In this document: in pieces, positions 1 to 6,581 of the stretch | Layout: each line of letters begins with the position of its first letter | Numbering within the stretch: the stretch's first letter is position 1 | Source: Dictyostelium discoideum | Taxonomy: Eukaryota | Reading direction: 5' to 3' | Assembly: GCA_000004695.1 (NCBI GenBank) | Contig: CH709156.1 | Span: 1-6,581 of the forward strand | Length of the DNA stretch: 6,581 nt | The notes under the pieces: generated by a model | The model's input: the letters and a program-made list of their open reading frames with translations, nothing else | Told to the model about the DNA's origin: nothing | Database searches by the model: none | Made by a program: the position numbers and the translations under genes

Positions 1-123
1 AGGTGTACCGAATGGAGCGACATTCACTTGGAAGTTAGATGGAAAGTTGAATACTTTATTCAATTCGGATATCTCATCTTTCTTGAGGATACATTCTTCT
101 TCGACAAGTAAACCTTGATTGAG
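1..123 (-). CDS. Alternate-frame open segment overlapping the 3' end of the 60-398 ORF, translating ...LNQGLLVEEECILKKDEISELNKVFNFPSNFQVNVAPFGTP and running off the window edge. Likely the same gene after a frameshift or unrecognised splice.
   Basis: Manual translation of the minus strand. The frame opens after a TGA at 126-124, has no stop down to base 1 and is not low-complexity. It overlaps the annotated ORF by ~60 nt. Confidence 0.3.
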
Positions 124-398
124 TCAAGAGTAATAATGAGACCTTTGAACGACCACTTCACCAAGTCTGATTCATCTTCACTTTGTTCATTCTCGGTGTC
201 AGAGTTATCATGAGAAGGTTGGCTACGTGAGTTGGTATTAGAAGAGAACATAGGTTCTTTCATGAATCTTGTAAAGGCTAAGGAAAGATTGTTGATTTGA
301 TCCTCCATTGATTTCATTCTTAAATCAAAGGATTCAGCGCTATTAGAGGCAGAGGTACTACTACTTGAGGCATCATTATTATTAACAGTGGTAGACAT
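60..398 (-). CDS. Hypothetical S/N-rich protein, N-terminal segment (112 codons). The reading frame probably continues in another frame toward position 1.
   Basis: ORF track: ATG at 398-396 (minus strand) in an aaaatATG context, S/N-rich low-complexity N-terminus typical of this genome. The stop is TGA at ~62-60, but an alternate minus-strand frame is open from 123 to 1. Confidence 0.4.
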   Translation of the reverse strand: MSTTVNNNDASSSSTSASNSAESFDLRMKSMEDQINNLSLAFTRFMKEPMFSSNTNSRSQPSHDNSDTENEQSEDESDLVKWSFKGLIITLDSIKVYLSKKNVSSRKMRYPN

Positions 399-486
399 AT
401 TTTATTGTTGATATCTAAAATTATAATATGAGAAAAATAATAATATTAAAAATTAATAAAGAGAAATAATTATTTGTATAAAATTT

Positions 487-498
487 GTGTGTGTGTGT
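487..498. repeat. (GT)6 microsatellite
   Basis: tgtgtgtgtgtg read directly. Confidence 0.9.
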
Positions 499-618
499 AT
501 CTTAAATATATATAGGAGGAATTCCCAAATAAAATAAATCAAATTGTTTTAGTTTTTAGTGCCACTATTTATACGTTTTTATTTTCTTAAAAATTTCGCA
601 AAACTCAAAAAAATAAGA

Positions 619-721
619 GTTTTCGACACTTCACAACTTTGTGCATAGTGTCGGTTCGGAATTTTTCAGTTTTTCGACCTTACACAATGATCGCGTCATT
701 GTGCCGGTTCGAAATTTTTAC
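619..721. repeat. Two diverged tandem copies (~50 and ~53 bp) of a GC-richer unit (tttcgac..cacaa..gtgcat..gtg(t/c)cggttcg(g/a)aattttt). Each contains a short internal palindrome (cgacact/agtgtcg; acaatga/tcattgt).
   Basis: Direct comparison of 619-668 with 669-721. Shared blocks are ttttcgac, cacaa, gtgc, cggttcg and aattttt. Confidence 0.6.
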
Positions 722-747
722 TTTTCTTTCGAAAATTTTTTATTCTT

Positions 748-767
748 CGAATGTTCTAGAACATTCT
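748..767. promoter_or_regulatory. Canonical heat-shock element: four contiguous alternating nGAAn/nTTCn pentamers (cGAAtgTTCtaGAAcaTTCt). Also a perfect 18-bp palindrome GAATGTTCTAGAACATTC at 749-766.
   Basis: Read directly. GAA 749-751, TTC 754-756, GAA 759-761 and TTC 764-766 show 2-nt spacing throughout. It lies ~80 bp upstream of the integrase ATG (847) and ~350 bp upstream of the divergent minus-strand ATG (398). Confidence 0.55.
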
Positions 768-820
768 AAAAAATTATCTTAAATATTTGGGAAATTCAAA
801 TAAATAAATGTTATTCATAA

Positions 821-835
821 TATATATATATATAT
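821..835. repeat. (TA)7-8 microsatellite just upstream of the integrase ATG
   Basis: tatatatatatatat read directly. Confidence 0.9.
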
Positions 836-846
836 GATAATATAAA

Positions 847-2298
847 ATGGACTTCTCTCAAATTACTAACTCTCTTAAAAATTCTTTTTGTGATAATAAT
901 TATTTTAATACAGGTATCATTCTTGATGAAATGAAGATCGTTAAGGAAATTTCGAAAGGTTATGAATTGGAAACTAAACTCATTATGTCTGAAGTCATCA
1001 ACGACCAGTATAAGAGCTTAAATATTACATATCAAAATGGTATCAAATGGATCAAGATTGACAATCAACTTAAAATCGTCGTCCCTCAAATTGACGATGT
1101 CATCCATTTAATCATTTCAAGTTATCATGATTCTGCTATTGCTGGACACTGGAGTAATCGTAAAACTTCTGAATTAGTCAAAAGAAATTTCTACTGGTAT
1201 GGAATGATGGAAGATATCCAACTCTACTGCAAGAATTGCAAAGTTTGTCTATGCGCCACAGATGCACACCAAAGAGCCATGGGATTGTACTTGCCATCTC
1301 ATGTACCTGTCAGATGCTTCATGGAAATCAATATGGACTTTATATCCGGGTTGGATGCCTGCACTGTTGATCAAGTTGAGTATACAAGAATATTGGTAGT
1401 AGTTGACCGTCTATCAAAGTTTGTAGTACTCATTCCCATTCCAAATCATACAACGTCAATTCAAGTTATCAACTTTATTCAAGATCAAGTCTTCTTTACG
1501 TTCGGTATGCCATCAGTCATCATCAGCGATAATGATCCTTTGTTCACATCAATACCTTGGAAGAAATGGATACAAGCCAACAATATTACTCACAATACAT
1601 GCCTACCTTACCACCATCAAGGTAATGGTCAAGCTGAAATCATGGTCAGAATTGTCACAAATGCTCTCAGAAAGTGCCTAATCAATTCCAAGTTTGTTTC
1701 TAATCCAGATATATCATCCATTGAGTTAAATAATATTCAAAATGATTGGGTCGGTTACTTGAAAAGTGTACAATTCTGCATCAACAATACTGTTTCTGAA
1801 AGTACTTCATTTACACCATTTCAAGTTCTCACTGGTTCTCATACAAGGTCTCCAATATCATTAATCATGCAATATGAAGACGACAAGTACTCAAGATCTT
1901 TAGGGTTGGACAAGAAGTCGTATTGTGAATTCGTTCAACACAAACTCAATATCCTAGATGTGGTCCAAGATAACCTGACTGATAGTATCGAACGTTCAAG
2001 ACAGCAGTATAATAAGAATAAATCACCTAATATCCTGGTGGAAGGTGATATAGTATATCTTCAAGAACTCAATACTGGTGCGCACCCAATTAGAAAGTTA
2101 GATATCCGAAGGACAGGGCCATATACAGTATGTAAACTCATGGAGAAGGGTAACGTTATGGTCCGTTTGTTCAAGAGTGATGAGGTTAAAGATGAACAAG
2201 TGGTTCACATTTCAAGACTAACTCTGGTTCCTAGTGCTGGTTACATTTCCCACATCGATCAATCTTCTTTTGATAATCCCAATTTAGACGTCGAATGA
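847..2298 (+). CDS. Ty3/gypsy-type retrotransposon integrase (IN) ORF. It is isolated, with no reverse transcriptase or RNase H in frame upstream; a frame-1 stop TAA lies at 838-840.
   Basis: HHCC zinc finger YHDSAIAGH...FYWYGMMEDIQLYCKNCKVC (nt 1126-1239). Catalytic D164 (MDFISGLD, nt 1336-1338), D228 (IISDNDPLFTS, nt 1528-1530) and E264 (YHHQGNGQAE, nt 1636-1638) give exact D,D(35)E spacing. GDIVYLQ motif and GPY/F module RRTGPYTV (nt 2116-2124). Confidence 0.9.
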   Translation: MDFSQITNSLKNSFCDNNYFNTGIILDEMKIVKEISKGYELETKLIMSEVINDQYKSLNITYQNGIKWIKIDNQLKIVVPQIDDVIHLIISSYHDSAIAGHWSNRKTSELVKRNFYWYGMMEDIQLYCKNCKVCLCATDAHQRAMGLYLPSHVPVRCFMEINMDFISGLDACTVDQVEYTRILVVVDRLSKFVVLIPIPNHTTSIQVINFIQDQVFFTFGMPSVIISDNDPLFTSIPWKKWIQANNITHNTCLPYHHQGNGQAEIMVRIVTNALRKCLINSKFVSNPDISSIELNNIQNDWVGYLKSVQFCINNTVSESTSFTPFQVLTGSHTRSPISLIMQYEDDKYSRSLGLDKKSYCEFVQHKLNILDVVQDNLTDSIERSRQQYNKNKSPNILVEGDIVYLQELNTGAHPIRKLDIRRTGPYTVCKLMEKGNVMVRLFKSDEVKDEQVVHISRLTLVPSAGYISHIDQSSFDNPNLDVE

Positions 2299-3199
2299 GT
2301 CAAGAAATCCCGACACGAATGGCCAGGTTAGTCATGGTAATGACACGTCACCATCAGACGTTGATCTTACAAGGGATCAGTCCAGGTCATTACAGTTATC
2401 ATCACCATCATTTTCTGATAATGATAATAATATTATTGATACTAATAATTCATATATAGGTAATGCTGCAGCTCAAGATGATCGATCAATTTCAATTCAT
2501 GTACATGATAAAGATTTAGTTGCCATTGGTCCATCCATAAGTATGGATAATCACTCAATCTCAAGTAATGCTTTACATACTGATAATCATTCAATCAATT
2601 TTGGTATTTCTCATATGGATCAATCTGGTAATAGTTCCACTCAGTTGGAAAAAGAGGGTAGATTATTATCAAATAATAATAACAATTCTAGCAATATAGT
2701 AAATAATAATACATCAGCCCAACATCAATCATCGATTCAAGATATAGATTGGAATAATAATCCGGTAAATAATAAAAATAGTATATCAACAATATCAGAA
2801 CCAATTGGTAGCAATGATTTTAATCAATCAATTCAACAACAGAATAATATCAATCTCAATAAACTAATCAATACAGAATCACTAAAGAATAATATAAAGA
2901 GTAAATCATTTATAAATAGAATCAATCAACTCAAAGAATATGAGACTAGTAGTGAATATGATCGCAAGCCCAATAATAGCAGTAATCAACTAATCACAGA
3001 ACTAATGTTATCACCAATACCACCAAATACATTTACAATAATAAAGAAAAGGACATACAAAATAGTTAATAAGAATAAAACATTTATAGAGTATCTAATT
3101 TCAGTATCAGATTCACTAGCATGGGTATCAGCAGTAACAATGAAAAGACAACATAATCAACAAGAAATCAATTTGAAAATTATATCAAATCAGGACTAG
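2288..3199 (+). pseudogene. +1-frame continuation of the integrase reading frame (open from 2288, overlapping the IN stop at 2296-2298). Asn/Ser-rich low-complexity linker plus a C-terminal chromodomain-like segment (TFTIIKKRTYKIVNKNKTFIEYLISVSDSLAWVSAVTM, nt 3029-3142). The ORF track reports only the ATG-initiated part, 2543-3199.
   Basis: Manual translation: frame 2 has a stop at 2285-2287 and is then open to the TAG at 3197-3199. The chromo-like call rests on a loose match to the chromodomain pattern (hydrophobic-x-V/I-E/K...R...EYL[VI]..., then a W-containing strand). Terminal chromodomains follow the GPY/F module in chromoviruses such as Skipper, which is established knowledge. Confidence 0.45.
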
Positions 3200-3353
3200 A
3201 AAATAAACAATAAAATTCTAAAATTTAAAATAAATAAACAGTATAATTAAATTCGCAGTAAAAATCTACCCCATAAACCTGAAATCAGTATTGGTCTATA
3301 TTGAGAAATAACAAAGAATGAATAAAAGTATAAAAATAGAATTCTTAAAATAG

Positions 3354-3388
3354 GTTGTAACAAGATCTCAAAAAAATATCTTGTTAAT
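3354..3388. repeat. Perfect 9-bp inverted repeat taacaagat / atcttgtta with an 11-nt A-rich loop
   Basis: Read directly. Confidence 0.7.
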
Positions 3389-3411
3389 ACTAATATTTAT
3401 TTAATTTTATG

Positions 3412-3433
3412 AAATGTTCTAAACAGAACATTT
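3412..3433. repeat. Perfect 9-bp inverted repeat aaatgttct / agaacattt with a 4-nt loop (aaac). It shares the AATGTTCT/AGAACATT half-sites with the palindrome at 749-766.
   Basis: Read directly. Confidence 0.7.
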
Positions 3434-3712
3434 AAAAATAACTATTAATATTGAATTGATAATTTAATATTAAATTATTACTAACTTAATTCATTTTAAT
3501 AAATTGTTTCATTTTATATAATAAATTCACTAAACACAACTAAACAATAATTCAAAAATAAATAATAATAATTTAGAATATAGTTTTGTTTCAACATTTT
3601 GTTATGACACATACAATTCAGAAAATAATAATAATTTATTTTATTATTTTGTTTAAAGGGGTTATCTCCCGTTGTAATTAAATTTAATTAATTTTAAATT
3701 AAATTTAATTTT

Positions 3713-3713
<1 letters not shown>

Positions 3714-3750
<37 letters not shown>
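3714..3750. repeat. Poly(A) tract of 37 A residues, preceded by an AT palindromic repeat (aattaaatttaatt x2, 3676-3710)
   Basis: Counted directly. Confidence 0.9.
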
Positions 3751-3755
<5 letters not shown>

Positions 3756-3925
3756 TTGAATTTCACAAAAAGTTTTCATAACAGATATTAGATACCAGAT
3801 ATTAAAAATGCCACACACAAAATCACCAAATAAAATAATAATATAAATTTAAAAATAATTTAATTAGAAGAGAAAATAATAATTAAATTAAAATAATATA
3901 ATATTGTAGTTTAAATTGGATCTAA

Positions 3926-4053
3926 CCCTATCGGCCGAGGTTGGAGTAGTTAATAGATTTGAGTTCGCTCAAATCTAAGGACTATAAAAGGGAACTAGGT
4001 TTCCAATTCAACCTCAGTAGTAAATATATACAAATAATAAAAACACGATAGGG
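3926..4053. ncRNA. Candidate structured element (ncRNA or transposon-terminal structure) in a GC-richer island. Not a tRNA.
   Basis: The outer stem is ccctatcg 3926-3933 pairing with cgataggg 4046-4053. The inner stem is gaggttg 3937-3943 pairing with caacctc 4010-4016. A central perfect 9-bp stem agatttgag/ctcaaatct carries a UUCG tetraloop (3955-3976). A TATA-like ctataaaag lies at 3983-3991. GC content is clearly above the flanking ~90% AT sequence. No tRNA A/B boxes or cloverleaf were found on either strand. Confidence 0.3.
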
Positions 4054-4166
4054 CTACGGTCATTAATTAATTTTGTGTACATTTATTTCTTAAATAATTA
4101 ATCATTTTACTTTAATAATAGAATAAATAAATAATTAAATTTTATTAAATAATTTATTTTAAGAGA

Positions 4167-4508
4167 ATGTCGACTAATAATAACGAAGATATTGATAATT
4201 ATGAATTGCAACAACAGGATAATGAGGAACAACAACAACCACAGGTATCAACATTCAATGAACAGCAACGTCAGATAAGGGAACAGCAGCAGGTAATAGA
4301 TAAACAAAATCAACAACACATTCAATTAATAAATCAACAATCTCAACAACAATTGAATAATCATACGACACCACCATCATCACCCAACATTACAACACCA
4401 ATAACTTCAGCAGCAATAACCAACACAATAAAGATATCATTAGGAAAAATTAACACTGATGATACCGACCACCAGTTGTTACATATCCCTCTAAATATAA
4501 AATTCTAA
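4167..4508 (+). CDS. Small Gln-rich hypothetical protein (113 aa)
   Basis: ORF track: ATG in an aagagaATGtc context, Q/N-rich, P/T-rich C-terminal half. No homology recognised. It may be ORF1 of the downstream transposon-like unit or an independent gene. Confidence 0.35.
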   Translation: MSTNNNEDIDNYELQQQDNEEQQQPQVSTFNEQQRQIREQQQVIDKQNQQHIQLINQQSQQQLNNHTTPPSSPNITTPITSAAITNTIKISLGKINTDDTDHQLLHIPLNIKF

Positions 4509-4557
4509 GTACTAAATCATATATCTACTTGCCATAATGCTAAAATTTGAATAAAAT

Positions 4558-4608
4558 GAAAAAAAAAAAAAAAAAACGTAAAAACTCGAGGAAAAAAAAA
4601 AAAAAAAA
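4558..4608. repeat. Two poly(A) tracts (A19 at 4558-4576 and A17 at 4592-4608) flanking a cgtaaaaactcgagg spacer
   Basis: Counted directly. They explain the artefactual KKKKKK N-terminus of track ORF 4547, which starts at TTG rather than ATG. Confidence 0.85.
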
Positions 4609-4639
4609 TATTATTTTTAATTTCCAGCCAGCAAACAAA

Positions 4640-5476
4640 ATGAATTTAAATAACATATCATGCATTAATTGCAGAGAAAAATTAAAGAATTTTAAAAATA
4701 TTATTATTCATTATATTATGCATAAAAATATATGTCCATTTTGTCTTGCATATTACCGTTCTTATAAACAATTTTATGATGTAAATGGACATTCCAACAT
4801 CAAAAAATGTAAAAATGAACAAAATAAAATTATTACAAATAATCAAAAAAGAGATAGCTTTTATAAAAAATTAATGGATATTACTGGTGAAAAAATAAAA
4901 TATCCAACAAATGATTCAGATGACCCATGTAAACATTTATGTAACCAAAACCAAGATGAAATTTTTTATCAAGAAAATAATGAAAATAATGAAAATAATC
5001 AAACAATTGATAATGAAGAAAATCATGATATAATTGGGTTGGTACATAGTGAAGATGAAAACAATGAAATTAGAATAGATGAAAATGAAGCAAACATTAA
5101 TAATGAAAATAATGAAAATAATGAAAATGAAAATGCTCAAAACGAACCAATAAATAATAATCTAAATAATAATTTAGATAATGAAAAATCAAAAAAAAAA
5201 TTAAATGAAACTGAAATTGAATTTTTAATGTTGGGAATTGAAAACTCAATAAGTTTAAAGCTACTTGAAAAATTTAAAAGTTTTATTGACAAAAATAAAA
5301 CCAATTTAAATCAAATAAGATACACACCTCAATATATGGATAAATTATTTATGGAAGATTTTCAAATAAAAGGAGAAACATTTATAAATAAAAATTATGA
5401 TCACTCAATTTTTTATTTTGAAATTAAAAAAGTATTAGAAACTTTATTAAATAAAAAGCAATTTTTGAAAGAATAG
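4640..5476 (+). CDS. N-terminal part of a TNP2/CACTA-KDZ-like transposase: zinc-finger domain (C-x2-C-x12-H-x3-H at nt 4661-4723, then CPFC) plus an acidic N/E-rich repeat region
   Basis: First in-frame ATG after the poly(A) tracts (4640, MNLNNISCINCREKLKNFKNIIIHYIMHKNICPFC...). Zinc-binding N-termini (Transpos_assoc-type CxxC...CxxC) are characteristic of TNP2-family transposases, which is established knowledge. The stop is at 5474-5476. Confidence 0.55.
   Translation: MNLNNISCINCREKLKNFKNIIIHYIMHKNICPFCLAYYRSYKQFYDVNGHSNIKKCKNEQNKIITNNQKRDSFYKKLMDITGEKIKYPTNDSDDPCKHLCNQNQDEIFYQENNENNENNQTIDNEENHDIIGLVHSEDENNEIRIDENEANINNENNENNENENAQNEPINNNLNNNLDNEKSKKKLNETEIEFLMLGIENSISLKLLEKFKSFIDKNKTNLNQIRYTPQYMDKLFMEDFQIKGETFINKNYDHSIFYFEIKKVLETLLNKKQFLKE
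4973..5135 (+). repeat. Coding trinucleotide/9-mer repeats (AATAATGAA)n encoding (NEN)n in two blocks (~4973-5000 and ~5099-5135)
   Basis: Read directly. They give rise to the spurious antisense ORF 4937-5140. Confidence 0.8.
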
Positions 5477-6581
5477 ATTTTGATACAGATTTTGAAACTG
5501 GAATTTATACAAATTATAAAAGTGGTCAACAATTTAAAGATTTAAAAAATAAAAATAAAAATAAAATTGTTTTACTTAGAATATTCACTGATAGTATGCA
5601 GTGTCAAAACAAGAAAGATTATACTATAATGCTGGATATAGAAAATTATATTGGAAATGAATTTAAAAATAATAAATTATTATTATTTGTAGTACCAAAT
5701 GATTGGTTACTTAATTTTCATCAAACAATTAGGGCATTGTTTTCATCTTTTATTGGTAATGGCTTTAATTTAATTATTGAAAATGAACAAATAGATGTTG
5801 TACCGTTTGGACTGACAATGGATATTCCAGAATTTAGAGCATCCTGTAAACTTAATGGACATAATTCAAATGAATATGCATGTCACACATGTGACAAACC
5901 AAGAGATGGTTTATTTATTTGCAAATCAGGTACATTAAGAAAACAAGAAGATATTACAAATTTTCACTCCACCAAACCAAATTATGCTGAACTAAATGCT
6001 GATATAGAATTAAAAAAAGTATGGGAAAAAAAAGCAAAAGATATTGGTATCAAAGGTGTGGACAGAGGGTGGGTCGAACCTTTGTCCATTAATTATTTAA
6101 AAACACAACCAGACATTTTACATAATATTTTATTAGGTGTCGCACAAAAATGTTTAAATTACATTTTTGATAAATATAAAAATAAAATTGCAAATTTTTT
6201 AAATAATTTAAAAAATGCAAAAATAATAGATAACAAACCAAAACCTTCAATTTCACTATTTGCAAATAAAACAAGGAAAGGAAGAGAGAATAGATCAATA
6301 ATATATTACCTTTTAATATCAATTAAAAATCAAATATCAAATGATGATTTTTTAATTATGGAACAATTCGTAACTATATGTTTTAAATTATATAGTGACT
6401 CTTTTGATGAAAATGATTTAAATTCACTTCAAGTATTAATTGAATCGTTTAATGCAAAAGTAAATTTAATTACTGAAACAGAAATAATGAATTTCCACTT
6501 GTTGTTACATTATCCAATCTATATAAAAAATTGGGGTGCACCAAAATACACTTCAGCTGAAACTTTTGAAGCACAATTATC
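5452..6581 (+). CDS. Catalytic core of a TNP2 / En-Spm(CACTA) / KDZ-Plavaka superfamily DDE transposase. Open frame-1 segment with no stop in 1130 nt, continuing beyond the window.
   Basis: Manual translation with no stop from 5452 to 6581. Motifs: LLRIFTDSMQ (nt 5572-5601; cf. ILSSDKTQL / LSTDGFNPF), VVPNDWLLN (cf. TPYNLPPWL), DIPEFRASCKLNGHNSNEYACHTC (nt 5821-5892; cf. WTINDFPAY...G...CPVC), DILHNILLGV (nt 6112-6141; cf. DVMHIEKNV) and HLLLHYPIYIKNWGAPKYTSAETFEAQL (nt 6496-6579; cf. HLFLHL..EDI..WGP....MYPFERFMG..L). It is not in the ORF track because it has no stop codon in the window. Confidence 0.7.

Follow-up and report, generated by a model that had tools for sequence, protein, structure and literature searches.

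The canonical eukaryotic heat-shock element (HSE) follows the Pelham consensus CTnGAAnnTTCnAG and consists of contiguous inverted nGAAn units bound by trimers of heat-shock factor (HSF), three or more such units being enough for trimer binding. Arabidopsis ONSEN/ATCOPIA78 is a heat-responsive LTR retrotransposon whose LTRs contain HSEs bound by HSFA2. ONSEN shares with DIRS-1 (Tdd-1) of Dictyostelium discoideum the feature that the terminal repeat of a retrotransposon hijacks the host heat-shock response for its own transcription. The two elements differ in architecture: ONSEN combines direct LTRs with a DDE integrase, whereas the repeats of DIRS-1 are inverted, so that the same HSE would drive sense RNA at one end and antisense RNA at the other, feeding RNAi. 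DIRS-1 has been described as an element of ~4.8 kb with inverted repeats that encodes GAG, a tyrosine recombinase, and RT/RNase H/methyltransferase. Its inverted terminal repeats (ITRs) carry an active heat-shock promoter, also in yeast, according to PMC2685390, which cites Zuker 1984 and Cappello 1984, and both ITRs are strong promoters (PMC4482531). Heat or stress induces a 900-nt antisense E1 transcript of DIRS-1, and right LTR–GFP reporters showed activity in one orientation only (PMC3950715).

The DNA considered here, referred to as the window, is a stretch of 6,581 nucleotides (contig CH709156.1, positions 1–6,581) from D. discoideum AX4, and the contig is unplaced and repeat-derived. 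An earlier note, made from the sequence alone, had drawn attention to a palindromic HSE located between two divergent ORFs. With a probability of about 0.9, this motif is the HSE of the DIRS-1 ITRs, the window containing the left end of a degenerate DIRS-1 copy next to an integrase ORF that belongs to a different retrotransposon. A tRNA scan and an Rfam search (E≤1) of the whole window returned no match.

The left end of a DIRS-1 copy

The interval 519–846 (minus strand) corresponds to a complete left ITR (left LTR) of DIRS-1, 328 bp in length, with its outer end at 846 and its inner end at an EcoRI site at 519. Among the DIRS-1 terminal-repeat cloning primers of Friedrich et al. 2015 (PMC4482531, S1 table), the left-LTR forward primer DM_132 matches the window from 846 to 816 over the 31 nt of its DIRS-1 part with 0 mismatches, and the inner primer DM_133 matches partially at 519, having GAATTCCCAAATAAAA in common from the EcoRI site. 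A BLAST comparison of 519–846 with four D. discoideum/cf. discoideum loci, retrieved via ORF1 homologues, revealed >15 copies of 92–94% identity in both orientations, and in the D. discoideum loci these repeats are arranged as inverted pairs. One such pair in locus L004 (10593/10620–15418), which comes from another D. discoideum assembly, encloses ~4.83 kb comprising RVT_1 and Phage_integrase genes, an internal complementary region (ICR), and a 27-nt right extension, which matches the published DIRS-1 length of 4,814 bp; an extension of 27 bp at the right end of DIRS-1 has likewise been published (PMC4482531). The window repeat differs from right ITRs by its left-type end ...TATATGATAATATAAA and by the GAATTCCCAAATAAAA at its inner side.

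The outer boundary of the repeat can be placed to the nucleotide. According to its published composition, the ICR consists of 33 nt complementary to the left LTR and 55 nt of the right LTR (PMC7192593). The outermost 33 nt of the window repeat (814–846, minus strand) are the complement of the initial 33 nt of the ICR, and the BLAST comparison of 519–846 also detected five isolated 33-nt blocks, all 100% identical to 814–846, of which those in L003, L004, and L005 lie ~90–120 bp inside right ITRs. Each ICR block runs directly into TTAAAAATTTAATTTATTAAATTATATTTTA, with which the right repeat ends on its outer side; because the block is joined straight to right-end sequence, the DIRS-1 terminus falls exactly at 846. 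Among the ITR copies compared, the left repeats all terminate in ...GATAATATAAA, followed by unrelated flanks. The orientation of the ITR in L001 might have been taken as a conflict with the inverted-repeat model; this objection was rejected, as L001 1233–1470 is a right ITR that follows ICR-proximal sequence, so that in both cases the repeat has the element interior on the same side. In the same D. cf. discoideum locus, tandem repeats of ~200 bp (units 80–86% identical) at 395–835 and 1826–2445 flank DIRS-1 fragments.

Inward of the ITR, the segment 399–518 (minus strand) aligns contiguously with DIRS-1 copies and represents the DIRS-1 5′ leader, extending from the left ITR to the start codon of ORF1. 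The leftward ORF at 60–398 (minus strand, ATG at 398, 112 aa) is exactly identical to DDB_G0294218 and has 37 homologues, all from D. discoideum or cf. discoideum and present in several copies per contig; residues 1–77 are 87–96% identical to most of them. In tblastn searches with ORF1, residues 1–77 map to 398→168, and residues ~103–142 map to 120→1 in a different frame. DNA alignment with intact ORF1 copies of 180–185 aa revealed that the block 121–167 is replaced and that the frame shifts. The interval 1–398 (minus strand) is thus a degenerate N-terminal part of DIRS-1 ORF1 (GAG), with an ORF running from 398 to 60 and homology resuming in another frame from 120 to 1. The suspicion of the earlier note that the leftward ORF is a DIRS ORF1 relic holds for this frameshifted member of a multi-copy family. 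The AX4 model DDB_G0294218 (UniProt Q54AT7, ‘uncharacterized protein’) is accordingly a frameshifted N-terminal fragment of DIRS-1 GAG, and the sibling models DDB_G0294232, DDB_G0294166, and DDB_G0291211 are DIRS-1 GAG fragments as well.

Window positions 1–846 or 168–846 align contiguously with DIRS-1 copies in L004 and L005 at 90–93% identity. Taken together, the evidence from the ITR, the leader, and ORF1 identifies 1–846 as the left end of a degenerate DIRS-1 element on the minus strand. In comparison with the DIRS-1 reference system, the window copy is degenerate due to the ORF1 frameshift, and the window holds its left 846 bp, namely the left ITR, the leader, and part of ORF1. The interval 399–846, regarded in the earlier note as intergenic spacer and possible DIRS-like terminal-repeat fragment, was to be compared with the DIRS-1 ITR. 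This comparison yielded the exact DM_132 match and the copies of 92–94% identity, and the primer, the ICR, and ORF1 together confirm the assignment to DIRS-1; the term fragment does not apply. As judged from these alignments, 399–846 comprises the 5′ leader of DIRS-1 and a left ITR that is complete at 328 bp, and it is not a shared intergenic spacer.

The heat-shock element within the repeat

A direct reading of the window places cGAAtgTTCtaGAAcaTTCt at 748–767 (strand unassigned), that is, c748, the triplets GAA, TTC, GAA, and TTC separated by tg, ta, and ca, and finally t767. This sequence parses into four contiguous alternating nGAAn/nTTCn pentamers (cGAAt gTTCt aGAAc aTTCt) in correct register, so that an HSE, defined by at least three contiguous inverted in-register nGAAn pentamers, is present with four perfect units. 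The pentamer to its right, aaaaa at 768–772, constitutes an imperfect fifth unit. The central part, GAATGTTCTAGAACATTC (749–766), equals its own reverse complement and, as c748 and t767 are unpaired, the palindrome comprises exactly 18 bp. The GAANNTTCNNGAANNTTC pattern has one exact match in the whole window and was found in 0/200 dinucleotide-preserving shuffles; for the three-unit pattern, the expected count is 0.11. The four-unit HSE and the 18-bp perfect palindrome were thus correctly recognized in the earlier note, whose span of 745–767 is accurate for 748–767 and too wide by the three nucleotides ctt at 745–747, which lie outside the element. Like the HSEs of Drosophila hsp70 promoters, the window element is made of contiguous, perfectly phased nGAAn/nTTCn units; in contrast to the canonical HSE, which is found at a chaperone gene, it resides in a mobile-element repeat of hundreds of copies.

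When the ITR is numbered from its outer end inward, the HSE falls at positions 81–98. Its conservation was assessed in ITR copies from five D. discoideum/cf. discoideum loci (L001–L005, ~85 kb). Perfect HSE matches occur 12 times in these loci, every one inside an ITR copy and at the same position. Four perfect units are retained in 11 of the 15 other ITR copies and three units in a further three; the element is gone from the remaining copy, which is badly decayed. The copy at L005 9879–9556 carries a change in a spacer base that disrupts the palindrome and leaves all four triplets intact. In a D. cf. discoideum ITR that is 76% identical overall and has rearranged central repeats, the segment matching window 714–803 shows 3 differences in ~90 nt. 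Across the other ITR copies, the bins covering 719–758 rank with the best-conserved parts of the repeat and, the two ends aside, conservation reaches its minimum at 619–678. The recurrence of the HSE at one position across ITR copies argues that it is more than a chance match and, on the strength of these alignments, it is considered a built-in part of the DIRS-1 repeat.

ITR copies differ most from one another at 619–720 (minus strand), a region made of two tandem ~50-bp units (TTTTCGAC..CACAA..TTGTG..CGGTTCGrAATTTTT) that both contain an internal dyad. L005 4205–4475 and L001 1233–1470 have lost one unit, and in L003 8302–8561 and L004 17928–18188 CACGTG-bearing sequence takes the place of both. 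The latter two copies form a variant ITR subfamily in which the first GAA of the HSE has become AAA by mutation and both central TCGAC/GGTTCG units are swapped for a unit flanked by CACGTG palindromes (GCCACGTGGCACAATGATC.CGTCATCGT.CCACGTGG).

With respect to organism, repeat, and position in the repeat, the window motif agrees with the heat-shock promoter of the DIRS-1 ITR and is a copy of it, not just a similar element. The earlier note had named such a promoter as a known property of the DIRS-1 terminal repeats, in agreement with PMC2685390; the promoter has been known since 1984, and the window motif does not represent a new one. The 18-mer is inferred to be the motif defined in the 1984 work because it is the only HSE in the repeat; a full-text literature search for the 18-mer or its parts retrieved no paper. 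A TATAAATA box at 566–573 (minus strand, ITR positions 274–281), separated from the upstream HSE by 176 bp and from the inner ITR edge by ~50 bp, points inward towards ORF1 and is the presumed core promoter for the inward (sense) transcript. In a plausible sequence of events, the four inverted nGAAn units would constitute a high-affinity site for HSF trimers, and under heat or other stress the bound factor would raise transcription from the inward core promoter (TATAAATA, 573→566), with a start site near the inner edge of the repeat. The output of the left ITR would be sense DIRS-1 RNA, and that of the right ITR the stress-induced antisense E1 RNA. HSF as the protein that binds the element and TATAAATA as the TATA box used under heat shock are thus presumptive assignments. 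The sense mRNA start has been reported downstream of the HSE position in the left ITR (PMC3950715, PMC7192593).

One feature does not fit this scheme easily. The HSE of hsp70 lies ~15–30 bp from TATA, whereas ~176 bp separate the window HSE from the closest strong TATA box facing inward, a distance beyond that of classic hsp70 promoters. A closer start site, different from the one driven by TATAAATA, may be used under heat shock, and a AATAAAAAAT run just inside the HSE could provide an alternative TATA. The contig is probably heterochromatic, and the window copy of DIRS-1 may be silent in view of its ORF1 frameshift and its location in an unplaced repeat contig.

Another explanation for the palindrome, rated very unlikely, is that its main role lies elsewhere, be it as the binding site of a dimeric protein other than HSF, as a recombinase or cruciform signal, or as a hairpin formed by DIRS-1 RNA or cDNA, the HSE match being incidental. 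The perfect dyad symmetry indeed surpasses what HSF requires, and DIRS-1 replication uses terminal structures, a right-end hairpin having been proposed as a primer (PMC7192593). However, all 12 specified positions of the four-unit HSE are satisfied, which was seen in none of the shuffles, and L005 9879–9556 sacrifices the palindrome and keeps the triplets. Furthermore, the YR acts at the circle junction of the extreme ends (PMC7192593), 80 nt off, the reported sense mRNA start lies downstream of the motif, and heat-shock promoter activity is ascribed to the ITR itself, yeast included (PMC2685390). A real regulatory motif and its host element were recognizable from sequence reading alone. Beyond annotation, the motif has little consequence: the DIRS-1 heat-shock promoter dates from 1984, and DIRS-1 ITRs already serve as strong promoters in Dictyostelium knock-down vectors.

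A Ty3/gypsy element beyond the junction

The DNA to the right of the DIRS-1 terminus is of different origin. By homology, 847–4483 (plus strand) is a 5′-truncated and frameshifted Skipper-type Ty3/gypsy element, of which the 3′ part, cut at 846|847, is present with integrase, C-terminal extension, and 3′ LTR. The integrase ORF (847–2298, plus strand, 483 codons) contains the Pfam domains Integrase_H2C2 and rve. It is followed in the +1 frame by an N-, S-, and Q-rich C-terminal extension of ~300 aa with a chromodomain-like end (2291–3199, plus strand) and by a putative 3′ LTR of ~1.1 kb (~3363–4483, plus strand) delimited by the LTR ends TGTAAC...GTTACA. The closest relative of the integrase ORF, P0001, shares 83% amino acid identity and sits behind gag (zf-CCHC) and RT/RNase H genes in L001; DNA homology with this locus begins at window 843. 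Met847 aligns with the internal residue L344 of P0002, a protein with N-terminal RT_RNaseH domains, and the chromodomain-like segment 2939–3094 aligns with residues 613–664 of the same protein. In relatives, the residue corresponding to Met847 lies inside pol, which makes the integrase ORF a product of truncation. The L001 counterpart of the ~1.1-kb LTR is followed by a TGG primer-binding site.

An assignment of the integrase to the DNA transposons Tdd-4/Tdd-5 was rejected, given that gag and RT-RNaseH genes precede the closest relative and that the LTRs on either side of it come with a TGG primer-binding site. Skipper-1 was discarded as well, because D. discoideum homologues are too few and too distant. 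The neighboring gypsy element is possibly Dd_Skipper-2/DGLT-P. The LTR in the window, ~1.1 kb in length, is far longer than the published LTRs of Dd_Skipper-1 (390 bp), Skipper-2 (208 bp), and DGLT-A (265 bp). A Q-rich ORF of 113 aa (MSTNNNEDIDNYELQQQ...) at 4167–4508 starts inside the putative LTR; the ORFs that begin at the homologous ATG in L001 (6637–6975, 11576–11888) extend beyond the end of the LTR and through the TGG primer-binding site, and the first ORF of the gypsy element hence seems to begin within the LTR. The near-palindrome ATGTTCTaaacAGAACAT at 3413–3432 has half-sites in common with the DIRS-1 HSE. Its candidacy as an HSE was dropped, as its spacing is wrong and it is absent from the homologous LTR of L001 (5950–5965); it is therefore treated as a chance occurrence.

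The two ORFs flanking the spacer, with start codons at 398 (minus strand) and 847 (plus strand), the latter ORF with Integrase_H2C2 and rve domains, do exist as the earlier note had described them. Its proposal that one spacer serves two divergent transposon genes is not supported, in that DIRS-1 ends at 846 and the DNA next to it, which is unrelated, opens with ATG 847 as its first codon. The apparent divergent ORFs are the junction of two mobile elements, and a nested insertion or recombination in repeat-rich DNA is proposed as the origin of 846|847. In contrast to the usual DIRS-1 insertion, for which another DIRS-1 is the commoner target, the outer end of the window copy adjoins a Skipper-type integrase fragment.

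These findings bear on the idea that the HSE forms part of a bidirectional stress-responsive region shared by divergent genes and confers heat inducibility on both the integrase ORF (ATG 847) and the leftward ORF, which must be rated very unlikely. A perfectly palindromic HSE has no orientation, TATA-like runs (TAAATAT at 780–786 and (TA)n at 821–836) lie between the HSE and ATG 847, and the integrase frame is open over 483 codons with intact H2C2 and DDE-core domains. However, a bidirectional promoter implies that both ORFs represent genuine 5′ ends of one locus or element, whereas the ORFs at hand come from different elements joined at 846|847 and pol is 5′-truncated. The status of Met847 as an internal residue and the location of the integrase C-terminal extension in another frame further speak against it, as does the right LTR, which drove GFP in one orientation only (PMC3950715). 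Moreover, this neighbor occurs at none of the other ITR copies examined, whose flanks are unrelated; being unique to the window in this set, the arrangement is no conserved unit. Heat-induced outward read-out into the integrase fragment finds no support either, and the gene so expressed would be broken.

Just as doubtful is the related notion that the palindromic HSE, together with an in-frame ATG right at the end of DIRS-1, yields a heat-inducible outward transcript for a stand-alone integrase (H2C2 plus DDE core) of the truncated Skipper-type element and, more generally, that the ITRs act as dispersed heat-inducible enhancers; if true, hundreds of DIRS-1 ITRs would put neighboring centromeric sequences under stress control. 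The view that low-complexity, A/T-rich Dictyostelium DNA matches the motif by chance, for which the low G+C content of the window (27%) and the spacer (22%) could be cited, can be dismissed in light of the shuffles, none of which contained the four-unit match, and of the retention of at least three units, at an unchanged position, by 14 of the 15 homologous repeats. For annotation, the preferred reading, an ITR-borne HSE abutting a foreign integrase fragment, implies that what look like ‘divergent gene pairs’ in contigs of this kind can be nested mobile-element junctions and that the ‘hypothetical proteins’ DDB_G0294218 and DDB_G0294226 are transposon fragments.

DDB_G0294226, an AX4 hypothetical protein, is 100% identical to the right-hand ORF of the window. 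The region ~4512–6581 belongs to a multi-copy D. discoideum ORF family of ~650 aa with 24 homologues and a cysteine-rich N-terminus, in which Pfam searches, full-length relatives included, identified no domain; the family presumably represents a poorly characterized Dictyostelium DNA transposon. In the window, the ORF is divided by a frameshift near 5455–5476. Runs of A17 and A18 are present at 4561–4608, just upstream of this ORF, and an A run of 37 nt lies in the putative gypsy LTR (3714–3750); these A-rich runs may mark junctions or targets of nested insertions.

Follow-up and report, generated by a model that had tools for sequence, protein, structure and literature searches.

The dead 3′ half of a Ty3/gypsy retrotransposon very probably accounts for an apparently free-standing integrase gene of Dictyostelium discoideum

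The stretch of DNA analysed here (the window, 6.6 kb) is a whole unplaced contig of D. discoideum AX4 and consists of nested repeats only. ARAGORN found no tRNA gene in the window, and tRNA-gene targeting was therefore rejected. On the plus strand, an ORF of 483 codons (847–2298) encodes the 3′ part of a Ty3/gypsy pol gene and comprises an N-terminal extension, an HHCC finger, a D,D35E core and a GPY/F module. Pfam identifies Integrase_H2C2 (PF17921, 1.9e-15) and rve (PF00665, 1.2e-12). The HHCC finger is formed by residues 94–131 (H94-H101...C128-C131), and the catalytic residues are D164, D228 and E264, with exactly 35 residues between the second aspartate and the glutamate. The GPY motif is found at residue 424. 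This region gives sub-threshold matches to SH3_Tf2-1 and Integrase_p58_C (Pfam, E about 0.1), and its sequence 'GDIVYLQ...RKLDIRRTGPYTV' agrees with the GPY/F consensus G(D/E)...KL...GP(Y/F)x(I/V) (PMC5006619, Fig. S1). Pfam matches and motif positions thus agree on the complete HHCC finger, the exact D,D(35)E spacing and the GPY/F module described in the initial annotation of this DNA. Also as described there, the ORF begins three codons after a stop codon, and neither reverse transcriptase (RT) nor RNase H (RH) is encoded upstream of it within the window.

The place of RT and RNase H is taken by the left end of a DIRS-1 element (1–846, minus strand), identified by its identity to sequences in contig L003, with its natural outer terminus at position 846. 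The left inverted terminal repeat extends from about 400 to 846, and ORF1/GAG starts with an ATG at 398 and reads down to 60, both on the minus strand. Positions 534–848 are 92% identical to a D. discoideum DIRS-1 terminal repeat located 3′ of a tyrosine-recombinase gene (L003 18313–18630), positions 1–539 are 84% identical to L003 9296–8759, and the minus-strand ORF shows 88% protein identity to L003 8883–9113. The internal complementary region of DIRS-1, as defined previously (PMC7192593), reads '...CATAATATATATATATATGATAATATAAA|TTAAAAATTT...' in L003 (about 18200–18290). Since its first part equals positions 814–846 of the window, no base is missing from the end of the left repeat. Two D. 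discoideum copies are about 33 nt longer, which would suggest a repeat truncated at the junction, but these are right repeats. The integrase appears isolated because DIRS-1 ends exactly at its ATG.

Downstream of the coding region, an untranslated spacer (3200–3355, plus strand) contains the purine-rich tract AAAATAGG (3347–3354), whose position just 5′ of the LTR suggests that it serves as the polypurine tract. The initial annotation had recognised no LTR on either side; we found a 3′ LTR of 1128 bp at 3356–4483 on the plus strand, bounded by inverted repeats of 7 bp (5′-TGTAACA...TGTTACA-3′). It is homologous to the 5′ LTR (5902–6975) of L001, a near-full-length element of D. cf. discoideum, which likewise starts with TGTAACA and ends with TGTTACA and is directly followed by a TGG-type primer-binding site, TGGTAGC ('TGGTAGCTTCTC'). 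The 3′ LTR remnant of L001 (11547–11888) is 97% identical to the 5′ LTR of the same element. A 348-bp direct repeat in L001, which could be taken for a full LTR or a duplicated gag start, is the 3′ part of the 1.07-kb LTR, the 3′ copy of which is 5′-deleted.

A solo LTR on a contig of a D. discoideum strain (L009 22271–21134) is 95% identical over exactly 3356–4484 and is flanked by a perfect 5-bp target duplication, TTATG. The DNA beyond the LTR (4484–6581, plus strand) lies outside the retrotransposon and is a multicopy repeat coding for DDB_G0294226-like proteins. It matches the partial AX4 protein DDB_G0294226 at 100% identity and is 97–99% identical to LTR-free copies in L008, L009 and L006, and the similarity of three other copies of this repeat starts exactly at 4483/4484. 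P0160 and P0180, which we considered as the orthologous locus in another strain, proved to be further members of the flanking repeat family and were rejected. The start of the element's first ORF, the gag leader, lies inside the LTR, runs past its end and stops in the flanking DNA (4167–4508, plus strand). The gag-leader ORF also starts inside the 5′ LTR (6628–7032) and the 3′ LTR remnant (11547–11897) of L001, and the protein motif 'TPITS..ITNTIK..DDTDH.LLH' is retained. Gene model P0001 wrongly fuses the gag leader to the integrase.

The integrase is 83% identical in protein sequence to that of L001 (10001–11443), a copy in which RT/RNase H and zf-CCHC genes lie ahead of the integrase. In both L001 and L006, RVT_1 and RT_RNaseH genes are located directly 5′ of the homologous integrase, with gag also upstream, and relatives P0009, P0013 and P0155 are continuous polyproteins (single ones in P0009 and P0013). 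The order protease (PR)-RT-RH-integrase (IN) is found in these family members but not in the window copy. The methionine that starts the window ORF is an internal pol residue in the uninterrupted elements L001, L006 and P0003. DIRS-1 ends or fragments also adjoin the integrase of this family in L002, L005, L007 and L003. We considered whether the minus-strand copies of L002 and L005 represent the window junction followed by a 195-bp microhomology deletion, but a DIRS-1 left end placed directly before integrase codon 67 explains their sequence just as well and agrees, in addition, with the tree, in which these copies group with L001 and not with the window.

Taken together, positions 847–4483 very probably represent the 3′ half of one Ty3/gypsy copy, composed of integrase, a C-terminal extension of about 360 residues, 3′ spacer and 3′ LTR. 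What was described as an isolated integrase gene is thus most likely the dead half of an LTR retrotransposon and an ordinary transposon relic. Its assignment to Ty3/gypsy (Metaviridae) is based on integrase, GPY/F module, LTR, primer-binding site and target duplication, some of them observed in relatives. GIN-1, a domesticated integrase, and Ginger2/Tdd-4, a DNA transposon of D. discoideum, resemble the window in that an integrase-like ORF occurs with no RT next to it. Unlike these, the window copy has an LTR and a purine-rich tract, and its relatives carry RT-RH upstream and are decayed rather than conserved. An integrase-coding DNA transposon of the Tdd-4/Ginger2 type was also rejected because no terminal inverted repeats were found to bracket the integrase ORF, whereas an LTR and RT-bearing relatives are present.

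An open stretch of 303 codons in frame 2 of the plus strand (2288–3199) overlaps the TGA at 2296–2298, as the initial annotation had read from the sequence. A frame of this length has a chance probability of about 5e-12 given the base composition, and none of 2000 shuffles contained one longer than 137 codons. It encodes the C-terminal extension of the integrase, an N/S/Q-rich linker followed by a terminal module, and is homologous in protein sequence to the tails of the minus-strand copies of L002 and L005, of L003 and of the plus-strand copies of L002 and L005. The linker is under weak constraint only, with substitution rates of 0.23, 0.25 and 0.33 at codon positions 1, 2 and 3, respectively, relative to the minus-strand copy of L002.

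Integrase and tail are separated by one extra A in 'GTCGAATGAG' (2294–2298, plus strand), which creates the TGA at the end of the integrase ORF and shifts the ancestral frame to frame 2. The homologous site is one base shorter in L001 ('GTTGA-CGAC'), the minus-strand copy of L002 ('ATTGA-TGAT') and L003 ('GCCG-ATATG'), where the end of the integrase and the start of the tail share one frame. P0001 reads through the site uninterrupted, and removing one A from the window sequence restores in-frame homology. The comparison supports a one-base insertion in the window copy that is absent from three related lineages. We also considered a programmed +1 ribosomal frameshift at GAA-UGA-G, proposed in the initial annotation, which would join integrase and tail in the manner of Ty1, Ty3 and antizyme. 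Although the two ORFs do overlap at the stop codon and frame 2 encodes a homologous tail over 303 codons, L001, the minus-strand copies of L002 and L005 and the D. discoideum relic L003 are one base shorter, have a single frame and lack the stop. Since three related lineages have neither the extra base nor the stop, the shift site is not a family feature, and we regard programmed frameshifting here as scarcely credible. To our knowledge, re-pairing from GAA to AAU is not a known slippery context. The proposal of a frameshift-mutated, Skipper-like relic fares better. The copy is indeed a relic with a 1-nt insertion missing in three lineages, but its GPY/F region is unlike that of Skipper.

The extra A is the only disabling lesion within 2.35 kb of the window copy, which therefore looks young. 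It could also be a sequencing or assembly error, in which case the true copy would have an intact 786-codon ORF for integrase plus tail and would belong to a recently active element. The Sanger-era AX4 assembly contains the window as a short, unplaced repeat contig of low coverage, and, as noted, a single deletion restores homology. On the other hand, the extra base lies outside any long homopolymer, and the truncation by DIRS-1 kills the window copy in any case. We consider such an error unlikely.

A heat-shock element of alternating GAA/TTC units is located at about 744–770 (minus strand). The heat-shock promoter that the initial annotation placed just upstream of the integrase is therefore present in sequence; however, it is part of the DIRS-1 terminal repeat and points away from the integrase. 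Reporter expression from the DIRS-1 repeat is seen in the inward orientation only, and a reversed repeat did not drive GFP (PMC3950715); in the window, inward means leftward. This bears on the idea that the host captured the integrase, with its supposed chromodomain, and expresses it from the adjacent promoter. The 483-codon ORF is intact and its ATG lies exactly at the junction, as would be the case for an exapted gene, and the AX4 annotation contains a homologous fragment (DDB_G0267222) that starts at the same methionine. Differences from L001 number 65, 32 and 204 at codon positions 1, 2 and 3, respectively, and are almost all synonymous, giving a low dN/dS of 0.056. Copies derived from active elements should show such a pattern, and the low ratio is accounted for by selection on those elements before the window copy inserted. 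Further points against capture are the promoter, which reads into DIRS-1, the start methionine, which is internal to pol in the uninterrupted elements, the LTR that the locus retains, and the C-terminal module, which is out of frame. In addition, frameshifts and deletions occur in the junction copies (L002 minus, L005 minus and L007) and in the relics L003, L006 and DDB_G0267222, and every related copy detected in D. discoideum strains, D. cf. discoideum and D. dimigraforme is a fragment or carries a frameshift. We therefore judge host capture to be very unlikely and infer that the integrase ORF is not expressed. No feature of the window calls for recoding or a host function.

The last 71 residues of the tail (2984–3199, plus strand) form a conserved module with the core 'FTIIKKRTYKIVNKNKTFIEYLISVSDSLAWVS' at about 3029–3142. 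An HMM trained exclusively on elements of Synstelium, Heterostelium and P. violaceum matches tail residues 232–288 with E=2.9e-11. AlphaFold predicts a topology of helix, three strands and helix (pLDDT 70.5, and 83–88 in the strands). The initial annotation had called the end of the tail chromodomain-like. Pfam Chromo (PF00385) gave no match at E<=10 with the whole tail, its last 100 or 71 residues, or the modules of four relatives, whereas the chromodomain of Skipper-2, our positive control, was detected at 1.6e-5. A profile search of PDB sequences returned no match, and profile–profile comparison with six HP1, Pc and retroelement chromodomains yielded a probability of about 1%. Compared by hhalign with 71 integrase-linked chromodomains, the module aligns over 38–60 columns in the expected register (P=0.007), and 1 of 300 column shuffles attained this score. 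In this register, 'EYLISV' takes the place of the chromodomain 'EYLVKW' and 'SD' that of 'GY', and all three aromatic cage positions are non-aromatic. Profile and fold evidence for a chromodomain is thus weak. Of the two outcomes on which the initial annotation had staked its reading, one was found, as relatives continue the integrase into a homologous tail; the other, a match to the Chromo HMM, was not.

We tentatively suggest, at somewhat less than even odds, that the module of about 70 residues represents a cryptic chromo or chromoshadow-like domain without an aromatic cage, common to Dictyostelium, Synstelium, Heterostelium and Polysphondylium elements. The P. pallidum-type elements among these were published as lacking a detectable chromodomain, with integrase extensions of 264–333 aa in DGLT-A.1-3 (PMC5006619).

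Among 1.8 billion representatives, the best full-length relatives of the integrase are Heterostelium (P. pallidum) elements of the DGLT-A.1 type and Synstelium elements. A canonical C-terminal chromodomain is present in at least 90 of the best 150 integrase relatives. The family belongs to a dictyostelid lineage with DGLT-A.1-3 of P. pallidum (Heterostelium album), also named Gypsy-2/3/4_PPP, and related elements of Synstelium and P. violaceum. It shares with this group the Ty3/gypsy type, the RT-RH-IN order, a long C-terminal integrase extension, core motifs such as 'NGQ(A/V)EI' and the terminal module, and the integrases are 32–38% identical to that of the window over their whole length. The group differs in belonging to other genera, with only about 35% identity, and in its LTRs of 212–601 bp, compared with 1128 bp in the window. 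Unlike the DGLT-A.1-3 group, the D. discoideum copies of the window family found here are all broken.

Judged against the alignments of Spaller et al. (2016; PMC5006619), the family is neither Skipper-1, Skipper-2 nor DGLT-A of D. discoideum, as its GPY/F region is unlike the Dd_Skipper-1, Dd_Skipper-2 and Dd_DGLT-A rows in their Fig. S1. With the D. discoideum chromoviruses Skipper-1 and Skipper-2, it has in common the Ty3/gypsy type, the GPY/F module, a long integrase extension and a home in DIRS-1-rich repeat clusters. However, its GPY/F region and integrase core match neither Skipper, and its integrase is about 30% identical to that of a Skipper-2 copy in L002 that fits the published Fig. 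S1 exactly. The Skipper LTRs measure 390 and 208 bp. In Skipper-2, the chromodomain is diverged (group II) and without cage residues (PMC5006619), yet it passes Pfam Chromo, which the window tail does not. DIRS-1, a tyrosine-recombinase retrotransposon, matches positions 1–846 only, through its inverted terminal repeat with heat-shock element, its ORF1 start and its terminus, and is an interrupting insertion outside the integrase element.

These data are consistent with the following order of events. The retrotransposon copy would first have entered another repeat, whose sequence starts at 4484. Later, recombination may have brought DIRS-1 into pol at an AAA trinucleotide immediately 5′ of the internal methionine codon, at the boundary of RNase H and integrase. 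This would have cut the integrase off from gag-PR-RT-RH and left a seemingly free-standing ORF with its own ATG. If DIRS-1 simply inserted, the separated gag-PR-RT-RH half would end in '...GAAGTAAA'. Since the window does not extend to the 5′ half of this copy, a clean insertion and a DIRS-mediated rearrangement look the same here. A single-base insertion at about 2294 would then have introduced the TGA and put the tail, with its conserved and presumably targeting-type module, out of frame.

For annotation, our analysis implies that an apparently free-standing integrase ORF of AX4 is a transposon fragment produced by DIRS-1 nesting and neither a gene nor a recoding site. It also points to an LTR family of the D. 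discoideum group that has LTRs of 1.1 kb and a TGG primer-binding site, duplicates 5 bp of its target and matches none of the three D. discoideum LTR families tabulated by Spaller et al. (PMC5006619). The long extensions described as chromodomain-less end in a module conserved across four genera, which thus represents a concrete candidate domain for integration-site targeting. If this module is indeed chromo-like, the whole DGLT-A lineage of the P. pallidum type would consist of degenerate chromoviruses, and their targeting module would have lost the reading of H3K9me yet could retain a role in tethering integration, for instance by HP1-type contacts. Such a module would suit the nesting of this retrotransposon family with DIRS-1 in centromeric clusters.

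The window, AT-rich and repeat-derived in every part, appears to be the whole of one contig that the Dictyostelium discoideum AX4 assembly leaves unplaced. What lies at nucleotides 847–4483 is the 3′ half, now dead, of a Ty3/gypsy LTR retrotransposon belonging to a dictyostelid lineage related to the chromoviruses. The plus-strand ORF at 847–2298 encodes a genuine retroelement integrase of 483 aa: Pfam returns Integrase_H2C2 (1.9e-15) and rve (1.2e-12), sub-threshold matches to SH3_Tf2-1 and Integrase_p58_C cover the GPY region, and the protein has an HHCC finger, D164/D228/E264 with 35-residue spacing and GPY at residue 424. A stop codon lies three codons 5′ of the ATG, and frame 2 stays open between 2288 and 3199 (∼304 codons). 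At 42% A and 28% T, 304 codons would stay open by chance with a probability of ∼5e-12, and the longest run in 2000 shuffles was ≤137. Pfam, motif and frame checks thus bear out what had been read from the sequence about the integrase motifs, the upstream stop and the open frame. The integrase ORF has no called-gene record.

The initial annotation saw no recognisable LTR on either side of the integrase. We found one of 1128 bp at 3356–4483 (plus strand), which starts with TGTAACA, ends with TGTTACA and is preceded by AAAATAGG. Window 3355–4484 is homologous to positions 5901–6975 of L001, a Dictyostelium cf. discoideum contig carrying a near-full-length copy. There the counterpart is the 5′ LTR; a T-run precedes it, and its TGTTACA end is immediately followed by ‘TGGTAGCTTCTC’, a TGG-type primer-binding site. 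L001 also has an LTR remnant 3′ of its integrase, 97% identical to the 5′ LTR. A solo LTR in a D. discoideum strain contig (L009) shows 95% identity across exactly 3356–4484 and is bracketed by a perfect 5-bp duplication, TTATG, and in three further copies of the repeat flanking the LTR, similarity starts precisely at 4483/4484. The element's first ORF (4167–4508, plus strand) starts ∼320 bp inside the LTR and crosses the LTR end and primer-binding site, as in L001 (6628–7032, 11547–11897). Such a start is uncommon but has precedents, Ty1 among them, and it is why the gene caller fused the integrase and the LTR ORF of L001 into a 670-aa model (P0001). The LTR also holds an A37 run at 3714–3750, with a T/A-run counterpart in L001, and a conserved 8–9-bp inverted repeat (CCCTATCGG ... 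CCGATAGGG) around a TATAAAAG box (window 3920–4050; L001 6470–6555), which may be a promoter or a regulatory hairpin.

The integrase and its C-terminal extension lie in different frames in the window, where the shift site reads ‘GACGTCGAATGAG’. Homologous copies read ‘GGCGTTGA-CGAC’ (L001), ‘GACATTGA-TGAT’ (minus strand of L002, D. cf. discoideum) and ‘GATGCCG-ATATG’ (L003, a D. discoideum relic). Each is one base shorter than the window and has the integrase end and tail start in one frame; the L001 protein runs through the site uninterrupted, and window frame 2 past the shift aligns codon-for-codon with the relatives' integrase frame. The +1 shift is therefore not shared by the family: it is either a 1-nt insertion private to this copy or an assembly error. 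This agrees with the earlier suggestion of a frameshift-mutated relic, as does the finding that relatives carry integrase and tail contiguously. Programmed frameshifting, by which the integrase would be joined to the tail, is not supported, the extra base being absent from all three relatives.

[quoted passage not shown] Window 534–848 is 92% identical to the terminal repeat lying after the tyrosine-recombinase gene in L003, window 1–539 corresponds to the adjoining DIRS-1 ORF1 region, and the minus-strand ORF 398–60 shares 88% identity with the start of ORF1. Adjacent DIRS pieces at related loci bear the signatures of a Dam-type methyltransferase and a tyrosine recombinase. DIRS-1 has an 88-nt internal complementary region, of which 33 nt are the complement of the left repeat's outer end and 55 nt that of the right repeat's outer end (PMC7192593). 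We located it in L003 (‘...CATAATATATATATATATGATAATATAAA|TTAAAAATTTAATTT...’), and since its first part equals window 814–846, no base is missing from the end of the left repeat; the A of the integrase ATG follows immediately. At this site L006, an uninterrupted D. discoideum copy, reads ‘GAAGTAAAATGGAC’; the junction sequence fits integration by a tyrosine recombinase at an AAA trinucleotide.

A heat-shock element (GAA/TTC units, ∼744–770) had been offered, in one of several readings, as the promoter of a host-captured integrase; it is instead a known feature of the DIRS-1 repeat. The repeat promoter is active inward only, and the reversed right repeat failed to drive GFP (PMC3950715). Inward here is leftward, and the promoter thus points away from the integrase. 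Among copies, DIRS-1 termini adjoin the first 200 bp of the integrase at three different positions: a left end before codon 1 (window 847), a left end before codon 67 at ‘AAA|TGG’ (L002 ∼15803 and L005 ∼11903, both D. cf. discoideum), and a right end before about codon 20 (related locus L007, ∼9925). The pattern could stem from a hotspot for insertion, from biased ascertainment, or from a single event with later microhomology deletion. The DIRS-1 repeat of the window exceeds its L002 and L001 counterparts by a unit of ∼45–60 nt at ∼605–700 that resembles the adjacent ‘TTTTCGACCTTACACAAT...GTGCCGGTTCGAAATTTTT’ segment, a local tandem duplication.

The end of the tail had been described as chromodomain-like. 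Pfam Chromo gives no match at E ≤ 10 in the tail or the equivalent region of four relatives, the positive control, the Skipper-2 chromodomain, scoring 1.6e-5. Comparison of the terminal module with a small set of HP1, Pc and retroelement chromodomains (hhalign) gave ∼1% probability, and a profile search of PDB sequences found nothing. The last ∼70 tail residues nonetheless form a genuine conserved domain: residues 232–288 of the tail are hit (E = 2.9e-11) by an HMM whose only sources are C-termini from Synstelium, Heterostelium and P. violaceum, and with phmmer the tail matches the Synstelium protein (2.6e-6). A chromo-like origin has weaker evidence in its favour. Of the 150 best integrase relatives, at least 90 have a canonical chromodomain at the equivalent terminal position, and hhalign run against 71 of these integrase-linked domains returns P = 0.007, in the register expected (‘EYLIxV...W’ versus ‘EYLVKW...W’), a score reached by 1 of 300 column shuffles. 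In a divergent D. cf. discoideum sister copy the module occurs twice (L002 12375–12530 and 13011–13250; L005 8473–8628 and 9098–9340), the two 80% identical with the N-rich linker between them; the integrase tail has here been duplicated internally or rearranged.

A Skipper-like relic had been among the readings proposed for the element. Its GPY/F region, ‘LVEGDIVYLQELNTGAHPIRKLDIRRTGPYTV’, matches none of Dd_Skipper-1, Dd_Skipper-2 and Dd_DGLT-A (Spaller et al. 2016, Fig. S1; PMC5006619), and the Skipper-2 copy on L002, which fits the published figure exactly, is only ∼30% identical to the window integrase. The published LTRs of the three D. discoideum families measure 390, 208 and 265 bp (PMC5006619), as against 1128 bp here. 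PMC5006619 lists three LTR families for D. discoideum, and this family is not one of them. That paper gives Dd_Skipper-2 as formerly DGLT-P (text) or DGLT-B, AF474004 (Table 1 footnote), and one older name might denote a different element. In a HMMER scan of the full set (1.8 billion representatives) with the window integrase, the top hits were fragments from D. discoideum strains and D. cf. discoideum, followed by full-length polyproteins of Synstelium polycarpum (38%), Heterostelium album (35%) and Polysphondylium violaceum (32%). The core motifs of the H. album polyprotein agree with the Pp_DGLT-A1 row of Fig. S2 of Spaller et al. (PMC5006619). Pp_DGLT-A.1-3 cluster with Skipper and have integrase extensions of 264–333 aa with no detectable chromodomain (PMC5006619), the architecture of the window element. 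L001 and L006 hold near-full-length members in which genes for zf-CCHC, RT and RNase H lie immediately 5′ of the integrase.

Between window and L001 integrases dN/dS is 0.056, with 65, 32 and 204 differences at codon positions 1, 2 and 3, nearly all synonymous; the tail linker is under weak constraint. Capture of the integrase by the host is not supported. The low dN/dS against L001 does not imply host function; it is expected if both copies come from lineages active until shortly before insertion. With one disabling lesion across 2.35 kb, the window copy is dead but relatively young. A distance matrix places it with the D. discoideum relic L003, and the D. cf. discoideum copies with one another.

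Beyond the LTR, 4484–6581 (plus strand) belongs to an unclassified repeat family present in many copies, which encodes ‘hypothetical proteins’ and has as members DDB_G0294226, DDB_G0294010, DDB_G0267190, DDB_G0267274 and many more in other strains. The 3′ gene fragment (5476–6579) shows 100% identity to DDB_G0294226, a partial AX4 protein of 318 aa and the sole annotated product found for the window. Pfam gives no match for the proteins of this repeat, which carry Cys/His-rich motifs such as ‘CINCREKL...HKNICPFC’ and ‘HNSNEYACHTCDKPRDG’. Reading passes from frame 2 (4547–5476) to frame 1 (from ∼5476) through a frameshift or an intron, and the gene looks like a transposase-type gene.

A DIRS-1 element cuts the window copy off from gag-RT-RH, and a 1-nt frameshift separates its integrase from the C-terminal extension. 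The result is an ordinary one, of specialist interest only for the apparently uncatalogued family and its conserved terminal module.

What the first reader, a model, noticed from the sequence alone, without database searches (positions are those of the whole stretch)
3926..4053. GC-richer island with nested complementary segments and a 9-bp stem/UUCG hairpin in an AT desert
In ~950 bp of ~90% AT sequence, a ~130-bp island contains ccctatcg (3926-3933) pairing with cgataggg (4046-4053), then gaggttg (3937-3943) pairing with caacctc (4010-4016). At its centre is the perfect hairpin agatttgag-UUCG-ctcaaatct (3955-3976), where UUCG is a hyperstable RNA tetraloop, and there is a small ggaac-tag-gtttcc hairpin (3991-4004). 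In Dictyostelium, local GC islands in intergenic DNA usually mark ncRNA or tRNA genes. This one lacks tRNA A/B boxes, C/D or H/ACA boxes and clear snRNA signatures that I could recognise. It also lies ~120 bp upstream of the Q-rich ORF and ~700 bp upstream of the transposase gene, so it could instead be a transposon (sub)terminal structure.
Basis: seen in the sequence. Interest (0 to 1): 0.55.

Follow-up and report, generated by a model that had tools for sequence, protein, structure and literature searches.

The report
Control core of a retrotransposon LTR
The GC-richer, self-complementary island is not a free-standing RNA gene: it is the conserved centre of the 1.1-kb long terminal repeat of a decayed gypsy-type retrotransposon in Dictyostelium discoideum, and probably holds the element's TATA box, transcript start and poly(A) signal, so it is an ordinary if neatly built transposon feature.

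Summary
The complementary segments exist (one is off by a base) and the 141-nt region folds far better than shuffles (-45.8 kcal/mol, z = -6.9). The ncRNA-gene reading is not supported: there is no Rfam, tRNA, DUSE or Class I match.

The island sits at positions 571-698 of a 1128-bp repeat (window 3356-4483) with TGTAACAA...TTGTTACA ends. That repeat is an LTR. Two other copies are solo LTRs flanked by 5-bp target duplications. In a related strain it lies directly 5' of a TGG primer-binding site and gag-RT-RNaseH-integrase. In the window it follows the integrase.

The downstream "transposase-like" element is separate and 5'-truncated, and the island does not belong to it.

Within the island, TATAAAA, AATAAA and a TGTGTA motif are in all five copies with conserved spacing. 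I infer a U3/R/U5 core: TATA, start near 4012-4020, poly(A) signal, cleavage near 4061, GU-rich element. The outer stems would pair U3 with R, so the Y-shaped fold could form only at the RNA 3' end. That suggests a 3'-LTR-specific poly(A) or strand-transfer aid, which is not shown. Covariation is too sparse to prove the fold.

Interest is low to moderate.

The parts
3356..4483 (+). 3' long terminal repeat (1128 bp) of a Ty3/gypsy-type LTR retrotransposon; contains the island
   Evidence: Same unit at L003:9164-10326 (90.8% identity) and L004:9234-10193 (87%), each flanked by a 5-bp target duplication (AGTTT, AATTG). Also at L005:5903-6975 (about 61-65% identity), directly 5' of the PBS and gag-pol.
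3356..3363 (+). LTR 5' terminus TGTAACAA, the inverted repeat of the 3' terminus TTGTTACA at 4476-4483
   Evidence: the termini coincide exactly with the ends of homology in the solo LTRs
3341..3355 (+). purine-rich tract (…AAAATAGGT) abutting the 3' LTR: a weak polypurine tract
   Evidence: the clearer counterpart AAAGAAAAGAGGT|TGTAACAAG is in L006
847..3199 (+). degenerate 3' part of pol (integrase H2C2 + rve, then a C-terminal extension ORF) of the same retroelement
   Evidence: Pfam hits; 79% DNA identity to L005:9997-11412, which lies inside a gag-RT-RNaseH-IN element
3926..3933 (+). P1 5' arm CCCTATCG, which pairs with 4046-4053 CGATAGGG
   Evidence: Exact complement. Both arms are identical in L003 and L005 (L004 has one mismatch). 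They are among the few best-conserved 15-mers between LTRs that are 61% identical overall.
3934..3945 (+). P2 5' arm, which pairs with 4007-4018 (12 bp in L003/L004; C3936.A4016 mismatch in the window; only 5 bp, CUGAG/CUCAG, in L005)
3946..3985 (+). P3/P4 long hairpin (P3 3946-3951/3980-3985; P4 3954-3963/3968-3977; loop UUCG 3964-3967); specific to the D. discoideum lineage
   Evidence: MFE folds. About 42 nt covering it and the inner half of the P2 5' arm (GTTGGA) are absent from L005. Pair 3954-3977 is U-A, C-G or C.A among copies.
3983..3989 (+). TATAAAA, candidate TATA box of the LTR promoter, located in the three-way junction
   Evidence: The only TATAAAA in the window's LTR. Present in all five copies at a fixed 47-53 nt from the AATAAA.
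3990..4004 (+). P5 small hairpin GGGAAC-UAG-GUUUCC
   Evidence: Present in all five copies. Pair 3990-4004 is G-C, A-U or G-U among copies.
4007..4018 (+). P2 3' arm; inferred transcription start zone (about 24-31 nt after the TATA box)
   Evidence: Pairing. The start site is inferred from TATA spacing only and is not measured.
4036..4041 (+). AATAAA, candidate poly(A) signal in the 27-nt unpaired stretch between the P2 and P1 3' arms
   Evidence: Present in all five copies with fixed spacing. Computed probability of being unpaired is 0.97 in the 3'-end context.
4046..4053 (+). P1 3' arm CGATAGGG; the candidate cleavage CA at 4061-4062 follows it
   Evidence: the cleavage position is inferred
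4070..4079 (+). ATTTTGTGTA, a GU-rich motif that is a candidate downstream poly(A) element or start-site motif
   Evidence: TG(T/C)GTA is present in all five copies 30-40 nt after the AATAAA. A similar AATTGTGTAC follows TATA and AATAAA in an unrelated DGLT-A-like LTR (L009).
4167..4508 (+). Q-rich ORF: the start of gag, initiated inside the LTR. In this 3' copy it reads out of the LTR into foreign DNA.
   Evidence: In L005 the homologous ORF (ATG 6637) runs through the LTR end and the PBS into gag. P0022 to P0024 are the same ORF in solo LTRs.

Best explanation
The island is the functional core of a retrotransposon LTR.

Shown:
- Window 3356-4483 is the 3' LTR of a degenerate, low-copy Ty3/gypsy-type element of D. 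discoideum.
- The island occupies LTR positions 571-698, about 115 nt upstream of the gag start codon, which itself lies inside the LTR.

Inferred from motif conservation and spacing:
- The island spans the U3/R/U5 junction. TATAAAA (3983) is the promoter TATA box and transcription starts around 4012-4020.
- AAUAAA (4036), a CA at 4061-62 and a GU-rich TGTGTA (4074) form the poly(A) site. R is then about 45-50 nt.

Inferred mechanism:
- The arms P1-5', P2-5' and hairpins P3-P5 lie in U3. Their partners P2-3' and P1-3' lie in R.
- The Y-shaped fold can therefore form only in RNA that contains U3, meaning the 3' end of the genomic transcript. It cannot form at the 5' end, where R is preceded by the cap.
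- The fold leaves AAUAAA single-stranded and places the cleavage site just 3' of the closing stem.
- I propose it marks the 3' LTR copy of the poly(A) site for use, or offers the open A-rich loop as a landing pad for minus-strand strong-stop DNA. The identical 5' copy stays unfolded and is read through.

Confidence by layer: about 0.95 that the island is an internal part of this LTR, about 0.55 that it is the U3/R/U5 core as laid out here, and about 0.2-0.3 for the specific fold-dependent mechanism.
For: LTR identity:
- TG...CA termini with an 8-bp inverted repeat.
- Two solo copies with perfect 5-bp target duplications in unrelated genic contexts.
- In L005 the repeat sits immediately 5' of TGGTAGCTTCTCTACCGG (a TGG primer-binding site) and of gene calls for zf-CCHC gag, RT/RNaseH and integrase. 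A second partial copy, 97% identical, lies 3' of them.
- A polypurine tract abuts the 3' copy.

The island is always inside this unit:
- nhmmer and the covariance model find it only there: window, L003, L004, L005 and fragment L002.

Fold:
- z = -6.9, -6.1, -6.0 and -3.9 in four copies.
- 93.5% of pair cells form standard pairs, against 30-46% when partners are slid.
- P1 and P5 persist in L005 despite 61% overall LTR identity (P2 only as a 5-bp CUGAG/CUCAG remnant), and the roughly 42-nt indel takes out the P3/P4 hairpin plus the inner half of the P2 5' arm.
- Two compensated pairs: 3954-3977 U-A/C-G and 3990-4004 G-C/A-U.

Core-signal reading:
- TATAAAA, AATAAAAA and TG(T/C)GTA occur in all five copies.
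- TATA to AATAAA is 47-53 nt and AATAAA to TGTGTA is 30-40 nt. The distances from P1-5' to TATA (16 vs 57 nt) and from TGTGTA to the ATG (55-152 nt) vary freely.
- AAUAAA has P(unpaired) 0.97 in the 3' context, with P1/P2 fully paired.
- The same TATA, AATAAA, TGTGTAC order occurs in an unrelated DGLT-A-like LTR.
Against: - No transcript ends were measured. The start and poly(A) sites are inferred from motifs that are common in an 80% AT genome: there are 9 AATAAA in this LTR.
- A second TATA-like motif (TATATAC, 4026) followed 47 nt later by TGTGTAC would place the start downstream of the whole island.
- Covariation is not significant. With 5 near-identical sequences, 2 double changes and shuffles doing equally well, pairing could reflect sequence conservation alone.
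- Both P1 arms are invariant in sequence across the two lineages. That is what protein-binding DNA sites would also show.
- The minus strand folds almost as well, so the strand, and RNA versus DNA, is not settled.
- All copies seen are degenerate or solo, so present-day function cannot be assumed.
Confidence: 0.55

Rival explanations
1. Purely DNA-level promoter module. The GC-richer arms are binding sites for transcription factors, as inverted copies of CCCTATCG(G) and CTGAGG flanking the TATA box. This would fit the usual Dictyostelium pattern of short G/C-rich cis-elements in AT-rich promoters. The predicted fold would be a by-product.
For: - Both P1 arms are sequence-invariant between LTRs that are 61% identical overall, with no covariation.
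- The arms bracket the only TATAAAA of the LTR.
- The island lies at a sensible distance upstream of the gag ATG.
- The arms contain GATA-like (CGATAG) and telobox-like (TAACCCTA) cores. This is my own reading and was not tested.
Against: - The spacing between P1-5' and the TATA box differs by about 41 nt between lineages (16 vs 57 nt). That is awkward for a geometry-dependent promoter.
- The roughly 42-nt indel removes the P3/P4 hairpin and the inner half of the P2 5' arm but leaves P1, P5 and 5 bp of P2.
- Two helix positions show compensated changes, and several G.U pairs extend the helices on the sense strand only.
- Four nested helices with z = -6.9 are more than two factor sites would need.
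Confidence: 0.25
2. 5'-leader RNA element. Transcription starts upstream of 3926, for instance from the TATAAAT at 3842, so the whole fold sits in R or the 5' UTR of the genomic RNA. There it would act in packaging, dimerisation, translation control or strand transfer, like retroviral R-region hairpins.
For: - Strong sense-strand fold about 115 nt upstream of the gag ATG.
- The degenerate fragment L002 begins about 45 nt upstream of the island.
- TATA-like motifs are plentiful upstream.
Against: - The conserved-spacing block TATAAAA, AATAAA, TGTGTA sits inside and just after the island. That fits a start within it better.
- Upstream TATA-like motifs are not conserved in L005.
- The 5' end of L002 abuts another repeat, so it is probably a truncation and not a transcript start.
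Confidence: 0.1
3. Non-functional palindrome. The nested inverted repeats, especially the perfect P4 hairpin, are relics of replication or reverse-transcription template switching (snap-back synthesis), carried passively in the LTR.
For: - P3/P4 is a lineage-specific insertion or deletion of about 42 nt with a perfect stem.
- There is no statistical covariation.
- All copies are degenerate.
Against: - The P1 arms are conserved between lineages while the surrounding non-coding LTR has diverged to about 61%.
- The P4 and P5 stems are intact even in the 72%-identical degenerate copy L002, where many other G/C positions have decayed.
- The spacing of the embedded signals is conserved.
Confidence: 0.08
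4. Independent small ncRNA gene (Pol III or snRNA-type) that happens to lie in, or was captured by, the repeat.
For: - A GC island in an AT desert with a stable compact fold.
- The motif TTTTGTGTA loosely resembles the TGTG box (AAATGTG) described upstream of Class I RNA genes (PMC7919456).
Against: - No Rfam hit at the gathering score or at E<=10.
- No tRNA, no DUSE (WCCCAYAA) and no Class I 11-nt motif.
- It never occurs outside the LTR.
- The central hairpin is dispensable in the related strain.
Confidence: 0.03
5. Terminal or subterminal structure of the downstream 'transposase'-bearing element.
For: Proximity only.
Against: - Homology to other copies of that element starts at window 4490, right after the LTR end.
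- Copies L001 and L002 share about 880 bp more 5' sequence with each other, and it contains no island.
- The model and nhmmer find no island next to those copies.
Confidence: 0.01

Closest known systems
Dictyostelid Ty3/gypsy LTR retrotransposons (Skipper-1, Skipper-2/DGLT-P, DGLT-A; Spaller et al. 2016, PMC5006619)
   Same: - Integrase with H2C2 + rve domains and a long C-terminal extension.
- RT-RNaseH-IN domain order.
- TG...CA LTR termini and 5-bp target duplications.
- A TGG-type primer-binding site, as in DGLT-A.
- Found nested with DIRS-1 and other repeats.
   Different: - The LTR is 1073-1163 bp, against published D. discoideum values of 390 (Skipper-1), 208 (Skipper-2) and 265 (DGLT-A).
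- The PBS is TGGTAGCTTCTCTACCGG directly after the LTR, not DGLT-A's TGGCGACATCGTCTTTC and not Skipper's polypyrimidine tract.
- gag starts about 315-340 nt inside the LTR.
- No tRNA gene lies near any copy.
- No Pfam chromodomain was detected.
- I could not compare with Repbase or GenBank consensus sequences, so the family may already be catalogued.
Retroviral U3/R RNA structures that govern 3'-end formation (HIV-1 U3 upstream enhancer and poly(A) hairpin; HTLV-1/BLV U3-R stem that juxtaposes AAUAAA and the cleavage site). From my own knowledge, not tested here.
   Same: The problem is the same: identical poly(A) signals at both RNA ends. The proposed logic is also the same: sequence present only in the 3' copy (U3) changes how the R-region signal is presented.
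   Different: - AAUAAA and the putative cleavage site are already at normal spacing here, so no juxtaposition is needed.
- There is no sequence or Rfam similarity.
- The function here is inferred only.
Ty1 of S. cerevisiae: gag (TYA1) start codon inside the 5' LTR and a structured 5' region. From my own knowledge.
   Same: The gag ORF begins within the LTR, so solo LTRs carry an orphan ORF.
   Different: Ty1 is a copia-type element with a 334-bp LTR. Its known structures involve the PBS and gag region, not a U3-R fold.

Membership tests
LTR of an LTR retrotransposon | Direct repeats flanking an internal gag-pol region | tested here: met
   L005 has a 5' copy at 5903-6975. It is followed by gene calls for zf-CCHC, RT/RNaseH and integrase, then by a partial 3' copy at 11547-11888 that is 97% identical.
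LTR of an LTR retrotransposon | TG...CA termini with a short inverted repeat | tested here: met
   TGTAACAA at 3356 and TTGTTACA at 4476-4483; the same ends occur in L003, L004 and L005.
LTR of an LTR retrotransposon | 4-6 bp target-site duplication around complete insertions or solo LTRs | tested here: met
   L003 has AGTTT|LTR|AGTTT and L004 has AATTG|LTR|AATTG.
LTR of an LTR retrotransposon | Primer-binding site (TGG...) next to the 5' LTR and a polypurine tract next to the 3' LTR | tested here: met
   PBS: TGGTAGCTTCTCTACCGG at L005:6976 and TGGTAGTTTCC in L006. PPT: AAAGAAAAGAGG in L006, weaker AAAATAGG in the window. The matching tRNA could not be looked up.
LTR of an LTR retrotransposon | U3-R-U5 organisation with mapped transcript start and poly(A) site | not testable with these tools
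   Only motif conservation and spacing are available. No expression data are accessible.
Known RNA families (Rfam 15), including ribozymes, snRNA, SRP RNA and tRNA | Covariance-model score at or above the gathering threshold | tested here: not met
   0 hits at the gathering score. At E<=10 there is only HIV_POL-1_SL at 14.3 bits against a threshold of 54. ARAGORN finds no tRNA.
Dictyostelium DUSE-driven ncRNA genes / Class I RNAs | DUSE about 60 nt upstream of the start; for Class I, an 11-nt motif next to a short terminal stem and a length of 42-65 nt (PMC7919456) | tested here: not met
   No WCCCAYAA anywhere in the window and no CCTTACAGCAA with up to 2 mismatches. Both consensus strings come from my memory. 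The island is 128 nt long.
Conserved RNA secondary structure (comparative standard) | Statistically significant covariation in the helices | tested here: inconclusive
   With 5 sequences, 93.5% of cells are paired but only 2 pairs change on both sides, and 268/500 shuffles do as well.
Terminal structure of the downstream multi-copy element (4484-6581) | Recurs at the same end of other copies of that element | tested here: not met
   Other copies (L001, L002) align only from window 4490 onward. They carry different 5' sequence with no island.

The most novel reading that the evidence does not exclude
An amoebozoan LTR retrotransposon uses a U3-R bridging RNA fold, which can form only at the 3' end of its genomic RNA, to decide which of its two identical poly(A) sites is used or to guide first-strand transfer. 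This would be a structural solution not described for Ty3/gypsy elements. Solo LTRs scattered among host genes would then carry a portable promoter-plus-terminator module.
Probability: 0.2. Interest if true: 0.45.

Novelty: new member of a known kind. Interest (0 to 1): 0.22.

Why it matters
- It removes a false ncRNA-gene candidate and correctly assigns about 1.1 kb of 'intergenic' DNA, plus an annotated orphan Q-rich ORF, to a retrotransposon LTR.
- The LTR family (1.1-kb LTR, gag start inside the LTR, TGG-type PBS) does not match the LTR lengths published for D. discoideum elements. The repeat annotation of this model organism may therefore be incomplete.
- If the U3-R fold does control 3'-end choice or strand transfer, it would be a compact, testable example of how LTR elements distinguish their two identical ends.
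- Solo LTRs carrying it could influence neighbouring host genes.

Tried and rejected
- **Known RNA families:** Rfam at the gathering score and at E<=10 on both strands, plus ARAGORN, found nothing real.
- **tRNA-like reading:** the 7-bp 'acceptor' GAGGTTG/CAACCTC suggested a tRNA. I rejected this because the 9-10-bp stem with a 4-nt loop cannot make an anticodon arm, and ARAGORN is negative.
- **Dictyostelium ncRNA motifs:** DUSE and the Class I motif are absent.
- **Tdd-4-type DNA transposon** (integrase-like transposase, 5-bp duplication): rejected because the repeat is direct, not inverted, and L005 shows gag-RT-RNaseH upstream of the integrase together with a PBS.
- **Self-priming (Tf1-like):** not needed, because a canonical TGG PBS is present.
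- **tRNA-gene targeting (Skipper-2/DGLT-A style):** no tRNA genes within 10 kb of any copy.
- **More copies for covariation:**
They yielded only 4 intact islands and 1 degenerate one.
  - L006 and L009 hold LTR fragments without the island region.
  - A metagenome scan with a 17-mer from the island gave 29 hits, none of which matches the covariance model, so they are chance hits.
- **Literature:**
  - Full-text searches for island or LTR sequence strings and for the locus tags found nothing relevant.
  - Glöckner et al. 2001 (the repeat catalogue) is not held.
- **Chromodomain:** Pfam found none in the ORF downstream of the integrase.
- **Window ORF look-up:** looking up the window's own Q-rich ORF in assemblies or RNA-seq contigs found no exact record.

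Full report
**1. Observation**

The window is a complete 6581-bp unplaced contig of Dictyostelium discoideum AX4. The protein DDB_G0294226 is encoded on a contig of exactly this length.

- CCCTATCG (3926-3933) and CGATAGGG (4046-4053) are exact complements.
- The 9-bp stem with a TTCG loop is at 3955-3976.
- The small hairpin is GGGAAC/GUUUCC with one G.U pair.

The island has 36.7% G+C, against 15.0% in its flanks.

As RNA, 3920-4060 folds into a Y shape:
- P1 is the outer stem: 3926-3933 with 4046-4053.
- P2 pairs 3934-3945 with 4007-4018.
- P3/P4 is a long hairpin spanning 3946-3985.
- P5 is a short hairpin spanning 3990-4004.

The fold energy is -45.8 kcal/mol, with z = -6.9 and 0 of 200 shuffles as stable. 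The opposite strand gives -44.0 kcal/mol and z = -5.7.

The 'hyperstable UUCG' point is weaker than it looks, because the closing pair is G-C rather than C-G.

**2. It is not a known RNA gene**

- Rfam 15 gives nothing at the gathering score. At E<=10 there is only a chance 14-bit match to an HIV stem-loop.
- ARAGORN finds no tRNA.
- The DUSE promoter motif and the Class I 11-nt motif are absent. Both consensus strings came from my memory. The properties of that class are described in PMC7919456.

**3. What contains it**

Other D. discoideum loci were fetched through neighbouring proteins.

The downstream multi-copy 'transposase-like' gene aligns to other copies only from window 4490 onward. 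Those copies share about 880 bp of further 5' sequence with each other, and that sequence has no island. The island is therefore not part of that element, which is 5'-truncated here.

Window 3355-4483, by contrast, recurs as one block:
- L003:9163-10326 at 90.8% identity.
- L004:9234-10193 at 87%, with an internal deletion.

The block starts TGTAACAA and ends TTGTTACA. In both other loci it is flanked by perfect 5-bp target duplications, AGTTT and AATTG, in unrelated genic surroundings.

In the window it directly follows an integrase ORF (Pfam Integrase_H2C2 + rve) and a purine-rich tract.

The integrase's closest relative is P0025, at 83% identity, from Dictyostelium cf. discoideum. It lies in a locus (L005) where the same repeat (5903-6975, about 61-65% identical) is arranged as follows:
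- It sits immediately 5' of TGGTAGCTTCTCTACCGG, a canonical TGG primer-binding site.
- Gene calls for a zf-CCHC protein, RT/RNaseH and integrase follow.
- A second partial copy, 97% identical, lies at the 3' side.

A further fragment in L006 shows AAAGAAAAGAGG|TGTAACAAG, which is a polypurine tract, and ...GTTGTTTCA|TGGTAG.

All structural criteria of an LTR are met. The island lies at LTR positions 571-698.

The Q-rich ORF (4167-4508) is the start of gag. In L005 the homologous ORF begins inside the 5' LTR and reads through the LTR end and the PBS. In solo LTRs and in this 3' LTR it runs out into foreign DNA, which explains the orphan 'hypothetical proteins' P0022 to P0024.

The family does not match published D. 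discoideum LTR lengths: Skipper-1 390 bp, Skipper-2 208 bp, DGLT-A 265 bp (PMC5006619). Its PBS also differs from those published. No copy lies near a tRNA gene. I could not compare it with Repbase.

**4. The island across copies**

A covariance model built from the three close copies finds the island only in the five LTR copies or fragments: window, L003, L004, L002 and L005.

The fold is predicted in each intact copy, with z = -6.1, -6.0 and -3.9.

The cf. discoideum copy keeps P1 (9 bp there), five pairs of P2, and P5. It lacks about 42 nt that make up the inner half of the P2 5' arm and the P3/P4 hairpin. The deletion removes the hairpin and shortens P2 to 5 bp. P1 and P5 remain.

Between the two lineages the LTRs are 61% identical overall. 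The two P1 arms are among the few well-conserved blocks that are neither low-complexity nor coding.

Two pairs show compensated changes:
- 3954-3977 is U-A, C-G or C.A among copies.
- 3990-4004 is G-C, A-U or G-U among copies.

With five sequences the covariation statistics are no better than shuffles. Comparative proof of the fold is lacking.

**5. What it most likely does**

Three short motifs occur in all five copies: TATAAAA (3983, the only one in this LTR), AATAAAAA (4036) and TG(T/C)GTA (4074).

Their spacing is conserved, while other distances are not:
- TATA to AATAAA is 53, 53, 53, 47 and 52 nt.
- AATAAA to TGTGTA is 38, 39, 40, 38 and 30 nt.
- P1-5' to TATA is 57 nt against 16 nt.
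- TGTGTA to the gag ATG ranges from 55 to 152 nt.

This is the classic layout of an LTR core:
- a TATA box;
- a start site about 25-30 nt later, near 4012-4020;
- a poly(A) signal;
- cleavage about 20 nt later, at the CA at 4061-62;
- a GU-rich downstream element.

R would then be about 45-50 nt.

An unrelated DGLT-A-like LTR shows the same order: TATAAATA, then AATAAA repeats, then AATTGTGTAC (L009:13312-13705). Its PBS, TGGCGACATCG, matches the first 11 nt of the published DGLT-A PBS.

Under this reading P1-5', P2-5' and P3-P5 are in U3, and P2-3' and P1-3' are in R. The fold can therefore form only at the 3' end of the genomic RNA.

In silico results:
- In the 3' context AAUAAA is 97% unpaired, sitting in the 27-nt loop between P2-3' and P1-3', and the stems are fully formed.
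- An RNA starting at 4015 cannot form the fold.

I propose the fold distinguishes the 3' poly(A) site from its identical 5' copy, or presents R for minus-strand transfer. This step is inference, and no transcript data were available.

**6. Rivals**

- **DNA-level promoter elements.** The invariant, inverted GC-rich arms would be factor-binding sites. This is the most serious rival. It is favoured by the sequence invariance of P1. It is disfavoured by the 41-nt spacing difference, by the indel leaving P1, P5 and part of P2 intact, and by the compensated pairs.
- **5'-leader element.** This applies if transcription starts upstream of the island.
- **Passive palindrome.** The nested repeats would be relics with no function.
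- **Independent ncRNA gene.** Poorly supported by the evidence in section 2.
- **Structure of the downstream element.** Refuted by the evidence in section 3.

**7. Verdict**

This is a real, non-random, conserved structure, and it is an internal part of a transposon LTR. It is most likely the LTR's promoter/R/poly(A) core.

It is a new member of a known kind, and interest is low to moderate. The modestly novel points are the unusually long LTR with gag initiating inside it, the apparent absence of this family from the published D. discoideum catalogue, and the testable idea of a U3-R fold that forms only at the 3' end.

Noticed in passing
window 1-846: The left end of the contig is a different repeat in reverse orientation. 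The minus-strand ORF 60-398 and the region 400-846 match L002:17435-18243 (80-92%), where a gene with an RVT_1 domain begins, and L006:15802-16622. Positions 600-770 carry repeated TTCGAA/GAAnnTTC heat-shock-element-like motifs. From memory this looks like a DIRS-1 terminal repeat plus the start of its ORF1. It cuts off the 5' part of the gypsy element exactly at the integrase ORF's ATG.
   Followed up: partly
window 4484-6581: This is a multi-copy gene found only in Dictyostelium among 21 database hits, with no Pfam family, so the label 'transposase' is unverified. It has a frameshift near 5476. It is 5'-truncated at the LTR end, whereas other copies (L001, L002) extend about 880 bp further upstream.
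   Followed up: partly
window 3359-3385: Immediately inside the LTR 5' terminus there is an 8-bp hairpin, AACAAGAT-(11 nt)-ATCTTGTT. It is conserved in L003, L004 and L005, and a related repeat is seen in L006. It may be part of the integrase recognition end or a plus-strand priming context.
   Followed up: no
window 3714-3750: A run of 37 A in U3 of the LTR. It is present as a long A or T/A tract in every LTR copy, including the cf. discoideum one.
   Followed up: no
L005:6976-6993 (and L006 ~8790, minus strand): The primer-binding site TGGTAGCTTCTCTACCGG implies a primer tRNA ending ...AGAAGCUACCA, with an A1:U72 pair and discriminator A73. From memory these are hallmarks of eukaryotic initiator tRNA-Met. 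The gag ORF reads straight through the PBS.
   Followed up: no
L009:13312-13705 and 17883-18275: A DGLT-A-like element in D. cf. discoideum with 394-bp LTRs that are 98.7% identical. Its PBS, TGGCGACATCG, lies 2 bp after the LTR and matches the first 11 nt of the published D. discoideum DGLT-A PBS. The paper states that D. discoideum itself has no full-length DGLT-A.
   Followed up: no
L003:9164-10326: This solo LTR sits inside a tandem array of zf-B_box/FNIP-repeat genes, and its flanks are homologous to neighbouring array members. The LTR's orphan gag-start ORF is annotated there as a 143-aa protein (P0022).
   Followed up: no
L001:9290-9330 and L002:8945-8985: Upstream of the intact copies of the downstream element there is another GC-rich inverted repeat, GGTTCCCCGTCATTTTTTGAAAATGGGGTCCC. 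Short GC-rich palindromes in AT-rich DNA may be a recurring feature of Dictyostelium repeats.
   Followed up: no
window 4024-4083: In an RNA that starts near 4015, the predicted fold pairs AUAUAUACAAA (4024-4034) with UUUGUGUACAU (4070-4083). This encloses AAUAAA in a loop and sequesters the GU-rich motif (P unpaired 0.14-0.16). It is a weak AU-rich helix and could be chance.
   Followed up: partly

Follow-up and report, generated by a model that had tools for sequence, protein, structure and literature searches.

The transposase reading frame that fills the right-hand third of the window (the whole stretch of Dictyostelium discoideum DNA analysed, 6,581 nucleotides) is broken by a single-base deletion that, on comparison with related copies, is shown to be private to this copy: a run of six Ts in the family has become a run of five. 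The deletion lies in a truncated copy of a transposon of predicted CACTA/Mirage/Chapaev (CMC) type, and it is most probably a real slippage mutation. As a one-base loss in a repeat copy it would be a case of ordinary decay; a base-calling slip is the less likely reading, and a designed frameshift or an intron is rejected.

Results

Two halves of one reading frame

The ORF list and the stop map agree with the original prediction that a single frame break splits the transposase into two overlapping ORFs (Table 1). Some 70 stops fall in frame 1 ahead of 5455, after which the frame is clear to 6581, and the overlap of the two open frames, 5455-5473, is 19 nt long and includes a run of five As (5453-5457) as well as the run of five Ts (5462-5466). 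The T run and the TAG that closes frame 2 had been placed correctly; the stop map corrects the remaining geometry, in which the last frame-1 TAA had been put at 5449-5451 with frame 1 opening at 5452, the overlap at 24 nt, and the A run at 5455-5459. Stops make up 77 of the 678 codons (11.4%) in the non-coding frame 3, and with stops so frequent, stretches of 310 and 375 codons free of them would arise by chance with probabilities of about 6e-17 and 2e-20. Sequences 5' and 3' of the break share homologues in a single uninterrupted protein family.

Table 1. Positions of features in the window
Feature	Position	Strand	Basis or remark
Minus-strand ORF DDB_G0294218	63-398	-	exact sequence match
LTR-retrotransposon-type integrase (Integrase_H2C2 + rve)	847-3199		gag and RT absent upstream in window
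DNA transposon copy fragment	4483-6581	+	truncated on left at 4483, cut on right by contig end
Frame 2, stop-free	4544 to TAG 5474-5476	+	stop map; ORF list gives ORF 4547-5476
Transposase N-terminal part, frame 2	4640-5476	+	family start MNLNNISC = ATG 4640; tail Q-F-L-K-E, then TAG
Cys/His zinc-finger-like motif, CINC ... HYIMH ... CPFC	4661-4744	+	conserved in both subfamilies
Final frame-1 stop, TAA	5452-5454	+	stop map
Frame 1, stop-free	5455-6581	+	stop map; runs off contig end
Transposase catalytic part, frame 1	5455-6581	+	translation; reaches contig end
T5 tract, lesion site	5462-5466	+	one T fewer than T6/T7 of other copies
Premature TAG	5474-5476	+	met in frame 2 after deletion
First catalytic Asp (LLRIFTD)	5590-5592	+	aligned to NTDG Asp of CMC-type transposases; nearly invariant in family
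Second catalytic Asp (LTMDIPEF)	5821-5823	+	aligned to D of DAxAR...GCxFC; invariant in family
C-H-x-C motif	5881-5892	+	after second catalytic Asp
Catalytic Glu (TSAETFEAQ)	6568-6570	+	11 nt before contig end; aligned to E of SAFxFE; invariant in family

The protein belongs with CMC-type transposases

Calling the protein a transposase had been a guess, and no Pfam model recognises it: neither of the two halves nor any of four full-length relatives matches a family, even at E <= 10. Profile searches bear the guess out, and show the protein to be a CMC-type DDE transposase whose intact relatives are about 830 amino acids long and encoded by one intronless ORF. A profile of 11 family members (A2), searched against 1.84 billion representatives, retrieved 49 proteins at E <= 1e-3, the distant ones at E values between 7e-8 and 1e-3. 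When ten of these distant proteins were scanned, two passed the cut-off (28.6) of PF02992 Transposase_21—P0066 with 42.3 bits and P0071 with 36.6 bits—and others touched DUF4218 or DUF1258. Alignment of A2 with a distant comparison set, A3, by hhalign gave a probability of 99.3% and E = 2.7e-20 over 482 columns, a score that is not fully independent, A3 having been chosen among the matches to A2. This circularity appears to be countered by the library-wide E-values, which are significant alone, and by the extent of the alignment, which reaches far past the region first matched.

In the hhalign alignment the Dictyostelium motif LLRIFTD pairs with NTDG of the distant CMC-type set, LTMDIPEF...CHTC with DAxAR...GCxFC, PDILHNILLGV with ExLHxIxLGV, and HLLLHYP..WGAPKYTSAETFE with HLLLH..WGPLWxxSAFxFE. 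The D, D, E triad and the C..C motif fall in matching columns, and are invariant or nearly so in both the family and the comparison set. The Dictyostelium proteins are thus like the CMC superfamily (PF02992 Transposase_21; tnp2, En-Spm) in their triad and Cys cluster, but differ in having no direct Pfam match and only about 17% identity to the distant set. An AlphaFold2 model made from the 11-sequence alignment was unusable (mean pLDDT 35.7).

The lesion is private to the window copy

Homologues of the transposase were sought with the two window frames joined conceptually as the query. The search returned 33 D. discoideum proteins, several at 100% query coverage, and all homologues came from D. 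discoideum. Thirty-seven of the 38 family proteins that span the break read the site in frame, as KK(Q/H/N)F(F/L)E..DF (for example KKQFFERIDF); the window product alone carries QFLKE*. Among the in-frame proteins are those of the AX4 chromosomal copies DDB_G0267274, DDB_G0270820, DDB_G0267280 and DDB_G0267352, and a subfamily of 48% identity is likewise in frame here (KKNFLEYLDF). In the protein alignment the relatives run uninterrupted across the site (...VLETLLNKKQFFERIDFDTDFETGIY...), and the window has LLNKKQFLKE* in frame 2 and, in frame 1, KAIFERIDFDT.

The same picture emerges from DNA. Each of the five related copies compared here has one base more than the window at 5462-5466, the tract being T6 in three, T7 in one and ATTTTT in one. 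Two of the T6 copies, L001 and L002, differ from the window across 161 nt by one extra T alone (TTTTTT for TTTTT); the third is L005, the ATTTTT copy, equal in total length, is L004, and the T7 copy is L007. L007 encodes a full protein of 831 amino acids in one 2496-nt intronless ORF whose translation is exactly the database protein. The family consensus, which the original prediction had proposed to consult, therefore runs in a single unbroken frame, the site being T6 or T7, and the comparison supports the proposal that a one-nucleotide homopolymer indel has disabled the transposase in a decaying copy.

At the level of codons, CAA TTT TTT GAA has become CAA TTT TTG AAA, and the stop follows four codons later; intact copies read the bases of this TAG as A-TAG-A inside AGA ATA GAT (R-I-D). 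Within the coding region the window has no private indel other than this loss of a T. One protein, P0004, was considered as a possible sharer of the deletion (it reads KKHIFERIDF and has a 9-amino-acid gap) and rejected: its DNA is full length at the site (CAC ATT TTT GAA), and its gap reflects a predicted intron that bypasses a TAG of P0004's own.

A truncated copy in a contig of element fragments

The window is a complete unplaced contig of D. discoideum AX4, made up of transposable-element fragments, and the stretch 4483-6581 belongs to a DNA transposon copy. Homology to L001, L002 and L003 begins exactly at 4483, with 96.7-98.6% identity. On the outer side of this point at least 215 nt more are common to L001, L002, L003, L004 and L005, and to the right end of L001 (...GGTCATAGGTTCCCCGTCATTTTTTGAAAATGGGGT/ATATCCC); this outer terminal sequence was looked for throughout the window and is absent. 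The copy thus has both a private disabling lesion and independent structural damage, its left terminus being lost and what remains being nested among repeat fragments. It also carries six private substitutions (at 4794, 5844, 6149, 6246, 6301 and 6369), four of them non-synonymous at residues otherwise invariant in the aligned copies and two synonymous, a number too small to show relaxed selection.

Damage is general in this family. Every other copy examined is affected, by an 11-nt deletion, a 28-nt deletion, shortening of A8 to A7 or of A6 to A5, a stop codon, or large internal deletions, and on the finished AX4 chromosomes the family gene is annotated in two to four pieces per copy. The A8-to-A7 change is in L005 (at window 6026-6033) and the A6-to-A5 change in L004 (at window 6210-6215); gene predictors bridged both losses with invented introns, which appear as gaps in P0002 and P0004. 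Either homopolymer slippage is a recurrent lesion in this transposase family, as these tracts would suggest, or the assemblies concerned contain homopolymer errors. The transposase coding region has 35 A or T runs of at least 5, and so many targets for slippage.

L001 shows a further peculiarity: its positions 5516-6105 and 7824-8409 hold the left element region, with the initial 100 nt of the transposase ORF included, as an inverted repeat. The inverted repetition spans at least 590 nt and surrounds a 2.2-kb remnant; these may be terminal inverted repeats of great length, or else the arrangement may represent a palindromic deletion derivative. A generic search for inverted repeats at the transposon ends was dominated by low-complexity matches.

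To the left of the transposon lies an ORF of 113 amino acids, Q/N-rich (4167-4508), which the truncated transposon cuts at 4483. The flank 4143-4484 matches L006 4576-4888, just after the integrase core of that locus, with 67% nucleotide identity up to the junction; the distance from integrase core to flank is about 1.9 kb in the window (2265-4142) as against some 160 nt in L006. A non-coding repeat at 384-848, possibly a retroelement LTR or terminal repeat, is 94% identical to L001 13889-14181, where it adjoins an RVT_1 gene, and 82-86% identical to L004 in both orientations. A run of 37 As (3714-3750) is followed by a short island richer in G+C at 3900-4070 (GGATCTAACCCTATCGGCCGAGGTTGGAGTAG...), in which we found no tRNA, no Rfam family and no match in the relatives' loci compared; tRNA and Rfam scans of the whole window likewise gave no match.

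The two other frame breaks are of different kinds

The original prediction had counted a one-nucleotide frame problem in three of three long genes, and had raised the possibility of a systematic assembly fault. This does not hold, the minus-strand break being a junction of fragments and the integrase break lying outside any homopolymer. Positions 113-171 of the minus-strand gene are a 59-nt fragment that is 98% identical to L001 10237-10295, from a gene that reads ...SDLVKWSFKGLIITPDSIKGPVINAKEQRSG...HLATYLRASKGRRK and that we read as a putative DIRS-1-type tyrosine recombinase. The homology stops at 113, and it is at this very point that the reading frame switches (break at 60-123). DDB_G0294218 is, as judged from this match, a chimera, and its break a junction of unrelated repeat fragments rather than a one-nucleotide indel. 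The next minus-strand frame ends ...FQVNVAPFGTP, which resembles a reverse-transcriptase motif.

The integrase passes from frame 1 to frame 2 at 2288-2298, within GACGTCGAATGAG, where there is no homopolymer, and frame 2 then stays open for about 300 further codons. Its only close relative is P0034, a D. cf. discoideum protein of 82% identity from locus L006. The P0034 ORF is continuous at the corresponding point, and its next residues loosely match window frame 2; nucleotide homology between the window integrase and L006 ends at 2264, 24 nt before the break. The P0034 locus has zf-CCHC and RT/RNase H genes upstream of the integrase. Since the three breaks belong to different classes, they give no sign of a systematic homopolymer artefact.

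Consequences for the product and its annotation

Positions 4556-5473 are annotated in AX4 as DDB_G0294224 (EAL60374.1, 306 amino acids, an exact translation), which starts at the ATG at 4556, upstream of the family start; UniProt names the product 'C2H2-type domain-containing protein'. The A tracts at 4559-4608 differ by 1-3 nt among copies, and this segment is therefore non-coding. Positions 5629-6581 are annotated as a partial gene, DDB_G0294226 (EAL60375.1, our P0041), whose product has residues private to the window. A literature search for the gene identifiers found no mention of them.

From the deletion it is 42 codons downstream to the first catalytic Asp, and the first ATG in frame 1, at 5596, is already past that residue, so no complete enzyme can be made from the window locus. 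A ribosome translating the T5 copy would read Q-F-L-K-E and then halt at the TAG. The resulting product would be a fragment of 278 amino acids (306 as annotated), with the zinc-finger-like N-terminus and zero catalytic residues, and the DDE domain would be left in frame 1 without a usable start before its first Asp.

Discussion

Two overlapping ORFs, one for DNA binding followed by a catalytic one in the -1 frame, are also the layout of orfA-orfB in bacterial IS1/IS3 elements, and the break in the window could be functional in the same manner, with programmed -1 ribosomal frameshifting or transcriptional slippage joining the ORFs to give a short DNA-binding protein and a rare full-length transposase. 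The shift required, from frame 2 to frame 1, is indeed -1, and both the A5 and the T5 run lie inside the overlap. However, the split is private to one copy: the 37 family proteins and five DNA copies are in frame at the site, and the relatives, among them the intact L007, have a single ORF. Moreover, the zero-frame contexts of the two runs, T AAA AAG and A TTT TTG, form no X XXY YYZ heptamer, and the 100 nt downstream fold with -5.5 kcal/mol (z = 0.20), no better than shuffled sequences, so that neither slippery heptamer nor downstream structure is present. The likeness to IS1/IS3 is superficial, and a functional frameshift extremely improbable. Splicing across the break has still less to recommend it, and we give it almost no credence. 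The short candidates from the GT at 5432 to the AGs at 5476 and 5488, 45 and 57 nt, are both of phase 0, as had been calculated, and only a length of 2 mod 3 would serve; the earlier conclusion that no intron is involved is thereby upheld. Eighteen longer GT-AG pairs (170-389 nt) do restore an open frame arithmetically, but every one would delete 57-130 conserved codons that are translated in relatives, in some cases including the first catalytic Asp; L007 is intronless, and the close copies differ from the window at the break by one base only.

A mistake in the data is the more serious competitor. The missing T would then reflect faulty base calling or assembly in an unplaced contig of low coverage, and the organism would have T6 and a frame open to the contig end. 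The window is a small unplaced AX4 contig, in an assembly that we take to be of the 2005 era; the difference is a change in homopolymer length; and the loss is the sole frame-disrupting difference in 1.94 kb, 4640-6581 otherwise showing neither stops nor indels when set against the family. In addition, the residues private to the window occur in no protein of the ACTFIT assembly, although this shares identical proteins with AX4. Among about 60 family proteins, GHSNIKKC, NDSDDP, AQKCLNY, RSIIYY and EQFVTI are found only in the window's two AX4 products, save that RSIIYY alone is also present in one unrelated copy. The ACTFIT-tagged assembly, GCA_054883475.1, has EAL72761.1 as KAM9940557.1 and EAL60339.2 as KAM9951301.1, and its strain is, on these identities, the same as AX4 or very close to it. 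Against an error stand the general state of the family, in which lesions are expected, nearly all other copies being damaged, including those on finished AX4 chromosomes, and the independent death of this copy through loss of its left terminal region; furthermore, a run of five or six Ts is short to be miscounted by Sanger chemistry. We regard an error as unlikely, though it deserves to be taken seriously, and a real mutation as several times the more probable, and we infer that the organism itself, and not the assembly alone, has the one-nucleotide loss. Replication slippage would have removed one T from a run of six, and the deletion would have struck an already defunct copy, which carries six private substitutions and whose left terminal region is shorter by at least 215 nt at the junction with a retroelement fragment.

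If the T5 tract is real, the N-terminal zinc-finger fragment DDB_G0294224 might be expressed on its own, bind the ends of the remaining family copies and damp their transposition, by analogy with the KP repressor of the P element or InsA of IS1. This seems very unlikely, and the loss of the promoter-proximal terminal region of the copy speaks against it.

The DNA transposon families of D. discoideum—Tdd, DDT and Thug—were charted by Glockner et al. (2001), as related in PMC5633606. The family of the window transposon resembles these in being multi-copy and mostly degenerate, with a product annotated only as hypothetical. Tdd-4 and Tdd-5 encode a transposase similar to Gypsy integrases (PMC2836005); the window transposon was considered as either of these and ruled out, its protein having no rve domain.

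For the annotation of the genome, DDB_G0294224 and DDB_G0294226 would be better treated as one transposase pseudogene than as two hypothetical genes. A side result is the placing of a Dictyostelium DNA-transposon protein in the CMC superfamily, contrary to the 2017 review in which the transposases of Dictyostelium DNA transposons are said to resemble no known transposases (PMC5633606), although this assignment may already be in repeat databases. The biological weight of the lesion itself is small: among the transposons of D. discoideum, a frameshifted, degenerate copy is the rule.
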